Shown one piece after another: positions 1-64,000 of a stretch of 64,000 nucleotides of DNA. The first letter of the stretch is position 1, and every line of letters starts with the position of its first letter. The notes below the pieces were generated by a model that worked only from the letters and a program-made list of their open reading frames with translations, had not been told where the DNA came from and ran no database searches. The translations under genes and the position numbers were made by a program. The stretch is from a virus (taxonomy: Duplodnaviria > Caudoviricetes): IMG/VR virus record IMGVR_UViG_3300022719_000071, positions 224,001 to 288,000 of that record, one strand, 5' to 3'.

Positions 1-8
1 CCAATCAA

Positions 9-479
9 ATGCAAAATATGCACCAACTAGCTTGGCTGCGAAAGCTAAAGGAAAGCCCCGAATACGCCCAGAATGGACATCTGGTTTTCGTGTATGGCAC
101 CCTGAAGCGTGGGTTCTACAACTCTCCTATTCTGGAAGAATCAGAACTCCTGACGGTAACCAGAACCAAAGACAGCAAGTACGAAATGGTGTCAATAATG
201 AACCTCTTTCCTGCTGTCATTCCTGGTGAGTTTCGTATCTCTGGTGAAGTCTACAGGATCTCGGGCATGGCTCTGTGGCAGTTGGACATGATCGAGGACC
301 ATGGCGATTTATATGAACGCAGAAAAGTCAATGTCGAAGGGTTGAAAGAGCCGGTATGGATGTATTTCCTCCTCGATATGAACATCTGCCCCCCGTCCCA
401 CATGTCCCCGCTAGTATTCACCAATTCGGAAGAATGGACCCAGACATGGATCTCGCTCGATGAGGAATATCTTTCTTGA
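9..479 (+). CDS. Gamma-glutamylcyclotransferase (AIG2-like) family protein
   Basis: VFVYGTLKRG motif, GEVY, LDMIE..YER pattern typical of the GGCT fold. Confidence 0.8.
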   Translation: MQNMHQLAWLRKLKESPEYAQNGHLVFVYGTLKRGFYNSPILEESELLTVTRTKDSKYEMVSIMNLFPAVIPGEFRISGEVYRISGMALWQLDMIEDHGDLYERRKVNVEGLKEPVWMYFLLDMNICPPSHMSPLVFTNSEEWTQTWISLDEEYLS

Positions 480-642
480 TGAATTTGACATGTAAATGAA
501 TGTCAAGCCGTATTGGGCACGAGGAAAAGCCTTCTGCGGTGTTTGAGGCACACCTTTCTAAGTAGGAGTCCGATAAGCCACTATTCCTCACTTGTTGGTG
601 TAAATATAATTGCCAACCAACCTTGAAACGAGGAAACTTACA

Positions 643-1386
643 ATGGCTTACGATTACGATACAGATATTCTTACTGGTCTATGGACTGGTGCTGAAGATG
701 GTGCAGAACCATACGCATCTTTCCTAGCAGCAAACCCAACATTAACAGACGACGTGGCAGAGAATAGAATTCTTTCGACCATTGAAGCAGTTCGCTCCCA
801 CATGGAGTTGCTGGCAGACCGTGACGAGGCTCGCCTTTTCCACTTCTGCCTGAGCACCATGCTTGAGGGTTTTGGCTCCGGTGGTTTTGTCTATGGAAGC
901 ACTTCCCGCAACGAGCAGGTAATTGTAGAAGGAAACAAGCCTAACGCAGTCTTTACAGCAACCGATGATATCGAGTTTGCTGAGCTTGACGGTGTAAGCG
1001 GTGGTGCTTCTATCTCTATAGTTGCTGCTGGTGGTACCACAGTCGATGACGTAGTTACTGCTATCAACGGTGACGGTGCTCTAACTGCTGCTGGAATCTT
1101 CGCAGAGGTCACTCCAGACCGTCGTCTGCGCATCTACCAGGAGCCTGTTGCTCCTGCGACCGCTGCTGCTGGCTTTGTTATCACGCAGGCCGCCGGCGGT
1201 GCTAACGACCTTATCATTGCCAACGCTGGTATTTCCATTCAGGCTCCGGGCAATCCAAACGGATTGACTAAAGGTGGTCTGAACGGTGGTGTCTTCTTGG
1301 CTAAGGTAACCCAGGTTGCCAACAGGGCACGTGACCGTGCTCTACAGGTATTCGCAGGACAGATCAGAGAAAGCGATCTAACATAA
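643..1386 (+). CDS. Probable late/virion structural protein
   Basis: Ala/Gly/Thr-rich ORF; TAAATA at about 601 and GAGGA RBS before ATG 643. Confidence 0.5.
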   Translation: MAYDYDTDILTGLWTGAEDGAEPYASFLAANPTLTDDVAENRILSTIEAVRSHMELLADRDEARLFHFCLSTMLEGFGSGGFVYGSTSRNEQVIVEGNKPNAVFTATDDIEFAELDGVSGGASISIVAAGGTTVDDVVTAINGDGALTAAGIFAEVTPDRRLRIYQEPVAPATAAAGFVITQAAGGANDLIIANAGISIQAPGNPNGLTKGGLNGGVFLAKVTQVANRARDRALQVFAGQIRESDLT

Positions 1387-1638
1387 TTCATTGGCGAATG
1401 AAACGACAATGGGGTATGACAACGACGTTGACGTTCTGATCGCTTTGTGGACTTGGTTGTAACAGCCATGACCAGCGTTGAACTTACTGATGCTGTAATT
1501 ATTCTTGGGTAAAGATCCAGCATACCAAAGAAAGTTGCCAACCAAGGACGTGACCTAGCAATTAACCACGTCACCAAACCCCGAACTGGTTCTCTAAACT
1601 CGCTTGAAAATGAGGTTCCATCCTGGTAAAATATCAGG

Positions 1639-2106
1639 ATGGATACCTCTGTCTACAACTTTCGTTCTACCGGTCGAATCGTTTACGACCCAAAGCGTGG
1701 TGGCATGAAACGCCGCACAAAGTGGTGGTGCGTTTTGAACGTGGATCGTGAAATCACCCGCTACTATCGTTGGTGGGTTTCCCGTCGTTTTTGGGGCATG
1801 ACTGCCATGAAGGACGACTGGCTGTGTCAGCCTTCTTGGGATGCCCATGTATCCATCATTCGTGGTGAAACTCCACGTCGTGAGTTCCGCTCTTTGTGGG
1901 GTAAGTATCAGGGAGAAGAGGTTGAGTTCTGGTATTCTCACAATGCTTGTCTTGCCGGTGACCGTGGCACTCGGTACGCTGAAGATGGAGACTTCTGGTT
2001 CGTGGATGTCTACTGTCCAAGGATTGATGAAATTCGTGACGAACTTGGCCTCAAGACTTTCTACAAGTACCACCTGACCGTGGGACGGACATACGATGGG
2101 AGATGA
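1639..2106 (+). CDS. 2H phosphoesterase superfamily protein
   Basis: Two HxS/T motifs, AHVSII and YHLTVG, at typical spacing. Confidence 0.65.
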   Translation: MDTSVYNFRSTGRIVYDPKRGGMKRRTKWWCVLNVDREITRYYRWWVSRRFWGMTAMKDDWLCQPSWDAHVSIIRGETPRREFRSLWGKYQGEEVEFWYSHNACLAGDRGTRYAEDGDFWFVDVYCPRIDEIRDELGLKTFYKYHLTVGRTYDGR

Positions 2107-2393
2107 CCATGGACGACGAGATGAAGAAATTCTTCGAGAGATGTAAAAGCGAGGCACCGATAGATCACAACTTCGAGTATGATACCGAGTCCAATGCGGA
2201 CGGGGAATATGCTCTGGTTCGTGAGATCAGTGAGGATGATGATAATATGTACGTCCAAATCCTGGTTAGTGGAGACCTCGACGGAGTGTCCTGGATGTAT
2301 GATCGAGCTTGCGAGTTCTTCCCAGAATTCAAAGGCGGAATCATGAAGACGGACGACTACTACCGTTTTGGGGAGAAAGTTGATTTCCATTGA
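2103..2393 (+). CDS. Hypothetical protein
   Basis: ORF coupled to the upstream gene by ATGA overlap. Confidence 0.55.
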   Translation: MTMDDEMKKFFERCKSEAPIDHNFEYDTESNADGEYALVREISEDDDNMYVQILVSGDLDGVSWMYDRACEFFPEFKGGIMKTDDYYRFGEKVDFH

Positions 2394-2414
2394 TACTCGT
2401 CATACATTTTATAA

Positions 2415-3443
2415 ATGACGGATATCCTCGCTGAAATCAAGCTGGTAATCCCCGGCAACCGACGAGTATCGCCCTCGGGTTGGATTAACCTTTGTTGTCC
2501 AGCCTGTGGCGACCGTCGCTATCGTGGGGGTTTCAAATTCACTCCTACGGGTGGCTTCCGTTATTACTGCTTTAACGGTGGTTGCGACTTCAACCTACGT
2601 CCAACCGGTTGGGAGCCAGAGGAAGGTTTTGGTGGTCGCCCTCGTAAGCTCTTTGAAATGTTGGGTGGCGACGTTCGTAAGATCCCGCTGAAGGAAATAA
2701 TGAAGTGGAACAACAAGAGGTACACTTCAAGCGGAGAGGTTGAATTCGTAGAAAAGGAAGCTGAGGTATCTTGGCAATTTCCATCAGCCAGATTGCCAAA
2801 AGGCAGTGTGCCACTTCTTGATGTGGCTCATATAGACCCTGCTGCAAACAAGGTTATGCAGTATGCAGCCAAGGAAAGAAGGTTGGGCTATTTGGTAAAG
2901 GAGCTGCCATTGATGTGGTCTCCTGAGCAACCATATTACATGCTGATCCCGTACATCCACTACAATGACAAGATCGTTGGTTACCTTGGCCGACACATCT
3001 TCAGGAAAAGCGGACCCAAACGTTTCATTCAGAAAGCCCCCAAAGATTACGTATTCAATCAGCATCTCATATCCAGTTATGACGCTCGATATCTGTTTGT
3101 GGTAGAGTCCCCACTGGATGCGTTGATACTGGGCTGTGTAGCAGTTCGTAATGACCGCATGACTGAGAAACAGGTAAACCTCTTGAAAGTCAGCGGAAAA
3201 GAGATAGTTTTAATACCAGACCGCAAAGAAGGAGAATGGGACGGTTTCTTTCAAATTGCTAAGGAAAACAACTGGTTCGTTTCTGTTCCTCGGTGGCCCG
3301 GACACGAAAGATGGGAGCGTGCCTCGGATATAGCTGAGTGTGCACGAAAGAATGGTCGTCTTTACACTATAGAGACGATCATGGATGCTGCCACACGCAA
3401 CCTTAACAAAGCCCGTGAAATGATAACCCTGCAACAAACATGA
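2415..3443 (+). CDS. DNA primase (T4 gp61-like)
   Basis: N-terminal Zn ribbon CPACGD...CFNGGC; TOPRIM-like VVESPLDA and LIPD; adjacent to helicase. Confidence 0.85.
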   Translation: MTDILAEIKLVIPGNRRVSPSGWINLCCPACGDRRYRGGFKFTPTGGFRYYCFNGGCDFNLRPTGWEPEEGFGGRPRKLFEMLGGDVRKIPLKEIMKWNNKRYTSSGEVEFVEKEAEVSWQFPSARLPKGSVPLLDVAHIDPAANKVMQYAAKERRLGYLVKELPLMWSPEQPYYMLIPYIHYNDKIVGYLGRHIFRKSGPKRFIQKAPKDYVFNQHLISSYDARYLFVVESPLDALILGCVAVRNDRMTEKQVNLLKVSGKEIVLIPDRKEGEWDGFFQIAKENNWFVSVPRWPGHERWERASDIAECARKNGRLYTIETIMDAATRNLNKAREMITLQQT

Positions 3444-4978
3444 GTGATGAAGACGAGTACATGTACGGGGAAGTCGATGGTCCTGACGAGGACGAACTTC
3501 AATCCGTAGATGATATGATCGATGAGGCCGAGTCGGACATTGAGCCGTCTGACTACACGCAGCATATGCTGTTGTCTTATCTCGTTTCCAACCCGTCGCT
3601 ATGGATTAAGTGCAGGCCCATCATCAAGGAAAGCTATTTCGACCGAGAGTACAGGCCAGTTATTGATTTGCTTCGCAAACATGTCGATCAGTACAATGAC
3701 CTACCCAATCCGATAATAATTCATGCCAAGACTGGTGTGAAGCTGAATTATATGGATGATGCGCAGAAGGACTCACGGGTGTCCTGGTTTTGCGATGCCA
3801 TGGAAGAATTCTGTCGCATCCAAGCGTTCCACTCGTTTCTCATTAATGCAGCAGAAAAAACCGAGAGTGATCGTAGCGGAGACACCTTAGCCTCTCTACT
3901 CAAGGATGCAGAGCAGGTAGTACAAATCTCCCTACACCGTGATCTTGGCCTGGAGATTCACGACTCCACCAGGGATGTTCTTACATCGGCGCAGAAGGAT
4001 GACAACATTACTACCGGGTACACAATGCTTGACCGAGCATTCAGCGGTGGTATCACACGACCTAGTTTCAACTTGGTGTCTGCTGCTTCTGGTGACGGAA
4101 AGTCAATCTTCATGCAAAATCTTGCAGTCAACGCTGCTGAAAATGGAGAGAATGTCATTTTTTACAGCCTGGAATTAGAGCCTGCCATTATTCTTAAACG
4201 CTTTGTTGCCATGATGACAGACACCAACATTAACTTGGTGTATGAGCATCTAGACTCAGTAGCATACACAATGTATAGCCGCAAAAAGAAGGATGGCGAA
4301 ATCTGGGTGAAGAAGTTCCCAATGACAAACACAACCGTTGCGGACATCGCATCACATTACCTTGAGCTAACCATGCAAACCGGCATGTATTTTGGCTTCG
4401 TTTGCGTTGACTACATAGACGTGATGTACCCCATTACTAGTAAGGTTGATATTGGTAATATCCATCAGAAGGACAAGGCTGTTGCGGAGGAGTTGAATGA
4501 CTGGACGCACAAACAGAAGATCATCTGTTGGAGTGCATCACAGCAAACCAAAGGGGCACAGGATGAAAAGGATGCACGACAGTCAGGTGTTGCGGGTGGT
4601 ACTCCCAAAATCAATACTTGCGACAATCTCATTATCGGAAAGCGATCTGAAAAAGACAAGGAAGACGAACGTTGGTGGGGACATATTGCAAAGGCTCGTA
4701 GTTCCGGTGGAACAAAGGCTAAAGTTCCCTTCCGTTGGAACAAAGATACTCAGCGTATGTTTGACGGTGATCCCGAACTCTTTGAAGAAGCAAACCCCTT
4801 CCTGTTCGGAAAGAAACGTTCCCATCTATCCGAAGACGATGAGAGTGAGCGCATAAGCAATGATCCTTTGCTCAAGGGATCAAAGTTGCTAAAGAAAGAA
4901 GCCAAACCAGTAGGTAAAGAAGGAACAGGTAAAGCCACATTAGATAGGTTGGCAAAACAGTTCGGGAGCACCACATGA
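3440..4978 (+). CDS. Replicative DnaB-like helicase (T4 gp41-like)
   Basis: Walker A AASGDGKS, SLEL, VCVDYID, SASQ and AKARS motifs. Confidence 0.92.
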   Translation: MSDEDEYMYGEVDGPDEDELQSVDDMIDEAESDIEPSDYTQHMLLSYLVSNPSLWIKCRPIIKESYFDREYRPVIDLLRKHVDQYNDLPNPIIIHAKTGVKLNYMDDAQKDSRVSWFCDAMEEFCRIQAFHSFLINAAEKTESDRSGDTLASLLKDAEQVVQISLHRDLGLEIHDSTRDVLTSAQKDDNITTGYTMLDRAFSGGITRPSFNLVSAASGDGKSIFMQNLAVNAAENGENVIFYSLELEPAIILKRFVAMMTDTNINLVYEHLDSVAYTMYSRKKKDGEIWVKKFPMTNTTVADIASHYLELTMQTGMYFGFVCVDYIDVMYPITSKVDIGNIHQKDKAVAEELNDWTHKQKIICWSASQQTKGAQDEKDARQSGVAGGTPKINTCDNLIIGKRSEKDKEDERWWGHIAKARSSGGTKAKVPFRWNKDTQRMFDGDPELFEEANPFLFGKKRSHLSEDDESERISNDPLLKGSKLLKKEAKPVGKEGTGKATLDRLAKQFGSTT

Positions 4979-5472
4979 CAAAACAAAAATCCATCCCTGG
5001 ATTACACGAGTCAGGTATGTTCTTTGAGTATTACGTATTCGAGCCACGTTCCAATTTCAAGGAAGAAGACCTACATCACGTCCTTCGGTATTTTGATATC
5101 AAGTTTGAGGATGAATCTCTCATTCCCGTAAACGTTCGTCAACACTTCGAGGGACTAGTATTCAAACCAACTGACAAGTTGACTGCCAATGAATTCGCAG
5201 ACATTCTCAAGGCGATGAAAATCAAGCTTGGTTCCGAGAAGTTGCTGACTCGTTTACCGAAGACTGTGCAGGAACATTTTAACGAGGAACTGGTATTCGA
5301 TCCTTATGATGACTTTTCGTTGTCTGATTTGAATGAGTTCCTTCTGAAATTCATTCACTTTAGAATTACGACCAAACAATTCAATGCTTTACCCCGTAAT
5401 GTCAAGAGGGAATTCATCGTGTTTACTCGTGATGGAAAGACTTGGCGCTATGGTGACAGACGCCCGACTTAA
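4975..5472 (+). CDS. Hypothetical protein with internal repeats
   Basis: ORF coupled to helicase; repeated LP..V..(H/E)F motif. Confidence 0.6.
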   Translation: MTKQKSIPGLHESGMFFEYYVFEPRSNFKEEDLHHVLRYFDIKFEDESLIPVNVRQHFEGLVFKPTDKLTANEFADILKAMKIKLGSEKLLTRLPKTVQEHFNEELVFDPYDDFSLSDLNEFLLKFIHFRITTKQFNALPRNVKREFIVFTRDGKTWRYGDRRPT

Positions 5473-5481
5473 ATACCTGTT

Positions 5482-5721
5482 ATGTCAAAGAGCGTATTCG
5501 AAGAACTCAACTCCATGTTCTCGACCCAGAACGTTTCTGTCCGGGGAGAGAATGCGTGGGCCGTTGCTGTCAAATTCCTAAGCCTTCTGCAAGAGCAAGT
5601 TCCAGACGAAGATGAGCAAAAGAAGCTCATGTTCACCTGGATGCGTGCTGTAAAAGACAATGATTTTAAGAAATTCGAGCGAGCCTTGCGTCGATACCAA
5701 CGTAAACTGGATAAGGGGTAA
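5482..5721 (+). CDS. Hypothetical late protein
   Basis: ORF directly after a TAAATA box. Confidence 0.6.
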   Translation: MSKSVFEELNSMFSTQNVSVRGENAWAVAVKFLSLLQEQVPDEDEQKKLMFTWMRAVKDNDFKKFERALRRYQRKLDKG

Positions 5722-5802
5722 ATAGGTAGGTGAGGTAATCTCACACCAGCACTATCTGTATCCCGCATCGCATTATACTACTGGAACGACTAATCCATAA
5801 TC

Positions 5803-6222
5803 ATGAAATTATCTGATCTGAGAAGACCAATAAAAGAGATGTCTAGCGGTGGAGCCGTTGGTGGTGGTGCTATTGCATCTACCAACGGTGGTCTTGGAAA
5901 TTGGGCATCCACGGTAAAGAAGAGTAAGAAGAAGCGAACGACAAAGTATGGGCATACCATCCTACAACGTGAAGACCGTCAGTCTGCGGATGGTCTATTC
6001 AAGCAAGGATATGAATCTGGTCGGTATGATGGATTGAAGGCAGGGAAGAAAGATCGAGATCACGGCTTGCATAAACCTGAATATTTCGATAAAGCGAAGC
6101 ATACTGGACCACACGATCCGTCTAAGCGTGGCCGTGTTACTATAGCTAACGCCTATGATAAGGGATATCAAGCTGGATATCAGGATGCTTACTATAATGC
6201 CTTAACCGGTGGAGTTGAGTAA
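5803..6222 (+). CDS. Putative internal head protein
   Basis: MKLSDLRRPIKE|M N-terminus with (I/L)-x-E site followed by a Gly-rich linker. Confidence 0.5.
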   Translation: MKLSDLRRPIKEMSSGGAVGGGAIASTNGGLGNWASTVKKSKKKRTTKYGHTILQREDRQSADGLFKQGYESGRYDGLKAGKKDRDHGLHKPEYFDKAKHTGPHDPSKRGRVTIANAYDKGYQAGYQDAYYNALTGGVE

Positions 6223-7410
6223 GTCCTGAGTGATATGTTTCCAGGATTGACCTCTTTTGATCTTGGTAACAAGCGTAGTGCTAATACCATACTCTTTGGC
6301 AATCACCGCTCTATTCCTACTATCCCAAAAGATAGCTACCACATCGGTCTCAGTTAATTTGCTTCTCCCGTTCTTCGATCCACGAACACTATCCCGTTGT
6401 TTCATATTCCACAAATGACCATGACTGCCGATACCACCAATGGTCATGTTATATCCACTTGGATATAATGAGTTTTGTCGCATGATTAGAGTTTGCATCA
6501 ATCTATATGCTTCTTCTTGAGTTTCAAACTCTGATATGATTTGACGAATGAATATATGTCTGCCATGGTTCTTTATCTCTTCCCTGATAAGTCGAGAACC
6601 ATGACCGGAAAGAATTTGAGACATTCGTTTCTTAGGTTCTTTGGAGATTCCAATAAGAACTTTATTGTTGACCGTGTTCAGTAACCGATAAACAAAAAAT
6701 CCATTGCTGCTTTTGGATTCAATGAGTCCTTTACTCGGTTTGATCAAACCTTTTGTTGCCTTCTTCCAACTTTTTCTCCTTTTGATGTTGGACACTGCTG
6801 ATTGATCAATGTCATAATCTTTTGCTATGATACTTTGATTTCTTGAATCTAAAAAAATAGCCTTAGCATCCTCTTCAGTGATTTTTCTTTTATCGCTCTC
6901 ATACACGGGGGCTTCACTTCGATTCAGGTGGGGCCATGTTATACCCTGTCTAACCTGATAAACAGTAGAGCGATGAACGTTGTATTTCTTGGTAGCTTTA
7001 ATCTCTGAACATGGATCATGGATGATAGCTAATGCTGTTTCTTCGCTAAGAACAGAGTTGTGGTGTTTTTCACCGAACTTGGGTCCAGTGATATAATAAC
7101 CTCCGGGAGTTTGATTGTATCCAGATACAAACGAACCATTTTCAGCAATGTGTTCACGTTCCTTTGCCAATGCTTCATCAATCGACAACCCAGATTCTAA
7201 CTCTTTATACTCAAAGGCATCTATACCATGCTTCTTTATAGCTTGATAAATCCACGACCTTGGATTGTATCCTTGCATATGATGTCGTTTTCTAGCCAAT
7301 GCATCTGATGTTAGACCAATATAGCACTTCCCATTAAGCTTATTCTTCCATTTGTAAATCACATAAGTCTTCACAGTTTTACCTATTAGTGCAGGAAAAT
7401 CACCGATCAT
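6202..7410 (-). mobile_element. Free-standing GIY-YIG homing endonuclease with two GIY-YIG domains and three HTH repeats
   Basis: VIYKWKNKLNGKCYIG and FVYRLLNTVNNKVLIG; two GYN.T.GG motifs; repeated IAKEYGIS...IKRGQSW units; AT-rich and antisense to neighbours. Confidence 0.85.
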
Positions 7411-7449
7411 AGTAAATACTTATGTCAAACAATAACCCGACTTAGAAGA

Positions 7450-8121
7450 TTGAAATATGACTCTACTAAGTCATTGATTTTTGAGGAAAATACTGTGAGC
7501 ATTGCAAGATATGACGTTAACAACGCCAACGTGAATCGTGAAGTACGGTTTCACGTCGAGGCAGATGGCGGTCCTATCGCCAACACGTTCCTGGCTCTAA
7601 AGGGTCCAGCTAACGTATACCCATTCTATAATCAGGTCACTGGTACCCCAACTGTGGAGCAGGAGCTAGGTCAGCTACGTCTGAATTTAGTTCAGCGTGC
7701 TATGGCTTTGTACACCATCACCGTGGCTCTACAGGTTGCTGAAGATGGTTCTTCCATGGATCTCATCTTCGAGGTTGATGAATTTGGTGCGTACTTCAAC
7801 CAGCGTGCATTCACCGTTGCCGGTGACTCCTGGCCTCTAGACCCAACTGATGACAAGCATCACGTTGAGGACATTACCGACTTCCTCGGAACCGGTGGTA
7901 TGACTATGGTTAAGACCAAGCCCGGACTACAGAGCCTAGTGGACTCTCTGGCCACTGTCTCTTTTGACAGCGGAACCACTGGTCCATTCGGTACTCTATC
8001 TACTGGTGGTACCGTTACCCTACCAGATGGTCGTGTTGTAACGGTCGGTCCCGCAGCCCCTGCCCTACCAGCAACGACCAACCCCGCTGGTCTGACGGTG
8101 ACCTGGGTAGACGTAGGCTAA
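7450..8121 (+). CDS. Probable virion structural protein
   Basis: TAAATA at about 7413; Thr/Gly/Pro-rich; followed by a terminator-like hairpin at about 8147-8175. Confidence 0.5.
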   Translation: MKYDSTKSLIFEENTVSIARYDVNNANVNREVRFHVEADGGPIANTFLALKGPANVYPFYNQVTGTPTVEQELGQLRLNLVQRAMALYTITVALQVAEDGSSMDLIFEVDEFGAYFNQRAFTVAGDSWPLDPTDDKHHVEDITDFLGTGGMTMVKTKPGLQSLVDSLATVSFDSGTTGPFGTLSTGGTVTLPDGRVVTVGPAAPALPATTNPAGLTVTWVDVG

Positions 8122-8218
8122 GCTCTGACGTTTATCGTCCCATTGAGAAGGGGAGGCTTTGGCCTCCCCTTTTCTTTTCATGACATGTAAATATATTGGT
8201 ATTACAGGATATTCATAC

Positions 8219-8806
8219 ATGGCACTTGACTTTGAAACCCTAAGAGACGCTTGGAATAAGCTTCGCAAAGACCGTGAGCAAGACTTGAAGAAAGTTGTGC
8301 CCGACCTTAGCGATCCCCAAGAAATCTTCTTAAAGAGAATATCGGAGGATGATTCACGCATTGTCGTGCAGTTTGCAGGACTAAGGCGTTCTGTTCAAAA
8401 TCAGTATTCCATCCCACAGATCAAACGTTTGATCATGACATGGCTACGAAACTTCAGTCTCGATGCACAGCAGGCTCGAAGTGATACCGATAGCCTCATC
8501 GCAAGTATATCTAAAGAACTGAAGTTTGGGGAGGCTGCAATCAGTGTCTTCAAGCGAAATCCCAAGACCAACAAGAAGCAAACAGCTTACCGTTGCATCG
8601 GTGGCAAGAAAGATGGTCGTCGTGTCTCCAATCCGAATGCTTGTATCGGTGTCCCAGACCCTGGTAAAAAAATTAAGCTTGCTATAACCAAGCGTAGTAA
8701 ATATGGACAAGCAGCTAAATCGAAGAAGAAGACACAGTTAACCAACATCACGGCTAAGCGGATCCGCAAGGCCAACAGTCGCTTAAAGAAAGCAAGAGGA
8801 TTCTAA
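8219..8806 (+). CDS. Hypothetical late protein with basic C-terminus
   Basis: TAAATA upstream; Lys/Arg-rich tail; ATG 8219 preferred. Confidence 0.6.
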   Translation: MALDFETLRDAWNKLRKDREQDLKKVVPDLSDPQEIFLKRISEDDSRIVVQFAGLRRSVQNQYSIPQIKRLIMTWLRNFSLDAQQARSDTDSLIASISKELKFGEAAISVFKRNPKTNKKQTAYRCIGGKKDGRRVSNPNACIGVPDPGKKIKLAITKRSKYGQAAKSKKKTQLTNITAKRIRKANSRLKKARGF

Positions 8807-8808
8807 AG

Positions 8809-9594
8809 ATGGCAGGGTATGAAAACACAGGAAAGAGCGCTGACGAGGCATATCAGGTAGAACAGAAGGCTGGTGGAGATTTCGCTATTGATCCAGCACA
8901 GCTAAGGGCTAGGGCTATGTCCCGTACAGCATCATTGGATGGTGCTGCTGCTGATAGCTATGCAATGGAGCAAGCTGATAACGAGGATGCTCGTAAGGCG
9001 TATCGTGCTATCGCAGAGACTGGTGGACTGTCTATGGCTGATTTGATGGAAGGCTTGAGCCCTAATGACTTTCGTGATGGCGAACAGCCTATGAGTCGTC
9101 AGGAAATGGCTAGGTTGGCTAGAATTCTAGACCAGGGTTTGAATGATGGTGCACAGCGTGTTGCTCGCAACATGGTACAAGATGCATTTACTGAGGACTT
9201 TCCTGATGAAGCATCTATGATGGCTGAGTCATATAGCGGTCATACTCAGGAGGGAAATGGAGACTGGATTACTGAGCAGCGTGCAGCAAAGCTACGTAGT
9301 GGCAAGGTTGTACCAGTATGGATCGTGGTAAATGAGACCACCGGAATGAAGATTGAAAAGCCATTCCGTGTGCAGGCTCCAGCAGAAAGAATTGCGACTG
9401 TTTTGAACATCACTGGTAATGTAAATGATCCCCGTATTCGCCAAATTCAAGAAGATTACGATGAACATGTTAATCTGATGAAGAACATCAGAAAGTGCCG
9501 ACAGTTCATTTCTGAGGGACAGACAGAATACAAGCGCCAACTCTCCACACTTCAGATGAAGTTGGAGGGGGTGAACGCTAAGCTGGGTATCTGA
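8809..9594 (+). CDS. Hypothetical late protein
   Basis: Long ORF in the late cluster, acidic N-terminal half. Confidence 0.6.
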   Translation: MAGYENTGKSADEAYQVEQKAGGDFAIDPAQLRARAMSRTASLDGAAADSYAMEQADNEDARKAYRAIAETGGLSMADLMEGLSPNDFRDGEQPMSRQEMARLARILDQGLNDGAQRVARNMVQDAFTEDFPDEASMMAESYSGHTQEGNGDWITEQRAAKLRSGKVVPVWIVVNETTGMKIEKPFRVQAPAERIATVLNITGNVNDPRIRQIQEDYDEHVNLMKNIRKCRQFISEGQTEYKRQLSTLQMKLEGVNAKLGI

Positions 9595-9635
9595 TAAATA
9601 ACAAATACAACACGTGATTAGGAGTTGACTGTCCC

Positions 9636-10772
9636 ATGGCGCTCGAATACCTGAATGATACACCACAAAGAGCCTACCGTAAACTAGAGCGTGATTTGCT
9701 ATTGCAAGATCCACAGCTTAACATGCGTCGGTTCAAGAACATGACCCCACGCAGTTTGAGCACAGTCATCGAGTCTCTGGACTCTGAGATGAAGGGTATT
9801 ATCAGCGAGGCGAAGTATGGTTCTTGGTTGACTGATGATGAGTACGTTCAGAAGAAGTTACTACGTGATGCATTGGATTGCTTGCGTGAGTACAAAGAAG
9901 CCCGCCGTAATTCAGAGAAGGTAGTTCCTGGTTTCACTTACTACCGCCGTGTAAAGCAGTTCGGTCCTATGATTGAGGGTGAGCGCTGCTATGTGCGTGA
10001 AAGTTCTCCTCCCTTATGGGCACAATTCAGGATGCCGTTGGCTATCGCCAAGGCTTTTGAAGTGATGCGTCATGGTGATGGAAACGATTTCAAAAAGATT
10101 TACGTTGAGATGGCCAACGGTCGTTTGAACGCTTTGAATGATGTTGCTATTGAGCACTTGACCGAATCAAGTGATGATGCTCTAGCAGACATCGAACAGT
10201 ATTGTAACGAGCGTTGGGAAGGTCCATGGCCTTGGGAGACTCCAACCCCTTACGCATTGCGTGAAAGCATAGAGGATAGATTAGAAATGACTAACAAGAG
10301 CATTCAGCAGATGCAAGCAGACTTCGGAAGTCTAATCGTCAAGTTGAACGAAGACGAAATGGATAAGTATGAGGTTATCGCATCCGCCGAGGAGATGTCC
10401 AAAAAGATCGAAAACATGGTGCAAGATATCGCTCGTTTGGCTGGTGAGGGAATCATTAAGCTGAAGGATCAGATTCGTGTGACCATGGGTGACGAGCAAG
10501 CTGAACAAATCGAAGATACTTTCGTTGAGCCAGTTCGTGGTGCAGCCGATGCTCTTTCGAAGCTACGTGCAACCATCGACCAATTCGCTGAGGGTCTGAA
10601 GTCCGGAGACGTATCTAGTGGTGCCGAGATGGGCGGCATGGGCGATGAGCTTGGGGGTGACGATCTTGGTGGTGATTTGGGTGGAGACCTTGGTGGTAAT
10701 GAGCTTGCAGGTGACCTAGCTGACGCCAGCGTTGATGGTGAACCAGAAGAGCGTGCCATGAAGGACATGTAA
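9636..10772 (+). CDS. Hypothetical head-assembly/scaffold-like protein
   Basis: TAAATA and AGGAG upstream; coiled-coil middle; low-complexity GGDDLGGDLGGDLGG acidic tail. Confidence 0.5.
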   Translation: MALEYLNDTPQRAYRKLERDLLLQDPQLNMRRFKNMTPRSLSTVIESLDSEMKGIISEAKYGSWLTDDEYVQKKLLRDALDCLREYKEARRNSEKVVPGFTYYRRVKQFGPMIEGERCYVRESSPPLWAQFRMPLAIAKAFEVMRHGDGNDFKKIYVEMANGRLNALNDVAIEHLTESSDDALADIEQYCNERWEGPWPWETPTPYALRESIEDRLEMTNKSIQQMQADFGSLIVKLNEDEMDKYEVIASAEEMSKKIENMVQDIARLAGEGIIKLKDQIRVTMGDEQAEQIEDTFVEPVRGAADALSKLRATIDQFAEGLKSGDVSSGAEMGGMGDELGGDDLGGDLGGDLGGNELAGDLADASVDGEPEERAMKDM

Positions 10773-10773
10773 A

Positions 10774-11175
10774 ATGCCACTACGTACTTTTGACGACGGT
10801 TTTTACCCAGCAAATAGAGCACGTGATATTGCAGTGGGCAATGGCTCCGCTGATAACGACGTGCTTTCCGAGATCAACTCTCTTCAGACGCTAGTTGATG
10901 CTGCTGCTCGTTCTGGAAACCTTGAGTTGGAAGTTGGCATCTCGGAAGGTAATGAGACCAAGTTTACCGACGCAACAACGGGTCCAATCTACCGTGAGGC
11001 TTTTGCAGGCACAGATGAGTCATTTGATGCTCTTTTCCCGACAGAGGATCCACGTCTCTACAGAATTCGTATGGAGCGTGTAATCGGTTATTTCACCCGT
11101 TTGGGGTACTCAGTGCGTCGTGAAGATCAAGTGGCTGCTAGCCCTACTACATTCAACTGGATTATTAGGTGGTAA
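10774..11175 (+). CDS. Hypothetical late protein
   Basis: ORF starts 1 nt after the upstream stop. Confidence 0.6.
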   Translation: MPLRTFDDGFYPANRARDIAVGNGSADNDVLSEINSLQTLVDAAARSGNLELEVGISEGNETKFTDATTGPIYREAFAGTDESFDALFPTEDPRLYRIRMERVIGYFTRLGYSVRREDQVAASPTTFNWIIRW

Positions 11176-11197
11176 TGATGTTTGATTCAACTGATGT

Positions 11198-11515
11198 CTA
11201 AAGAGACTCATAAAATTCTACTATCTTTCTCATTTCATCTAAAGTAGCATTGTTTTTGAGACGATTGATTTTCCAACTAACAAACACTACATTATCTCTG
11301 GTATACCCCTTCGTGGAGTCAATCCTATCGATTGATAAACTGCTGTCAGATCGTTTCCCACGTTCTTGACGCAGGATAGTACCCGTGACAGGACACGTGA
11401 GAGGGACCGTCATACCCGAGATGTCTAAACGTGTGAGTTCGAACGGTATGCCAGCACGTTTCGCACGTGCCTTGGTGCGGGACCAAATGATTTCTACGTA
11501 GTCTTTGCTTAACAT
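11198..11515 (-). mobile_element. Small HNH-like homing endonuclease
   Basis: CPVTG...SIDRIDSTKGYTRDNVVFVSWKINRLK beta-beta-alpha-metal signature; antisense to neighbours. Confidence 0.75.
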
Positions 11516-11525
11516 GTAGGTATGT

Positions 11526-12230
11526 ATGAACAAGAGATTCCGGTACCGTGACCTTTCATATCCGACTTTGGAGAGCTATACTACGTCGAATGGGGAACGT
11601 GTTTACTATACTCCAATGGGTGCCGCTCCCTCTGTCACTACCATTATTAGTACCCTTCCCCACCCTGGTCTCGATGAGTGGCGGGAGAGAGTGGGAGAGG
11701 AGGAAGCAGATAGGGTATCGAAGGAAGCCGCAAGTATCGGCACGTGCATGCACGACATGCTGGAATCGTATGTTAGAGATGTTCAATACCCGGAAACGAA
11801 CACACCGGAAGAAGCCATAGCGAAGAAGATGTTCGCTGCGGTTCGTATGATGGGCCTCAGAGACCTTCAGGAGATTTGGGGCATCGAAGTGGCTCTGTAC
11901 TACGAAAACCTCTATGCTGGGCGTACAGACATCGTGGGGGTGTATTCTGGTAAGCCTTCCATCATTGATTACAAGACTTCCAAGTATTTCAAGAAGGACG
12001 AATGGATCGAGGACTACAAGCTTCAAACAGCCGCCTATGCAATTTGTCACGATGAGCTATTTCCGGACATTGAGCCAATAGAACAGTGTGTCCTCTTGCT
12101 TGGAACGAGACCAAATCCAGAGTATAGAGTGCCACCAAAGTGTCAACGGGTCATCATCGAGAAGGACGAGATGGAAGAGTACAAGGACAGGTGGCTTGGG
12201 GTATTGGAGGAATATCACGCTACACGGTAA
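11526..12230 (+). CDS. PD-(D/E)xK exonuclease (Cas4/RecB-like phage family)
   Basis: PSVTTI, GTCMH, YAGRTD, IIDYKTS and QTAAYA motifs. Confidence 0.85.
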   Translation: MNKRFRYRDLSYPTLESYTTSNGERVYYTPMGAAPSVTTIISTLPHPGLDEWRERVGEEEADRVSKEAASIGTCMHDMLESYVRDVQYPETNTPEEAIAKKMFAAVRMMGLRDLQEIWGIEVALYYENLYAGRTDIVGVYSGKPSIIDYKTSKYFKKDEWIEDYKLQTAAYAICHDELFPDIEPIEQCVLLLGTRPNPEYRVPPKCQRVIIEKDEMEEYKDRWLGVLEEYHATR

Positions 12231-12260
12231 ATACTTGTCGTCGAATAGCGAGATACCCGC

Positions 12261-12932
12261 ATGAAATTGTACGAAATCAAAGCTGCTAGTTTTGCCAAGC
12301 TCTTAGAGCAGGGCACAACTGATATCGAGAAGGATTTGGCGCAGACTGCTGGACAAATCAAGCGGGCGTCTGCTTTTGGTAAAGGCGATGAGACTGCCGC
12401 TGGTTCAGGGGCTGGTGATAACCTTGGTGCTGGAGATTTCGGACAGTTTCCAGATCCCGAGAAAGGTAAATCTCCGCTTCAACAGGATGAAGATGATCCT
12501 CTATCACCCGATGTTCCTCCTGGTGCGGAGCAGACGGATGATGAACAGGAAGAGCTATTGATGCAGAAGGTCGATAGCATCCTCATGTCCAAGACCAACA
12601 ATCATCCATATACCAAGGGTTACCAACACCAGGAAAACTCAAAGATTCACCCGTACAAGATCCTTGGTATGTCTATTGATGAACTTAATCAGCTACGTAC
12701 TATGTCTCGTAATAAAGCCAATCTGGAGACCTTCAATGGTGAGCTTGGAGTCTATGATAATCCTGATATGAAGTTCTTCCAAGATCTTGTATCGTTCGTT
12801 GATAAGGTAATCGAGATCAAGAAGGATTCGACCAAGGAATACAAGGACAACAGGGACGGCAAGACCGCAAAGTCCGACAAGAGAAGTGATTCCAAGATCA
12901 AGCCGGGTAAGGTCAAGAAGAAGGTCAAGTAA
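12261..12932 (+). CDS. Putative internal head protein
   Basis: TAAATA at about 12228; MKLYE|IK...LLE|Q N-terminus. Confidence 0.55.
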   Translation: MKLYEIKAASFAKLLEQGTTDIEKDLAQTAGQIKRASAFGKGDETAAGSGAGDNLGAGDFGQFPDPEKGKSPLQQDEDDPLSPDVPPGAEQTDDEQEELLMQKVDSILMSKTNNHPYTKGYQHQENSKIHPYKILGMSIDELNQLRTMSRNKANLETFNGELGVYDNPDMKFFQDLVSFVDKVIEIKKDSTKEYKDNRDGKTAKSDKRSDSKIKPGKVKKKVK

Positions 12933-12933
12933 C

Positions 12934-13416
12934 ATGAGATGGCAACATCTACGTGAAGCCAAGCTACCTCGGCGTTGGCGTGGGAACGTAGGTAAGTCCA
13001 TCGGTGGTAGCATCTATGCCCATATTATGTATGCTGATGAAATCATTCCTGAAGAACTTCTGAACGAAGCCAAGAAACAGCTTGGTGACTTTCGCTACAA
13101 CATTGTAAAGTACACTCCAAAAACCGGGGTTATCACTTTCATTCAATCACCAGACTTCGATACCGCTGATGAACCAATGGTTGGACCCGCAATGCTGGTA
13201 AAGCCGGATGGAACCACTAGGTTGATGAACCCCTCTGGCGATCCATGGATCTATCATCATAAGTGGCTGTGGGTCAAAGATGATTACCCAGGATTTGATG
13301 TAGAAGAAGCCAAGCGCCGTTCTATGAAATGGATGTCATTGCCTAACATTGACTACTCCAGAATAGGTAAGAAGTCGTATTGGGAAAAGTTCGTAATACC
13401 AAGGATAGAGAAATGA
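12934..13416 (+). CDS. Putative internal head protein resembling the non-MTase domain of phosphorothioation-associated putative methyltransferases
   Basis: MRWQHLRE|A start; GKSIGGSIYAH, YNIVKY, SPDFDTADEP and WIYHHKWLWV motifs; resemblance recalled, not searched. Confidence 0.45.
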   Translation: MRWQHLREAKLPRRWRGNVGKSIGGSIYAHIMYADEIIPEELLNEAKKQLGDFRYNIVKYTPKTGVITFIQSPDFDTADEPMVGPAMLVKPDGTTRLMNPSGDPWIYHHKWLWVKDDYPGFDVEEAKRRSMKWMSLPNIDYSRIGKKSYWEKFVIPRIEK

Positions 13417-13772
13417 ACCTATTTCAATGTGGCGGATTCACTCTGAATTCAGGAATGCACAGCGTTCTGAAGATAGAATGTGATGCTCTTACCCGTGAGG
13501 ACTGGAAAACATTAGCTCATTTGGTGTCCGATAAAATCAAATTCAATTCCGTGGTTGGTGTTCCACGTGGTGGTTTGATTTTTGCTGAAGAACTTATGCC
13601 ATACTGTTCTGATAAAAAAGAGTTACCATGCCTAATCGTGGATGACGTTCTGACGACCGGGGGTTCTATGACAAGATTTCGTGATGAAATTAAAGAGCCT
13701 ACTATTGGCGTTGTGGCATTCGCCTGTGGGGCATGTCCAGCGTGGATCAAACCTATATTCCAGATGTGGTGA
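13413..13772 (+). CDS. Type I phosphoribosyltransferase (orotate PRTase-like)
   Basis: VGVPRGG and the PRPP-binding loop LIVDDVLTTGGS. Confidence 0.85.
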   Translation: MNLFQCGGFTLNSGMHSVLKIECDALTREDWKTLAHLVSDKIKFNSVVGVPRGGLIFAEELMPYCSDKKELPCLIVDDVLTTGGSMTRFRDEIKEPTIGVVAFACGACPAWIKPIFQMW

Positions 13773-13791
13773 CTTGAAAAAGTTGCTTTGA

Positions 13792-14808
13792 GTGCCCTAT
13801 CTTACGAACATGAAGTTTTGTATCATAGACGCTAGCAATCTTGTTCATAGAGCCAAACACGTTATATCAAAGTATGATTCCTTTGATGAGTGTGTAGGCT
13901 TGACGCTGACTATTGTCTTCAACTCGATGAAGAAATCCTACGAGAAGTTTGGTGCAGAGCATTGCGTAGCTTGTTTCGACTCTTCCTCCTGGCGTAAAGA
14001 AATCTACCCCGAGTACAAGGGAGACCGTGTAGCAAAAGAGAAGTCTCCTATCAAAAAGGAGGAAGATGAAATCATCTGGCAGGTGCTTAGTGATCTACGA
14101 AAGTTCCTGGATGAATTCACCAATGTCACCGTTCTACATGAGCGAGACATTGAGGCAGACGATTTCATTGCTCGATGGACTCAATTGCATGACGACGAAT
14201 CATTCGAGCACATTATCATTTCCGGTGATGGAGACTTCAAGCAACTAGTGCGACCCGGTGTAGAGTTGTATGATCCCATTCGTAACTTTCTGTATACTGC
14301 TGATGGTATATTCTATCAAGATGGAAAAAAGCCACGCAAAGAACAGCCAGTAGCACAGAAACACGGTGAAACTTGGAAAGTCAAGCTTACCAAAGATGGT
14401 GACCCGGAGACATTCGAACCAGAGTGGGAACTGTTTCAGCTTTGCATTCGTGGTAAGAAAAACAACTTACGAACCGCATATCCTCGTGTACGCACGAACA
14501 AGATGCGAGAAGCTTACGATGATCGTGGTGGCCCGAAGTGGAATGATTTCATTAATACTATTTGGGGTCCGGAAGATAATCGTCAACGAGTTCGTGATAG
14601 ATATGAAGAAAACCGGTTGTTGATCGATTTGCGACGACAGCCTGACGAAATCAAGTTCGTGATGGATGAAACCATCAATGCCTCTTTGGAGAAAGATGCC
14701 AAGACTATGGTGGGCGCATACTTCGCTCGTTTCTGTGGCAAATACAAGCTTCGGAAACTGGTCGATCAAGCGTCTGCCATTACCCAATTGCTATCTGCGC
14801 CCTATTGA
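13792..14808 (+). CDS. rnh: T4 RNase H-like 5'-3' exonuclease (FEN family)
   Basis: IIDASNL, ACFDSSSWRKEIYPEYK, EADD and IISGDGDFKQL motifs. Confidence 0.88.
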   Translation: MPYLTNMKFCIIDASNLVHRAKHVISKYDSFDECVGLTLTIVFNSMKKSYEKFGAEHCVACFDSSSWRKEIYPEYKGDRVAKEKSPIKKEEDEIIWQVLSDLRKFLDEFTNVTVLHERDIEADDFIARWTQLHDDESFEHIIISGDGDFKQLVRPGVELYDPIRNFLYTADGIFYQDGKKPRKEQPVAQKHGETWKVKLTKDGDPETFEPEWELFQLCIRGKKNNLRTAYPRVRTNKMREAYDDRGGPKWNDFINTIWGPEDNRQRVRDRYEENRLLIDLRRQPDEIKFVMDETINASLEKDAKTMVGAYFARFCGKYKLRKLVDQASAITQLLSAPY

Positions 14809-14858
14809 TTCCCACGTCTCGATGTATATAATAGCGGTTCGTCAGGAGAGAACCGTTC

Positions 14859-15019
14859 ATGGCAAAGGTACAAGAAACATACAAGAAGCTGGATGATTAC
14901 CAGCATGCACGCCTTCGTACAGAAATGTACCTTGGATCTCGTGAACCTCACACAGTCCTTACCTCACTTTGACGGTGAGGTATTAGGTATGCGTGAGTTT
15001 ACCTGGGTATCGGCGGCTA
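14859..15019 (+). pseudogene. Orphaned, frameshifted original 5' end of the topoisomerase II large subunit
   Basis: MAKVQETYKKLDDYQHARLRTEMYLGSREPHT, then after a 2-nt shift PHFDGEVLGMREFTWVSA; collinear with the N-terminus at 16691; retains AGGAG RBS. Confidence 0.85.
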
Positions 15020-16690
15020 TCACACAGCTACTTGCATCTCCGTATTGAAATTTAGAACCCACACGGAATTTCCGCAATCCCATATTCTATGGTATCCCCG
15101 TTGTTGCATGATTTCTCTTTCGGTTAAAGAAGAATCATAACCATCTTTGCACAGTTTATGTTTTTGATATTTGATACGAGATTCTCTATTCAGTGGGTAC
15201 GTTGATACGTACCAATAAGCAGGTTTGCTGTGATGACTTAATGTAAATCCCAAACTTTGATAAAGATCTCCATCAGACCATCTTCTATCTGCATAAGATA
15301 CAATAGAAGATCCTGGAAATTTTTTTGTAACTTGCGATAGTAGTTTCCCTGCGCTTCCGACAACGGATGTATTAATCTTATTACAAAATCGAATCATTTC
15401 CAGATCATACTTCTTTGAAAATCTTGGTTTACAAAATGTCATAACGGAAACCAATTCATCATTCTTCCATAGTCCATAATTGATTGACGACGGATGTTCT
15501 CCCTGTAGATGATTGTCGTTCATGAATTTAGCAGCTAGTGGGTATGATATGGATTCAACACGGCAGTTTCTAGCGAATACCTTATCTGTAGTTTGTTTTA
15601 GTAAATGACTAATTTTTGACTTTACTATAGAACTCTTGTATCTCCATTCGTCTTCAAATATTGTTAACAACCTGACGTTTTGTTTTTTACATTGAAGTAA
15701 CTTATCAATATGATAATTGCTATCACAGAATCCTTCGGAATGCCAATACAACCCACACACTTCCAAAGCTAAATTATGCTTAGGAACGAAAATATCTAAT
15801 TCCTTGGGAGCAATTATTCCTCGATTACTTCGCTGGATACTAACACCCAACTGTGTGATGAAATCACCTATTTCTAATTCTGGTTTGGAAATTAATGTTC
15901 GGCACCTGGGACAACCGACTCCACGAAGATTAGCATTTGGTATCTGCCAAAATGCACCGTGCACGGGACATACAATCACGCCCTTTTGCTTACTTCCAGT
16001 ATACACAAAACGGGAATAATCATACGTCGGGTGGATTTCACCCGCTTCCTCCACGAAGTCTTCAGTGCTTTTTAGTCTACCCTTTCTATCTACACATTTA
16101 GCGCATCCACTTCCGTTTTTGTGGTCATTGGCTATTTGCCAAAATACACCATGCTCGGGGCATACTATTTGTATTTTTTCGGATACACCCCTGTAGTTCA
16201 CTAACGAATAATCATATTTTCCATCATGAATATCCGCACATCTGGACAAGAATTCCTTTTCATGCAACAACAAAGATTTAGATGATTTTTGCAAACCACA
16301 TTTATTGCATCCTTTCCCGCTCAGATGAACATATGCACGTTGTTTGAATAACCCATGCGTTGGACACTTGATAATGACCATATCTCTCGATTTGGTATAA
16401 TCAACCAAGGAATAATCGTAAAACAGTCCATGTTTAGAACGTGCTCGCCTAATGAATTCGTCAGTGCTGAGCATTAGTGATTTTGTGGTGTTTTCTCTCC
16501 CACAGTCAGGACACCCCTGATTTCTATACAAATGATTCTTCGGAGTCTGCTTGAAACTTCCGTGCTTTTGGCATATAATAGATATCGGAATATTTTTCCC
16601 CATGTAATCAGAATTGGAATAATCATACTTCATGCCGTGCGTCTTTACCGCACGAACAATAAATTCTTCAGTAGTGAGATTTTTAGGCAT
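15020..16690 (-). mobile_element. Hef-like homing endonuclease with four Zn-ribbon repeats
   Basis: Four C..HG.F.Q...H..G.GC..C repeats; ELDIFVP..NLALEVCGLYWH nuclease motif; C-terminal FARNC..NHLQG..RFC..RIWDCG region typical of T4 Hef-like proteins; AT-rich. Confidence 0.85.
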
Positions 16691-18586
16691 ATGGCAGACA
16701 CACTCAAAAAACTAAATGATTACGAACACACAAGACTTAGAACAGAATTATACTTTGGTTCTAGAGAACTTCATACTCAAAATATACTCCATTTTGATGG
16801 AAAGCAACTTTCATTGCGTGAGTTCACATGGGTTCCTGCATTATTTACAGGGATTAGAGAAATAATCGATAATGCTCTCGATGAAATGGTTGGGCATCGC
16901 AAGGGTGACACACTGCGTGTTACCTATGACGAGTCCACCATGGAGATTTCCGTTGAAGACAATGGCCGTGGTCTACCAATCGATGAGCGCAAGGATTTAG
17001 GCAAAGGTCCAGCCGCATCCATTCTCCTGGGAGAAGCCCGAGCAGGACGTAACTTCGATGAGCGTGGTCAAGTAGCCGGTACCAATGGTCTTGGTGCTGC
17101 CTGCACCAACTTTACCGCTGAATGGTTTGAGCTTGATGTGTATCACGGCTCAAAGCGTTTAAAGCAACGTTGGGAGGAAGGCACGTACGGTGGTAAGGAC
17201 AAGCACCGAACCAAAGGACCAAATGTCATTCGGGGCTCTAAGGCTAAGAGCGGAACTAAGATTACCTACAAGCCTTCTGCAAAGGTATTCAAGCATTTGT
17301 TGCTCCCAACCGATTTTATCAAAGGTCGTCTGTGGGACATCGCAGTGTCCAATCCCAAGATCAAGGTCTACTTCAATGATGAGCGTCTGACTCCATTACC
17401 CGGACGTGATGCAGTTGCCGCCACGTATTTTAAAGATCAAGCCATCAGCAAGATTTCCTTTGAGGACGGCAACTTCAACAGCCACTTCTATCTGCTGCCA
17501 GACTTCAATGGCGACGAAGAAGTTGTACATTCGGTGGTAAACAACCTACCTGCACTACAAGGCGGCTCGCACATCGATGCGTTCCGCAACCTGTTCTATC
17601 CGTCTGCAATGAGTCATTTAACCAGCACACGTGGCAATGCCTTCACCAAGGAAAAACTGACGTTAACCCGTCCTGATATTGCTACTGGCTTGCTCATCTT
17701 CAACGTCACTACTATGGATGGGCCTAACTTTGACTCACAGACAAAAAGTCGTTTGATTACCGAAGTCCGTGGAACCATGAAGGCATGCTTCGATGAGTTC
17801 CAGGTCGGATCTGCGTTTCGTAGGAACTCTGCATGGGTGGAGTTGATCCTGGAGCGTTGCCGTCGAAGGACTGTGAGCAAAGAGACCCGTGAGATCAGCC
17901 GTGAGCAGAGGAAGATGCAACGAAGCAAGGTTGCCAAGCTCCGTGATGCAACGGGGAACCGTCGCTCGAAATGTACGCTATTCATCGGTGAGGGCGATTC
18001 TGCTCTGAACAACATGTTCACTGTGCGTGATCCAAATTTACATGGTGCACTGCCGTTGCGTGGCAAGATTTTGAATGTGCATGGCATTTCACCGAAGAAG
18101 GTCATTGAGAGTCAAGCACTTGCTGACATTATGACAAGCATAGGTTTGCAAATCGGCACAAAAGCAAACCGACCCAACCTTCGATACGGGAAAGTGTACA
18201 TTGCTACTGACGAAGATGAGGATGGTAAGAACATCACCGCATTGCTGGTGAACTTCTTCTTCCGCTTCTGGCCGGAACTATTTGAGGGAGAACCATTTGT
18301 CTACAAATTCTCTACCCCGTTCATCATTGTGGAGAAGGGCAAGCAGCGAAAGTACATCTATGCAGACGCATACGATGAGTTCCAGACTAACCTGGAGAAG
18401 TATAAGGGGTGGGCTATCACCAGGGCTAAGGGTCTAGGCACTCTTACTCTGGAGGATTGGGCACATGCACTGGAGAAACCACAGGTCATACCGGTGATCA
18501 ACGATGGTCACCTGAAAGAGACGTTGGATCTGATCTTCAACCAGGATAGAGCCGATGATCGCAAGGAGTGGTTGAGTCATGACTAA
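16691..18586 (+). CDS. DNA topoisomerase II large (ATPase plus TOPRIM; gp39+60-like) subunit
   Basis: EIIDNALDE, EDNGRG, GTNGLG, EGDSA, PLRGKILN, TDEDEDG, KGLG; ATG 16691 chosen by homology to the 14859 remnant. Confidence 0.93.
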   Translation: MADTLKKLNDYEHTRLRTELYFGSRELHTQNILHFDGKQLSLREFTWVPALFTGIREIIDNALDEMVGHRKGDTLRVTYDESTMEISVEDNGRGLPIDERKDLGKGPAASILLGEARAGRNFDERGQVAGTNGLGAACTNFTAEWFELDVYHGSKRLKQRWEEGTYGGKDKHRTKGPNVIRGSKAKSGTKITYKPSAKVFKHLLLPTDFIKGRLWDIAVSNPKIKVYFNDERLTPLPGRDAVAATYFKDQAISKISFEDGNFNSHFYLLPDFNGDEEVVHSVVNNLPALQGGSHIDAFRNLFYPSAMSHLTSTRGNAFTKEKLTLTRPDIATGLLIFNVTTMDGPNFDSQTKSRLITEVRGTMKACFDEFQVGSAFRRNSAWVELILERCRRRTVSKETREISREQRKMQRSKVAKLRDATGNRRSKCTLFIGEGDSALNNMFTVRDPNLHGALPLRGKILNVHGISPKKVIESQALADIMTSIGLQIGTKANRPNLRYGKVYIATDEDEDGKNITALLVNFFFRFWPELFEGEPFVYKFSTPFIIVEKGKQRKYIYADAYDEFQTNLEKYKGWAITRAKGLGTLTLEDWAHALEKPQVIPVINDGHLKETLDLIFNQDRADDRKEWLSHD

Positions 18587-18953
18587 TAAGAAGCAAGTAC
18601 CAGCAGCGGTACATTTCCAAACGACGGGCCAGCTACAGCCAATCGATTACAACTGGCTGCACATTCTGCACGTATGTCGTGAGGCATTGCAACAGGAGAA
18701 GCAATATGTTATTCTGCCTGTCGAAGAGAAGCAGAATGACAAGCGCAACAAGATGCGGCTGGTGAAGGGAGATAAGAACAGCCCTCGTGGGTTGGTGATG
18801 AAGACCGACCGTGAGGCATTGCAACGATACTATCCGTATGCTGCCGTTCGTTTGGATGCCGAGGAATTGTCTACCTACGCTGCCAAGAGATTCAATGAGC
18901 TTGATCCAGCAGAACTGGAAAGGATGGCAAGTGAGCTTACCCAGCAGAGCTAG
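18579..18953 (+). CDS. Hypothetical protein between the topoisomerase subunits
   Basis: ORF overlapping both neighbouring genes. Confidence 0.55.
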   Translation: MTNKKQVPAAVHFQTTGQLQPIDYNWLHILHVCREALQQEKQYVILPVEEKQNDKRNKMRLVKGDKNSPRGLVMKTDREALQRYYPYAAVRLDAEELSTYAAKRFNELDPAELERMASELTQQS

Positions 18954-20286
18954 TTCCGACTACATTAGTCGCATCTCACGGGAGTACGGTCTGTATGTTT
19001 TGGACAGTCGTGCTATCCCAGCGATGACTGATGGTCTTAAGACGAGCCAACGCATCGCTTTGTGGCTAGTGAGAAACCGAGCCGACAAGATCAAGACTAT
19101 CTCGCTCGTGGGTGAGATGATTGCCTCCAACCTGTATGTCCATGGTGACGCTGCGGCTGGTGATACTATCAGTCTCCTGGCGGCTCCGTACTGCAACAAC
19201 GTCCCCTTGCTCGGTAGTGTGGGTGCCTTTGGTACGTTGGCTGACCCAACGAGCTTTGGTGCCCCTCGCTATACCTACGTGAAGCGCTCCAAGTTTGCTC
19301 AGGACGCCTTGTATACCGATATAGACATCGTGCCAATGGTGGAAAACTACGACGGCTCTGCGAGGATGCCGGGTACGTTCCTGCCTCTGATACCCCTGGT
19401 ACTATTGAATGGCATCAAAGGTATCGCCCCTGGTTGGTCTACCAATATCCTCCCACGTCGATTGGAAGATCTGATACGTGCCGTGCAGGAGGTTCTTAGT
19501 GATGGCAAGGTCAAGACCAAGATTATGCCCCACTACGAGGGTCGCAATGTTCGAGTGGTCGAGCGTGGAGACAATCAATATACACTATTCGGACACCTGA
19601 CCAAGAAAAACACCACGACCGTGATTGTGGACAGTCTTCCGCCCGACTTGACGCTGGAGAAGTTTAAGGAATATCTCATCAAGCTGGAAGAGGATGGTAA
19701 GATCACGGATTGGATTGACCATAGCTCGAAGACTATCTACATCGAAATTAAGATGCGTCGTGCTGACCTCGTTCCCATGGAAGAGGCAGATATCATTGAG
19801 TTCCTTCGTTTGCGCACTCTGGTAACAGAGAATATTACCGTACAAGGCATCGGTGGTAACAAGGTTGTGACCTATGAGTCTGCTGATAAGTTGGTTGAGG
19901 ATTGGGTGAAGTGGAGGCTTGAACTGTACCTTGAAAGGTACAACAAACTTCTTGAGGACGAGTGTTATACAAACTTGTATTGGAAGTTGGTGATTGCGTG
20001 CTTCGACCACGAACTTGTTAATGATCTTCTCAAACTGAAGGGTAAGACCGAGCTAAAGAATCGGGTTTTGGAGATCGCAAATGCGGACAAGCTCGATGGT
20101 GTCACTGACGATATTCTGGAACGAATTGCTAATCTACCGTCATACCGATGGACGGTAGAGGGGTATGACGAAGCGAAGAAGCAACTCGAAGCCAGTTCTC
20201 AACGTGTTGTGGAATATGACAGCATGGTCAGTAGCAATGTCAAGCGCAAGAATGTTTTCAAGAAAGAAGTCGGTGCTCTAGCTTAA
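18931..20286 (+). CDS. DNA topoisomerase II medium (gp52/GyrA-like) subunit
   Basis: RAIPAMTDGLKTSQR, YVHGD, catalytic APRYT; GTG 18931 preceded by AAGGA RBS. Confidence 0.93.
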   Translation: MSLPSRASSDYISRISREYGLYVLDSRAIPAMTDGLKTSQRIALWLVRNRADKIKTISLVGEMIASNLYVHGDAAAGDTISLLAAPYCNNVPLLGSVGAFGTLADPTSFGAPRYTYVKRSKFAQDALYTDIDIVPMVENYDGSARMPGTFLPLIPLVLLNGIKGIAPGWSTNILPRRLEDLIRAVQEVLSDGKVKTKIMPHYEGRNVRVVERGDNQYTLFGHLTKKNTTTVIVDSLPPDLTLEKFKEYLIKLEEDGKITDWIDHSSKTIYIEIKMRRADLVPMEEADIIEFLRLRTLVTENITVQGIGGNKVVTYESADKLVEDWVKWRLELYLERYNKLLEDECYTNLYWKLVIACFDHELVNDLLKLKGKTELKNRVLEIANADKLDGVTDDILERIANLPSYRWTVEGYDEAKKQLEASSQRVVEYDSMVSSNVKRKNVFKKEVGALA

Positions 20287-20344
20287 TCGTAAGCAGTCAA
20301 TAGGGTACGGAAACGATAGGAAATTGGTTCATGTTGACCAAACC

Positions 20345-20375
20345 TTGACTTTATCCCTGGCAGGGTATATAAATA
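20345..20375 (+). promoter_or_regulatory. Composite promoter TTGACT-N17-TATAAATA
   Basis: Sigma70-like -35 box and T4-late-like -10 box directly before the tRNA cluster. Confidence 0.75.
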
Positions 20376-20386
20376 CTCTTACCGAT

Positions 20387-20461
20387 TGGTCCGTAGCTCA
20401 GAGGAAGAGCGCTGCCCTTACAAGGCAGAGGTCGAGATTTCGAAATTCTCCGGACCAACCA
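20387..20461 (+). tRNA. trnV: tRNA-Val(UAC)
   Basis: Cloverleaf; CTGCC-CTTACAA-GGCAG; CCA end. Confidence 0.9.
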
Positions 20462-20463
20462 AT

Positions 20464-20539
20464 TGGCTCGTAGCTCAACTGGTAGAGCGCCAGTCTCTGA
20501 AACTGGAGGTTCTTGGATCATACCCAAGCGGGCCAGCCA
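20464..20539 (+). tRNA. trnQ: tRNA-Gln(CUG)
   Basis: CCAGT-CTCTGAA-ACTGG; atypical T-loop ATCATAC; CCA end. Confidence 0.88.
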
Positions 20540-20549
20540 ATCAATCAGA

Positions 20550-20629
20550 AGGGGTGGAGCTAAAGTGTCTGGTGACGCTAGCGGTCTTTGAAACCGCCGC
20601 AACTGGTTCGATTCCAGCCACCCCCGCCA
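20550..20629 (+). tRNA. trnQ: tRNA-Gln(UUG)
   Basis: GCGGT-CTTTGAA-ACCGC; TTCGATT T-loop; CCA end. Confidence 0.85.
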
Positions 20630-20768
20630 ACATCATGCCCAAATTAAGTACCTCTCTTCCAAAAGACAAACCTTACTGTACGACCATGATCAAATTCTGA
20701 TCTACGATAGTAACGGTTCAGCTTCTCTTAAACTATTAGCTCCCAAATGGACGAAGAAGTGCTACATC

Positions 20769-20963
20769 ATGCATGATTCTGATGGCAACGCAGTTGGAAT
20801 CTTTAAGGGAGCAATAGACGAGAGTAAACAGATAGAGTTTACCTTAGCTGATGAAGATGATGAAATTCATGTTCTGAAAGCCGAAGAGATCTCGAAAGCT
20901 GAATACGGAACAGTTATCGCATTCATACATTCCCTATACTCGAAGTGGATGCTCGAACGATGA
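20769..20963 (+). CDS. Small hypothetical protein (putative paralog family A)
   Basis: EEISKAEYGT motif resembling the C-termini of 21249 and 33984. Confidence 0.45.
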   Translation: MHDSDGNAVGIFKGAIDESKQIEFTLADEDDEIHVLKAEEISKAEYGTVIAFIHSLYSKWMLER

Positions 20964-21001
20964 GTGGCATACTATTGAAATTTCCTGACTAAACTGATAT
21001 C

Positions 21002-21256
21002 ATGCAAACGGTGTACGCTTCAATTCGTGACTCTCGTGATCATTTGGTGTGCATAGTTTGTGTGCCAAGGGATTCATCGCTGTATCAGCTTGAGCAGGCG
21101 CTGATGCAAATCTACTCGAAGCTGAATTTGCCTAGCCACCCGAGTTTATTAACGGAAACTGAAGCCAAGTCATACGTAGAAATGGGAGTCTGCGACTTTG
21201 TGGACCTAACGAAGATTGCGGACTCGTTGAAGCCCATTCAAGGCTGGAGTGATTAA
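21002..21256 (+). CDS. Small hypothetical protein (putative paralog family A)
   Basis: LTETEAKSYVEMGV motif. Confidence 0.5.
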   Translation: MQTVYASIRDSRDHLVCIVCVPRDSSLYQLEQALMQIYSKLNLPSHPSLLTETEAKSYVEMGVCDFVDLTKIADSLKPIQGWSD

Positions 21257-21608
21257 AGCGGTAACCCGAAAGCTGAGGAATAAAAGGATGCTTCACTTCG
21301 TAATTCGACGTAGTTCAGACAAGGAGCCTTTGGCTCTATTCAGGATCAATACCAAGGTCGAGAATGACATGAACATAAGCACGTTAGTTTATCGTGGACG
21401 CTTCGGTCCTTTCGTGCGGATTTATCGCAACGCTTACCACGCCTACAATCTGATGCTGGGAAGCCACGATGATGTCATTCAATCGTTGTCTTATAACCCC
21501 TACACCGAAAAGGCTGATTTTTGTTTGGAACTGGTAACAAAATCCGAGTGGGAATCATGGGATGAAATGGAACTGTTCCCGAGGTTGAAGACATCGATAG
21601 TGGGATGA
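21249..21608 (+). CDS. Hypothetical protein (putative paralog family A)
   Basis: ELVTKSEWESWDEMELFPRL motif; GTG start overlapping upstream stop. Confidence 0.55.
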   Translation: MIKAVTRKLRNKRMLHFVIRRSSDKEPLALFRINTKVENDMNISTLVYRGRFGPFVRIYRNAYHAYNLMLGSHDDVIQSLSYNPYTEKADFCLELVTKSEWESWDEMELFPRLKTSIVG

Positions 21609-21832
21609 TACTGGATTACTACACAGTCCGAAACAATAATGATGAGATCGTGGCCATCGTTAGCATGTCACGTCGAAATAGATTGCCCTGGTCAGAATTT
21701 GTTAAAAATCCGTGTTCAGCAAGATGGAGCCATTCCAACTCTCTAATGGTTTTTGAGGATTGAATGGAGCATTCAATCCTCAAATTCATCTCATAAGGTA
21801 AATACCGGAACATCTTTTAGAGAGATATCCTT

Positions 21833-22579
21833 ATGGAAGTTGTGATCAAAAGCGGGATCGTTAGAATAGGAGAGGGTGGAATTCTTGTTATAGGTGATGG
21901 CATCCCTCCTCACACTCCTCCATCCTCAGCACCCGTATTTTCAGGAGAAGGTACAGACAGTGGTGTTGGTGATATCAACATCAATGTAGCTTCCACCTTT
22001 ACTACTGGAGATTTAGTGTTTGCACTGATAAGCTCGAATGATGCATCCACTGGATTTACATTGGACACTCCTACTGCTGGTACGTCAGGTGCATGGACTA
22101 CGCTATTCAATGGCACCCCGAATGACGGAACAGTGAAAGTGGCACTGTTTTCTAAGGTGGCTACAGCTAATGATAGCTCAATAGTGACATTCACTGGTAC
22201 TGATGAGGTATCCCACATTACTACTGCGGAAATTTACAAAGTTCCAACAGCATCACACAATGTTATAGATCCATCTACTGATGTTACAGTAGAGAACGCA
22301 TCCGGATCTTTAACTGCCACTGGTACATTCCCAGCTATCACTGTTCCAAATAGCAATCGACTTTTCTATTTGGCGGGATATATAGGAAATAACGGTAACG
22401 CTTTTACACCAGAACCACCACCAGGACTATCCTTGATCAATGTGAACGGAATTAGTAATGCAGTCGGTAGGGCATATGACGTTACTGATCAAAACACACC
22501 AGGATTAAAGCCTTCGTTTGACGTATCATTCGCCACGGCTAATGCAACGTTTGTATTCTTTGCAGTGGCATATCCATAA
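21833..22579 (+). CDS. Late beta-rich (Ig/lectin-like) virion surface protein
   Basis: TAAATA at about 21799; Thr/Ser/Gly-rich; N-terminal IVRIGEGGILVIG motif. Confidence 0.55.
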   Translation: MEVVIKSGIVRIGEGGILVIGDGIPPHTPPSSAPVFSGEGTDSGVGDININVASTFTTGDLVFALISSNDASTGFTLDTPTAGTSGAWTTLFNGTPNDGTVKVALFSKVATANDSSIVTFTGTDEVSHITTAEIYKVPTASHNVIDPSTDVTVENASGSLTATGTFPAITVPNSNRLFYLAGYIGNNGNAFTPEPPPGLSLINVNGISNAVGRAYDVTDQNTPGLKPSFDVSFATANATFVFFAVAYP

Positions 22580-22743
22580 CGGAAAACCTGATGACTAATA
22601 AACAAATGGAACATGGGTATACTGACCAGCAACGTCAAGAAGCGTTGAAAGCAGACCATATGAAAACCCCTTCACCATGGATGAAAGTGATGAGCAATCC
22701 CTGGCCAAACAAAAAGAAAAACCAAGCCGATTGATGTTGCAGT

Positions 22744-23286
22744 ATGAAACTAAAAGATCTAATGGAAGGACACCAACGACAGATAGAAGGACTACGCCCA
22801 AACGCTATCATCGACCTTTACTATCCATCATCGGTTCGTACAGCTATTGAATTAATCAGGGGTTCGTATAGCGATGACGAACCTCTGTTGGTTATGAATA
22901 GCCTCAAAAATGCAGCTAGAGTCTCGGATGTCGTTATTCATTTTTGGACTCAAGGAAAATATCTGGAAGCCCCTCGTGAAATGCGTAGGAACGCCCAGGA
23001 TAAGGAACTAGCAGCCAAGATCTATCCAGAGTCCTTCAAACCGTTGGTGAGCATGTCGTTGCTCTCACAGCGTCCTATAGCTTTTGTGAAGAGATACCCC
23101 ACGCCAAACAATATCGAAGCAGTATATGTGAATGTAGACGGTAATCTGGAGAAAATGCACGGCGACCAGTTTGTTGGCTGGTTTGTCAAGTTGGTCCGTC
23201 GTAGCAGGGACCAAGGAAAAGTAATCGAATCCCGTCTGAACGAGCGCTACAATCGATCTGTTGCCAATCGCTTAATTGGTGCTTGA
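22744..23286 (+). CDS. Putative internal head protein
   Basis: MKLKDLME|G N-terminus. Confidence 0.5.
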   Translation: MKLKDLMEGHQRQIEGLRPNAIIDLYYPSSVRTAIELIRGSYSDDEPLLVMNSLKNAARVSDVVIHFWTQGKYLEAPREMRRNAQDKELAAKIYPESFKPLVSMSLLSQRPIAFVKRYPTPNNIEAVYVNVDGNLEKMHGDQFVGWFVKLVRRSRDQGKVIESRLNERYNRSVANRLIGA

Positions 23287-23331
23287 TTCTAATAATTTGA
23301 ATACATACATTGGTAACACCGGAGGTATAAC

Positions 23332-23784
23332 ATGGGTTTCTGGGACAATTTCGCATCAGCGCAGAAGAAGTCAGATTTCACGGTCGCAATTAGCGATTCC
23401 GATTGGGATTCTGACTGGCCAAGTTTGGTATCTCGCCAAACCGCCAGAGTAGAAGTCAACTTTGTTAACAGAACTTTGGTGTTTCACCTACGTCAAGCTG
23501 CCAAAGGCGTCATCCAGGATGTCATCTTCCATATTCTTAACAAAGATTACAAGAAGATTGATCATATCTGCATCACCCCCGGAAAAGACAAGAACAAGTA
23601 CGAGTACCACTTCAAGGATGGTGAAGTTGTGAGCCACTATTGCGATTTTGCGTATGAGGATGATTCTCCAGCCGTCCACGTGCTTACCGTTAAGTTTCGT
23701 GAGGTAGAACTGAAAACCCCGGCTGCGGATCGTCGCACTTCGGTCATCCTGAAAGACGAAACCCCTCAACAACTAAACGGATAA
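23332..23784 (+). CDS. Hypothetical protein
   Basis: GGAGG RBS; beta-rich, weakly tail-tube-like pattern. Confidence 0.55.
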   Translation: MGFWDNFASAQKKSDFTVAISDSDWDSDWPSLVSRQTARVEVNFVNRTLVFHLRQAAKGVIQDVIFHILNKDYKKIDHICITPGKDKNKYEYHFKDGEVVSHYCDFAYEDDSPAVHVLTVKFREVELKTPAADRRTSVILKDETPQQLNG

Positions 23785-24104
23785 TGACTCCCCTAGAAAA
23801 GAACATCATAAAAAACTATGATATGGCATTCGTCAACTATAACGGATACCATCCGTTTCTAGATATTGTAGAAGACGATGGAGTGGTTGTTGGCATCATG
23901 CTTAAAGATGAAGGTGGCTCGTGGGACACCAAATCATGGTCTTATCACCGTATCGATAGACTTCCAGTATTGACTAATAATCTCGGTGAATCTTATCGAG
24001 AGATGATGAAGCAACGCACACGTATCCAGCTACATGGATTGCTTTTCAAGTTGGCATCTGTTGATGTCTCTACGATTATCCAAAAACCAGATGAAGAGCA
24101 TTGA
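23784..24104 (+). CDS. Hypothetical protein
   Basis: TAATG translational coupling. Confidence 0.55.
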   Translation: MTPLEKNIIKNYDMAFVNYNGYHPFLDIVEDDGVVVGIMLKDEGGSWDTKSWSYHRIDRLPVLTNNLGESYREMMKQRTRIQLHGLLFKLASVDVSTIIQKPDEEH

Positions 24105-24179
24105 TGACATCAAAACGTGCTAAGTTGTTAGAATTCGCTCAACGCTTTGCCTCGGTAAATACTTCTGAGGTAATGAACA

Positions 24180-24707
24180 ATGGTTCTATTAAATGAAGCC
24201 AGGAGGATTCTAGGTGAGAGCATTGACGGTTATGGTTCTGGATGGTGGAATATTAATACCGGACAGAGATTTCAACAGCCCAATGTTGCACACGCCGAAG
24301 TTATCCTGGATAATGCAGTTGCATTTGGCGTACAACACCTAATCTCTGCAACAGTATGGGATAACCCTGATGAAATGGAGCGCATTGCTTCCAAACTCGA
24401 TGGGCACTATGAAACGTTCTACGATAAGGGCTGGCTACGTTACCTCTGGGCTCAAGAGCATGGAGAACGCCTTCTAGCTGGCTCCAGCAATTCCGAAGTC
24501 TTAGTAGAAGCCTGGGACAAAGAAGTTATCCACGACTTGTACGACGAATTTAATCCTACATTCAGCTATTGGTATTCTTCAGAACATGGGGGAAGTCCTA
24601 AATCGCAAGCCATCAGGGGAATACCACCATCAATCGAAGACTGGTTTCTATCATTATCAGGAGAAGACGAGATAAATGATATCAGGAGGAGAGCGGGGAT
24701 AAGCTAA
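24180..24707 (+). CDS. Putative internal head protein
   Basis: TAAATA at about 24156; MVLLNE|ARRILGE|S start; C-terminal EINDIRRRAGI. Confidence 0.55.
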   Translation: MVLLNEARRILGESIDGYGSGWWNINTGQRFQQPNVAHAEVILDNAVAFGVQHLISATVWDNPDEMERIASKLDGHYETFYDKGWLRYLWAQEHGERLLAGSSNSEVLVEAWDKEVIHDLYDEFNPTFSYWYSSEHGGSPKSQAIRGIPPSIEDWFLSLSGEDEINDIRRRAGIS

Positions 24708-24913
24708 TGGCATGGTACAATAATCACCTTCGTGAAACCAATATGAGCTACTGGCAACACTTCCTGTTCGCTAGTAAAATGACTCTCTGGGTCGGCTGGG
24801 TTTTCTTCACTTCCGCTGTGCACACCATTCTCCCATTTGCATTTCCGTTCTGGGCCGAAAGAAACGTCATCAAGATGGTCAAGAAGATCGAGGAGCGGCA
24901 GGGGGAACGCTAA
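24707..24913 (+). CDS. DUF6356-like small membrane protein, copy 1
   Basis: HLRETNMSYWQHFLFA...VHTILPFAF. Confidence 0.7.
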   Translation: MAWYNNHLRETNMSYWQHFLFASKMTLWVGWVFFTSAVHTILPFAFPFWAERNVIKMVKKIEERQGER

Positions 24914-25110
24914 TGAATTTCAAACACTTGAAGGAAGTGAAAGAAACGTGGTGGCAACACTTCTGCTTCGCCTTCCCGATGGCCTGTCGAATGCTCTGGG
25001 GTGGTTTTTGTATACTAGTACATTCATTCCTACCTTTCCTCTTCGTGACCAATGGGTCCGACATCATCCGTAAATGCAATCGCATTGTGGAGTCTAAATT
25101 TCCTAAATGA
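24913..25110 (+). CDS. DUF6356-like small membrane protein, copy 2
   Basis: HLKEVKETWWQHFCFA...VHSFLPFLF; tandem paralog of copy 1. Confidence 0.7.
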   Translation: MNFKHLKEVKETWWQHFCFAFPMACRMLWGGFCILVHSFLPFLFVTNGSDIIRKCNRIVESKFPK

Positions 25111-25173
25111 AAAGTCCTTGACTTGGGGAGTCCCGTGTGGTAAGTTACTACCTCTAACTTGGAGAACTGTGCC

Positions 25174-25299
25174 ATGAGCAAGTCCCGTACATCGCAACCG
25201 AGTGCCAAGGCAGCAGTCATGCGCCCTGCGTATCGTTCTCGGGTAGCTCGTGACAAGAGCAAATATCATCGCCCCTCAACAAAGCGTGAGGGCTACTGA
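25174..25299 (+). CDS. 41-aa basic peptide, ArfA-like
   Basis: GGAG RBS; MSKSRTSQPSAKAAVMRPAYRSRVARDKSKYHRPSTKREGY; below the ORF-track length cutoff. Confidence 0.45.
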   Translation: MSKSRTSQPSAKAAVMRPAYRSRVARDKSKYHRPSTKREGY

Positions 25300-25391
25300 T
25301 GAACAACATCACTTAAGGAATTAGACACAAGATTCAAGCGAATGTTGGAGGGAGCCGAAGAACTTCAAAAGAGCAAGGACACGGATGACCA

Positions 25392-25718
25392 ATGAAAATT
25401 AAAGTTTTATTCAATGATCACACTAAAAAGTACCGGATTTCTTACCAAACCGGACGGCTGTTCACTCGTTGGAAATTCGCACAGCGAGTTCTTGTCTCGT
25501 CTCAAGTCAGTCAAATCGGTATGGCCAAGTACGTGGAGTCTTCCATCGAGATCGCTGAGTTCGATTCCATAGGCGAGGCTGAGGAATTCATCGCCAAGCA
25601 CGTCGCCCCACAGAGCGAGTGGTACGATCCACGAAGTGATGCTTGGACCGTGGAGGCTGAGGTTGACATTCCTGGCAAGAAAGGGTATCATGTACCAACC
25701 TTAGAAATCGGAAAGTAA
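25392..25718 (+). CDS. Hypothetical protein
   Basis: ORF with host-like codon usage. Confidence 0.55.
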   Translation: MKIKVLFNDHTKKYRISYQTGRLFTRWKFAQRVLVSSQVSQIGMAKYVESSIEIAEFDSIGEAEEFIAKHVAPQSEWYDPRSDAWTVEAEVDIPGKKGYHVPTLEIGK

Positions 25719-25724
25719 AATCTG

Positions 25725-26834
25725 ATGCAAACATACCCGACCCTGTACTCTCGTGACACCATTGGCAACATCCGTGTCTGGTGGATGGAACGTGATGGTT
25801 TTCACTATCGCACCGCATCTGGTATCAAGGATGGAGAGATCGTGCATTCGGAGTGGCGTCGTGCGTACGTGACGAACCAAGGCAAGGCCAACGAACGTTC
25901 CGCCGAGATCCAAGCCGACGCCGAAATCAAATCGTCATACGACAAGAAGCTACGCATGAAGTACCACGAGGCTGAGGCTGACGTGGACAAGGACAAGTAT
26001 TTCAAGCCGATGCTCGCCAAGGAGTTCGGCAAGGAAACTTCCAAGAAGGGCGTTTCCTTCCCCGTGCACAGCCAACCGAAGCTGGATGGCATTCGTTGCC
26101 TTGTCACCGCCGAGGGTGCATGGTCCCGCACAGGCAAGCCTATTCTGGCGATTCCGCACATCCTGGAGGCCCTGGCTCCACTGTTTGCGAAAGACCCCGA
26201 TCTAGTACTCGACGGCGAGCTGTACAATCACGACCTGAAGGATGACTTTAATACCATCACGTCCGTGGTTCGCAAACTGGAGCCTAATCCCGAGCAGCTT
26301 GCTGATTCAGCACGCCTGATTCAGTATCACGTGTACGACTGTCCGTCCGTGGATGGATCATTTGAAATTCGCATTAATACTCTGGTTGCTCTGCTGATGA
26401 ACATGCCCGAGTGTGTCGTTCTGGTGGACACGCAGTTTGTGTTGGATCAGGAGACTCTGGATTTCTTGTACGCTGAGTACATGAAGAACGGCTACGAGGG
26501 ACAGATGGTGCGCCTGGGTGGAACCTACGAGCAGAAGCGCTCGAAGTTCCTATTGAAGCGCAAAGAGTTCAAGGATGCCGAGTTCGAGATCGTGGAGGTA
26601 AAGTCGGGGCAAGGGAATTGGGAAGGTTACGCCAAGACCCTGACCGTGCGTCTTCCTGACGGCAGAACGTGCGATTCGGGTATGCGTGGTAATCAGCAGT
26701 ACCTGAAGGAAGTACTGGAGAACGCTGACTCCTATGTCGGCAAGCAGGCGACCATTCGCTACCAGGATCTGACTCCGGACGGCAAGCTTAGGTTTCCTGT
26801 TGCCGTGGCGCTGCACCTGGAGGAGCGCTGGTGA
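25725..26834 (+). CDS. ATP-dependent DNA ligase
   Basis: Motif I QPKLDGIRC, VLDGELY, YEGQM, LLKRKE and C-terminal OB fold LRFPV. Confidence 0.92.
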   Translation: MQTYPTLYSRDTIGNIRVWWMERDGFHYRTASGIKDGEIVHSEWRRAYVTNQGKANERSAEIQADAEIKSSYDKKLRMKYHEAEADVDKDKYFKPMLAKEFGKETSKKGVSFPVHSQPKLDGIRCLVTAEGAWSRTGKPILAIPHILEALAPLFAKDPDLVLDGELYNHDLKDDFNTITSVVRKLEPNPEQLADSARLIQYHVYDCPSVDGSFEIRINTLVALLMNMPECVVLVDTQFVLDQETLDFLYAEYMKNGYEGQMVRLGGTYEQKRSKFLLKRKEFKDAEFEIVEVKSGQGNWEGYAKTLTVRLPDGRTCDSGMRGNQQYLKEVLENADSYVGKQATIRYQDLTPDGKLRFPVAVALHLEERW

Positions 26835-27022
26835 GCGAAATGAAGAAGCCTACTGACATCATTGTTGATATTCATCGTGAACTTGAGGCTCTTGCGGAGG
26901 CTGCTGTACAGGAACAGCATGCTGATGCCAGCCGTGTTGATAGCACACTCGACTACTACGAGGATGAATTTGCGAAATGGATCGTAGCCAAATTTAAGAA
27001 GGAAGTTCTAGATGAAAATTAA
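26831..27022 (+). CDS. Hypothetical protein
   Basis: GTGA overlap with the ligase gene. Confidence 0.5.
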   Translation: MSEMKKPTDIIVDIHRELEALAEAAVQEQHADASRVDSTLDYYEDEFAKWIVAKFKKEVLDEN

Positions 27023-27368
27023 GGTCTTTCTGGACGACGTGCGTAAGGAGCCTGTTGGATGGGTACGGGCGCACACGGCCCAGGACGCTATCGAGTGGCT
27101 TCAGGAGAGAGAGGTAAGCCACATCAGCCTGGACCATGACCTGGGTTCAGAAGAGGCTGGTACTGGCTACGACGTGTTGAAGTGGATTGAGAGGGAGGTC
27201 GCCATGGCTGGTTATGAGCCTCCGCACATGACCATTCATTCTGCCAATCCAGTGGGTCGTAAGCGCATGGAGATGGCGATCCAGAGCATCCTGCGTCTGT
27301 ATGAGGTAGCTAACATGGAGTACCAGGAGGATGGATATAGCGGCCCTGGTGAAGATAATTGGGACTAA
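27012..27368 (+). CDS. Cyclic-phosphate-processing receiver domain protein
   Basis: VFLDDVR, ISLDHDLG, TGYDVLKWIE and IHSANPVGRKRM motifs. Confidence 0.8.
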   Translation: MKIKVFLDDVRKEPVGWVRAHTAQDAIEWLQEREVSHISLDHDLGSEEAGTGYDVLKWIEREVAMAGYEPPHMTIHSANPVGRKRMEMAIQSILRLYEVANMEYQEDGYSGPGEDNWD

Positions 27369-27372
27369 CCTC

Positions 27373-27401
27373 TTGACTTCTTGTTGGGACAATGATAAAT
27401 A
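27373..27401 (+). promoter_or_regulatory. Composite promoter TTGACT-N17-TAAATA
   Basis: Same architecture as the 20345 promoter; precedes ncRNA A. Confidence 0.7.
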
Positions 27402-27407
27402 TAGACT

Positions 27408-27628
27408 GTGCATTGCTTAGTAGCGGTCTACCACGGGATACACCGGGAGGAGTGAACGCAGTGTGACCGAGTGTGAAGATTCAGACGGCGACCTGTGATG
27501 TGTCAATTCTAAGCAGGAAAGCCCTCTGACATAAGACGTTTGTATCGGATCACTTGAAGAATTGACTGTAACTCACGGCAGCCAGATAAAGGCAGGTTCG
27601 TGAGCGGTGGGATGGAAGTTCCCGCCTA
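27408..27628 (+). ncRNA. Candidate structured ncRNA A (unassigned)
   Basis: Non-coding; stems CATTGC/GCAGTG, GTAG/CTAC, GTCAATTCT/AGAATTGAC and CTCACG/CGTGAG. Confidence 0.55.
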
Positions 27629-27632
27629 TTAC

Positions 27633-27710
27633 GGTTGTGTAGCTCAATCTGGTTAGAGCACTCCCCTGTCACGGGAAAGGTTGAGGGTTCGAATCCCTTC
27701 ACGACCGCCA
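27633..27710 (+). tRNA. trnD: tRNA-Asp(GUC)
   Basis: Anticodon loop CTGTCAC; TTCGAAT T-loop; CCA end. Confidence 0.9.
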
Positions 27711-27831
27711 ATTTAGAGAAACACATCGCCTGTCTGAGCTTTGTGTGGGGACCATACCACTAGGTTGATAGTGGACAGACCGAGACCACGGGCTTATGTC
27801 ACGTGGGATGCAATGGAAGTTTGCAATTAAT

Positions 27832-27910
27832 GGCCCGTTAGCATAGTCTGTCCTAATGCGCCAGCTTGTCACGCTGGAGATCAAGGGTTAGAATCCCTTA
27901 CGGGTCGCCA
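27832..27910 (+). tRNA. trnD: tRNA-Asp(GUC), second copy
   Basis: CCAGC-TTGTCAC-GCTGG; variant T-loop TTAGAAT; CCA end. Confidence 0.88.
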
Positions 27911-27946
27911 AGTTTTTGGCCAACATGGAAGTTCCTTGTCAACGTG

Positions 27947-28073
27947 GTATCAGCGTAAATGACGGGTCGGCCAAGGGGAGTTGTGTGACTTCACTCTCGC
28001 CAAACTCTCTGGAAGGAGAGCTAATATTAAAAGGCCGAAAAGTGATACTGGAGTTCTGTGATTGAATACTCCA
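27947..28073 (+). ncRNA. Candidate structured ncRNA E (unassigned)
   Basis: Nested stems GTATCA/TGATAC, TCGGCC/GGCCGA, GAGT/ACTC, CTCTC/GAGAG, then TGGAGT/ACTCCA. Confidence 0.45.
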
Positions 28074-28080
28074 TTTAACC

Positions 28081-28188
28081 ATGGTTTTGTTTGTGAAGTT
28101 CGATCACCCGGTGCCTGGGGTTACAAGGCTGATTATGGTTTTGTTTGTGAAATTCGATCACCCGGTGCCTGGGGTTACAAGGCTGATT
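28081..28188. repeat. 54-bp tandem duplication (2 copies, 1 mismatch)
   Basis: ATGGTTTTGTTTGTGAA(G/A)TTCGATCACCCGGTGCCTGGGGTTACAAGGCTGATT twice. Confidence 0.95.
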
Positions 28189-28287
28189 TTTGCTTTAAAA
28201 TAGATATTATTTTATTATAAAAGTCACCGTGACTGCGACTGGATGAGGAAGCCATTTCGCAGATTCCTATGGAAGTTGGGTAAGTTT

Positions 28288-28364
28288 CAGGGTATAGCTC
28301 AGACTGGTAGAGCGCTCGTTTCGGATACGAGAGGCCGCAGGTTCAAATCCTGCTACCCTGACCA
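28288..28364 (+). tRNA. trnP: tRNA-Pro(CGG)
   Basis: CTCGT-TTCGGAT-ACGAG; CCA end. Confidence 0.9.
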
Positions 28365-28402
28365 CGACATGGCGTAGCTCAGTCTGGTTTCTAGGTGGAT
28401 TA

Positions 28403-29236
28403 TTACGGGAAGATTCCGAATGCACCAGCGTTATAGTGATTTAAAACCTCTGTTGGTGTGAGCACACGATCATAGATAGCAAGTTCATCCACAATACCTT
28501 CTAGTGCTGTAGCAGGCTGTGGTCCCTGCAACGATCCATTGTTATATTCGTTTCCAATCAAACCTCCTGGTGCTTGACCGGAGACTGGTGTGTATTTAAT
28601 ATCACCAGTCTTGGTATCACTGGCGTCGAGTACTCCGTTGACGTAGAGAATACGACTTCCAGAGGTATATGTTCCAACCACGTGATATATTGAGCCTGCC
28701 GGAAAGACATTTCCTTGAAGGTAAGCATTACCTGCGGTGTTTTGGTTAGGACCATCAACGGTACCGAGATAGAAACGGAATGTACCAACGTTAAATCCGT
28801 AAATTAATTTGTATCCAGAGAAATCCAAAGTGCTCCCTGAAGCGTATTGAATGAGCGCTTCGTTCACATTGGGTGGTTTACACCAACATTCGATGGAAAC
28901 CGTCTTGGTTGGTTCCAAGATGGAACTCTGACCAAAGTTCCAATGGTCTGCTAGGGCGTTGTTACCCCCGACTGCTCCATCATTATCTGAAGCACCAGAA
29001 ATTAATCCAGGCTCACCGTAACGCATAGGAGCACCATTCTCAGTAGCTGTGAAACCATTACCCGAAGAATCAGCCAAAGTAGGACCAGAAGATTCACCAG
29101 CACGCCAGTAAGCAATTGGACCATCTTGTAGAATCAGAGATTCATAGGTCATTGGGCCGGATGGACCCAAACTGAGTATACCGCCGTTACTGACAATAAT
29201 TGAAGAACCGTTTTCGATTATAATTATTCCAGACAT
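28403..29236 (-). CDS. LamG/concanavalin A-like lectin domain virion protein
   Basis: PIAYWR.GE..G.T.ADSSG, SIECW, HVVGTY, LYVNG and GIVDELAIYDRVLT motifs; TAAATA on the minus strand upstream of ATG 29236. Confidence 0.85.
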   Translation of the reverse strand: MSGIIIIENGSSIIVSNGGILSLGPSGPMTYESLILQDGPIAYWRAGESSGPTLADSSGNGFTATENGAPMRYGEPGLISGASDNDGAVGGNNALADHWNFGQSSILEPTKTVSIECWCKPPNVNEALIQYASGSTLDFSGYKLIYGFNVGTFRFYLGTVDGPNQNTAGNAYLQGNVFPAGSIYHVVGTYTSGSRILYVNGVLDASDTKTGDIKYTPVSGQAPGGLIGNEYNNGSLQGPQPATALEGIVDELAIYDRVLTPTEVLNHYNAGAFGIFP

Positions 29237-29298
29237 TTGAAATTTCCAAGTTCTTTTGTTATATTTACTGTTCCATCTTAACAACTCGGTCATTAGTC

Positions 29299-29733
29299 AT
29301 GCAAAACCCAGATCCTCATAATCGAGGCATGGAAGCTGTCAAGCTTGCTCATCAATACACCTGGAGACAACAGAAGAGGCTGTTCCCGGTTACTGTTGGC
29401 ATCCTGACATGGATGATGGGATACAGCTTGCTGACGTTCAGCTTTTTCCCTCTGTTTCAACTCAACATCCTTTCGTGGGTAATACTTATGGCCATTATGT
29501 TTTTGACCAGGAAAAAACTGAACGAAGAATTTCTTGAATACTTGAAATGCCAGAGAATTGGAAAAGAGATGGACTGGAAGACGGTCGTCTATAACGGATG
29601 GTTGAACTATGCTGCCACGCTAATCTGCCTGTATTGGGTTTTGATGATCGCTTGGATTTCGTTCTTTATGCCGGAAGGTGGAATCTATGAACTTTACGAG
29701 ATGGATCCCACCAACAAACCCTTGACTTCCTAA
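29299..29733 (+). CDS. Hypothetical membrane protein
   Basis: Three to four hydrophobic segments. Confidence 0.6.
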   Translation: MQNPDPHNRGMEAVKLAHQYTWRQQKRLFPVTVGILTWMMGYSLLTFSFFPLFQLNILSWVILMAIMFLTRKKLNEEFLEYLKCQRIGKEMDWKTVVYNGWLNYAATLICLYWVLMIAWISFFMPEGGIYELYEMDPTNKPLTS

Positions 29734-29752
29734 CCCTAACTACCTATAAATA
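29722..29752 (+). promoter_or_regulatory. Composite promoter TTGACT-N17-TATAAATA
   Basis: Exact architecture match to the other RNA-island promoters. Confidence 0.75.
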
Positions 29753-29948
29753 CAACATGCAACGACGGTATCCTGTCGCATTGTGTTTACCATCATAAAG
29801 TGTGCACACTTTATTGATGAGAATGAGGCTTTTTATGTGAGATTTTGCGCCTCGTGTTATGGACATAATAAGTTTGTCATAGCACACCAGACATTGAATC
29901 TGGGTAAGCAGCAACCTATTCATTCATTAATGGGAATGAAGTTGTACC

Positions 29949-30022
29949 AGCTTAATGGTGGAATGGTTAGACACATCTGGTTTAAAACTAGACACATTGC
30001 AGGTTCGAATCCTGCTTAAGCA
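29949..30022 (+). tRNA. Atypical or degenerate tRNA-Leu(UAA)
   Basis: Leu-type D-arm; TCTGG-TTTAAAA-CTAGA; good T-arm, but 6-bp acceptor, short variable loop and no CCA. Confidence 0.5.
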
Positions 30023-30102
30023 ATTGGATAAATCATCACCGTGACTGCGATGGAGGATACATACGCAGATATCGATGGAAGTTCGATAAAATTGCAGACA
30101 CT

Positions 30103-30181
30103 CAGGGTATAGCTCAGTCTGGTCAGAGCGCTGGTCTTGGGAACCAGAGGTCCGCAGGTTCGAATCCTGCTACCCTGACCA
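30103..30181 (+). tRNA. trnP: tRNA-Pro(UGG)
   Basis: CTGGT-CTTGGGA-ACCAG; CCA end. Confidence 0.92.
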
Positions 30182-30314
30182 AATCTTGTACTAAATGCTT
30201 ACAAGAAAAGTCGTTAACCGAATTTCCGGATTAGGAGTCGATCCAAAGGGACTTATCAATCATGGTGTAATCGGCACATATTCAGAACTCATGGATATTC
30301 AACGGGAGATCCGA

Positions 30315-30659
30315 ATGAACATTTCAATGCTACTCAGGGCACTCCTGGGCGCACTGCTTCTAACGACAATGTCCGTTCAAGCGGACGAGCCCAAGACACT
30401 TCATCAATACCTTCTGGTGTCCGAGGTTGACTTCGTTCTAAATCATAGCACTCGTGTGCTCATCGTATTAAGTCCTGGAACCACAGGATGGACAACTCCA
30501 ACAGAAGCTTGTGCTGGCGTATCAAAGTTTGATACGATTGTTCGTAAGGTCGTCTTCACCGACGCCAGCACTACAACAGTTTCTACAGATCTTGTTTGGA
30601 ATTCTGACACACGAACCCTAACCAATCTTGGTGGCCGTAATGAAGCTACCTGCAACTAA
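30315..30659 (+). CDS. Secreted hypothetical protein
   Basis: Signal-peptide-like MLLRALLGALLLTTMSVQA|DE; GGGAG RBS. Confidence 0.6.
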   Translation: MNISMLLRALLGALLLTTMSVQADEPKTLHQYLLVSEVDFVLNHSTRVLIVLSPGTTGWTTPTEACAGVSKFDTIVRKVVFTDASTTTVSTDLVWNSDTRTLTNLGGRNEATCN

Positions 30660-30669
30660 GGACCAACAC

Positions 30670-31053
30670 ATGAAACTTCAAGTATTGGCAGCCGCAGCAC
30701 TAGCGGCAACAGCATTCGTCGCATCGGCTGGTGAATACCGCAACGACTATTCACGTGGCGACATGGGAATGGGTTCCGGAAACACCCAGACTATTACCAT
30801 CACCGGGAACGGTGATGGTGGCGTTACAGTCCGTCCGATTTCCTCGTTCATTCTTCCGATTTCCCCGTTCATCCTCTCCAACCCTCGTCAGGCATGCCGT
30901 TACCCAAGCAATCTGTATCGAGCTGGCGATCATTGCCTCGTTCCAGGTGAACCAGAGGCACCGAAGACTGCGCCTGTAAAGGTAGAAGAGCCTCATCCTC
31001 CTGTAGTGGAACCGCTCATCCCTGTCGCCCCTGTAAAGCCTGAGAACGGCTAA
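30670..31053 (+). CDS. Secreted Pro-rich hypothetical protein
   Basis: AAGGA RBS; signal peptide MKLQVLAAAALAATAFVASA; Pro-rich tail. Confidence 0.65.
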   Translation: MKLQVLAAAALAATAFVASAGEYRNDYSRGDMGMGSGNTQTITITGNGDGGVTVRPISSFILPISPFILSNPRQACRYPSNLYRAGDHCLVPGEPEAPKTAPVKVEEPHPPVVEPLIPVAPVKPENG

Positions 31054-31062
31054 GGATGTGTT

Positions 31063-31827
31063 ATGCGGGCGCTGTTGGCTTTAGTGCTTCTCCTTAAGTG
31101 CGTCGAAGTAGCTGGCAGCGTACAGTTCCACGAGCGACCGGAGGTTAGGGAACACCTGACCTCCGGTCCTGTAATCATTGTAAACATACCAGAATTCAAG
31201 CTTAGACTCTATCGTGATGGAGAGCTTCAGCTTGAGTCTCGTGTTATCCTCGGCAAAGAAACTAGACAGACACCCGAGATGGTGGCCGAGATCCAGCACG
31301 TCATACTGAACCCGTACTGGAACATTTCGAACAAATTGGCTCGTGCCGATATCCTACCTCGATACGTGAAAGACCCCAAGCGTCTTGAGAGAGATGGATA
31401 CCAACTAGTCAGTGGGTGGAACCCTGACTCCAGAGTAGTCGATCCACTGAAGGTTGACATCGGGGCTTGCGTAAGGACCGGAGACTGTTCTTTCAGAATC
31501 CGACAAACACCAGGGGATCATAATTTCCTTGGTGCTGTGAAATTCTCCATGCCAAACCCCTACAACGTGTACATCCATGATACACCAGCCAAGCATCTTT
31601 TCTCAAGAAAGAAAAGAACCTTCAGTTCCGGTTGCATTCGTACTGACTCTCCGATTGAGTTAGCTATTCATTTATTGGGGAAATCGAGAGCCGATGTAGA
31701 ATCGAGAATTGCATCTGGGACTCGACAGGAAATCTACCTAGAAACTCCAGTTAAGGTGGTGGTCGTAAACATCATGACGCCCGATGGAATACCCGTGTAC
31801 CCGACCAAAATGGTGTACGATCAATGA
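31063..31827 (+). CDS. L,D-transpeptidase (YkuD domain, YcbB/LdtD-like)
   Basis: VNIPEFKL, VILGKETRQTP, NPYWN, PGDHNFLGAVKF and YIHDTP...SSGCIR catalytic His/Cys. Confidence 0.88.
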   Translation: MRALLALVLLLKCVEVAGSVQFHERPEVREHLTSGPVIIVNIPEFKLRLYRDGELQLESRVILGKETRQTPEMVAEIQHVILNPYWNISNKLARADILPRYVKDPKRLERDGYQLVSGWNPDSRVVDPLKVDIGACVRTGDCSFRIRQTPGDHNFLGAVKFSMPNPYNVYIHDTPAKHLFSRKKRTFSSGCIRTDSPIELAIHLLGKSRADVESRIASGTRQEIYLETPVKVVVVNIMTPDGIPVYPTKMVYDQ

Positions 31828-32333
31828 TACACATTCGACCAGCGAAGAAGTTTGAGCGCAAGAATATTGTAGAACTTGCGAGTGAGCAATTCGGTGATGG
31901 CTACCTCGTCCGAAAGGAACTAGACATCGACCGGTACATCGTACTGTACGTTGATGACGATTTCTCTGGTTTTGTGAATACTGACTTCTACTCAAAAGAG
32001 GAGTGGGACGAGCCGGGTAATGAGGGTGCTGGAATGATTGAGACCATTGCTGTTAAGACAGCATACCAACGTCTTGGATTGGGTACGGCGCTCATCGGAG
32101 TAGCCAAGGCTGACTTAATCCTAGGTGGCGCAACGGCCATCTATTGCTACGCTGCCAATTGGTCCGACCTCGATGGGTTTGCTCCGGTTGCCTCGCCACT
32201 ACAGAACAATGGCTTTAAGGTGAAGGACTTTCTACCCAGGATGTGGAAGGATGACCCACCCGGCTACAAGTGCCGTGCCTGTGGGTATCCATGTAATTGT
32301 GATGCTACTCTGTACGTTTGGAAGCGAGGCTAA
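31824..32333 (+). CDS. GNAT acetyltransferase with Cys-rich C-terminus
   Basis: IAVKTAYQRLGLGTAL acetyl-CoA motif; CRACGYPCNC. Confidence 0.8.
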   Translation: MIHIRPAKKFERKNIVELASEQFGDGYLVRKELDIDRYIVLYVDDDFSGFVNTDFYSKEEWDEPGNEGAGMIETIAVKTAYQRLGLGTALIGVAKADLILGGATAIYCYAANWSDLDGFAPVASPLQNNGFKVKDFLPRMWKDDPPGYKCRACGYPCNCDATLYVWKRG

Positions 32334-32356
32334 ATACATTTAATTGGGGAATGTAA

Positions 32357-32842
32357 ATGCCGGATAAAGAGTTCGATCCAAACAACACCATCATCAAGAA
32401 AATCACCCACAACCGTGGGATGAACTGGATGGCCATCCTTGGTGGCATTGGAACTATAGGTGCCGCTCTAGTTGCTATCAACGCTTTCACCGGACTTAAC
32501 CTTCGTCCTGCTTGGGGCTTCGAAGTAGACAAATTGATGCAGCAACAAGGTCGTGTGGAAACTATCTTGCAAAAGACTAACGACCAGCTAGAGGGAGCAG
32601 CACAACATCTGCTTCGACTTAACAAAGAACAGCTTCAACTGAAAATCAAGCAAATTGAACTGGACCGTAGGGAGGCTCGTCGTGAGCTAACCGAGCTTCA
32701 GTTGCAACGAGAAAAGCACAGAACCGCTGGAACATCGGTTCCTAATTTCATCTCTGCTGGAATTTCTGATACTCAGGAACGTATTCGCCAACTAGATGAA
32801 GATAAAGCTGACGCCCAAACCAGACTGCTTCAACTACAGTAA
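32357..32842 (+). CDS. Membrane-anchored coiled-coil protein
   Basis: One TM segment followed by heptad repeats; TAAATA upstream. Confidence 0.55.
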   Translation: MPDKEFDPNNTIIKKITHNRGMNWMAILGGIGTIGAALVAINAFTGLNLRPAWGFEVDKLMQQQGRVETILQKTNDQLEGAAQHLLRLNKEQLQLKIKQIELDRREARRELTELQLQREKHRTAGTSVPNFISAGISDTQERIRQLDEDKADAQTRLLQLQ

Positions 32843-33547
32843 CCAACGTGGACGACGCAGAAGAACTCTGGTGAGTCCGTTTGGAACATCCTCTTTGATG
32901 TCTTCAACCAAACAGAAGTGTTTACAAAGAAACTCGATATCCTCATTTGAATTTACATCAACGAGAACCATCGATCCGCTGTGAAGTGTGGATGCTATGG
33001 CTTTCCAATATTCATCCTTTGCAATCCCGGTCATCCAACTATCCGTGGCAATTACGAAATCGATTGATCTAAAGTTGGCAATGACTTCTGGTGATGGAGC
33101 AATAATGTTCAGGTGTCGGTTCTCAATGCCGTTTCGAAGCATGAAATCAGCTAGGACACGCTGGTCGTTAGTAAATGGAAACTCATCATCTTCACCACGG
33201 ACTGTCAGCATATTATTCATGCCGGTAGGAGAGATACCATCAACTAGGTAAAGGATTGGCTTGTGATATGACTGTCTGTAGATAGACAGCCCGAATAGAC
33301 CAAGCCCACATCCAACATCCAGAATGGTTTTGATGCATGGTTGCCCGCCAAGGTGATCAAACAAAATGCGTGCAGAACGTTCTACATATCCACGGAGCTT
33401 GTCTCGTGTTTGAGCGCAGAACTTTTCGTTCTCCATTACCTCTTTCTTGGTTGTAGGCTTTACATCAAAATAACCGTCACTGGTACCTTGCTGATACCAT
33501 ATGACGGCTGCTTCTCTCGGAAAGAAAAATGGTAACTGTAGAGACAT
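32834..33547 (-). CDS. Class I SAM-dependent methyltransferase
   Basis: ILDVGCGLG motif I. Confidence 0.75.
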   Translation of the reverse strand: MSLQLPFFFPREAAVIWYQQGTSDGYFDVKPTTKKEVMENEKFCAQTRDKLRGYVERSARILFDHLGGQPCIKTILDVGCGLGLFGLSIYRQSYHKPILYLVDGISPTGMNNMLTVRGEDDEFPFTNDQRVLADFMLRNGIENRHLNIIAPSPEVIANFRSIDFVIATDSWMTGIAKDEYWKAIASTLHSGSMVLVDVNSNEDIEFLCKHFCLVEDIKEDVPNGLTRVLLRRPRWLL

Positions 33548-33756
33548 TTACTTTACAGACTTCTTCAGGTTCTTAATCTTGGTTACCGCAGTATTCCAAC
33601 ACTTCTTCCAAAACTCGTTGAATGCGGTACCGACTACGATACCAACAATTAAAAATAGTAGCTCTTCCATGGTATTCTCAGGTAGGCTTTGATATTTCCA
33701 ATATGGTATGATAACTCCTTGACATCAAGGGGCAATCTTTTATATACCTATTACGA

Positions 33757-33987
33757 TTGGAGCCCAATATGACACACGATGATTTCTTGAAGAAACGTGG
33801 ATTGTTGGTTGAAACTGGTCTGACGCACGACCAGCTTGCTGTGATGATGATTCGAACGGATGGTAGGTGCGTGTGCCAGTCGTGCGGGAAAAAATACCGT
33901 GAACATCCGTACGCTACCGAGGCTAGGAATTGGGATGGTGAAGTCTATCTACATGTGATATGTGGTGGGATGATTGTTAAGTTATGA
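33757..33987 (+). CDS. Small Zn-binding hypothetical protein
   Basis: CQSCGKKYREH...LHVIC; TTGACA-type promoter at about 33719. Confidence 0.55.
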   Translation: MEPNMTHDDFLKKRGLLVETGLTHDQLAVMMIRTDGRCVCQSCGKKYREHPYATEARNWDGEVYLHVICGGMIVKL

Positions 33988-34271
33988 GGTACTTGCATTT
34001 CATCGTTAGAAAAAACAAATATGTCCCGGAGGTTGGCGATCTGTACAGTTTCACCGAAGATGGAGTTATTGGTATTACAACGTTTGCGTTTGTGAAAGAA
34101 CCACCTACTTATATGTCATTACCTACGGGTAGAGAAGGTCTTCTTGACACCATCAACTTCACATTTCAAGCATTGACACAGGCAGAGTTCGAGACCTATA
34201 TTGAGTTTCAATTGTTTCCTCTAAGAGACTCAGACTACTTCGTGATTACGAATGGAACCCCAAGGCCATGA
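33984..34271 (+). CDS. Hypothetical protein (putative paralog family A)
   Basis: QALTQAEFETYIEFQLFPL. Confidence 0.55.
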   Translation: MRYLHFIVRKNKYVPEVGDLYSFTEDGVIGITTFAFVKEPPTYMSLPTGREGLLDTINFTFQALTQAEFETYIEFQLFPLRDSDYFVITNGTPRP

Positions 34272-34900
34272 GTTCAACTAACCGTAGTGCTGCTCGAAGT
34301 AAGGAGCGAAAGGTTAATCAGGATTACTATGTTACTCCTAAATGGGCTGTACGTGAATTCATGTTGGCTTGGAATGAAAACACCCAGATCTTGAGCTACC
34401 TCAGAAATCCTCATGCTGAGGCGATGATCATGGACCCGTGTGCGGGTGGTGATATCAACAATGATATGACTTATCCAAAGGTTCTGGGTGAATGGGGTAT
34501 TCAGCCTCTTACCATGGACATCCGTGAAGACTCTCGTGCCATGGTGATTGCCGATTATCTCGTTACCGATGTTGGCGAGCAGTTTGATCTCATTATTACC
34601 AATCCGCCATTCAATATTGCACAGGACATTATCGAGAAGGCACTAACAGATTGTGCTGATGACGGGTTTGTGGTTATGCTTTTGAGGTTGAACTTTCTTG
34701 GTGGTCAGGCTCGTGCCCCGTGGCTAAAGCAATACATGCCGAGTGATATCTACGTACATACAAAGAGGATGGGCTTCAATCCGGAAAAGCCAAGCGCAAC
34801 GGATAGCATCGAATACGCTCACTTCATTTGGATCAAAGGCGAGACTCCGGGATATGCACGAACACATACCATCATCCATGACAGTAAAAATCATTCATGA
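34268..34900 (+). CDS. DNA N6-adenine/N4-cytosine methyltransferase
   Basis: QDYYVTP, MDPCAGG and catalytic IITNPPF motifs. Confidence 0.85.
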   Translation: MSSTNRSAARSKERKVNQDYYVTPKWAVREFMLAWNENTQILSYLRNPHAEAMIMDPCAGGDINNDMTYPKVLGEWGIQPLTMDIREDSRAMVIADYLVTDVGEQFDLIITNPPFNIAQDIIEKALTDCADDGFVVMLLRLNFLGGQARAPWLKQYMPSDIYVHTKRMGFNPEKPSATDSIEYAHFIWIKGETPGYARTHTIIHDSKNHS

Positions 34901-35218
34901 AACGGGTGAGATAGGTATCTCTGCGCCTCAACGTGGTGGACCATTCCGTGATCAACTTCTAAAGGGATATCTTGAGAAAAAATTGCTAGAGCAGTTGGTT
35001 CTGAAAATCGATAGCGTGAAGTATGATGTCCCATACACTAGTGACGGAATGACTACTGCTGATTTCTTCAAGCATATTCAGGTTTGTATTGACCTACATG
35101 AAGCATTTTACAAAGATGGATTAAACACCTGTTGATATGAAAGTCATTATCAATGTTCTTGGCACGTCTGGAAAACTACCCACATAAAGAAAATTCTTAA
35201 TATTTCCTCAAGAAAAAG

Positions 35219-35248
35219 CTTGACAGTGGGGTGCGGTTTTGATATACT
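35219..35248 (+). promoter_or_regulatory. Sigma70-type early promoter TTGACA...TATACT
   Basis: Near-consensus -35 and -10 boxes ahead of a GC-rich gene block. Confidence 0.7.
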
Positions 35249-35296
35249 GTTTGCGTCTGGTGAAAACTGGACGACGAAATCAACCGGAGATCCTAC

Positions 35297-35527
35297 ATGA
35301 CCCCTAGCGTTGCCGAGATGATTGACCAGATCACCGCCCGCCGCAAGGCTGCGGCTTTTTGGGTTGCCGCTTGCGGAGGTTCCGAAACCCCGTTCACGTG
35401 CCGTGGTCGTCGTCTTCTCTACGTTTGGAACGGTCTCACTGGCGATCTCTGTGAGCATGCCTACCTGGATCTGGACACGGACATGATCCTGTCAGTCGAA
35501 GAAGAGGAAGCTCTGGGGCTCCGGTGA
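35297..35527 (+). CDS. Hypothetical early protein
   Basis: CGGAG RBS; resembles the recurring small phage family E.PF..RG.R.LY.W. Confidence 0.6.
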   Translation: MTPSVAEMIDQITARRKAAAFWVAACGGSETPFTCRGRRLLYVWNGLTGDLCEHAYLDLDTDMILSVEEEEALGLR

Positions 35528-35646
35528 TGAAGACGGCAAGGAATTTCGTGCATCGAGTCTTGTGAGACCGATTACATGAAATTCTACTGCCCGGACCTGT
35601 ACGTCAGTGCTAACAAGGGTTTCGGCTACAAACTCACGAAGGAGTC

Positions 35647-36204
35647 TTGAACATGGGTGTCTACATCTACTCTCTCCGCAAAAAGCACAAAGAGTGCGAT
35701 CTGATGGGCATCACGCCGATCAAGGTTATCTCTTTCGAGTTCGCCTATCGAGACTCCCACGTGTGGCCCGGTGACCCCGGACATCGTGCGTACGCAGCCC
35801 TGGTGGGTCGTACGAAGTCGAACGCTATTCGTGCACAAGCCTACTACTTCGATGCTGCCCAGGACGAGTATGGAACTTCCGATGTTCCTTACTACATCGT
35901 GTGGGGCGGCTTCGAGGACGGCAACACGGTCTACGAGACTAAGAAGGGTTTCCTGCCCACCATCCAGGCTGACACTCAGGATCTTCGCAACTCCAATGTG
36001 ATCGGAAAGCTTTTCAAGGTGGACCGTCGCTGGACCATCGAGATGAAGTGTCCCGGTCACATCTGGAACTACGAGAGCGTGAAGATGGGCGACTTCCGCA
36101 ATAACCAGGGTCTCAAGAACATGCAGCCGGCTCGTTCCTGCAAGCGATGTGATAAGTTCGAATACGCTGATCGAGAGCTTCAGGCGCTGTACGAGCAGCA
36201 CTAG
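35647..36204 (+). CDS. Hypothetical early protein
   Basis: AAGGAG RBS; C-ending codon bias; C-terminal C..C. Confidence 0.6.
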   Translation: MNMGVYIYSLRKKHKECDLMGITPIKVISFEFAYRDSHVWPGDPGHRAYAALVGRTKSNAIRAQAYYFDAAQDEYGTSDVPYYIVWGGFEDGNTVYETKKGFLPTIQADTQDLRNSNVIGKLFKVDRRWTIEMKCPGHIWNYESVKMGDFRNNQGLKNMQPARSCKRCDKFEYADRELQALYEQH

Positions 36205-36274
36205 AGCAATGACCAAAGGGAAGCAGCATAAGCTTCAAGGTAGCATTTATCATTCGTGAAATGGAATATTAATC

Positions 36275-36895
36275 ATGCAGATGAGAGTTTCCGACGCTAT
36301 TGTTAACATCGTGGAGTTCGCTCTTCCGAAGTTCAGCGACAAAGAGCGTATGCTTCACGTGTGTGTGGACGCAAGAATCGTCATTCATGCATGCGACGAC
36401 GATCTCCCGGAGCAGTACCGTGAAGACCGCTATGCGGATGCCCGCATTCACTTCCTGTTCCAGCGTCCCACCGCCTACACCAAGGTGTTCGTCGCCATCG
36501 AGGGCTACGAGTACGCCAATATCGAAGACGGTTCCGGGTACCCCAGAAAGGCATGGGTGCAGATTGAGGGAATGGACGCCTGTGACCAGCAGGTTTACCA
36601 CGCCTCGGACCTGAATAAGCTGCGTTGGGAGATGACCAGCGACCACGACTCCTGCTGGCGTTCCGATGGAGTGGACAGTGTTCTCTTCCAGATCGAGAGG
36701 CAATTGATTGACCAGATCACCGAGGGCGACGACTTCCTTCTCAAGAAGATGCACTGCCATCACAACTTCGACACCTTCTCCAAGCCCAAGTTCGTCAAGG
36801 GTGAGGTCGTGGTGGACAAGGAGGCTAACGAGCGGGACGGGCGAGTGGGAGACAACTACCGCAAGAAGCCGATGAACATCGAGGAAATCGAATGA
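36275..36895 (+). CDS. Hypothetical early protein
   Basis: Long ORF with C-ending codon bias. Confidence 0.6.
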   Translation: MQMRVSDAIVNIVEFALPKFSDKERMLHVCVDARIVIHACDDDLPEQYREDRYADARIHFLFQRPTAYTKVFVAIEGYEYANIEDGSGYPRKAWVQIEGMDACDQQVYHASDLNKLRWEMTSDHDSCWRSDGVDSVLFQIERQLIDQITEGDDFLLKKMHCHHNFDTFSKPKFVKGEVVVDKEANERDGRVGDNYRKKPMNIEEIE

Positions 36896-37107
36896 CCAAC
36901 CGATACCTCGGAAAAGTGAACTCCTTTGACATTTACGTTGACCAAGATGGTGTCGAAGGAGTGTTCATCCCCGTGAATGACGGGTGCACGGTGTTCAACT
37001 TCATGAGCCATCGACCGGTTCCAACGGTCTTGCAATTTCGAGTTACACTTACTACCATTCTCTCTGGAGAAGTTTACACAAGGAAACTCAATCCCGATGA
37101 AACTTAG
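36892..37107 (+). CDS. Hypothetical protein
   Basis: ATGA coupling. Confidence 0.5.
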   Translation: MTNRYLGKVNSFDIYVDQDGVEGVFIPVNDGCTVFNFMSHRPVPTVLQFRVTLTTILSGEVYTRKLNPDET

Positions 37108-37300
37108 TGAAATGATTGCTGACTTAGAGAGGCTGAAGGCAGAGCATGGTGACCTTGAAGTGATGATTACCACCGACAGCGGTACCTACAGTATGGAGTC
37201 AACCAGTACTGAGTACCGGTGTGCCGAAGATGATGAGTATCCCAAAGAATGGGAGATGCCGGGAGGTTTCGAGTTTATCGAAATCTTGGTCCTCGACTAA
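37097..37300 (+). CDS. Hypothetical protein
   Basis: MKLSEMIADLERLKAEHGDLEV, a common small phage protein pattern. Confidence 0.55.
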   Translation: MKLSEMIADLERLKAEHGDLEVMITTDSGTYSMESTSTEYRCAEDDEYPKEWEMPGGFEFIEILVLD

Positions 37301-37335
37301 TGGAACAGAAGTACGACAAGCTGTAAGCTTTCTGC

Positions 37336-37953
37336 ATGAATATCTTTGTCACTGATTATAATCCTGCCTTTTCTGCCGTTTGGCTTGATGACAAACGGCA
37401 GAACAAGATGATCGTGGAAACAGCGCAGATGCTTTGCACTGCCGTTCGTATAATCACGGATAATGATCCAAATGTCTGTGAGGGATTATACCGAAAGACC
37501 CATGCCAATCACGGCTGCAATATCTGGGCTCGTTCTAGTCGTCAAAACTATGAATGGTTAGTTCTTCATGGTTTACACATGGTCATGGACTACATGACTC
37601 GTTCTAGTAAGATCCATAAGTCAGCGGCTGTCATTCGACAGTGTTTGATTCATATGAATCTTTTTCCTGATGACGAATTGCTTCCCTTCACCAATCATGC
37701 TCGCTCCCTTAAGCATGGTATTGACTTCACCCACCTTGAAGACCCACGTTTGGCTTATCGTAAGTATCTCATAGCTCGGTGGACAACCACCGACGTGCAT
37801 CAGCCCAAGTGGACCGGATTCAACCGTTCTTGTCCTGAGTGGGCTCAGGAATCAATACGTGCCAAGTATGGAAATGACTCCGTTGGAGATAGTCGAGAGG
37901 CTATCCCAACTGAAGACAGACAAATCGAAGGAGAAACTGCTTCGAAAGATTGA
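37336..37953 (+). CDS. denV: Pyrimidine dimer DNA glycosylase / endonuclease V family
   Basis: MNIFV......A..LDDKR..KMIVETAQML, THANH and NYEWL motifs. Confidence 0.85.
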   Translation: MNIFVTDYNPAFSAVWLDDKRQNKMIVETAQMLCTAVRIITDNDPNVCEGLYRKTHANHGCNIWARSSRQNYEWLVLHGLHMVMDYMTRSSKIHKSAAVIRQCLIHMNLFPDDELLPFTNHARSLKHGIDFTHLEDPRLAYRKYLIARWTTTDVHQPKWTGFNRSCPEWAQESIRAKYGNDSVGDSREAIPTEDRQIEGETASKD

Positions 37954-39049
37954 ACCGGAACACGAATTCTGGATTTCCTGCTATCACGGTCTACGTCCCT
38001 TTGTTCCTTACAACGTTAAGTTTGGCATTAGCGATCCACATCGCTACGGAGCCGGTGTTCCCCTTGGAGTTTTCTCCAAGATATTGAAGTCCATGGAAGA
38101 TGGATCTCTCAATGATATTACCACCGTCGATGCCATTTCTGCATTCTGCTCTAGATGTACGGAAAAGGAATGGAAATCTTGGTATCGACCCGTGCTCGAT
38201 AAGCGTCTTCGTATCCCCATAAGTCTCTCTCTGTTCAATCAGTTTTGTCCGGAGCAGTACCGGATACAGAACTTCATTCCGTCCGTTATGACGCCTCTGG
38301 AGGACGCTGAGGGCTTCCCAGAGAGCTTCTACCTGGAGCCCTACCCTGTAGTGCCCCGACTGTTCCTATTCCTGAAGAGCAAGCGCAGCTTTGTCTTTCT
38401 GGAAGACGGCACACCAGTGCATCGTTTAATTCCTAAACTATTCGAGAGATTCGTAACCAGGGAGGGAGCAGTCTTGGAGTTATACGACGAGAATGGTCGG
38501 TACACAGTACGTGATATTCTTCTCGAAGTGCAAATGCTTGACACATCTATCAAAACTAGTTTTGTTAACAAGCGTCTAGAGGTCTTGAAGACCATGATTA
38601 GTGAGTCCGAATCCGTTGAAGTCATTGAGCATGAATTCTTGGGCAAAGACAACAAGGAAAGCATTCGTGATGTGATAAGCCTGTACCTGGAAGCTGGATA
38701 TTCTGGTGTTGTGCTAAGACCAGATAGTGTTGGCTACAGACACAATCATGCCAACATTGTGATTCACCCGAACAAGAAAAACACGCTGACTTGTACCGAA
38801 ATTATTCCTGGAGAAAAAGGTAGTAAATGGGAGGGGCGTGTTGAATATTTTCGTGGCGTTGGTGTTCGACAGGGAAAAAAGATAGATACCCTGGTGTTTC
38901 ATGGCTTGACTTTCGATGAGCGAGGAACATCTTTAGAGAAGGCGAATGACCTTATTGGTCAGAAATTTGAGGTTCTATCATGCGGAGTAACCGATGATGG
39001 ATCTCTACTATTCCCTGTATTTCAACGTTGGAAGGAGAACCTTAAATGA
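37874..39049 (+). CDS. T4 gp30-like DNA ligase paralog lacking the catalytic lysine
   Basis: Ligase N-terminal domain, AGYSGVVLR and OB-fold LLFPVF retained; motif I reads LEPYPVVPR instead of E.KxDG.R. Confidence 0.65.
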   Translation: MTPLEIVERLSQLKTDKSKEKLLRKIEPEHEFWISCYHGLRPFVPYNVKFGISDPHRYGAGVPLGVFSKILKSMEDGSLNDITTVDAISAFCSRCTEKEWKSWYRPVLDKRLRIPISLSLFNQFCPEQYRIQNFIPSVMTPLEDAEGFPESFYLEPYPVVPRLFLFLKSKRSFVFLEDGTPVHRLIPKLFERFVTREGAVLELYDENGRYTVRDILLEVQMLDTSIKTSFVNKRLEVLKTMISESESVEVIEHEFLGKDNKESIRDVISLYLEAGYSGVVLRPDSVGYRHNHANIVIHPNKKNTLTCTEIIPGEKGSKWEGRVEYFRGVGVRQGKKIDTLVFHGLTFDERGTSLEKANDLIGQKFEVLSCGVTDDGSLLFPVFQRWKENLK

Positions 39050-39330
39050 GTGCAGAAGCCGCAATGGTTGATACCGAAAATCTGACTGCCACAGTTGATT
39101 CTGGTAAGTCGGAAGAGTTACGTGAGTTAATTCAACGCATCGAGAAACTAGAAAACGAGAAGGCTGCGATTGGTGAAGATATCAAGGCAGTCTACCAGCA
39201 GGCGAAGTCCGATGGCTGGGACACCAAAACGATGCGTAAAATCGTGAAGATTCGCAAGACCGACGAGCGTACCCTTCAGGAAGAAGAACTTCTTCTGGAG
39301 GCATACAAGACTGCTCTTGGGATGGAATGA
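39046..39330 (+). CDS. gapR: GapR / DUF2312 nucleoid-associated protein
   Basis: LRELIQRIEKLENEKAAIGEDIKAVYQQAKSDGWDTKTMRKIVKIRK. Confidence 0.9.
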   Translation: MSAEAAMVDTENLTATVDSGKSEELRELIQRIEKLENEKAAIGEDIKAVYQQAKSDGWDTKTMRKIVKIRKTDERTLQEEELLLEAYKTALGME

Positions 39331-39857
39331 ACGCACTTGTAGTAAACTTGTTTGCAGGCCCCTGTGCTGGTAAGTCAACAACTGCCGCAGGGGTTTTCTG
39401 CAATCTGAAGAAGGCTGGTGTCAATTGTGAGCTAGTAACCGAGTTTACCAAGGAGCTAACCTGGGAGAGTAGGCATCTAGCTTTGGACAATCAGATCTAC
39501 ATCCTCGGTGAGCAATATCATCGTTTCTATCGAGTTGTTAAACAGGTTGATGTGATTATCACGGACACGTCGTTCGTATACGGATGCATGTATGCACCAC
39601 CGGAATACTTCCCATCGTTTAAGCCTCTGGTTGTTGAAATCTTCAACAGCATGTACAACGCAAACTACTTCATCGAGAGGAGACACAGGTATAGTCCTAC
39701 CGGAAGAAATCAGACGGAAGAAGAGGCATGGAAAATCGATCAAGCTCAAATGTATTTTTTACTTGAACTAGGTATAACATATACTCTTGTACCGGGTAAC
39801 GATGAAGGTATCGAAATCATCATCGAAGACGTATTAGGAAAACTCGAACATGGCTGA
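39327..39857 (+). CDS. P-loop NTPase/kinase (AAA_28/NadR-like)
   Basis: NLFAGPCAGKST Walker A; IITDTS. Confidence 0.8.
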   Translation: MNALVVNLFAGPCAGKSTTAAGVFCNLKKAGVNCELVTEFTKELTWESRHLALDNQIYILGEQYHRFYRVVKQVDVIITDTSFVYGCMYAPPEYFPSFKPLVVEIFNSMYNANYFIERRHRYSPTGRNQTEEEAWKIDQAQMYFLLELGITYTLVPGNDEGIEIIIEDVLGKLEHG

Positions 39858-40218
39858 GCGAGTATGGGTTGATGGACCTAACCATCCAGATCTATTCGAT
39901 GGCGAAACTCCAATTCGCACTCGAATTCCAATAGAAGAGGTTGGCCTGAAAGTTTTCAAAGTCAAGCTTACATGGTATGAGACTGTGTTTGTAGTTGCTC
40001 TCAACGAGTCCGATGCTAAAGATAAAGCATGGAAAAAGGTCAGTACTTTCGGTGAAGAGACTTTCCTTGACCATGCCGAGGTAAAGGAACTAGATTGGGA
40101 AGACGAACTCAAGGACTGGCATCGTAATCTCAAGTGCAAGGATGGCAAGACCATGATTGCGAAAGAGTTACTGATGCAGCACCTAGAAGAAACCGAATGT
40201 ACGTTGACGCAAAATTGA
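39850..40218 (+). CDS. Hypothetical protein
   Basis: Coupled ORF within the replication operon. Confidence 0.55.
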   Translation: MAERVWVDGPNHPDLFDGETPIRTRIPIEEVGLKVFKVKLTWYETVFVVALNESDAKDKAWKKVSTFGEETFLDHAEVKELDWEDELKDWHRNLKCKDGKTMIAKELLMQHLEETECTLTQN

Positions 40219-43013
40219 TCGATGGACGTGTTCATGTTTCGTCCTACAATAATCAAGGTGAGAGGCAGATAACCACTCATTTACCTCCGTACGTCTTCTA
40301 CTATGAAGATAACAATGGCACTCACAAGTCCATCTACGGTGACTCTCTCAAGCAAAAGAGGTTTACTGATCGCAACAAATTCTACAGGGAACTTGAACGT
40401 ACTAAGGCTAGAAGCTTGGTATTCGAATCCGATGTTAACCCTGTCTTTCGTTTGTTGGAAGAACGCTTTCCAAACAACGACACTCCACCGTTGAATATCT
40501 CGTTCATTGACATCGAGTGTGATAAGGATCCATCACGTGGATGGTCCAACGTATCTGATCCATATGCCATTGTCAATGCCATCACTGTCTACAACAAGTG
40601 GCAAGACCAATACTACACCATCGCCGTTGCCCCACCGACATTGACCCGTGATCAAGGAGAAGCGTTACTTGCTGATGATTCCATTGATGATGGGTTTGGA
40701 TCTATGACTATGGACGAGGGATACTTTGTTGTTCATAGCGAAGCTGATTTGTTATCCGCCTTCCTAGACCTAATCCAAGATGCTGATGTGCTTACAGGGT
40801 GGAACAGCACATTTTTTGATCTACCCTATATCATTCAGCGCATTCGTATTGTTTTGGGTGGTGAGAAAATCGACAAGATACGAAAGGAGGATGGAAGTGA
40901 AAATAATCCATTCCGTCCATCTGACCGTAGCAAACCACATCTGGAAAGGCTGAACCTATTCAAGTGTCAACCAGAGATGCGTATGGTGGAAAGGTTTGGT
41001 AACGCAGAGAAGAGCTTCCTGATTTTCGGTCGGGTGCATTTGGATTATCTGGAGCTATACCGCAAGTTCACCTTCGAGGAACTTCACAGCTACACACTCG
41101 ATGCCATTCTAAAAAAAGAGGTTGACCAGACCAAGGTTGTTTACGAAGGATCGCTTGATCAGCTATACCGCAACGATTTTAGAACATTTGTTGCGTATAA
41201 CCGCCAGGACGTTGCTGGTCTTCATCACATGGATGACAAGCTGAAGATGATTGAACTTGCAAACACGATGGTTCATATGGCTGGAGTAACCTTCGATAAG
41301 GTGTTTGGCTCCGTGGCCATCATCGAGCAAGCCATTCTCAAAGAACTTCATAGACAAAACATGATTTGCTTCGACCGTGATGTGACTGATAAGCACGAAA
41401 CTGTCCCTGGTGCTTTTGTCATTGATCCTGAAAAGGGATTGTACGAATGGGTATGCTCGTTCGATATCAACTCTCTGTACCCATCGGTTATTCGTGCTCT
41501 GAATATTAGTCCGGAGTGTGTAGTAGGTCAGTTAGATTTGTCCGAGACTGAGGAGAAGTTATCACACCACGTCGCATCCGGAATGACAGCAACAGAAGCT
41601 TGGGGTCAGTTTACTGGTGTTTTGGAGTATCATCACATCATTGATGAAACTGATGACATGGTGACGTTGTGTCTCGAAGGAACAGATGGAGAAATCACAG
41701 CTTCGGCTAAAGAATGGAAGAAGAGGATTAGGCAGAACGGATGGGGCATCAGTGCCAATGGCACGGTGTTTGAACTGGACCGTGAAGGCATTGTTCCATA
41801 CTGCTTGACTAAGTGGTACAAGCAACGTGTGGAATGGAAGAACGAGGCCAAGAAGTATGGTATGGCCCAGGTTAATGAGAAGGATAAGGACAAGCTTTCT
41901 GAATTGAAGGCTCAAGAAAAATACTATGACATGATCCAGTTGGTCATGAAGATCTTCTTGAACTCAACGTACGGAGCTTATCTGAACCGGTTCTTCCGCT
42001 TCTACGATCCAAGGCTAGGTAAGAGCGTAACACTCACCGGACGTGTGATCACCAAGCACATGTGTCGATACGCCAGCAAGCTAATGACCGGAAACTATGA
42101 ATTCGATCAAAGAGCAGTTATCTATGGTGACACGGACAGCACGTATTGCACACTCAAGTGGTACATGTCCAAGAATGGAATTGAACCCACTGTAGAAAAC
42201 GCAGTAAAGATTTCCGATTGTATAGGGGAAGAGATCAACTCATCGTTCCCTGACTTCATGGATGAGAGTACCATGATCGGAAGAAGGCGTGGAAAAATCA
42301 TTGAAGCCGGTCGAGAAGTTGTTGGTCGCCGTGGTCTCTTCAAGGACAAGAAGAAGAGATACGCCATTCACGTTGTAGACCTGGAAGGCAAGCCCGTAGA
42401 CAAGATGAAGATCATGGGCATGGAGATGCGTCGAAGTGATACTCCTGTTATCATCCAGGACTTCTTAACGGATTGCGTCACTGCTGTTGTTCGTGATGAT
42501 AAAGACTACGAAGAAATCCGTAGTATGGTTGACGAATTTCGTGAGAATGTATTCCGTAAGCTACCTGAATGGAAACGTGGTACCCCTGGTCGTGTGTCCA
42601 AGCTTGCATTCAACTCCAGGCGTCTACGTGCATACAACGAAGCCAAGGCACAACAAATTGTCAACGTGGCAAAGCCCAATGTACACTACTCAGTGATTGC
42701 GGCTAACAACACAAACCTTCTGATGGAGCAGAACAAAGAGCACCGATGGGACATCATTCGAGACGGTGACAAGATTGAAGTGTTGTATCTAAAGCCTAAT
42801 CCGTTCAACATGAATGCCGTAGCCATCAAAGTGGGAGAGACGTACGTCCCGAAGTGGTTTCAGGAACTTCCCTTTGATAACGAAAGGCATGAGAAAAAGA
42901 TGATCAACCAGAAGATGGACAACGTTCTTGGCAGCATCATGAATTGGTCATTCGAACCTATCACAGATTTTCGTGACGAAGTGTTTAAGGAAGTAGATTT
43001 GCTAGCGCTATAG
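40197..43013 (+). CDS. Family B DNA polymerase (T4 gp43-like)
   Basis: Exo DIECD and WNSTFFD; pol SFDINSLYPS, KIFLNSTYG, YGDTDS and KKRYA. Confidence 0.97.
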   Translation: MYVDAKLIDGRVHVSSYNNQGERQITTHLPPYVFYYEDNNGTHKSIYGDSLKQKRFTDRNKFYRELERTKARSLVFESDVNPVFRLLEERFPNNDTPPLNISFIDIECDKDPSRGWSNVSDPYAIVNAITVYNKWQDQYYTIAVAPPTLTRDQGEALLADDSIDDGFGSMTMDEGYFVVHSEADLLSAFLDLIQDADVLTGWNSTFFDLPYIIQRIRIVLGGEKIDKIRKEDGSENNPFRPSDRSKPHLERLNLFKCQPEMRMVERFGNAEKSFLIFGRVHLDYLELYRKFTFEELHSYTLDAILKKEVDQTKVVYEGSLDQLYRNDFRTFVAYNRQDVAGLHHMDDKLKMIELANTMVHMAGVTFDKVFGSVAIIEQAILKELHRQNMICFDRDVTDKHETVPGAFVIDPEKGLYEWVCSFDINSLYPSVIRALNISPECVVGQLDLSETEEKLSHHVASGMTATEAWGQFTGVLEYHHIIDETDDMVTLCLEGTDGEITASAKEWKKRIRQNGWGISANGTVFELDREGIVPYCLTKWYKQRVEWKNEAKKYGMAQVNEKDKDKLSELKAQEKYYDMIQLVMKIFLNSTYGAYLNRFFRFYDPRLGKSVTLTGRVITKHMCRYASKLMTGNYEFDQRAVIYGDTDSTYCTLKWYMSKNGIEPTVENAVKISDCIGEEINSSFPDFMDESTMIGRRRGKIIEAGREVVGRRGLFKDKKKRYAIHVVDLEGKPVDKMKIMGMEMRRSDTPVIIQDFLTDCVTAVVRDDKDYEEIRSMVDEFRENVFRKLPEWKRGTPGRVSKLAFNSRRLRAYNEAKAQQIVNVAKPNVHYSVIAANNTNLLMEQNKEHRWDIIRDGDKIEVLYLKPNPFNMNAVAIKVGETYVPKWFQELPFDNERHEKKMINQKMDNVLGSIMNWSFEPITDFRDEVFKEVDLLAL

Positions 43014-43029
43014 GACTATATTGAACGCT

Positions 43030-43806
43030 ATGAAACTCAAAGACTTACTACCAGACGTTCTTACTGCAACGGAGCGGTTCCGTGATGTTGTCACTCATGT
43101 AATTCTAAAGGACCATGGGGAGAACTCCTTGATCGTCGCAAAGTCGATAGATGGTTCGATTTACATCGGTGGAACCACCACGAGTGAGGTTGAAGACTTT
43201 GAGGACATAGCTTGCCTGGGAAGCCTGGATTTTCTCAAGGCATCTCTTGATGCACCGGCTATGGAGGTTGGCAGCTTGGAGTTGAACATCGACCTATCTG
43301 CTGCTGGGGACGCCAGGGTTGTCCGCTCTATCACTCTATCCGGAAAGGATGGATACAACGTATTCTACCAAGCAGTAGACCCTTTCATCAGTAAGCTGAA
43401 CAAGATTAGTGTAACCAAGGTATCCAGTTGGCCAGTCGTGTTTGCTATTGATCAAACTTTCATGACACGCTTCAACGAAACCATGAAAGTTCACGCTCGT
43501 GCTCCCAAGATTGGCACCGACGAGGACGACATATTTTTGCTCTCTTATGGCGACGGGAAGATTTCTGCTAGCTTCGGTGAGAAGGGACATCAGGTTTCAA
43601 CAACACTGACAGAAGAAGTGGAGATCACTGGAGAAGCCGACAAAGTGACGGCTTTGTTCTCAATCTCGAAGTTCAATTCCATTCTAAAACTGTTGGGTAA
43701 TAAGACTACCATTGGCTATCTAGACAGTAAGGCCATGAAGATAGAGATGAGTACCAAATACGCTGTTTACGAATTCGTTATGACTGCAAAGAGAATGAAG
43801 AAATGA
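43030..43806 (+). CDS. Probable sliding clamp (gp45-like)
   Basis: About 258 aa, immediately after the polymerase, alternating alpha/beta pattern; positional inference. Confidence 0.6.
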   Translation: MKLKDLLPDVLTATERFRDVVTHVILKDHGENSLIVAKSIDGSIYIGGTTTSEVEDFEDIACLGSLDFLKASLDAPAMEVGSLELNIDLSAAGDARVVRSITLSGKDGYNVFYQAVDPFISKLNKISVTKVSSWPVVFAIDQTFMTRFNETMKVHARAPKIGTDEDDIFLLSYGDGKISASFGEKGHQVSTTLTEEVEITGEADKVTALFSISKFNSILKLLGNKTTIGYLDSKAMKIEMSTKYAVYEFVMTAKRMKK

Positions 43807-44300
43807 TGATGTCACTAGAATGGATCATATACAGCGTTTTTCTTCCGGTCGCCTTACTTCTTCTATGTGCGGTAATCCCTCCAATTCGCCGGTTCGTATA
43901 TCAGAAGCCCTGGTTAACAATTCTGATGAAAAACCTGTATACCTTCTTCGGGAAACCATACTTCAAGGTGACCGTATTTCACCATCGTGAGATTGGTCAG
44001 GTTGGGGTAGACGCTCAATACAATATCCACTTTCTCTACCTGTTGGACGGAGCGTATGAAATAGCTGGCGTAGATTACTACAATCGTGGTCTCTCAGAAG
44101 AAGCTAAGATTGCAATCTACATGTATGACACGATGGGTAGCATCGCTGACAATTACATGCCTATGCCCAACATACTACAGGAAGGAATGGATGACGAATA
44201 CATCCCATCAATGTCCATGAGTGATGAATCAATAAAACAAACTGTTGACCTGGGCAAACCAGACAGTAGCGGAACTAGCTTTGATATTGCTAGAGGTTAA
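43803..44300 (+). CDS. Membrane-anchored hypothetical protein
   Basis: N-terminal TM segment. Confidence 0.55.
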   Translation: MMMSLEWIIYSVFLPVALLLLCAVIPPIRRFVYQKPWLTILMKNLYTFFGKPYFKVTVFHHREIGQVGVDAQYNIHFLYLLDGAYEIAGVDYYNRGLSEEAKIAIYMYDTMGSIADNYMPMPNILQEGMDDEYIPSMSMSDESIKQTVDLGKPDSSGTSFDIARG

Positions 44301-44332
44301 TAAATATTCGACAAGGGCTATAGAAAACAACC

Positions 44333-44539
44333 ATGCTGGTATCAAAGAACATTATAAATCGTACACATACTCCACCGCAATCCCTTACTATTGGGGATGC
44401 AGTACGAGTAGTCAATACAAATCAGATTGGCACAGTGGAGTCATATCGTGGGGGTCGCTGGTCAGTTAGGTTGTCCGAAGGAAGCACCATTGAATGCGAT
44501 CTAAGCAATTTAGAAAAAAGGCAACTTCTGGTGGAGTGA
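44333..44539 (+). CDS. Small SH3/KOW-like protein
   Basis: IGDAVRV...GTVES...WSVRL; TAAATA upstream. Confidence 0.5.
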   Translation: MLVSKNIINRTHTPPQSLTIGDAVRVVNTNQIGTVESYRGGRWSVRLSEGSTIECDLSNLEKRQLLVE

Positions 44540-44586
44540 ACACCCTACCAGGGTGGCGACTTTCCATACACAGAAAGGTACTAAAC

Positions 44587-44949
44587 ATGGCAAGAGAATA
44601 TCATCCATTCCGCTACCAGAACGTCACGTTTATTCGTGCCATTGATGGCGATACAGTAGAGCTTGAAGTTGACCTGGGTTTCAAAACCCGCTATCGTGAT
44701 AACTTTCGCCTAACGGACGTAGATACTCCTGAACGTGGGCGTGAGGGTTTCAGCGAGGCTACTGATTACACTCGTGCTTGGTGCGAGAAGTACCAGGATA
44801 GCGGTATTGAGCTTCATTCTGTTAAGCGTGACAAGTACGGTCGTTGGCTAGCAGTTTTGCGGTCTGTACAGACCGGTGCTGTTCTGAATGATGATCTTAT
44901 CACTGAGGGTCTTGGGGAGGAATACCACGGCGGTAGGCGTTCCTCGTAA
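44587..44949 (+). CDS. Thermonuclease (SNase-like)
   Basis: IDGDTV, RLTDVDTPE and DKYGRWLA motifs. Confidence 0.9.
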   Translation: MAREYHPFRYQNVTFIRAIDGDTVELEVDLGFKTRYRDNFRLTDVDTPERGREGFSEATDYTRAWCEKYQDSGIELHSVKRDKYGRWLAVLRSVQTGAVLNDDLITEGLGEEYHGGRRSS

Positions 44950-45008
44950 CTCTTGTCTTGCATTTTTTACCGTGATATATTAGTTTCTTCTAACCAGAGA
45001 AAACTACC

Positions 45009-45164
45009 ATGATGCCTTTGATTTTCGCAATTCTCGGATTTGGAGTAGCCGTTGGCGTGGGGTACCTCATTATCAAGGTTGCCAGTGCTGCGGTGAAACG
45101 GTCTCTGGTTGATCAGGCCAAGAAAGACGCCAAGACCTTCCTGAATAGTCAGAACTTAGAGTAA
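45009..45164 (+). CDS. Small membrane peptide (51 aa)
   Basis: MMPLIFAILGFGVAVGVGYLIIKVAS...; below the ORF-track cutoff. Confidence 0.5.
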   Translation: MMPLIFAILGFGVAVGVGYLIIKVASAAVKRSLVDQAKKDAKTFLNSQNLE

Positions 45165-45174
45165 ATAGACATAT

Positions 45175-45251
45175 AGGGGTGTAGCTCAATTAGGCAGAGC
45201 AGCAGTCTCCAAAACTGAAGGTTGGGGGTTCGATTCCCTCCACCCCTGCCA
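45175..45251 (+). tRNA. trnW: tRNA-Trp(CCA)
   Basis: Anticodon loop CTCCAAA; CCA end. Confidence 0.92.
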
Positions 45252-45539
45252 ATGGGACTCCAAAATGTGTGAATTTGGAGTCCCTTAATAGTAACCTATT
45301 TTCCGCCAACATGCAGGAGTTAACTTTCCTGAAGAAAGTTGATACCATGGTTGCCTTCGTCAGAGGAACCATCCATGATTTGGCATCACCTAGTATGCGG
45401 CCACCGTGGCGCTGGAGAGGCTTGCCGAGGGAGGCTGATCGGAGAGTCTTGACTTCCCTGATTTGCGTACCTACATTGCGTTCTGCAAAGGCTCAATCGA
45501 GTCTTCTTTTTTTGTAAACAATGTAGGAGTAAGACACAC

Positions 45540-45902
45540 ATGCGTTACGTTCTTAATTTCAATCCAGAGGGTTCCGCTACTCTGAGTGAAGGCTATAATG
45601 GCTCTATTGAGTTCAAGAAGCTCCCCAAGGGTCTGAAGAGTGGTGCTGTTACGGCAGTTCGCTTCGCTGACAGCGGCAACGGTGTTGCCCCCCTGACTCC
45701 CCGTGATGAGGTTGGTAACCGTCTGGGTACCGTCATCAACGAGAAGATCGCCCGTGAGGTTGGTCTGAAGGGTCGCAAACGTTACATGCTTAAGCAGGTT
45801 GGTCGCAGTAACTGGTACAACCTCATTCCTCACAGCAACATCGGCAAGAAGGCTCGTCGCATCGATGGCCCTGGCGTGTCCGTGAGCATCATCGAGCGAT
45901 AA
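45540..45902 (+). CDS. Hypothetical protein
   Basis: AGGAG RBS; strong codon bias; GC hairpin at about 45935-45952 follows. Confidence 0.65.
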   Translation: MRYVLNFNPEGSATLSEGYNGSIEFKKLPKGLKSGAVTAVRFADSGNGVAPLTPRDEVGNRLGTVINEKIAREVGLKGRKRYMLKQVGRSNWYNLIPHSNIGKKARRIDGPGVSVSIIER

Positions 45903-45962
45903 GCACGTAGTCCACCGGACTATTAGTACGGGACGGGGGCTGCTGCCCCCGTTCTTATTTCT

Positions 45963-46229
45963 ATGCCTACAACTGTAGTTCATTGCAAGAAGGAACGCTA
46001 CGATGTCTACATCGGTAGACCATCGAAATGGGGTAATCCTTTCAAAATTGGAAAAGATGGAACCAGAGAACAAGTCATCGAGAAATATCGAGTATGGCTT
46101 GCTGGTCAATGGGATCTCTTGGATAGTATTGACGAGCTAGAAGGAAAGGTGCTAGGTTGTCACTGTAAGCCCCTGGATTGCCATGGGGACGTTCTAGCGG
46201 AGTTGTCCAATGGCAGGCGAAAGGTTTGA
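45963..46229 (+). CDS. DUF4326 domain protein
   Basis: VYIGRPSKWGNPF and LGCHCKPLDCHGDVL motifs. Confidence 0.9.
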   Translation: MPTTVVHCKKERYDVYIGRPSKWGNPFKIGKDGTREQVIEKYRVWLAGQWDLLDSIDELEGKVLGCHCKPLDCHGDVLAELSNGRRKV

Positions 46230-46348
46230 AGTTCGCACATACACTGTGGATGAAGACAGAGACGACAAGACTATAGAAGAGTTCGTTTGTGTCCAAGCCC
46301 AATTCCATTAAGATGAAAAAGTGAGCCGATTACGTCGCAGGAGTTTCA

Positions 46349-47254
46349 ATGAAAAGGCTTCAGTATAACACCACTACAGTCGATGAAGTCCTGGAGTGTG
46401 TCGTGAACGACGGCTACGCTCTCATTGAAAATGTAGCCGATGAGCAAACTCTTGCTGCGATTAAATCAGAGTTGTCCCCACTTCTGAAAAACACTACGGG
46501 GAATAACCCTGAACCATTTCTTGGTGATCACACCAAGAGGTTTGGTCGTTTGGTGTATCGCATGCCTTCGACGCATCCAATCATTCAACATCCGTTGGCT
46601 ATGCATGTATGCGAGGACACCATTGGAAAGTACGCTTGCTCATTCCGTTTGTCTTTTACCGGAATCATGCACGTCATGGCAGGACAGAAAGCACAATCCC
46701 TTCACCGTGATATCACACCGTTCCCGTCTCCAGCACCCACGATGGCAATCGCAACTATGTGGGCTATCACAGATTTCACCCGTGAAAATGGAGCCACTGT
46801 GTTTGTACCTGGAAGCCACAAGTGGGACAATGAGCGTAAGCCAAAAAGAAAAGAGCTTACGTGTGCAGAGATGCCCGCTGGCTCGGTTCTAATCTACGAT
46901 GCCGCTCTCATCCATGGTGCCGGAAAGTGTGTAACCGGAGAGAGAACCGGACTAAGCCTCCAGTACAAGGTTGGCTGGTTACGTCAAGAGGAGAACCAGT
47001 ATCTAGCTACTCCTTTGGAGTTTGCCAAGACACTACCAGAGAGCATGCAACGTCTCATCGGATACGACCTTGCGGCACGTCATTGGGGTGCAGTTGACCA
47101 GCAGCATCCCCTGGACTTCTTGAATGGTGACAATCGAGTTGGTACACTGGAGCCACCTGGATACGATTACGAGAATCGAGTGGTGGAACTAGAAGCCAAG
47201 GAACGTGGATTGTCTACCAAGACACGTTTCGACGTAACTCTTGACAATGAGTAA
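46349..47254 (+). CDS. PhyH-family Fe(II)/2-oxoglutarate dioxygenase
   Basis: QSLHRD (HxD), WAITDFTRENGATVFVPGSH and distal IHGAG. Confidence 0.9.
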   Translation: MKRLQYNTTTVDEVLECVVNDGYALIENVADEQTLAAIKSELSPLLKNTTGNNPEPFLGDHTKRFGRLVYRMPSTHPIIQHPLAMHVCEDTIGKYACSFRLSFTGIMHVMAGQKAQSLHRDITPFPSPAPTMAIATMWAITDFTRENGATVFVPGSHKWDNERKPKRKELTCAEMPAGSVLIYDAALIHGAGKCVTGERTGLSLQYKVGWLRQEENQYLATPLEFAKTLPESMQRLIGYDLAARHWGAVDQQHPLDFLNGDNRVGTLEPPGYDYENRVVELEAKERGLSTKTRFDVTLDNE

Positions 47255-47271
47255 AGAATGGTAAATAATAT

Positions 47272-47508
47272 CATTGCTGTAAACGTGGGCAAAAGCAGGA
47301 GCCTGTCGAAAGCGGGGAATAAACCCTAGTCTATCACGAGCACAGGGTGGCCATGCGGTGCGAAGAACACGTGATGATCCAAGCGGTGAACCCGAAGGGT
47401 AGCGTGACCGACCGAGCGGAGCCGGAAAACTATACGTAAGCCCGATGGCGCTGACGGTAGGCAATCGGTAGAATCGTTGCCGGGAATAGTAGATCCGGTA
47501 CAGCAATG
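47272..47508 (+). ncRNA. Candidate structured ncRNA C (unassigned, about 237 nt)
   Basis: 10-bp terminal stem CATTGCTGTA/TACAGCAATG starting just after TTGACA...TAAATA; GC-rich internal stems; no credible ORF. Confidence 0.65.
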
Positions 47509-47544
47509 TTGCTCCACAGGCATAGATAACGATGTAAAGCCAAT

Positions 47545-47619
47545 GCCGATGTAGTTTAGTTGGTAAAACCGGGCACTCGTAACGCTCAGTCGTCAGTTCG
47601 ATTCTGACCATCGGCTCCA
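47545..47619 (+). tRNA. trnT: tRNA-Thr(CGU)
   Basis: Anticodon loop CTCGTAA; CCA end. Confidence 0.88.
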
Positions 47620-47800
47620 AGTAGAATTGTTGAAGTCAGCAAAGGCGAATCATGGCACAGGATTGACATGATGTACCTACGTCTCGGTGAACGAGTCCTA
47701 TCCCTACACATATCGCACATCGGATGGTATAAAGATTGTGGACGTTGAAGCGTAACAGACATAAAGCCCAGGTAGTGGAAATTGAATCGTATCTCCTGAC

Positions 47801-48034
47801 ATGCCCAAGATTACCGCATACCTCAGCATCTTCGAGCAAAAGCTTGAAAAGATTCGTCACGATATCAAGAAGGCAGAGAAAGAGAAGAAACCCGACCTTG
47901 AGCGACTTCGTAAAGAAGCCAAGAAGCTAGAAGATCTCGTGGGTGAAATGAAAGAAAAGAATAGGGTCAATATTGAATGTCCGAAGTGTGGTGAGAGATT
48001 CCGTACTCCAATCGAAAATGTGAAAATAAAGTAA
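47801..48034 (+). CDS. Coiled-coil plus Zn-ribbon small protein
   Basis: CPKCGERF motif. Confidence 0.6.
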   Translation: MPKITAYLSIFEQKLEKIRHDIKKAEKEKKPDLERLRKEAKKLEDLVGEMKEKNRVNIECPKCGERFRTPIENVKIK

Positions 48035-48357
48035 TGTACCCGTATGAATCCCTTGATGTGGAGGACAAAGGTTACGACGGTTCACCTATTCGGTATCTCC
48101 TCTGCCACAGCGAATTCTGGCCATCCACGGACAACATAGATCAAGCAGAGTTTGTGGTCAGGGTGACACCGGAACAGGATTTTTCTTTCCAGGTTTGGGA
48201 AATATCCACATATGTGTTTTTCTCCGAGATACCTGATGTTAAGGATATCCCCTTCTGTGTCACGGAACTAAAAGATTATCAAATAGGTTTAATAGAGGCA
48301 TTCGAATTGTTGACGATCTATGACGTTCGGGCTGATAAGATGCAGGGTAGTGGTTGA
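48034..48357 (+). CDS. Hypothetical protein
   Basis: TAATG coupling. Confidence 0.5.
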   Translation: MYPYESLDVEDKGYDGSPIRYLLCHSEFWPSTDNIDQAEFVVRVTPEQDFSFQVWEISTYVFFSEIPDVKDIPFCVTELKDYQIGLIEAFELLTIYDVRADKMQGSG

Positions 48358-48442
48358 AATTCTTGACTTCTTTCTGAACCAGTGCTAAATATACTGCACA
48401 GTATTTGCCCTTGTGGCTCAAGTCCATTCATAGCAGGCGTAT

Positions 48443-48528
48443 GGGGTTGTGGTGGAATGGCAGACACGGCGGACTTAAAATCCGTTGACCGCAAGGTCGT
48501 GTGGGTTCGAATCCCTCCAGCCCTACCA
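48443..48528 (+). tRNA. trnL: tRNA-Leu(UAA)
   Basis: GCGGA-CTTAAAA-TCCGT; long variable arm; CCA end. Confidence 0.92.
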
Positions 48529-48595
48529 ATTAGATGATATGGTTTCAGAACCTATTGACATTGGATGTAAATAGAGTTAATATACTAACATATTG

Positions 48596-48657
48596 GGGGT
48601 CGTAGCTCAGTCTGGTAGAGCGATAGGTTGAAGCCCTGTGCGACGGTGGTTCCTACC
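48596..48657 (+). pseudogene. Truncated tRNA-Phe(GAA)
   Basis: Intact D-arm and anticodon arm (TTGAAGC); T-loop collapsed to TTC; 3' acceptor strand missing. Confidence 0.6.
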
Positions 48658-48963
48658 ATAAAGGAGAATATGCATGCGGTACTCGGTGGCTTAGAAGATA
48701 TTGAGTATGGTTCATGGATACTGGCCTCATCCGAGGTTAAGTCTGTGAAAGTAGAAGCGGGATAAACTCCGTGGAATGAGTGATACACAATGGACTACTG
48801 AGTTGCCATCCCGAAAGGGGGAGGAGCATGCCGCTACAGATTGTCTAGATGCAAGTATGACGCCTGTAGTGTTTAGATTAGGACGTGACCAAAATTGAAA
48901 TGCGGTTATCTCTTGAGTATGGATTCACGTTGCTTACAACTATGCTCGGGAGATAATATCTTA

Positions 48964-49039
48964 GCCATCATGGCGCAATTGGAAGCGCAGTTCCCTTGTA
49001 AGGAAAAGGTTGTGGGTTCGACTCCCTCTGATGGCTCCA
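48964..49039 (+). tRNA. trnT: tRNA-Thr(UGU)
   Basis: Anticodon loop CTTGTAA; CCA end. Confidence 0.9.
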
Positions 49040-49041
49040 AT

Positions 49042-49127
49042 GCCCAGGTGGTGGAAACAGGTAGACACGCTGTCCTCAGAAGGCAGTGCCATATGGCGTG
49101 AAGGTTCGAATCCTTTCCTGGGCACCA
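49042..49127 (+). tRNA. trnL: tRNA-Leu(CAG)
   Basis: CTGTC-CTCAGAA-GGCAG; long variable arm; CCA end. Confidence 0.92.
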
Positions 49128-49156
49128 TTTCATTTTGAATCGTAGGAAATGAAATT

Positions 49157-49575
49157 ATGGACCCGATTATTATAATGGGTCTTTTGTTGACCAAACACCT
49201 AGTGTTTGATTTCTTCCTTCAAAGTCCATTCCAATACCTCAATAAAGGAACCGACGGGCAATCCGGGCGGGATTCTTCACGCTTCGATGCACGGCTTCTG
49301 GTCGTTTCTTCTACTTGCAAGCATCACGGTACACCTAGATATTCCTTCTGCTATGCCTATGGTTTGGTTTATATGCTTCTTAGAAGGCATCATTCACTAT
49401 CACATGGATTGGTTCAAGATCTGATGGTGCAAACGACAGAACTACAAGCCCCATACTGACCTCGGTTGCAACCTCAAACAAGCTCACTGGTGGTGGGTAG
49501 GAATTGATCAATAAATGCATCTGATGTGCTACTTGGGAATGACCTGGGCTATGGTGAAACTTCTTAGCCCTTGAC
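49157..49575 (+). pseudogene. DUF3307-family membrane protein pseudogene
   Basis: KHLVFDFFLQ..YLNKG / GNPGGILHA / HYHMDWFK / GIDQ*MH split by a +1 frameshift near 49256 and in-frame TGA and TAA. Confidence 0.8.
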
Positions 49576-49609
49576 AATGCGCCCGTAAATAGATAGGTTA
49601 TTAACAATT

Positions 49610-49698
49610 GGAAGAGTGCCGGAGTTGGTCAAACGGGCCTCCCTGCTAAGGAGTGCGTCCTTCGGGGCACGAGAGTTCGAATCTCTCCTCTTCCGCCA
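49610..49698 (+). tRNA. trnS: tRNA-Ser(GCU)
   Basis: Anticodon loop CTGCTAA; long variable arm; CCA end. Confidence 0.9.
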
Positions 49699-49720
49699 CA
49701 TGTGAAGAAAACTACACTGA

Positions 49721-49814
49721 AGTGGGTTGCAGGAGATAGGACAAACTGGCCTCCCTGGAAAGGAGTGCGTCGGTGAAAATCGGCACGAGGGTTCGAATCC
49801 CTCACCCACTGCCA
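49721..49814 (+). tRNA. trnS: tRNA-Ser(GGA)
   Basis: Anticodon loop CTGGAAA; long variable arm; CCA end. Confidence 0.9.
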
Positions 49815-49821
49815 ACAATAA

Positions 49822-49912
49822 GGAAGGGCTACCGGATAGGAGACCGGCGCAGTCTTGAAAACTGTTTGAGCCAGCAACGGCTTTGTGGGTTCGAATCCCA
49901 CCCCTTCCGCCA
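49822..49912 (+). tRNA. trnS: tRNA-Ser(UGA)
   Basis: GCAGT-CTTGAAA-ACTGT; long variable arm; CCA end. Confidence 0.92.
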
Positions 49913-50000
49913 GATGACTTTCATAGAAGTAACTCGTTGACAAGCTGAACAAGCGTTACTACATTCAAATTGCATTGCGAACGTGACTTGAGCAACGGTA

Positions 50001-50588
50001 ATGACAGTCCATCCATATGACCATCTGACGACTTCCATAGCACAAACTCGTTATGCAATGGCAGCAAACTTTCTTAATGACTGTCGGTTGGTTCTGGAAA
50101 TTGGTGGTAGCAGGTACTGTTCTATTGATTCTTTCATGACCGACGAAAGAGAACGAGTCTTAGTCGTTGGAAATGACATCCTCGATATGGAAGTCTGGGA
50201 AGATGGAGTTCGCTACTTCAACAATTCTGTTGAAGATTTCCCATTCGGCCAACATCTAAACGGATATAATGAGGGTAATATTGGACTCTGTATCCTTGGC
50301 TTAGAACTACTTCCCAAGCAACCTGACACCGATCCTTTAGCGGTACTCATTAGTGAGATCCATCGTTTTGACAAAGTGGTAATAGACTACGTTACAACCA
50401 ACGAACTGGCTTCTCGACAGAGCATTATCTTGTCCGGTGCATTACAAGCTGCGGATATTGAGTTAGTAATCGATATGGTGTTTGAGTGGCAATTCGACCG
50501 TAAGTATTTTGTAACCAAAGAAGCTCAGGGTTTAGAGCCTAGCCCGAGCTTCTTCAGGCAACGCAGGCTCATGGTATTTGAACGATGA
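50001..50588 (+). CDS. Hypothetical protein (possible degenerate Rossmann/MTase fold)
   Basis: VLEIGG motif only. Confidence 0.5.
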   Translation: MTVHPYDHLTTSIAQTRYAMAANFLNDCRLVLEIGGSRYCSIDSFMTDERERVLVVGNDILDMEVWEDGVRYFNNSVEDFPFGQHLNGYNEGNIGLCILGLELLPKQPDTDPLAVLISEIHRFDKVVIDYVTTNELASRQSIILSGALQAADIELVIDMVFEWQFDRKYFVTKEAQGLEPSPSFFRQRRLMVFER

Positions 50589-51022
50589 GACATATACTAG
50601 CACTGATACTACTAGCTGCATTTTGTATTCCAGCACAAGCTGATGAACCAAATCTCACAGTCTACGCATTAGGCAATAATCGATGCGAAGGATGTGGAGA
50701 ATTCTCTTTGTTCGTGGGTCGCTTCTACGACGAAACGAAGTGGGCAAAGCTAGCCAAACTGGAGCGTGTGACCATAGACCAAAGAACTCCGCAATTAATC
50801 CCGTCCTGGTACAAAGAAGCATTTCTGGATGGCAGAACTTCGAAACCAGGACATCTACCGATGTTCATGATTTGGGCCAAAACAACCAAGTATCCAGAGA
50901 AAGGACGTGAGATCGGTCGGTTCTATGGATTCGAAGGTGGAGCCGGTGAATGGTACATCAACCTCGAACTTATGTTGGATGCTATCACGACACGGATGAA
51001 GGATGGGGTTTTTCAAGAATGA
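50585..51022 (+). CDS. Secreted thioredoxin-like protein
   Basis: Signal peptide; CEGC (CxxC) after a beta strand; LP.F and REIGRFYGF. Confidence 0.65.
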   Translation: MRHILALILLAAFCIPAQADEPNLTVYALGNNRCEGCGEFSLFVGRFYDETKWAKLAKLERVTIDQRTPQLIPSWYKEAFLDGRTSKPGHLPMFMIWAKTTKYPEKGREIGRFYGFEGGAGEWYINLELMLDAITTRMKDGVFQE

Positions 51023-51474
51023 GTGATGAGCTAAATCTGGAAATTCTTCCAGATAGCGATCCACGACTGCATACTAAGAGCGAGGTCGTGAACATTTACA
51101 AAGAGCCAGATCTTCGAGCTATCATCGAAGAGATGTTCCGTTTGATGCTGAAGCATGATGGCATGGGTCTTGCTGCGCCACAGGTTGGTATCAACAAGCG
51201 ATTCTTCATCATGTTTCATGAGAACAAGCTACACGTATGCATCAACCCATCCATTATCAAGAAAGCACGGGAACTTGAAGTGGACAGAGAAGGGTGTTTG
51301 TCGTTCCCTGGTTTGACCCTAAATATCCAAAGGCCCAAAGATGTCCGTGTAGCTTTTCAGGACATCTTGGGTCACCGACAGAAGAAAAAGTTCACTGGCA
51401 TCTTAGCCCGATGCTTTCAGCATGAACTCGATCATCTGAACGGCATTGTTTTCACGGAGAAAGCGAACGAGTAA
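51019..51474 (+). CDS. def: Peptide deformylase
   Basis: GMGLAAPQVG, EGCLS and QHELDHLNG motifs. Confidence 0.96.
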   Translation: MSDELNLEILPDSDPRLHTKSEVVNIYKEPDLRAIIEEMFRLMLKHDGMGLAAPQVGINKRFFIMFHENKLHVCINPSIIKKARELEVDREGCLSFPGLTLNIQRPKDVRVAFQDILGHRQKKKFTGILARCFQHELDHLNGIVFTEKANE

Positions 51475-51475
51475 A

Positions 51476-51796
51476 ATGGCTGTGTTCAATATCATAGATG
51501 GACGAACTAATGAATTTAATCCCAACTGTGATGTTGTCTTCGAAGTTTTCGCTGATGATTGGACAGACTACAACCTTCCCGCTAACACAAAAGACTTCAC
51601 CGAATGGGTTACAAACACTAGTATCTACAGCGCACTCATGGTTGGAATGAAGTTCTCTGGATGTGTTACGATCTACTTCTATGACGAAGGTATGGTACCT
51701 CGTGATCATGGATACCTTGCCGCCGTTCATCCCAAGCTCAAGAAACATCAACTGAACATGGTACGGTATGATCCAAAGCTATTGAGAAACTATTGA
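51476..51796 (+). CDS. Hypothetical protein
   Basis: ORF 1 nt after the def stop. Confidence 0.55.
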   Translation: MAVFNIIDGRTNEFNPNCDVVFEVFADDWTDYNLPANTKDFTEWVTNTSIYSALMVGMKFSGCVTIYFYDEGMVPRDHGYLAAVHPKLKKHQLNMVRYDPKLLRNY

Positions 51797-52083
51797 TGCT
51801 AACGAAAGTCGAAGTTCATAACGACTGGATGTTCATCGACTCTGTAGCAGAGAGTATCGAAGATTGCCTGGACAACGATTGGGCCTCGGAAGGAGTTGAT
51901 TACACCTGGGTAAACCCTAAAGTTCTACGATTGTTGATTCCTCCGAAGGTATCCTATGCCGAGGTAATCGAGGACATTAGTAGACTAATAGTTCAACACC
52001 AGGATTCTATGACCTTCATTCCCATTCGACTCATTCGACCTTTTTCCATCCAACCCCTTGACATCCTACCCCTGGAATGGTAA
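51793..52083 (+). CDS. Hypothetical protein
   Basis: Coupled ORF. Confidence 0.5.
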   Translation: MMLTKVEVHNDWMFIDSVAESIEDCLDNDWASEGVDYTWVNPKVLRLLIPPKVSYAEVIEDISRLIVQHQDSMTFIPIRLIRPFSIQPLDILPLEW

Positions 52084-52089
52084 ATTACC

Positions 52090-52480
52090 CACGTCGCTCG
52101 GGACAATAACTCTCCTGGGATGACACATAGATTAACCTAGACACGTAGATTAACTTAGACAAAGATATTAACGGAGACAAAGAGAAACACGACCGGAAAC
52201 ATTGAATTCAAAGCGGTCTCCTATGCGTAGATGATTGGGTAGAGACCGGCCCGTAGAAAATGACAAACAGGTGTTTCCAACAAGGTCGTACCCCGCAATG
52301 GGAGGAGTGGGTGAGGAAGCCGGGGGGGTAAAACCCCCGGCGACCTCTAACTGAAACGAAACAGGCAAAAAGCCAAAGGAGGACGCCTTCTAAACGCAAA
52401 GCAACGTGAAAGCCGTTATTTTGATTAAAGAAGTTGTTTGAAACAGGTGAAGCCGGGGGGTAAAACCCCCGGTGGATCCA
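52090..52480 (+). other. Non-coding element D: 18-bp tandem repeats plus two copies of a G/C hairpin (ncRNA or origin candidate)
   Basis: GACACATAGATTAACCTA-like units at 52122, 52140 and 52158; GAAGCCGGGGGG(G)TAAAACCCCCGG at about 52316 and 52449; stems ACGACC/GGTCGT, GGAAACA/TGTTTCC, GGTCTC/GAGACC. Confidence 0.55.
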
Positions 52481-52484
52481 AACC

Positions 52485-52515
52485 TTGACTTTTGAATGAG
52501 AAGGTACTATAAATA
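52485..52515 (+). promoter_or_regulatory. Composite promoter TTGACT-N17-TATAAATA
   Basis: Precedes the largest tRNA array. Confidence 0.78.
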
Positions 52516-52697
52516 CTACCATGAACATTCGACGCCACAAATTTCATAATAACCGCATTAGCATCAGCTAAGCCACGGCATCGTCTTGCCCTGGCTCAGC
52601 GAAGTCGGGGAAAGCCCTCACCAACCTCCCTCCCAGACTATAAACCCAACATGGTGACCCCTTTCCGGGGGTAACAGAGTGGTGATGACATAACAAT

Positions 52698-52774
52698 GTC
52701 CCTGTAGCTCAACTGGACAGAGCACCGGTCTACGAAACCGAAGGTTAGAGGTTCGAATCCTCTCAGGGATGCCA
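52698..52774 (+). tRNA. trnR: tRNA-Arg(ACG)
   Basis: Anticodon loop CTACGAA; CCA end. Confidence 0.92.
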
Positions 52775-52783
52775 AGAGAAAAG

Positions 52784-52861
52784 CCTGGGGTGGCTCGTCT
52801 GGTAGAAGGCACCCGCCTGATAAGCGGGTACAGGAAGGTTCGATTCCTTCCCCCAGGACCA
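52784..52861 (+). tRNA. trnI: tRNA-Ile(GAU)
   Basis: CCCGC-CTGATAA-GCGGG; CCA end. Confidence 0.9.
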
Positions 52862-52992
52862 AACAAGCATTGCTTGAACTGGGGTTGAAAGTAGGCAAGG
52901 TAAGTGATCATAGCCGTGCTGAGGATAGACCGGGGAATGACCCTCGTTGCAGAGTCGGCGTTGGAAGTACAGAGCCCCCACCCAAGCATTAT

Positions 52993-53069
52993 GCCTCCGT
53001 AGCTCAGTTGTATAGAGCGTCTGGCTTCGAACCAGAAGGTCGTGGGTTAGAGTCCTACCGGGGGTGCCA
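52993..53069 (+). tRNA. trnR: tRNA-Arg(UCG)
   Basis: TCTGG-CTTCGAA-CCAGA; variant T-loop TTAGAGT; CCA end. Confidence 0.88.
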
Positions 53070-53127
53070 AAACGGCAGGGAACGTCGCCGTAAACAAGAC
53101 GTGACAAGCGGGAGAGACCGCAGCAAT

Positions 53128-53202
53128 GGTGAAGTTAAGATAGCGGTTAATCCTCCGCACTGTGACTGCGGCTACACCGGTTCGAATCCGGTACTTCACC
53201 CC
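53128..53202 (+). tRNA. trnH: tRNA-His(GUG)
   Basis: CCGCA-CTGTGAC-TGCGG; encoded G-1:C73; CCA incomplete (CCG). Confidence 0.85.
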
Positions 53203-53208
53203 GAATTT

Positions 53209-53247
53209 GGGATTGTAGCAAATGTTGGCTTGCTCCCGGCTCTTAAC
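53209..53247 (+). pseudogene. 5' half of a tRNA-Lys(CUU)
   Basis: GGGATTG-TAGCAA..TTGCT-CCCGG-CTCTTAA-C, after which homology stops. Confidence 0.6.
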
Positions 53248-53333
53248 TAGTAAACAGTTTAAGACACAGAGGAATTCGATAGATACAAACGCCAGAGACG
53301 AATAATCGTTCCTGGGAAACAAGTAATAGAAAT

Positions 53334-53409
53334 GGACTCGTAGCTCAATTGGCAGAGCACCCGGCTCTTAACCCGGGGGTTGCAGGATCGTTGCCTGCCG
53401 AGTCCACCA
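53334..53409 (+). tRNA. trnK: tRNA-Lys(CUU), copy 1
   Basis: Loop CTCTTAA; C.C mismatch in the anticodon stem; T-loop ATCGTTG; CCA end. Confidence 0.85.
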
Positions 53410-53414
53410 AACAT

Positions 53415-53489
53415 GGCTCTGTAGCTGAGATGGATTAGCGCCTGTCTGAAGAACAGGAGAGGTTGGTTCGATTCCAACCGGAGCCACCA
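53415..53489 (+). tRNA. trnF: tRNA-Phe(GAA)
   Basis: CCTGT-CTGAAGA-ACAGG; CCA end. Confidence 0.92.
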
Positions 53490-53494
53490 AACAT

Positions 53495-53563
53495 GGGTCG
53501 ATTGTGACTGATTATCGTTCTCACAAGGCCGTGGTCGTGGGTTAGAGTCCCACCTTACCTCTA
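53495..53563 (+). pseudogene. Degenerate tRNA, possibly Val(CAC)
   Basis: Intact T-arm GTGGG-TTAGAGT-CCCAC and loop CTCACAA; broken D and acceptor stems. Confidence 0.4.
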
Positions 53564-53623
53564 CAATGGGTAAGGTAGATCACGTAAAAACGTCGGTTAC
53601 GCCCACTTATCCGTGTTTGATTT

Positions 53624-53699
53624 GGGTCCATAGCTCAATTGGCAGAGCTGCTGACTCTTAATCAGTAGGTTGGAGGTTCGAGTCCTCCTGGACCCACCA
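53624..53699 (+). tRNA. trnK: tRNA-Lys(CUU), copy 2
   Basis: GCTGA-CTCTTAA-TCAGT; CCA end. Confidence 0.92.
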
Positions 53700-53751
53700 A
53701 GGAGATGCAATGCTGACTTGATCAATTGGCACTCGGTTATGCAGTGACGAT

Positions 53752-53868
53752 GGGATCGTAGTTCAACGGTAGAATACTGGACTTTTACACTTCGGGGTGG
53801 CAAATTTAATTGGATGCGGCTCCGTCTAATCCAGGAGATGTGGGTTCGAATCCACGCCGGTCCCACCA
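53752..53868 (+). tRNA. trnK: tRNA-Lys(UUU) interrupted by a 41-nt anticodon-loop insertion (53788-53828)
   Basis: Acceptor GGGATCG/CGGTCCC-A-CCA; anticodon stem CTGGA/TCCAG; loop CTTTTA|insert|A. Confidence 0.8.
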
Positions 53869-53870
53869 AA

Positions 53871-54130
53871 GCTCAATGGGCAAAGTCATGAGACACTAGT
53901 AGGAAACTGCCCGAGAAGCGTATGTGAGTCGTAGCGGTCTCTACGAACAAGCGAGTTGCGCTTGACTTACAATGGTGAACGTAATATGATTTACTTGAAC
54001 AGAATTCGAGCACGCTGAGGTAACATTCAAGCAGGATGTAGAGAAGAAGTTCTACGGTAAGTGCCGCTGTCCTGAAGCTCACATTCCAACCGAGAGGGTA
54101 ATGAAGACGTTGTGTGAGAAGCACAACCTT
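53871..54130 (+). ncRNA. Candidate structured ncRNA B (unassigned)
   Basis: Stems GGGCA/TGCCC, CGTAG/CTACG, CAAGCG/CGCTTG, CTTGAA/TTCAAG, CAGGA/TCCTG, ATGTGAG/CTCACAT and GTTGTG/CACAAC; no credible ORF. Confidence 0.5.
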
Positions 54131-54142
54131 TAGGAGAGAACG

Positions 54143-54541
54143 ATGGCAAAGAAGACTGTCCGTAGAAAGGCTACCGATCCAAAGATGCTTACCATCAGGA
54201 AGGACATCGATCTCAGCCATTTGAATTCCAGTCCGTTATCCCACGTCATCAAAACACTTCAGGAACTTGCGGACAGCGAGGGTTGCGATCCGGACTTGTC
54301 TCACGTAGAGTTTGAATACGAGCGTGGATACTACGATGAGTTATCCATAACACTAATGGTGCACGCAGTACACGAAAGATTGGAAACTGAGAAGGAAGTG
54401 GAGAAGCGGATCGAACAGGCACGCAAGACTCGTGAGAGTAGGAAGAGAGCCAAGGAGGAGCAAAAGGCCAAGGAGATCATGGAACGTGATCGACTACTGG
54501 AAAGGTATCCATTGGACACTGTGCCACCTGTGATGGACTAA
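54143..54541 (+). CDS. Hypothetical protein with charged coiled-coil C-terminus
   Basis: AGGAG RBS. Confidence 0.65.
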   Translation: MAKKTVRRKATDPKMLTIRKDIDLSHLNSSPLSHVIKTLQELADSEGCDPDLSHVEFEYERGYYDELSITLMVHAVHERLETEKEVEKRIEQARKTRESRKRAKEEQKAKEIMERDRLLERYPLDTVPPVMD

Positions 54542-54575
54542 TAAATATACATCACACGAATAGGAGGAACCCAGA

Positions 54576-54739
54576 ATGGGAAGTACACGATTACAGATTA
54601 TCTCTGGTGTCTCCTGTTCCACAGGAAGTACCACCGTCGTATTGTATATCATATAATGCCCGGGAAAAAGCTTCGAGTGAGTGAGTGCAAGAAATGTCAT
54701 GCACAGTTCTTGCGTGAACGAGTTGAAGATGTAATCTAA
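54576..54739 (+). pseudogene. Small Cys/His-rich ORF with a 1-nt frameshift at codons 2-3
   Basis: AGGAGG RBS and ATGGGAAG; the shifted frame reads KYTITDYLWCLLFHRKYH...ECKKCH. Confidence 0.45.
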
Positions 54740-54777
54740 TGCGGTGAAAGCATTTAAGTAATTATAAATACAACTGA

Positions 54778-54851
54778 AGGAAGGTAACTCAGTCGGTCAG
54801 AGTTCTCGTCTTATAAGCGAGCGGTCGTGGGTTCGAGTCCCACCCTTCCTA
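54778..54851 (+). tRNA. trnI: tRNA-Ile(UAU)
   Basis: CTCGT-CTTATAA-GCGAG; AGGAAGG/CCTTCCT acceptor; no encoded CCA; TATAAATA just upstream. Confidence 0.85.
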
Positions 54852-54947
54852 CTATTATACTGATTTGCATTCACTCATTTATTTGGGTTCGACTCCTCGG
54901 GGGGCGTACCACTTGACTGAAGCAATGGAAAAACATATCTTCACGAT

Positions 54948-55199
54948 ATGATAGTCATCAAAATAGAACTGTGGCCTTTAGGATTTGAGTCCCGCAAAAA
55001 GGAACTTGGTCGCATGCACATCATCAACAAGGGCAGTGGGTCACTGATTCGTGGTGACTATAGTGTCAAGGTGATGAGGCGTGGCACCAAAGATAAGGTT
55101 CAGCGAACTGGTGAGGTTACCAGCTATCCTCGTGAATCCTATAGCGTATGGCGTCTTGTCATGCGTGCTTTGAAATCAGCATTCCCGGAAGAGAAATGA
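54948..55199 (+). CDS. Hypothetical protein
   Basis: MIVIKIELWP...GDY, a recurring small phage protein pattern. Confidence 0.6.
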   Translation: MIVIKIELWPLGFESRKKELGRMHIINKGSGSLIRGDYSVKVMRRGTKDKVQRTGEVTSYPRESYSVWRLVMRALKSAFPEEK

Positions 55200-55513
55200 G
55201 CAAAGAAATAACCCGAGTAGAACTACCCGTAGGTAATTACCGGCTGAGTCGTGAAAGAGATGGTGCTGGAGATTCTGGTCTATTCTTGGAAGCGTTCGAT
55301 TGGGACAACCCAACCGCCGATCACGAGAAAAGAGTAATCGAGGTTGGAAAGGGTGTTCGTTGCGGATCGTTGTATACCAGAACGATGCAAGAACAGGATT
55401 GGTGGTTGACCACTGCTGTCAAGGAAATTTTGGAAGTTTCCGATGATGGGAAGATGGTCAAGTTCCTAACCGAAAGCCGAAACAACAGCACATATATCGT
55501 AACGGTAACCTAA
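55196..55513 (+). CDS. Hypothetical protein
   Basis: ATGA coupling; WLTTAVKEILE...FLTE..NSTY. Confidence 0.6.
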   Translation: MSKEITRVELPVGNYRLSRERDGAGDSGLFLEAFDWDNPTADHEKRVIEVGKGVRCGSLYTRTMQEQDWWLTTAVKEILEVSDDGKMVKFLTESRNNSTYIVTVT

Positions 55514-55701
55514 GATTTACGAGATCGACGAAAAGTACACTACCCAGACTTGTTCGAGTTGCGGAGTGATATCTGACAACAGTTCGAAAGGTAGAGCAGG
55601 TTTAGGAATAAGAGAATGGACCTGTTGTTGTGGAGCGTTGCACTGGCAGTGCTCTGGGCACTGGAGAACGGATACATTATTAACGTAGGAGGATAGACAT
55701 C

Positions 55702-55806
55702 ATGCCAGCACGTGTAGGACTCAAGCCCCGGCATCACGGTCGTCGCAAGAAGGGTTCTCGCAAGCGCCGTCGCAACAGCGCTGCCGCCCGCAAGCGGGGT
55801 CGTTAA
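55702..55806 (+). CDS. 34-aa protamine-like basic peptide
   Basis: AGGAGG RBS; MPARVGLKPRHHGRRKKGSRKRRRNSAAARKRGR. Confidence 0.6.
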   Translation: MPARVGLKPRHHGRRKKGSRKRRRNSAAARKRGR

Positions 55807-55972
55807 GCCAACCGAGATTTTACGAGTTCTCGTAGTAGAACGCATTCGGCTTCGAGGGCTCGTAATCTCCGATTCTCTTTTTCAAGTTCCTTTACTTTCC
55901 TATCGAGTGAATTCCGCTCCGATAAGCATTCCCTGAGTATAGCACCGATTCTTCGCAGACGTTCGTTTTTTG

Positions 55973-57505
55973 TCATTGCGTGTTGCTGCCTGGATCGAAC
56001 CCGGTAACGTGCATTAGGTCTTCCCCGTCAAATTGCGTTAACGGGTGATCTTCTATTGGTACACCATAACCCCCACGTGTACCTCTGCCGATCACGCTAG
56101 CGCTTGCGGTCAGAGGCTCTTCACGCATGCTCTGAAGAGCTTGTACTACGATCTTGTAGATCTTCTTCAAAAACTCCTGACGATATGCATCCGGATTGGT
56201 GGCGATGTGTGTAATTACCAGCATACGCAATACTACATCACGTATCTCTGGTGCACGCTTTTCGTAATCCGCATTTCCAATAGCACGAAACTCGATGTAA
56301 CCAGAAGGCAGTGTGGAAAAGTTGACGGAGTAGGACTTACCGTGTGGGTTGATTTTATCCAGTAGCTTGGTCATTCGTTGGAAGTCGCTTTGGTCAATAT
56401 GAACATGAGATATCAACTTTTGCGTGAACTTGACCAACACTCCAGTAGAATCTGATGATATCGTCTGTAGCTTGCCAGCACGATGAATGCGCTTCTTCAA
56501 TTCACGAAGAGTTGGCTCGGAGAACTCATTCATCTCACGACCGAACTTCTTCACGATGTGCTGGTCTCCGAGAAGAACCAGCATTTTCAGCGCATCAATT
56601 TGCTTGCCCTTGACTCCAATGTTGATGTGCAGTCCTGTATCCATTGTAGTAGCAACATTCAAACCTATGATCTTGCCATTCATGATTTGCAAGAAGTTCA
56701 TCAACTGGTCAACTCCCTCCTGAGCCTGGAAAATTGGAGAAATTGTTTCTACGCCAGCAGCACCGGATTTTGCAGTTTCATCAGCTAGAGATGCATCGTA
56801 TGTAACCGCCCAATTTTGATACTTTTGTGATAGTTCGTATGTTCTAGTTTCATCAGCAGTAGAAACCACATTGCCACTGACTTTTCCCTGAAGGTCTCTA
56901 GCAACCATGTGGTACAAAACATCTTGAGTAGCTATATTCATCGCAAGGTCATACTCCTCTTTCTCGAAGCCAACAGTAGACGTGGAAAACTCCAAATCGT
57001 TTAGCTTTCCGAACGGAGTAATCTCTTTCACATCACCATCATACACAATGTCCTCTAAAGCTTCTTCTTTGCGAGGATCAATGTTCAGGATTCTATCTTT
57101 AGGAAAAGCACGAAGCATTGCCATAAGCTGATGCATTCGATACTTCTCCTTCAAGGAATCCCAAATAGCAGCCGTAGACGTAAACGTTCCATCACCACCA
57201 GTCTCTTGTTCGTACAACTGAATTAGTCTTTCTTGAAGGATTTCGTGGTTGTCTTTTAGATTGTCGCTATCTACACTAAGAGGAACCCAAAAATGGAGCA
57301 GGTCTGAATAGGTTGTGTCACCGATTTTCCTAGTATGGTAATTTCCGTCCGGTGTTTGTCCCATGCCCTGAGTCAGATAGCTCTGAATAGCTTTCTGAGC
57401 CCCGATAAGGAAATACTCAGCCTCGAAGCCGAGTGTCATACCTGGGTCGTTTAGGGCTGCATTGATGAGCCTCTGACTGGCTTTTACGCCTTCGGTGATT
57501 TGCAT
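55973..57505 (-). CDS. Amidoligase_2 (COOH-NH2 ligase type 2) family protein, probably virion-packaged
   Basis: TLGFEAE, VTYDASL, GVETISP, TGLHINIG, KSYSVN and YIEFR motifs; TAAATA and GAGGA before MQITE|G. Confidence 0.75.
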   Translation of the reverse strand: MQITEGVKASQRLINAALNDPGMTLGFEAEYFLIGAQKAIQSYLTQGMGQTPDGNYHTRKIGDTTYSDLLHFWVPLSVDSDNLKDNHEILQERLIQLYEQETGGDGTFTSTAAIWDSLKEKYRMHQLMAMLRAFPKDRILNIDPRKEEALEDIVYDGDVKEITPFGKLNDLEFSTSTVGFEKEEYDLAMNIATQDVLYHMVARDLQGKVSGNVVSTADETRTYELSQKYQNWAVTYDASLADETAKSGAAGVETISPIFQAQEGVDQLMNFLQIMNGKIIGLNVATTMDTGLHINIGVKGKQIDALKMLVLLGDQHIVKKFGREMNEFSEPTLRELKKRIHRAGKLQTISSDSTGVLVKFTQKLISHVHIDQSDFQRMTKLLDKINPHGKSYSVNFSTLPSGYIEFRAIGNADYEKRAPEIRDVVLRMLVITHIATNPDAYRQEFLKKIYKIVVQALQSMREEPLTASASVIGRGTRGGYGVPIEDHPLTQFDGEDLMHVTGFDPGSNTQ

Positions 57506-57554
57506 GGGATATCCTCTTGACCTGTCAATATTTACTCCGTACATTGGAAGCACC

Positions 57555-57741
57555 ATGAAATACAAATTCAAGTCGGTCCTGGTTGTATCCCATTCGAAAG
57601 ATGAGGAAACCTACCCCACGAGGAATGGGCGCATCTAACCAACGCTCAAGTTCAAGAGCTATATCAAGAAACCTATGATCGATGGAACTTTGAGACTGGA
57701 ACGAAAGACGACCTTATCTTGATGAAGAGACTGGAGTATGA
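57555..57741 (+). pseudogene. Small ORF with a 1-nt deletion in a C run
   Basis: MKYKFKSVLVVSHSKDEETYP continues in the shifted frame as HEEWAHLTNAQVQELYQETYDRWNF. Confidence 0.4.
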
Positions 57742-57821
57742 GCTATATGGTCGTAACTACACGGTCGTTCAGCCAAAGCTTTGGCCGAAAAACTCAATGA
57801 GGAAGTCTTGAGGATGTTCAC

Positions 57822-58223
57822 ATGCCCAAAGAATTAATCTGGTCAGCAACCAAGAAAGACTTTCATGTGGACTGGTTCTCTGGAACTGGTGCCGGTGGCC
57901 AATATCGAAGTAAGCATCAGAACTGTTGTCGTATCACCCACATTGAATCCGGTCTGGTTGCTACCGGACAAGATCATCGTGACCGACCATCTAATCAAAG
58001 GGATGCATTCAACAAGCTGGCGGAAATGCTGGTTGATTACTATAAGCTACGTGACTCTAGGATACAAGTTGAGATTAGCAACGAAACTATTCGTACTTAC
58101 CATGAACCACGCAACGACGTGAAAGACCACGCTTCTAATCTTCGTCAAGAATACAAGTACGTGGTGGAAGCAGCAAATATTGGAGAGATGATCGAAGAAC
58201 GAATGAAGACTAGGGAGAAATAA
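57822..58223 (+). CDS. Minimal class I release-factor-like peptidyl-tRNA hydrolase (GGQ domain)
   Basis: FSGTGAGGQYRSKHQNCCRITH and IRTYHEPRNDVKDH; no codon-recognition domain. Confidence 0.85.
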   Translation: MPKELIWSATKKDFHVDWFSGTGAGGQYRSKHQNCCRITHIESGLVATGQDHRDRPSNQRDAFNKLAEMLVDYYKLRDSRIQVEISNETIRTYHEPRNDVKDHASNLRQEYKYVVEAANIGEMIEERMKTREK

Positions 58224-58252
58224 GAATCGGAGGCCGACGCTCAGTCTGAGCT

Positions 58253-58289
58253 AGAAGAAAGGGGGGGGGGCGTTACTCCCCTTTCTTCT
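58253..58289. terminator. Inverted repeat with a G10 run, probable terminator
   Basis: AGAAGAAAGGGG...CCCCTTTCTTCT. Confidence 0.5.
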
Positions 58290-58346
58290 TGAAAATACTC
58301 CAACACTCTGATATCCTTTGCTCTCGATAAGTGTTAAGGAGACATC

Positions 58347-58529
58347 ATGACCCTGAGTGAAAAGCCTGAGAAATATGTCATTCTGATGTACGACAAGGAG
58401 AGCAAGCGCCGAAAGAGGGTGGATGTTGCCGAGAGCGAGGATTCGGCTGCCTATCTCATGGCAGAGTACCAGCTTGCCTTTGGCAATGGCTCCGAGATTA
58501 CGTACCAGATTGCTCATCCACAGTCGTGA
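58347..58529 (+). CDS. Hypothetical protein
   Basis: AAGGAG RBS; LMAEYQLAFG motif. Confidence 0.6.
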   Translation: MTLSEKPEKYVILMYDKESKRRKRVDVAESEDSAAYLMAEYQLAFGNGSEITYQIAHPQS

Positions 58530-58556
58530 TCTGGTTCGCATTCTGAGAGAAAATGC

Positions 58557-58832
58557 TTGACTGATATAGCATCTGTTGGTACAATGGCATCATTCAATCG
58601 GAGACCACTCATGGCACTCGGAAACAAGACTGGCGTGACGACCGACGTGGACAGCATCACCAACAGCGCCGTGATGGCTTTGGATGCCGTGTTCCGTCGC
58701 AACAACATCCCGTTCGGTCACCGCCACGACGAGGCTCGTGAGATTCTGCGTGCCGTGGTCGCTTCAGTGGTTGCCGACGAGATTGCCGGTCAGGTAATCG
58801 AAGAGACCCGTGACGAGCGTGGTGTGGCATGA
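58557..58832 (+). CDS. Hypothetical protein
   Basis: GC-rich codon bias; start uncertain. Confidence 0.45.
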   Translation: MTDIASVGTMASFNRRPLMALGNKTGVTTDVDSITNSAVMALDAVFRRNNIPFGHRHDEAREILRAVVASVVADEIAGQVIEETRDERGVA

Positions 58833-58857
58833 TGATGCGTAGTCCATACACCAAAGG

Positions 58858-59091
58858 GTGAGGAATGATGATGAACGATTTCGTGGTTATCGCCGTGTAA
58901 ATCGTTCGGGTCGTTGGGATTGCAATGACCATGCGTTTGAAGCTCATGTAGATCCCATTGTGGACAACAAGCGTCCCGTGGACAAGGCTGTGCGTGAACT
59001 TATCGAGTGGGCAGACCGTCAGGCCAAAGAGAATGCGGACTGGCTGGAGAATGCTTACATTGGTGAGATGATCAAGGACGAACAACTTTAG
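58858..59091 (+). CDS. Hypothetical protein
   Basis: ORF track; start uncertain. Confidence 0.4.
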   Translation: MRNDDERFRGYRRVNRSGRWDCNDHAFEAHVDPIVDNKRPVDKAVRELIEWADRQAKENADWLENAYIGEMIKDEQL

Positions 59092-59602
59092 CGACGTGTC
59101 GCTTCCTGATGCACGTCTGCACTCCATCCTTTAGTGCGTCTTTAAAGTCAGGGTCAGCAAATGTAGTGAGAACACGAGCGTGCAACTTGACATTTCGTAA
59201 ATCCTGAGCACCAATCCAATCGGCTGACTCTACTTCATCGTGTGTGTCACCGTTAGCAGACGGAATGCACTCGAATTCTTGAGCCACGGTAAGAAGGAAA
59301 ATGTGATAGCCGCCCAATCCTCTTTTTGGTTCCTTTCCATAGACCGCCAAGGGATACAGGGACTTTTCGTCAATCCAAATACCACCTTCTTCTCCTAGCT
59401 CACGTCTAGCGCCTTGGCGAACATTCTCACCGTCATCCACACCGCCACCGAACCAATCGTGCTGTCCTGGGTCAGTGATGTTTGGCCCTCTTTTCTGAAG
59501 AAGAAATCGTCCCGTGGCTGGACAAAAGATGCAAACACCGGCACCTAGCTTCATGCCTTGCTTCTTCTCGGTAAGCGTGATAAATTCGTGGAGCTTGAGC
59601 AT
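59072..59602 (-). CDS. NUDIX hydrolase, probably virion-packaged
   Basis: Nudix box GGGVDDGENVRQGARRELGEEGG; TAAATA upstream on the minus strand; MLKLHE|FITLTE|K start. Confidence 0.88.
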   Translation of the reverse strand: MLKLHEFITLTEKKQGMKLGAGVCIFCPATGRFLLQKRGPNITDPGQHDWFGGGVDDGENVRQGARRELGEEGGIWIDEKSLYPLAVYGKEPKRGLGGYHIFLLTVAQEFECIPSANGDTHDEVESADWIGAQDLRNVKLHARVLTTFADPDFKDALKDGVQTCIRKRHVAKVVRP

Positions 59603-59629
59603 GTTAATATTTACTTAGGAGCAAAATTC

Positions 59630-59929
59630 ATGTATGCAGATAAGTATGTAAACCAGAGCGGGGATATTCCCGAGGAGCCCCATTACATGATTCTCAAGTT
59701 CGAAAGCGTTCACATCCCCGGTGATGAACGCTCCAGAACACATCCTGGTCATGGCTACCCGGCTCACGCAGAAAGTGTTGTCAAGTGCGAAGTCTATAAC
59801 ACCGTCTAAACACTACAAGTGGCTGTGAAAGAACTGGAATCGACCGCTGGTCTCCGCAATGACTATCGAGTATTTCGTGTCACCCCGTTGAAGGTTCAAA
59901 CGGAAATCATGGTGAACTTCACTGAGTAG
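59630..59929 (+). pseudogene. Phage hypothetical gene with an in-frame TAA at 59807
   Basis: IPGDERSRTHPGHGYP motif; the reading frame continues after the stop (TLQVAVKELE...) to TAG 59929. Confidence 0.55.
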
Positions 59930-59932
59930 ACC

Positions 59933-59963
59933 TTGACAATGAATTCGGTTGTGACTATAAATA
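59933..59963 (+). promoter_or_regulatory. Composite promoter TTGACA-N17-TATAAATA
   Basis: Directly precedes tRNA-Gly. Confidence 0.8.
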
Positions 59964-59971
59964 CAGGAGAA

Positions 59972-60047
59972 GCGGGTGTAGCTCAGTTGGTAGAGCATTT
60001 CGTTGCCAACGAAAATGTCAGGGGTTCGAGTCCCCTTACCCGCTCCA
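59972..60047 (+). tRNA. trnG: tRNA-Gly(GCC)
   Basis: TTTCG-TTGCCAA-CGAAA; CCA end. Confidence 0.92.
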
Positions 60048-60056
60048 ATCATTCTT

Positions 60057-60953
60057 ATGAATGATATTATTCCATCTCCACAAGCCGAGATTGTTCGAGA
60101 AATCAAATTCGCTACCGGACACTCCAACGTGTCCTTTGTTGGTGACTCCTACGTTCTAGCATTTGAGATAAAGCAAGCTAAGCTCATCAAGGGCTTGAGG
60201 ATGTGCAAAGATGCATTTTCTCTCGACTTCGAGTCCTTTGAAAACCTTCCCATCTCTTTCTTAGTTTCAATCGGTGATGCAGCCCATCAATACTGGACAG
60301 TGAATCGCAGATTGCATCGGGCCGGTGGTCGTCCATCTTACGTTGCTTACGATCCGAAGACCAATCGAGGAATCAGGCGTTGGCATTGGAATGGAATGTT
60401 GCATCGAACCAATGGACCAGCCAAGGAAATGATTACCGGATTCAAAGTAGAAACTGTTCTCCCAACTATGGACCATCATTACAAAGAATCATGGGACAGC
60501 ATGAATTACGAGTGGTGGACCGAGGGGATGTCAGCAAAGTACCCATATCCACAATGCTGCACCATATCGAATGGATGGAGAATAAAGAGGAAGTCTGATA
60601 AGAGACTTGACTCTCCCCGTGAGGATTTGGCATCATTCGGTATGTCCATGTTGGATATGCGGTGGGACATCAGTAATCACGAGGACACTGATACTATACT
60701 GCCAATGCATCTCGAAGCTGGAGATCTGGTTGAATGGTTTCGTGCTGATGAATACCTTGATCGGACTGCTGCCTTCGTTGATATCACATGGTCACGGGGA
60801 GGGAAGAAGCTAGGGGACTTATCACAGCTTAATGAAGTTGTGAGTGAAAGACTAATCAAAGACCTTGGACTATGGAATGCGCCGTTCTACAAGGATGAAG
60901 AAGTGGAGTTCCTAGTGCTATCCGAATATAACAGACTGGAAGTTGAAACATGA
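60057..60953 (+). CDS. LHRxxGPA-repeat protein
   Basis: RLHRAGGRPS and WNGMLHRTNGPA repeats. Confidence 0.65.
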   Translation: MNDIIPSPQAEIVREIKFATGHSNVSFVGDSYVLAFEIKQAKLIKGLRMCKDAFSLDFESFENLPISFLVSIGDAAHQYWTVNRRLHRAGGRPSYVAYDPKTNRGIRRWHWNGMLHRTNGPAKEMITGFKVETVLPTMDHHYKESWDSMNYEWWTEGMSAKYPYPQCCTISNGWRIKRKSDKRLDSPREDLASFGMSMLDMRWDISNHEDTDTILPMHLEAGDLVEWFRADEYLDRTAAFVDITWSRGGKKLGDLSQLNEVVSERLIKDLGLWNAPFYKDEEVEFLVLSEYNRLEVET

Positions 60954-61723
60954 TAAAAGATTGGATTGATATCATCAGAAGCGCAGACTACTTCAACCTT
61001 GTACCAAAGAACCAAAATATGATGCTTATCACCGACCCTCTGCACGGTGGAAGAGGCGCTGAAGGAGTAGGCACACTCGGAGTTGAAACAGAATACGATA
61101 AGGTGTTTTCTGTTGATAGTATCCCCGAGGAGTTCGAGGGGTTGCCACCCAAGTTCATTGCGATGACTAACGCACAGTCATTGGTAGACAACAACGATCT
61201 TCCGCATGCTGCCGATCCCGCTCCCGCACAGCGCTGTGGTAACGTAGCTTTTGTTTGGGGCACACCCACAAATCGATCTGAAATGACGAGAATCAATCGG
61301 ATTTTTTCGTTTGCAGACCGCATTTATCTTCATCGGGAGGATGGTTTCCCTGCTCTCATAGAAGCGGTTGGACTAGCCAAACATTACTATCACGGTAAGC
61401 TACACCGAAAGGGTCAGCATCCGGCAATCAAGGCTGACTATATTTTTGCTCACTGGTATTACAGTGGAAAGAACTTCCGCAACAATGGTCCAGCAGTGAT
61501 CTGCATCAAAGACTACAAAGAGTATTGGAACGATGGCGTTTTCATTGGCCATAAATGGAGTTCCATTAGTCCCTTCTGGAAATGCCGTGACTTGATAGGA
61601 CCAGCAGATGAGGATACCTTAAGTGTATTCTTGGAAAATATTAGAGGAAAGACAAACCTGTTCTCCAATACATACTTCACAGATCCGGAGGACGAGGTTG
61701 TATACATGACAGACTTTACATGA
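60950..61723 (+). CDS. LHRxxGPA-repeat protein
   Basis: LHREDGFPA, HGKLHRKGQHPA and FRNNGPAV repeats; C-terminal FTDPEDEVVY. Confidence 0.65.
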   Translation: MIKDWIDIIRSADYFNLVPKNQNMMLITDPLHGGRGAEGVGTLGVETEYDKVFSVDSIPEEFEGLPPKFIAMTNAQSLVDNNDLPHAADPAPAQRCGNVAFVWGTPTNRSEMTRINRIFSFADRIYLHREDGFPALIEAVGLAKHYYHGKLHRKGQHPAIKADYIFAHWYYSGKNFRNNGPAVICIKDYKEYWNDGVFIGHKWSSISPFWKCRDLIGPADEDTLSVFLENIRGKTNLFSNTYFTDPEDEVVYMTDFT

Positions 61724-62781
61724 TTTACTCCTACCAAGACATACGCAAGGTACACTTAGAACCATCGACACGGTGCAACGCCGCTTGTCCAATGTGCCCG
61801 AGGTATGTCGATGGTGGTGCTGGATTGAACCAGCACATGCCGCTAACAGAACTGACTCTGAAGGATGTCCAAACCATCTTCCCCAAGTATTTCATTTGGA
61901 GATTGGATGTATTATACTCCTGTGGCAACTTTGGTGATCCGGCAGCATGCCGTGAACTTCTGGACATTTATGATTACTTCCGTACTGAGAACCCGACATT
62001 CCGTCTTGGATTATACACCAATGCATCTTTACGAACCAAGAACTGGTGGGCAGACCTAGCACGAACCATCAAGCGTCGTTCAAATTCACACGGCTGGGTG
62101 ACATTCAGCATCGACGGTCTAGAAGACACCAATCATCTGTATAGAGTTGGTACCAACTGGCAGAAGATCATGGAAAACGCTCAGTCATACATCGATGCTG
62201 GTGGCTATGCGGAATGGGAATTCATCGTATTCCAACACAATGAGCATCAGGTAGAAGAAGCACGTAAGCTGGCACACGAGATGGGTTTCAGGGATTTCAT
62301 AGTCAAGAAAACTCATCGATTTCAGACTCCTGAAATTGCGGTACGAAATCGTAAGGGTGAAACCACACATCATATTTCACCACCATCAACCAAAGACTAT
62401 CAGCATAAGTCGGTCAAGCAAACTAGTCATGTTCCAGTACAAACAGAATCAGTACAGATTGACTGCAAGGTCAAACCGCAGGGCAACATATTCGTATCCG
62501 CCAGTGGTCATGTATTTCCTTGTTGTTATCTGGCTTCCAATTGGTGGACTACACAAGATGAAATGACACCCCTTATCAATTCTGCCGGTGGACCTGATAG
62601 GATTGATGCCAAAAAGTATTCCATACAGGAGATAGTCGAGGGTCCGTTGTTCAGGAGCATCGAACAATCTTGGTTTAAGTATGAAATAAAACCTTGCGGT
62701 CGTCTTGCCACATGCACACAGGTATGTGGTTTGAAGCACCGTGTGACCAGAGTGTCAGAACTGAACCATGACCAAATATGA
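61720..62781 (+). CDS. Radical SAM enzyme with SPASM/twitch domain
   Basis: CNAACPMC (CxxxCxxC), GNFGDP, YTNAS, SIDG and C-terminal VFPCC..C. Confidence 0.9.
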   Translation: MIYSYQDIRKVHLEPSTRCNAACPMCPRYVDGGAGLNQHMPLTELTLKDVQTIFPKYFIWRLDVLYSCGNFGDPAACRELLDIYDYFRTENPTFRLGLYTNASLRTKNWWADLARTIKRRSNSHGWVTFSIDGLEDTNHLYRVGTNWQKIMENAQSYIDAGGYAEWEFIVFQHNEHQVEEARKLAHEMGFRDFIVKKTHRFQTPEIAVRNRKGETTHHISPPSTKDYQHKSVKQTSHVPVQTESVQIDCKVKPQGNIFVSASGHVFPCCYLASNWWTTQDEMTPLINSAGGPDRIDAKKYSIQEIVEGPLFRSIEQSWFKYEIKPCGRLATCTQVCGLKHRVTRVSELNHDQI

Positions 62782-63421
62782 CTTGTTTAACCCCATGAAC
62801 AGAGAATGGAGAATACGAGTCTCTAGAGATGCCAACGATTGGGACACCAGACACATCGGTGTGGCCACTGTCGATGAAGCATTCACGGCAGACAGCAAGA
62901 CAGAGATCGAATACTATTGCGAGCATATCTCTTTCAATCCCCTAGTTGATAGTCCAGTTTATATCAAAGGCTGCATGGATTTCTTACAAACGATCATGGA
63001 TAACGATGAGACGTTTGTTGAACCAGAAAAGTGGAGAGTTCGGCAAGTTGATATGACCGAAGATTCAATTGTCCGCAGATTCGTGGGTGTCCCTCTTCCA
63101 TACTTCTGGAAACTGTGGCGTCGTCCTCTTGAACCAAAAAATATCCAATTCGACCCGGTGTTTGATGGTTCGACTATGCTTAGGTTCTCCTACTACGAAG
63201 ATAATGATCCATTAATGTCTATGAAATTCACAATGTACATCGATTGGATGAATCTATTTGATGATATCAAAAAGCATAAATGTTATCATCTCCAGACCAT
63301 AATGCCTTGGATTCATAAACATTGCCGTGGCAGGTTGTATCTGTATTCTGATTATGATACCATCTTTGAAGATCCCGAGGATGAAGCTACCTACATAGCA
63401 GATCTGGAACTATGCAAGTAA
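62768..63421 (+). CDS. Hypothetical protein (tandem paralog 1)
   Basis: RRFVGVPLPYFWKLWRRP...WIHKHCRGRLY...FEDPEDEATY. Confidence 0.65.
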   Translation: MTKYDLFNPMNREWRIRVSRDANDWDTRHIGVATVDEAFTADSKTEIEYYCEHISFNPLVDSPVYIKGCMDFLQTIMDNDETFVEPEKWRVRQVDMTEDSIVRRFVGVPLPYFWKLWRRPLEPKNIQFDPVFDGSTMLRFSYYEDNDPLMSMKFTMYIDWMNLFDDIKKHKCYHLQTIMPWIHKHCRGRLYLYSDYDTIFEDPEDEATYIADLELCK

Positions 63422-64000
63422 TACATCAAAAAGTTACTAGGAATAGGACTATCCGTGCCATACCAATAGCTGGAAACTATCCTGTGCGCAGGCCAGATGG
63501 CATCATTGAATGGGCAGAACCCAATGATGCCTGGAGCATCTACCACAACACTGGTGGGAACAGCCAAATCATTTGCAATATTAGACGGGACGATACTGAA
63601 CATTCCGCAGATCTGTTTCTGTATTCCAATCTAACTCTTTCTGACAAGAGAAAACCGAGCACCCAAAACACAGCCAAAAAAATCATTGAGGAAAATCGTC
63701 TGTCATTGGACCCGAATCGCAAGTGGTACATCAGGCAGTTCATGCAAATCGACCGCATTGCATGCCGTAGATTTACTGGCTTGCCTTTAGATTCCTTTTT
63801 CGATCTGTGGCGTGCACCAATCGATCCACAGGACATTCACATGACCATGATGGGAACTGGTCAGTTCAAGTTCTCATATCGACAGCATGAGTTCCCGGTG
63901 TACTTCGTATGGCCAGAGCTTCAGAAGGAGTATATGCTCACGCACAACACATCTCAAAGAGTGCTATCATGGATTCAACAATACTGTAAGGGAAAGCTAT
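63412..64000 (+). CDS. Hypothetical protein (tandem paralog 2), runs off the window end
   Basis: RRFTGLPLDSFFDLWRAP...WIQQYCKGKL; open frame to the end, so absent from the ORF track. Confidence 0.65.
   Translation, partial: MQVIHQKVTRNRTIRAIPIAGNYPVRRPDGIIEWAEPNDAWSIYHNTGGNSQIICNIRRDDTEHSADLFLYSNLTLSDKRKPSTQNTAKKIIEENRLSLDPNRKWYIRQFMQIDRIACRRFTGLPLDSFFDLWRAPIDPQDIHMTMMGTGQFKFSYRQHEFPVYFVWPELQKEYMLTHNTSQRVLSWIQQYCKGKL

What the first reader, a model, noticed from the sequence alone, without database searches (positions are those of the whole stretch)
47272..47508. Self-contained 237-nt structured RNA C with its own promoter
Seen: a perfect 10-bp stem joins the two ends (47272-47281 with 47499-47508), and the 5' end lies about 5 nt after TAAATA. 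The interior is GC-rich with ATCACG/CGTGAT, GCAC/GTGC, ACCC-GAA-GGGT, GCAA/TTGC and CCGG/CCGG stems and A-rich joiners. It lacks the hallmarks I know for tmRNA, RNase P, SRP, 6S or group I/II cores. Inference: the strongest candidate for an undescribed phage ncRNA or catalytic RNA in this window.
Basis: partly seen in the sequence, partly recalled or inferred. Interest (0 to 1): 0.75.

Follow-up and report, generated by a model that had tools for sequence, protein, structure and literature searches.

The report
New folded RNA in phage tRNA cluster
The 237-base stretch is a real gene for a folded non-coding RNA that matches no catalogued RNA family and is kept, with matching base-pair changes, next to transfer-RNA genes in a small group of uncultured giant phages; what it does is not known.

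Summary
The stem and promoter are real, but this one sequence proves little: the predicted fold is no more stable than shuffled sequence (z -0.18).

The evidence is comparative. Homologues lie at the same genomic place in five further phage lineages (L003, L004, L051, L052, L055), plus a 93%-identical variant in an unrelated gut metagenome.

A covariance model scores them at 143-218 bits. On the refined structure, 94% of cells pair, against 85% after shuffling. Seventeen pairs changed on both sides, against 7 expected (0 of 500 shuffles).

The fold is a long end stem (P1+P2) with a side hairpin (P9), a four-way junction (P2-P5), and a long arm with invariant internal loops and a variable, dispensable tip.

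No Rfam family matches any homologue at E <= 10. It is not tmRNA, RNase P RNA, a Y RNA or T4 rnaC/rnaD.

It is not self-contained. There is no terminator, and in relatives it sits directly between tRNA-Ile and tRNA-Thr. It is probably cut out of tRNA precursor transcripts.

Function is unknown. My best guess is a trans-acting RNA that binds a partner.

The scan noted this same stretch once before (e1-5401648). It has not found this family on other DNA.

The parts
47241..47269 (+). Sigma-70-like promoter, TTGACA-17-AATAAT, with TAAATA at 47262-47267. It implies a start near 47275-47277.
   Evidence: 11 of 12 matches. The same TAAATA box precedes the RNA in L051 and in the X5 variant. L003 and L004 have tRNA-Ile there instead.
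47272..47508 (+). The RNA gene. The conserved core is 47277-47503; the outer 5 bp of the end stem are specific to each lineage.
   Evidence: The covariance model R1 matches 47272-47508 at 201 bits and the homologues at 143-218 bits. It is single-copy in the genome.
47272..47281 (+). P1, 5' strand. It pairs with 47499-47508.
   Evidence: 96% of cells paired, and 5 of 8 pairs changed on both sides (for example CUGUA/UACAG becomes CUGAA/UUCAG in L052).
47282..47285 (+). P2, 5' strand (AACG). It pairs with 47475-47478 (CGUU) and stacks on P1.
   Evidence: 100% paired; A-U changes to G-C, and C-G changes to U-A or U.G.
47287..47304 (+). P3 hairpin, GGGC/GCCU, with a variable loop of 8-13 nt.
   Evidence: C-G changes to U-A; the outer pair is G.U, A-U or G-C.
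47305..47313 (+). Conserved junction, GUCGAAAGC (CGARAAG in all lineages).
   Evidence: In the window it fits the Y-RNA word GNCGAAN0-1G (PMC4201824), but the first G is not kept in relatives.
47314..47327 (+). P4 hairpin, GGGG/CCCU.
   Evidence: the outer pair is G.U, U-A, C-G or G-C in different lineages.
47329..47333 (+). P5, 5' strand (GUCUA). It pairs with 47458-47462 (UAGGC).
   Evidence: A-U becomes G-C in L051; the other pairs do not vary.
47339..47347 (+). P6, 5' strand: AGC, an ACA internal loop, then GGG. It pairs with 47441-47450.
   Evidence: C-G becomes U-A in L052. GGG/CCC is invariant, so that part is untested by covariation.
47348..47440 (+). Variable domain. It holds P7 (47368-47372 with 47402-47406) and P8 (47377-47380 with 47397-47400). 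It is largely absent from L055.
   Evidence: P7 is 100% paired, with 3 of 5 pairs changed on both sides. L055 lacks the arm. Nucleotide identity is 52-60% here against 66-78% in the cores (the four more distant homologues).
47441..47457 (+). P6, 3' strand (CCC, a GAUG loop, GCG), followed by the conserved junction CUGACGG.
   Evidence: CCCGAUGGC and UGAC are nearly invariant.
47458..47462 (+). P5, 3' strand (UAGGC).
47463..47474 (+). Purine-rich linker of 7-12 nt in the four-way junction.
47475..47478 (+). P2, 3' strand (CGUU).
47480..47498 (+). P9 hairpin, CCGGG/UCCGG. The loop is AGUAGAGA or AGUUGAGA in relatives.
   Evidence: 97% paired, and 4 of 5 pairs changed on both sides.
47499..47508 (+). 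P1, 3' strand.
47511..47544 (+). Remnant of the 5' part of an older tRNA-Thr gene.
   Evidence: 12 of its first 14 nt match the start of the L004 tRNA-Thr.
47545..47619 (+). Intact tRNA-Thr(CGT), apparently transcribed together with the RNA.
   Evidence: No terminator lies between them.

Best explanation
Window 47272-47508 encodes a member of a previously undescribed family of folded non-coding RNAs of about 200-250 nt. The family belongs to the tRNA gene cluster of a small clade of uncultured T4-like/Rak2-like jumbo phages.

Shown: the RNA is conserved in six lineages and keeps a defined fold through compensatory changes. The fold has a long end stem (P1+P2) carrying a side hairpin (P9). A four-way junction joins P2, P3, P4 and P5. 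A long arm (P5-P6) has invariant internal loops (ACA/GAUG, UGAC) and a variable, dispensable tip.

Inferred: it is made as part of a tRNA precursor transcript. In the window that transcript comes from its own promoter together with tRNA-Thr. In relatives the RNA lies between tRNA-Ile and tRNA-Thr or tRNA-Leu. The host's tRNA-processing nucleases would release it, with RNase P cutting at the 5' end of the downstream tRNA. The closed end stem would then protect both ends.

Guess: it acts in trans, using its invariant junction and loop nucleotides to bind a protein or RNA partner connected with tRNA metabolism or host take-over. It probably does not regulate the neighbouring gene in cis.
For: Homologues were found through neighbouring genes in independent assemblies. 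A further variant, about 93% identical, lies in a gut metagenome from another study.

Model R1 scores the homologues at 143-218 bits.

Pair counts on the refined structure:
- 94.1% of cells paired, against 84.9% after shuffling.
- 17 pairs changed on both sides, against 7.1 expected (0 of 500 shuffles).
- Covariation score 0.355, against 0.176 after shuffling and at most 0.095 with slid partners.

RNAalifold on its own recovers P1-P6 and P9.

The 5' and 3' cores are 66-78% identical in the four more distant homologues; the middle is 52-60%.

No frame is conserved on either strand.

Context: the RNA starts directly after the CCA end of tRNA-Ile in L003 and L004. It ends 5-10 nt before the next tRNA in L003, L004, L051 and L055. 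The window has a promoter but no terminator.
Against: - No transcript data exist. No RNA run was on record for this DNA, so expression, ends and stability are all inferred.
- There are only six lineages, all from one clade, so relatedness inflates the shuffle-based statistics.
- P6b and most of P5 never vary, so covariation does not test them.
- In L052 a promoter separates the RNA from the next tRNA, so linkage to tRNA processing is not universal.
- No partner has been identified. The conserved 120-aa neighbour has no RNA-binding fold match.
Confidence: 0.6

Rival explanations
1. It is a ribozyme. The invariant junction and internal-loop nucleotides would form an active site, for instance for processing the phage's own tRNA precursors or for cutting itself out.
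For: The pattern is one seen in ribozyme and aptamer cores: a multi-helix fold in which helices covary while junction nucleotides stay fixed (CGAAAGC, ACA/GAUG, UGAC, the AGUAGAGA loop). The RNA lies among tRNA genes.
Against: No known ribozyme family, including the RNase P, group I/II and small self-cleaving models, matches any of six homologues at E <= 10. The topology also differs from RNase P: the hairpin P9 lies outside the long-range helix P5, not inside it. The ends of the RNA vary between lineages, which argues against a fixed self-cleavage site.
Confidence: 0.1
2. It is a cis-acting leader, such as a riboswitch or attenuator, that controls the tRNA gene downstream.
For: In the window and in L051 it lies between a promoter and a tRNA gene.
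Against: In L003 and L004 it lies between two tRNAs with spacers of 0 and 5-10 nt. In L052 a separate promoter follows it. Nothing terminator-like or antiterminator-like was found. The closed end stem leaves no expression platform.
Confidence: 0.07
3. It is a second, unusually large Y RNA that binds the Ro60 (TROVE) protein this phage encodes.
For: The phage has a Ro60 gene with TROVE and vWA domains. Proteins 52-78% identical to it occur in other metagenome assemblies. The window's junction GUCGAAAG fits the Ro-binding word GNCGAAN0-1G of bacterial Y RNAs (PMC4201824). Some bacteria have two Y RNAs.
Against: A better candidate lies directly upstream of the Ro60 gene. It has its own promoter, GGGUCGAAG near the 5' end, a T-arm (GAUGG-UUCGAUU-CCAUC) and a closing stem. 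RNA C lies 35 kb away and is twice the size of known Y RNAs (80-130 nt). It has no tRNA-like arms, and the first G of the word is lost in L003, L004 and L051. The Rfam YrlA model does not match it.
Confidence: 0.05
4. It is decaying DNA with no function of its own, such as a remnant of tRNA genes or of a mobile element, or a minus-strand protein gene.
For: tRNA debris does lie next to it, at 47511-47544. A minus-strand frame is open across the region in five of seven sequences.
Against: Compensatory changes occur in eight helices. The cores are 66-78% identical to the four more distant homologues, more than the 62-66% of the neighbouring protein gene. The minus-strand translations do not align, they shift frame between homologues, and L052 and the X5 variant have stops in all frames. 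The window's minus-strand ORF would run through the whole tRNA-Thr gene.
Confidence: 0.03

Closest known systems
Phage T4 species 1 and species 2 stable RNAs (rnaC, 139 nt; rnaD, 119 nt)
   Same: They are encoded on the same strand inside the phage's tRNA gene cluster, directly next to tRNA genes, and annotated as small stable RNAs. That their function is still unknown is my own knowledge. This phage has T4-type replication genes (family B polymerase, topoisomerase II).
   Different: There is no homology: model R1 scores about 0 bits on the T4 rnaC/rnaD region. RNA C is about twice as long and has a multi-junction fold.
ROOL and GOLLD RNAs (Rfam RF03087, RF01998)
   Same: They are orphan, intricately folded RNAs of phages and prophages, often beside tRNA genes, with conserved junctions and no known function (my own knowledge).
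   Different: They are 2-4 times larger. Neither Rfam model matches. Whether RNA C forms multimers, as they do, is unknown.
Bacterial and phage Y RNAs (YrlA, Rfam RF02553)
   Same: Both are closed by a stem formed from the two ends. The window carries a GNCGAAN0-1G-like word, and the phage encodes Ro60.
   Different: RNA C has no T or D arms, is twice the length, and is not next to the Ro60 gene. The word is not conserved in relatives, and a separate YrlA-like RNA sits beside the Ro60 gene.

Membership tests
Any Rfam 15 family (4227 models) | A covariance-model match at or near the family's gathering score | tested here: not met
   Nothing matched in 47272-47508 at the gathering score or at E <= 10. 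Nothing matched inside the RNA of L003, L004, L051, L052 or L055 at E <= 10.
tmRNA | A tRNA-like domain plus a tag reading frame | tested here: not met
   ARAGORN finds no tmRNA in the window or in the loci. The Rfam tmRNA model does not hit the RNA.
RNase P RNA | The conserved regions CR-I to CR-V and the P4 core, as encoded in the Rfam RNase P models | tested here: not met
   No RNase P model hit at E <= 10 in six homologues. The helix order also differs, on my reading.
Y RNA / YrlA | A GNCGAAN0-1G word near the 5' end | tested here: inconclusive
   GUCGAAAG at 47305-47312 fits. L003, L004 and L051 have U or A in place of the first G, and L052 and L055 depart further (motif from PMC4201824).
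Y RNA / YrlA | tRNA-like T and D arms, a length of 80-130 nt, and a gene beside the Ro60 gene | tested here: not met
   There is no T-loop or tRNA signal. The length is 200-250 nt. The Ro60 gene lies 35 kb away, with another candidate RNA next to it.
T4 rnaC / rnaD | Sequence and structure homology | tested here: not met
   R1, run with filters off on T4 69000-75000, gives only chance hairpin hits below 10 bits and none on rnaC or rnaD.
T4 rnaC / rnaD | Encoded within the tRNA cluster and processed from its transcript | not testable with these tools
   The position requirement is met. Processing needs RNA data, and none was on record.
Riboswitch or attenuator leader | An expression platform (terminator/antiterminator or start-site sequestration) next to the regulated gene | tested here: not met
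   No terminator-like site was found. Flanking genes differ between lineages.
Kink-turn (structural motif in the P7/P8 arm) | A 3-nt bulge followed by tandem G.A / A.G pairs between two helices | tested here: inconclusive
   L003, L004 and L051 fit (bulge-GA facing GA). The window and L052 have GA facing UA, and the X5 variant has AA facing UA. L055 lacks the arm altogether.

The most novel reading that the evidence does not exclude
RNA C is the first member of a new functional class: a compact RNA shipped inside phage tRNA operons. It would either catalyse a step in maturing the phage's own large tRNA set, or act as a decoy that traps a host enzyme aimed at tRNAs, such as an anticodon nuclease or another defence factor.
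Probability: 0.12. Interest if true: 0.85.

Novelty: categorically new. Interest (0 to 1): 0.62.

Why it matters
Complex, conserved RNA folds with no known relatives are rare. In the past they have led to new ribozymes, riboswitches and RNA-protein machines.

This one is small enough (about 200 nt in its shortest natural form, L055) for chemical probing, crystallography or cryo-EM. It has a natural deletion variant that marks out the essential core.

It also lies in the tRNA cluster of giant phages. Stable RNAs in that setting, such as T4 rnaC and rnaD, have gone unexplained for decades. Knowing its partner could show how large phages manage or protect their own translation apparatus.

Two limits apply. 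The family is known only from uncultured phages, and its function is entirely open.

Tried and rejected
Searches for more homologues that found nothing:
- blastn of the region against 50,697 phage records: no match.
- Exact-pattern scans built from conserved words. IMG/VR gave nothing or one chance hit. JGI metagenomes gave two chance hits in coding DNA. GTDB genomes gave 23 hits that match only the pattern itself.
- The search for related loci with PhyH, PolB, the PhyH alignment and the 120-aa alignment: no syntenic relative in IMG/VR or GTDB.
- PhyH relatives outside the close clade (L006, L007, L008, L011, L048) carry no RNA downstream.
- R1 on five cultured Rak2-like jumbo phages (RsoM2USA, Atu_ph07, Vibrio 2.275.O, SCTP-2, XaC1): nothing.
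- The records behind L004, L051, L052 and L055 are not held, so co-occurrence with Ro60 could not be tested. The Ro60 homologue list gave no contig shared with an RNA locus.

Expression:
- No RNA holder was listed among the sequencing runs. Only DNA contigs could be laid.

Ideas rejected:
- Retron: no reverse transcriptase in the genome.
- An RtcB link: no RtcB.
- Apparent full-length YrlA hits elsewhere in the genome turned out to be tRNAs.
- Antisense targets of the conserved loops are not enriched in the genome.
- My first model had a local hairpin at 47463-47478. It was replaced by the long-range P2, which pairs better (58.6% against 100%).

The 120-aa neighbouring protein:
- The model is confident (pLDDT 86).
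- Foldseek found nothing at E <= 0.001. The wide structural search gave a best Z of 4.0, to MraZ and B3-type DNA-binding barrels, which is too weak to use.
- It gives no evidence of a partner.

Full report
**Setting.** The window is bases 224001-288000 of a 360-kb IMG/VR virus record. It carries T4-type replication genes: family B DNA polymerase, topoisomerase II subunits, a DnaB-like helicase and a ligase. Its polymerase is only about 35% identical to those of cultured Rak2-like jumbo phages such as RsoM2USA and Atu_ph07. ARAGORN finds 25 tRNA genes in the window, all on the + strand. The finding lies between the stop codon of a 301-aa PhyH-family dioxygenase gene (46349-47254) and tRNA-Thr(CGT) at 47545-47619.

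**The observation.** The two ends, 47272-47281 and 47499-47508, are perfectly complementary. A TTGACA-17-AATAAT promoter (11 of 12 matches) ends at 47269, and no terminator-like site follows. The stretch has 55.7% G+C against 46.7% for the genome. On its own this proves little. The predicted fold is no more stable than shuffled sequence (z -0.18 on the + strand, -0.90 on the - strand). By my arithmetic, a 10-bp inverted repeat within 250 nt is expected many times by chance in 64 kb. Rfam gives no match at gathering scores or at E <= 10, and ARAGORN finds no tmRNA.

**Finding relatives.** DNA searches and exact-pattern scans of the phage, IMG/VR, JGI and GTDB collections found nothing real. Relatives came through neighbouring proteins instead.
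- The PhyH protein has a tight clade of close homologues. Their contigs carry the RNA downstream: L002 (RNA identical), L003 and L004/L005.
- A conserved 120-aa protein 1.4 kb upstream has 19 relatives. Their contigs gave L051 (also seen as L049 and L050), L052 and L055/L056.
- A 326-nt contig from a gut metagenome of a different study holds a variant about 93% identical (X5).

**Genomic context of each copy.**

| Lineage | Upstream | Downstream |
|---|---|---|
| L003, L004 | RNA starts on the base after the CCA end of tRNA-Ile(GAT) | Ends 5-10 nt before tRNA-Thr(CGT) |
| Window, X5 | A promoter replaces the upstream tRNA | tRNA-Thr |
| L051 | A promoter replaces the upstream tRNA | tRNA-Leu(UAA) follows after 6 nt |
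| L052 | Follows an ORF | A TTGACT-17-TAAATA promoter comes next |
| L055 | Follows the DUF4326 gene | Ends 8-10 nt before tRNA-Thr |

L055 is a short form of about 200 nt.

**Structure.** A covariance model built from six sequences (R1, 229 positions) scores all homologues at 143-218 bits. It finds one copy in the phage's own genome.

My first structure already beat its controls: 14 pairs changed on both sides against 6.9 expected, 0 of 500 shuffles. RNAalifold, run independently, recovered most helices. It replaced my local hairpin at 47463-47478 with a long-range helix between 47282-47285 and 47475-47478.

On the refined structure:
- 94.1% of cells pair, against 84.9% after shuffling.
- 17 of 43 pairs changed on both sides, against 7.1 expected (0 of 500 shuffles).
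- The covariation score is 0.355, against 0.176 after shuffling and at most 0.095 when partners are slid by 1-3 columns.

Most residual mismatches in P5 come from a one-column misalignment of L055. By hand P5 pairs in all seven sequences.

**The model in window coordinates.**

| Element | 5' strand | 3' strand | Note |
|---|---|---|---|
| P1 | 47272-81 | 47499-508 | End stem |
| P2 | 47282-85 | 47475-78 | Stacks on P1 |
| P3 hairpin | 47287-90 | 47301-04 | Variable loop |
| Junction | 47305-13 | | GUCGAAAGC |
| P4 hairpin | 47314-17 | 47324-27 | |
| P5 | 47329-33 | 47458-62 | |
| P6a | 47339-41 | 47448-50 | |
| P6b | 47345-47 | 47441-43 | Faces P6a across the invariant loops ACA and GAUG |
| Variable domain | 47348-47440 | | Holds P7 and P8 |
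| P7 | 47368-72 | 47402-06 | |
| P8 | 47377-80 | 47397-400 | |
| Junction | 47451-57 | | CUGACGG |
| P9 hairpin | 47480-84 | 47494-98 | Loop is AGUAGAGA or AGUUGAGA in relatives |

P1, P2 and P9 form a three-way junction. P2, P3, P4 and P5 form a four-way junction.

P6b and most of P5 never vary, so they rest on complementarity plus one compensatory change each in P5 (L051) and P6a (L052).

The P7/P8 arm looks like a kink-turn in L003, L004 and L051, less so in the window and L052. It is missing in L055, so it is not part of the essential core.

- The end stem and CCGG/CCGG stand.
- ATCACG/CGTGAT and GCAC/GTGC are not conserved and clash with P6 and P7.
- ACCC-GAA-GGGT is a window-specific tip.
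- In GCAA/TTGC, the 3' strand belongs to P2.

**Not coding, not debris.** No + strand frame is open. A minus-strand frame is open in five of seven sequences, but its translations do not align and shift frame between homologues. L052 and X5 have stops in every frame. In the window that ORF would run through the whole tRNA-Thr gene. In the four more distant homologues the RNA cores are 66-78% identical to the window, against 52-60% for the variable middle and 62-66% for the neighbouring 120-aa gene.

**What it is not.**
- No Rfam family matches any of six homologues at E <= 10.
- R1 finds nothing in five cultured Rak2-like phages.
- R1 finds nothing in the T4 tRNA region that holds rnaC and rnaD.
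- The genome has no reverse transcriptase and no RtcB.
- It does have a Ro60 (TROVE plus vWA) gene 35 kb downstream. The window's GUCGAAAG fits the Y-RNA word GNCGAAN0-1G (PMC4201824).
- That word is not kept in relatives. A far better Y-RNA candidate lies directly upstream of the Ro60 gene. It has its own promoter, GGGUCGAAG, a T-arm, a closing stem and a terminator.

I therefore rate a Ro60 link as unlikely.

**How it most likely works.**
- Shown: a conserved, covarying, non-coding fold tied to the tRNA cluster.
- Inferred from context: it is transcribed with tRNAs. Its ends are set by tRNA processing, with RNase P cutting at the downstream tRNA. The end stem reaches almost to those cut sites (7-10 bp in every lineage; in L004 it even pairs with the CACCA end of tRNA-Ile) and would protect the ends.
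- Guess: a trans-acting RNA that binds a partner through its invariant junction nucleotides.

A cis-regulatory role is unlikely, because flanking genes and spacing differ between lineages and there is no expression platform. Catalysis is not excluded, but nothing supports it.

**Limits.** There are no RNA data. The six lineages come from one clade. No cultured host exists and no partner is known. The neighbouring 120-aa protein folds confidently but matches nothing informative.

**Earlier notes of this scan.** They record the same stretch once (e1-5401648) and other orphan RNAs in the tRNA regions of jumbo phages. None of those belongs to this family.

Noticed in passing
L015:1105-1275 (G000:C1 about 306000-306170, outside the window), next to the Ro60 gene at L015:1405-3189: The phage encodes a Ro60 protein of 594 aa with TROVE and vWA domains. 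Directly upstream lies an unannotated YrlA-like Y RNA candidate with a TTGACT-17-TATATA promoter, GGGUCGAAG near the 5' end, a T-arm (GAUGG-UUCGAUU-CCAUC), an AGACCU/AGGUCU closing stem and a strong terminator. The Rfam YrlA model missed it.
   Followed up: partly
window 47511-47544: This is the truncated 5' part of an older tRNA-Thr gene; 12 of its first 14 nt match the L004 tRNA-Thr. It is followed at once by a different, intact tRNA-Thr(CGT), so the tRNA gene was replaced in this lineage.
   Followed up: partly
window 47283-47287 versus 47368-47372: ACGUG near the 5' end is also complementary to the 5' strand of P7 (CACGU) and changes with it in L003 (G to A with C to U). This pairing clashes with P2, P3 and P7. 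It could be an alternative fold or a coincidence, and it remains unexplained.
   Followed up: partly
window 47415-47463 (run X6, marine metagenome): A 151-nt marine contig matches only this 49-nt core stretch, with 4 differences, and has unrelated flanks. It may be a distant relative of the RNA or a recombined fragment.
   Followed up: no
L052:5765-5871: A 107-nt element closed by an 11-bp stem lies between a promoter and tRNA-Thr. It shares the words AGUCGGCGCAGA and AUGGUACCCC with the RNA of L051 and L004. It may be a partial paralogue.
   Followed up: partly
L004:4008-4012 with 4231-4235: In L004 the outer 5 bp of the end stem are formed by the CACCA 3' end of the upstream tRNA-Ile pairing with UGGUG after the RNA. 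The unprocessed precursor would therefore hide the tRNA's CCA end.
   Followed up: no
window 45540-45902: A 120-aa protein of unknown family lies 0.1-1.5 kb upstream of the RNA in all six lineages. The model is confident (pLDDT 86) and shows a tandem beta-alpha-beta-beta fold, with only weak likeness (Z 4) to MraZ and B3 DNA-binding barrels.
   Followed up: partly

Follow-up and report, generated by a model that had tools for sequence, protein, structure and literature searches.

When a phage tRNA gene keeps its cloverleaf and has its anticodon loop interrupted by 41 nt, is the insert removed from the transcript, or has the gene been disabled? This question is raised by a putative tRNA-Lys(UUU) gene in the window analysed here, a 64,000-nt stretch (positions 224,001 to 288,000) of the IMG/VR record IMGVR_UViG_3300022719_000071. 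The source record is a single 360,469-bp virus contig (46.7% G+C; CheckV completeness 91%) that carries ~43 tRNA genes and T4-like replication genes, the latter being the reason why the virus appears to be bacterial. To our knowledge, neither bacteria nor their viruses have ever been shown to splice tRNAs with proteins, and an original prediction for this gene proposed a splicing system that depends on a phage or host nuclease.

Results

A tRNA gene interrupted in its anticodon loop

The interrupted gene, delimited with Rfam RF00005 and the intron mode of ARAGORN, occupies 117 nt on the plus strand (53752-53868), encoded CCA included. It matches the Rfam tRNA family end to end (model positions 1-71) with 45.5 bits (E 4.7e-08), above the gathering cut-off of 29 bits, and the alignment contains a single 42-nt insertion, placed in the anticodon loop. 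ARAGORN in default mode calls no tRNA at these positions; in intron mode it reports a 117-nt tRNA with a 41-nt intron, whose anticodon it gives as Arg(tct).

Alignment to the tRNA model and to uninterrupted orthologues divides the gene, in the 37/38 frame, into a 5' exon that runs to the canonical A37 (53752-53787; acceptor 5' strand, D arm, 5' strand of the anticodon stem, C32, U33, the UUU at 53784-53786, and A37), a 41-nt insertion that is missing from five orthologues (53788-53828), and a 3' exon (53829-53868; A38, 3' strand of the anticodon stem, variable loop, T arm, acceptor 3' strand, A73 and CCA). The expectation that every arm would be intact, CCA included, holds in that the acceptor, D, anticodon and T stems all pair and ACCA is encoded, with one exception: an A that bulges from the T-stem 3' strand (53854, plus strand), an extra base in the Rfam alignment and the sole irregularity outside the insert. 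This bulge recurs as a signature of the tRNA-Lys(UUU) lineage (see below) and is a conserved lineage trait, not damage. Judged as a possible pseudogene, the gene has a disrupted anticodon loop and no further decay elsewhere, a state that would fit either a very recent lesion or continued selection.

Public sequencing runs were searched with a 2.3-kb region and with the gene alone, and the only runs listed as containing it were four DNA runs of one study, with no RNA run among them. DNA contigs from three samples of this study cover gene and insert without a listed difference; the insert is wholly spanned by one contig in each of two samples, and in the third two contigs meet inside it. None of the DNA contigs of the three samples skips the insert. 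Since the same gene and insert occur in contigs of three samples, an assembly artefact of one data set is not the explanation. In one run (X2) the assembly is split at 53785/53786, the 5' edge of the insert, with depths of 5.7 versus 8.4, and yields no insert-free contig.

Uninterrupted orthologues in related phages

Homologues of the peptide deformylase, the DNA polymerase and the neighbouring amidoligase led to relatives, and a metagenome scan with the T-arm/acceptor signature of the gene led to further ones; contigs with the closest deformylase or amidoligase were too short to reach the tRNA cluster. In these relatives the tRNA cluster recurs in the same gene context, preceded by the deformylase and followed by the amidoligase and a gene with an RF-1 domain. 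Five uninterrupted tRNA-Lys(UUU) orthologues were recovered (L083:16411-16486, L202:8932-9009, L206:868-944, L216:4797-4870 and L217:3370-3446). All five share the D arm and the acceptor 3' strand of the window gene, and in four of them (all except L216) the T-stem 3'-strand bulge is present as well, together with compensatory changes in the stem; a conserved bulged base at this place is unusual for an elongator tRNA. The anticodon loop reads CTTTTAA in four orthologues and CTTTTAC in one, and the anticodon stems are fully different among orthologues yet pair in each, which is what a tRNA under selection would be expected to look like.

The orthologue of L217 differs from the window gene, across the D arm, T arm and acceptor stem, by a 1-nt indel in the D loop and one T-stem base, in a phage whose deformylase is only 55% identical to that of the window phage; both phages carry Lys(CUU), Lys(UUU) and Ile(UAU) in this order. 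Further uninterrupted Lys(UUU) genes are present in L215, L218 and L219, and wherever the Lys tRNA region of a relative was recovered, it included at least one intact copy. The relatives' genes are clean and intact, with none of the random decay that the original prediction had named as the mark of an insertion pseudogene; nor is the insert itself, whose conservation among relatives had been put forward as a check, conserved in any of them. It is derived, and was seen in one phage species only.

Searches of reference collections added little to this set. GenBank phages gave only generic tRNA matches in a search for close relatives of the gene; in IMG/VR, neither an exact D-arm and anticodon-stem pattern nor the T-arm/acceptor signature had a match, and the matches to a looser D-arm pattern were unrelated tRNAs and were discarded. 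Single-protein scans of IMG/VR with the amidoligase and the DNA polymerase likewise found no match, and a polymerase alignment there yielded relatives of only ~40% identity.

Lys(UUU) rather than Arg(UCU)

On the strength of the five uninterrupted orthologues, with their shared D arm, acceptor stem and bulged T stem, we assign 53752-53868 as a tRNA-Lys(UUU) gene; U34-U36 and A73 are present, as for tRNA-Lys(UUU). Removal of 53788-53828, or of the same length slid by -2 to +1 nt, produces an orthologue-type Lys(UUU) loop, so that cuts after U35, U36, A37 or C(+1) all lead to the same anticodon. The predicted identity, and a junction compatible with 37/38, are in this way borne out by the loops CTTTTAA and CTTTTAC of the orthologues; the prediction that a shifted junction would give Arg is also correct, cuts after U33 or U34 (a slide of -3 or -4) resulting in UCU.

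ARAGORN in intron mode, the check suggested for the gene, recovers a 41-nt intron at these coordinates and departs from the prediction in the anticodon, calling Arg(UCU) with the intron at 33/34. Were this frame correct, the mature tRNA would read AGA, for which the genome has no other Arg(UCU) gene (AGA makes up 10 per 1000 codons), the 5' exon would end in U and the intron in G. We consider this highly improbable: the same-body orthologues (n=5) are all Lys(UUU), the UUUU A of the ancestral loop is retained in full on the 5' side, and position 20 of the D loop is U, not A, A20 being a main ArgRS identity element in Escherichia coli. Intron calls made by tRNA finders in phage genomes may therefore name the wrong anticodon, here Arg instead of Lys, and call for caution.

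The insert matches no known intron or ribozyme class

In minimum-free-energy folds, both for the whole gene and for the isolated anticodon arm, the cloverleaf is kept and the insert forms a separate hairpin, whose core lies at 53793-53824 (plus strand). Its arms (53793-53802 and 53815-53824) pair over 6 bp and 3 bp, separated by a G.G mismatch, and enclose a 12-nt, A/T-rich loop (53803-53814); the flanks, CUUUUACACUU and UCUAA, are single-stranded. Hairpin stability is modestly above that of shuffles (local z-score -1.8; 7 of 200 shuffles fold as well).

Group I and group II introns depend on a catalytic core (P3-P9 or domains I-VI, respectively) and usually exceed 200 nt. Their exclusion on grounds of size stands for an insert of 41 nt, and no intron or ribozyme family was detected in 53250-54950 (Rfam, E ≤ 10). 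Small self-cleaving ribozymes (hammerhead, twister, pistol, hatchet, HDV-like) gave no covariance-model match at E ≤ 10, and at that threshold the insert draws no Rfam match other than tRNA. A scripted search for bulge-helix-bulge motifs (helix, 3-nt bulge, 4-bp helix, 3-nt bulge, helix) counted 32, versus 34 in shuffles. Only one exact motif would keep the two exons attached; it falls within the insert (helix at gene positions 42-45 / 70-73), and cuts there would leave a loop of ~20 nt, not 7 nt. None has bulges at both exon-insert junctions, in agreement with the original remark that an obvious motif is lacking. As to a tRNA-shaped mini-intron of the type seen in Lak megaphages, the insert has no second tRNA match at E ≤ 10, and on inspection its A/T-rich loop (53803-53814) lacks a T-loop register.

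There is no second copy of the insert in the phage genome and none in the metagenome contigs reached, and gapped patterns run against IMG/VR and 185,579 GTDB species genomes yielded nothing beyond chance matches to the pattern itself. The further copies that would mark a mobile repeat or MITE-like element are accordingly missing from the genome, IMG/VR and the GTDB genomes. A TA duplication at the ends of the insert is compatible with the sequence, and is not significant. Two other origins were considered and rejected: a scrambled tRNA fragment or local duplication (the best score of the insert to 153 tRNAs is 21, versus a shuffle mean of 24.4), and protection of the site of an adjacent homing endonuclease (the 132-aa ORF at 54143-54541 has no nuclease family match). 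No terminator or promoter was flagged inside the insert.

RNA repair enzymes without a recognisable cutter

A search of the genome for RNA ligases and nucleases, also proposed with the original prediction, succeeded for the former. The phage encodes a 442-aa Rnl1-family RNA ligase (L207:1027-2355, minus strand), which matches Pfam RNA_lig_T4_1 with 103.5 bits as a protein (105.8 in a genome scan) and T4 RNA ligase 1 structures 2c5u (E 8e-25) and 5tt6, at E about 1e-24. The gene of a 477-aa Pnkp-like kinase-phosphatase (L212:535-1968, minus strand; AAA_33 kinase and Metallophos domains) lies ~1.7 kb from that of the ligase; the protein combines a P-loop kinase with a calcineurin-type phosphoesterase and matches PDB entries 4jst, 4gp6 and 4j6o; these were deposited as 'Metallophosphoesterase', and we take them to represent Clostridium thermocellum Pnkp (its kinase and its phosphatase domain). 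Two Rnl2-like ligases are also encoded. Gene matches thus supply a heal-and-seal set of Rnl1-family ligase, 5'-kinase and phosphoesterase; with the Rnl1-type, Pnkp-like and two Rnl2-like enzymes sealing is available, and the phage should in principle be able to heal and seal broken RNA.

The search for a cutter had the opposite outcome. RtcB (PF01139) and EndA (PF01974) are absent from the 360-kb phage genome (91% complete), though control genomes matched, RNase III is absent as well, and among the phage genes we identified no nuclease for the two breaks flanking the insert.

A tRNA cluster in turnover

The interrupted gene, which the original prediction had noted as the only UUU-anticodon tRNA of the window, is likewise the only one in the whole 360,469-bp contig. 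The cluster around it has four Lys-type genes, with intact Lys(CUU) genes kept, and ~500 nt upstream of the interrupted gene it contains a decayed 5' half of a Lys(CUU)-like tRNA (~53209-53250, plus strand; acceptor strand, D arm and a stem-loop with CTCTTAA, no T arm). Half-genes and degenerate copies occur both in this cluster and in those of the relatives. The phage contig has no tRNA-Asn and no tRNA-Tyr; at least one Asn gene is found in every relative whose cluster was recovered, and most have two. The lineage is remodelling its tRNA set, in a cluster where tRNA genes are visibly being gained and lost.

In 210 long ORFs lysine is preferentially encoded by AAG (35 per 1000 codons), and AAA is used 1,591 times (18 per 1000). 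A tRNA-Lys(UUU) is available from any bacterial host. Stop codons of the same ORFs are distributed as TAG 14, TAA 105 and TGA 91, which could reflect partial recoding or read-through of TAG, and outside the window the phage contig carries a tRNA with a CTA anticodon (G000:C1:22700-22777, minus strand), of amber suppressor type and named 'Pyl' by ARAGORN.

Several other genes of these clusters have unusual shapes. A Lys(CUU)-type tRNA at 53334-53409 (plus strand; 57.3 bits with Rfam tRNA) has an anticodon arm that can be drawn with a perfect 5-bp stem and an 8-nt loop (for ARAGORN, a 4-base anticodon CTTA) or with a 7-nt loop and a C.C mismatch, and an unusual T loop (GGATCGTTGCC); its counterpart L083:16088-16164 has a normal 7-nt loop and a similarly odd T loop. 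A conserved module that resembles a circularly permuted tRNA lies at 53490-53623 (plus strand) and also in L215 (~9990-10400, minus strand). It consists of a T arm and the acceptor 3' strand CCTTACC, a short linker, and then the matching 5' strand GGTAAGG with a D-arm-like part whose last bases are ACGTAAAACGTCG; the window has one such module and L215 two, and the Rfam permuted tmRNA model matches only weakly (13.3 bits, E 5.3). Flanked by these modules in the Lys cluster of L215 is a gene (10141-10259, minus strand) with good acceptor, D and T arms and ~43 extra bases at the anticodon-arm site, which ARAGORN calls Glu(ttc), placing a 43-nt intron similarly; with a different body and a score below the Rfam tRNA cut-off, it was not accepted as support for the window gene. 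One of the tRNA-Asn(GTT) copies in relatives L083, L202, L206 and L215-L218 is 83-86 nt long, with a long extra arm that is abnormal for Asn, and Ile(TAT) genes of 92-93 nt with an extra arm occur in L215 (8261-8352, minus strand), L216 (5016-5107) and L219 (13511-13603), unlike the normal 75-nt Ile(TAT) of the window (54778-54852).

Discussion

We favour, at a probability of about 45%, a young disabling insertion that stays in the transcript. A tRNA-Lys(UUU) gene conserved across a clade of T4-like jumbo phages, represented here by the phage's own copy, would recently have gained, in one lineage, a 41-bp hairpin-forming insertion in its anticodon loop. In the primary transcript the hairpin should sit atop the anticodon stem of an otherwise normal cloverleaf; as encoded, the RNA lacks a 7-nt anticodon loop and so cannot decode. 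If the insertion is not removed, the tRNA gene would be a young null allele on its way out, in a cluster with gene turnover. This reading accounts for the uninterrupted state of the five orthologues and of the Lys(UUU) genes of L215, L218 and L219, and for an insert that displays neither a known splicing signal (Rfam, E ≤ 10; bulge-helix-bulge counts as in shuffles) nor tRNA-like shape or sequence (21 versus a shuffle mean of 24.4 over 153 tRNAs). The insert is an orphan, without another copy in the genome and with matches in IMG/VR and the GTDB genomes limited to the pattern, and so gives no sign of a maintained mobile intron family; the phage encodes no splicing endonuclease, RtcB or RNase III. 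Loss of the gene would be in keeping with a lineage that is losing tRNA genes (no Asn; a decayed Lys(CUU) half-gene upstream), as well as with the preference for AAG, the intact Lys(CUU) genes and the supply of tRNA-Lys(UUU) by any bacterial host.

Several observations pull away from a disabled gene, and most of them are shared with the strongest competing explanation, which is that proteins remove the insert as a mini-intron: an endonuclease of host or phage would cut, the Pnkp-like enzyme would heal and the Rnl1-type ligase would seal, yielding a working tRNA-Lys(UUU), with the added possibility that AAA decoding depends on active RNA repair. The cloverleaf is preserved next to a hairpin that folds independently; apart from the insert, the gene is undecayed, with its stems, T-stem bulge and CCA kept and two differences from L217, and the insertion has hit the anticodon loop precisely. 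A new hairpin at exactly this place is the behaviour of targeted intron-like elements, not of random mutation, and mobile introns, too, are typically present in some relatives and absent from others. The genome's only Lys(UUU) gene, facing 1,591 AAA codons, is the one affected, while the recovered relatives keep an intact copy, and the phage encodes, besides two Rnl2-like ligases, an Rnl1-type ligase and, ~1.7 kb off, a Pnkp-like enzyme, counterparts of the pair that reseals tRNA-Lys anticodon loops in T4. Short unexplained anticodon-loop inserts recur in huge phages, and in Lak megaphage tRNAs such introns are conserved (PMC6784885); hairpin inserts are likewise found in unrelated phage contigs (e.g. 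L098:6617-6733 and L159:6143-6249). Splicing nonetheless strikes us as rather unlikely, since neither a cutter nor a recognisable cleavage motif was found in the phage genome or the gene, and the insert is not conserved elsewhere (genome, metagenome scan, IMG/VR, GTDB). The ligase and kinase weigh little here, as Rnl1 and polynucleotide kinase genes are common in T4-like phages without any tRNA intron.

A third possibility, which we hold to be improbable, is that the RNA functions unspliced, as a tRNA-Lys mimic whose extended anticodon arm serves as a decoy or sponge for nucleases of the PrrC, RloC or PARIS type or for modification enzymes. Anticodon nucleases classically target tRNA-Lys, the body of the tRNA is preserved in full, one of the four Lys-type genes of the cluster has a possible 8-nt loop and an odd T loop, and other phage contigs repeatedly contain tRNA-like genes whose anticodon loop is enlarged; the natural targets, however, are recognised through a 7-nt loop and a modified U34, which the interrupted RNA does not present, and the interrupted form is not conserved in relatives.

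What the gene would signify differs between these readings. If the insert is not removed, as the young disabling insertion implies, the gene may offer a clean snapshot of a phage tRNA gene dying or turning into a tRNA mimic. If it is removed, the sole tRNA-Lys(UUU) of the phage would start out as an inert precursor that the phage's own RNA-repair machinery activates; removal would be direct evidence for protein tRNA splicing in bacterial viruses, outside archaea and eukaryotes, would give the phage's ligase and kinase pair a second job besides the repair of nuclease damage, and would provide a simple 41-nt substrate for finding the missing endonuclease.

Comparison with known systems

The closest working analogy for a splicing route would be that of phage T4, where tRNA-Lys is cut by PrrC and repaired by the PseT polynucleotide kinase-phosphatase and RNA ligase 1. 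The two cases share tRNA-Lys(UUU), the anticodon loop, and an Rnl1 homologue encoded with a 5'-kinase/phosphoesterase. They differ in that T4 mends a single nick in a mature host tRNA, with nothing excised, whereas the window gene has a 41-nt insert, and in that the healing enzyme of the window phage resembles bacterial Pnkp, not T4 PseT, with a nuclease partner not found.

The 37/38 introns of archaea and eukaryotes (cut by EndA or Sen, sealed by RtcB or Trl1) are alike in their compatible position, similar length and extended anticodon arm; unlike them, the window insert has no bulge-helix-bulge that would restore the loop, and the phage has no EndA and no RtcB. With the disrupted tRNA genes and gene fragments of phage tRNA clusters the locus has in common the half-genes of its cluster and the loss of Asn tRNAs, but the halves of the window gene are contiguous and undecayed, and a clean insertion is the only lesion.

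Run with wide intron limits over all fetched loci, ARAGORN mostly returned false chains of neighbouring tRNAs, and filtering left a few real hairpin inserts in unrelated phages. Two of these, 32-nt hairpins in the anticodon loop of tRNA genes on unrelated IMG/VR phage contigs (L098:6617-6733, plus strand; L159:6143-6249, minus strand), share the stem motif GAACATC ... GGTGTT and may constitute a small family of plain hairpins. A nearly identical 93-nt tRNA-like gene is present in many prophage-like contigs of 40-65 kb (L085, L094, L116, L132, L134, L143, L144, L148 and others); its loop starts like that of Lys(CTT) and continues with ~23 extra pyrimidine-rich bases, and a 92-nt partner with a 22-nt loop expansion is often nearby.

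The Lak megaphages contain 'enigmatic' short introns in tRNA genes, for which the mechanism of removal is not known (Devoto et al. 2019, Nat Microbiol, PMC6784885). These introns are conserved, often identical, across cohorts, and some are themselves tRNA-like, with a T-loop motif in a 93-nt Tyr intron and a possible tRNA inside a Thr intron (PMC6784885). The window insert resembles them as a short anticodon-loop insert in a huge phage that is too small to self-splice and is absent from related genomes; it differs in that the Lak introns are conserved and partly tRNA-like, whereas it is a plain orphan hairpin in one phage species. Although there is a substantial chance that the insert-bearing gene is simply a broken gene, we file it as a further, structurally different example of a known, unexplained class, the short inserts in the tRNA genes of huge phages.
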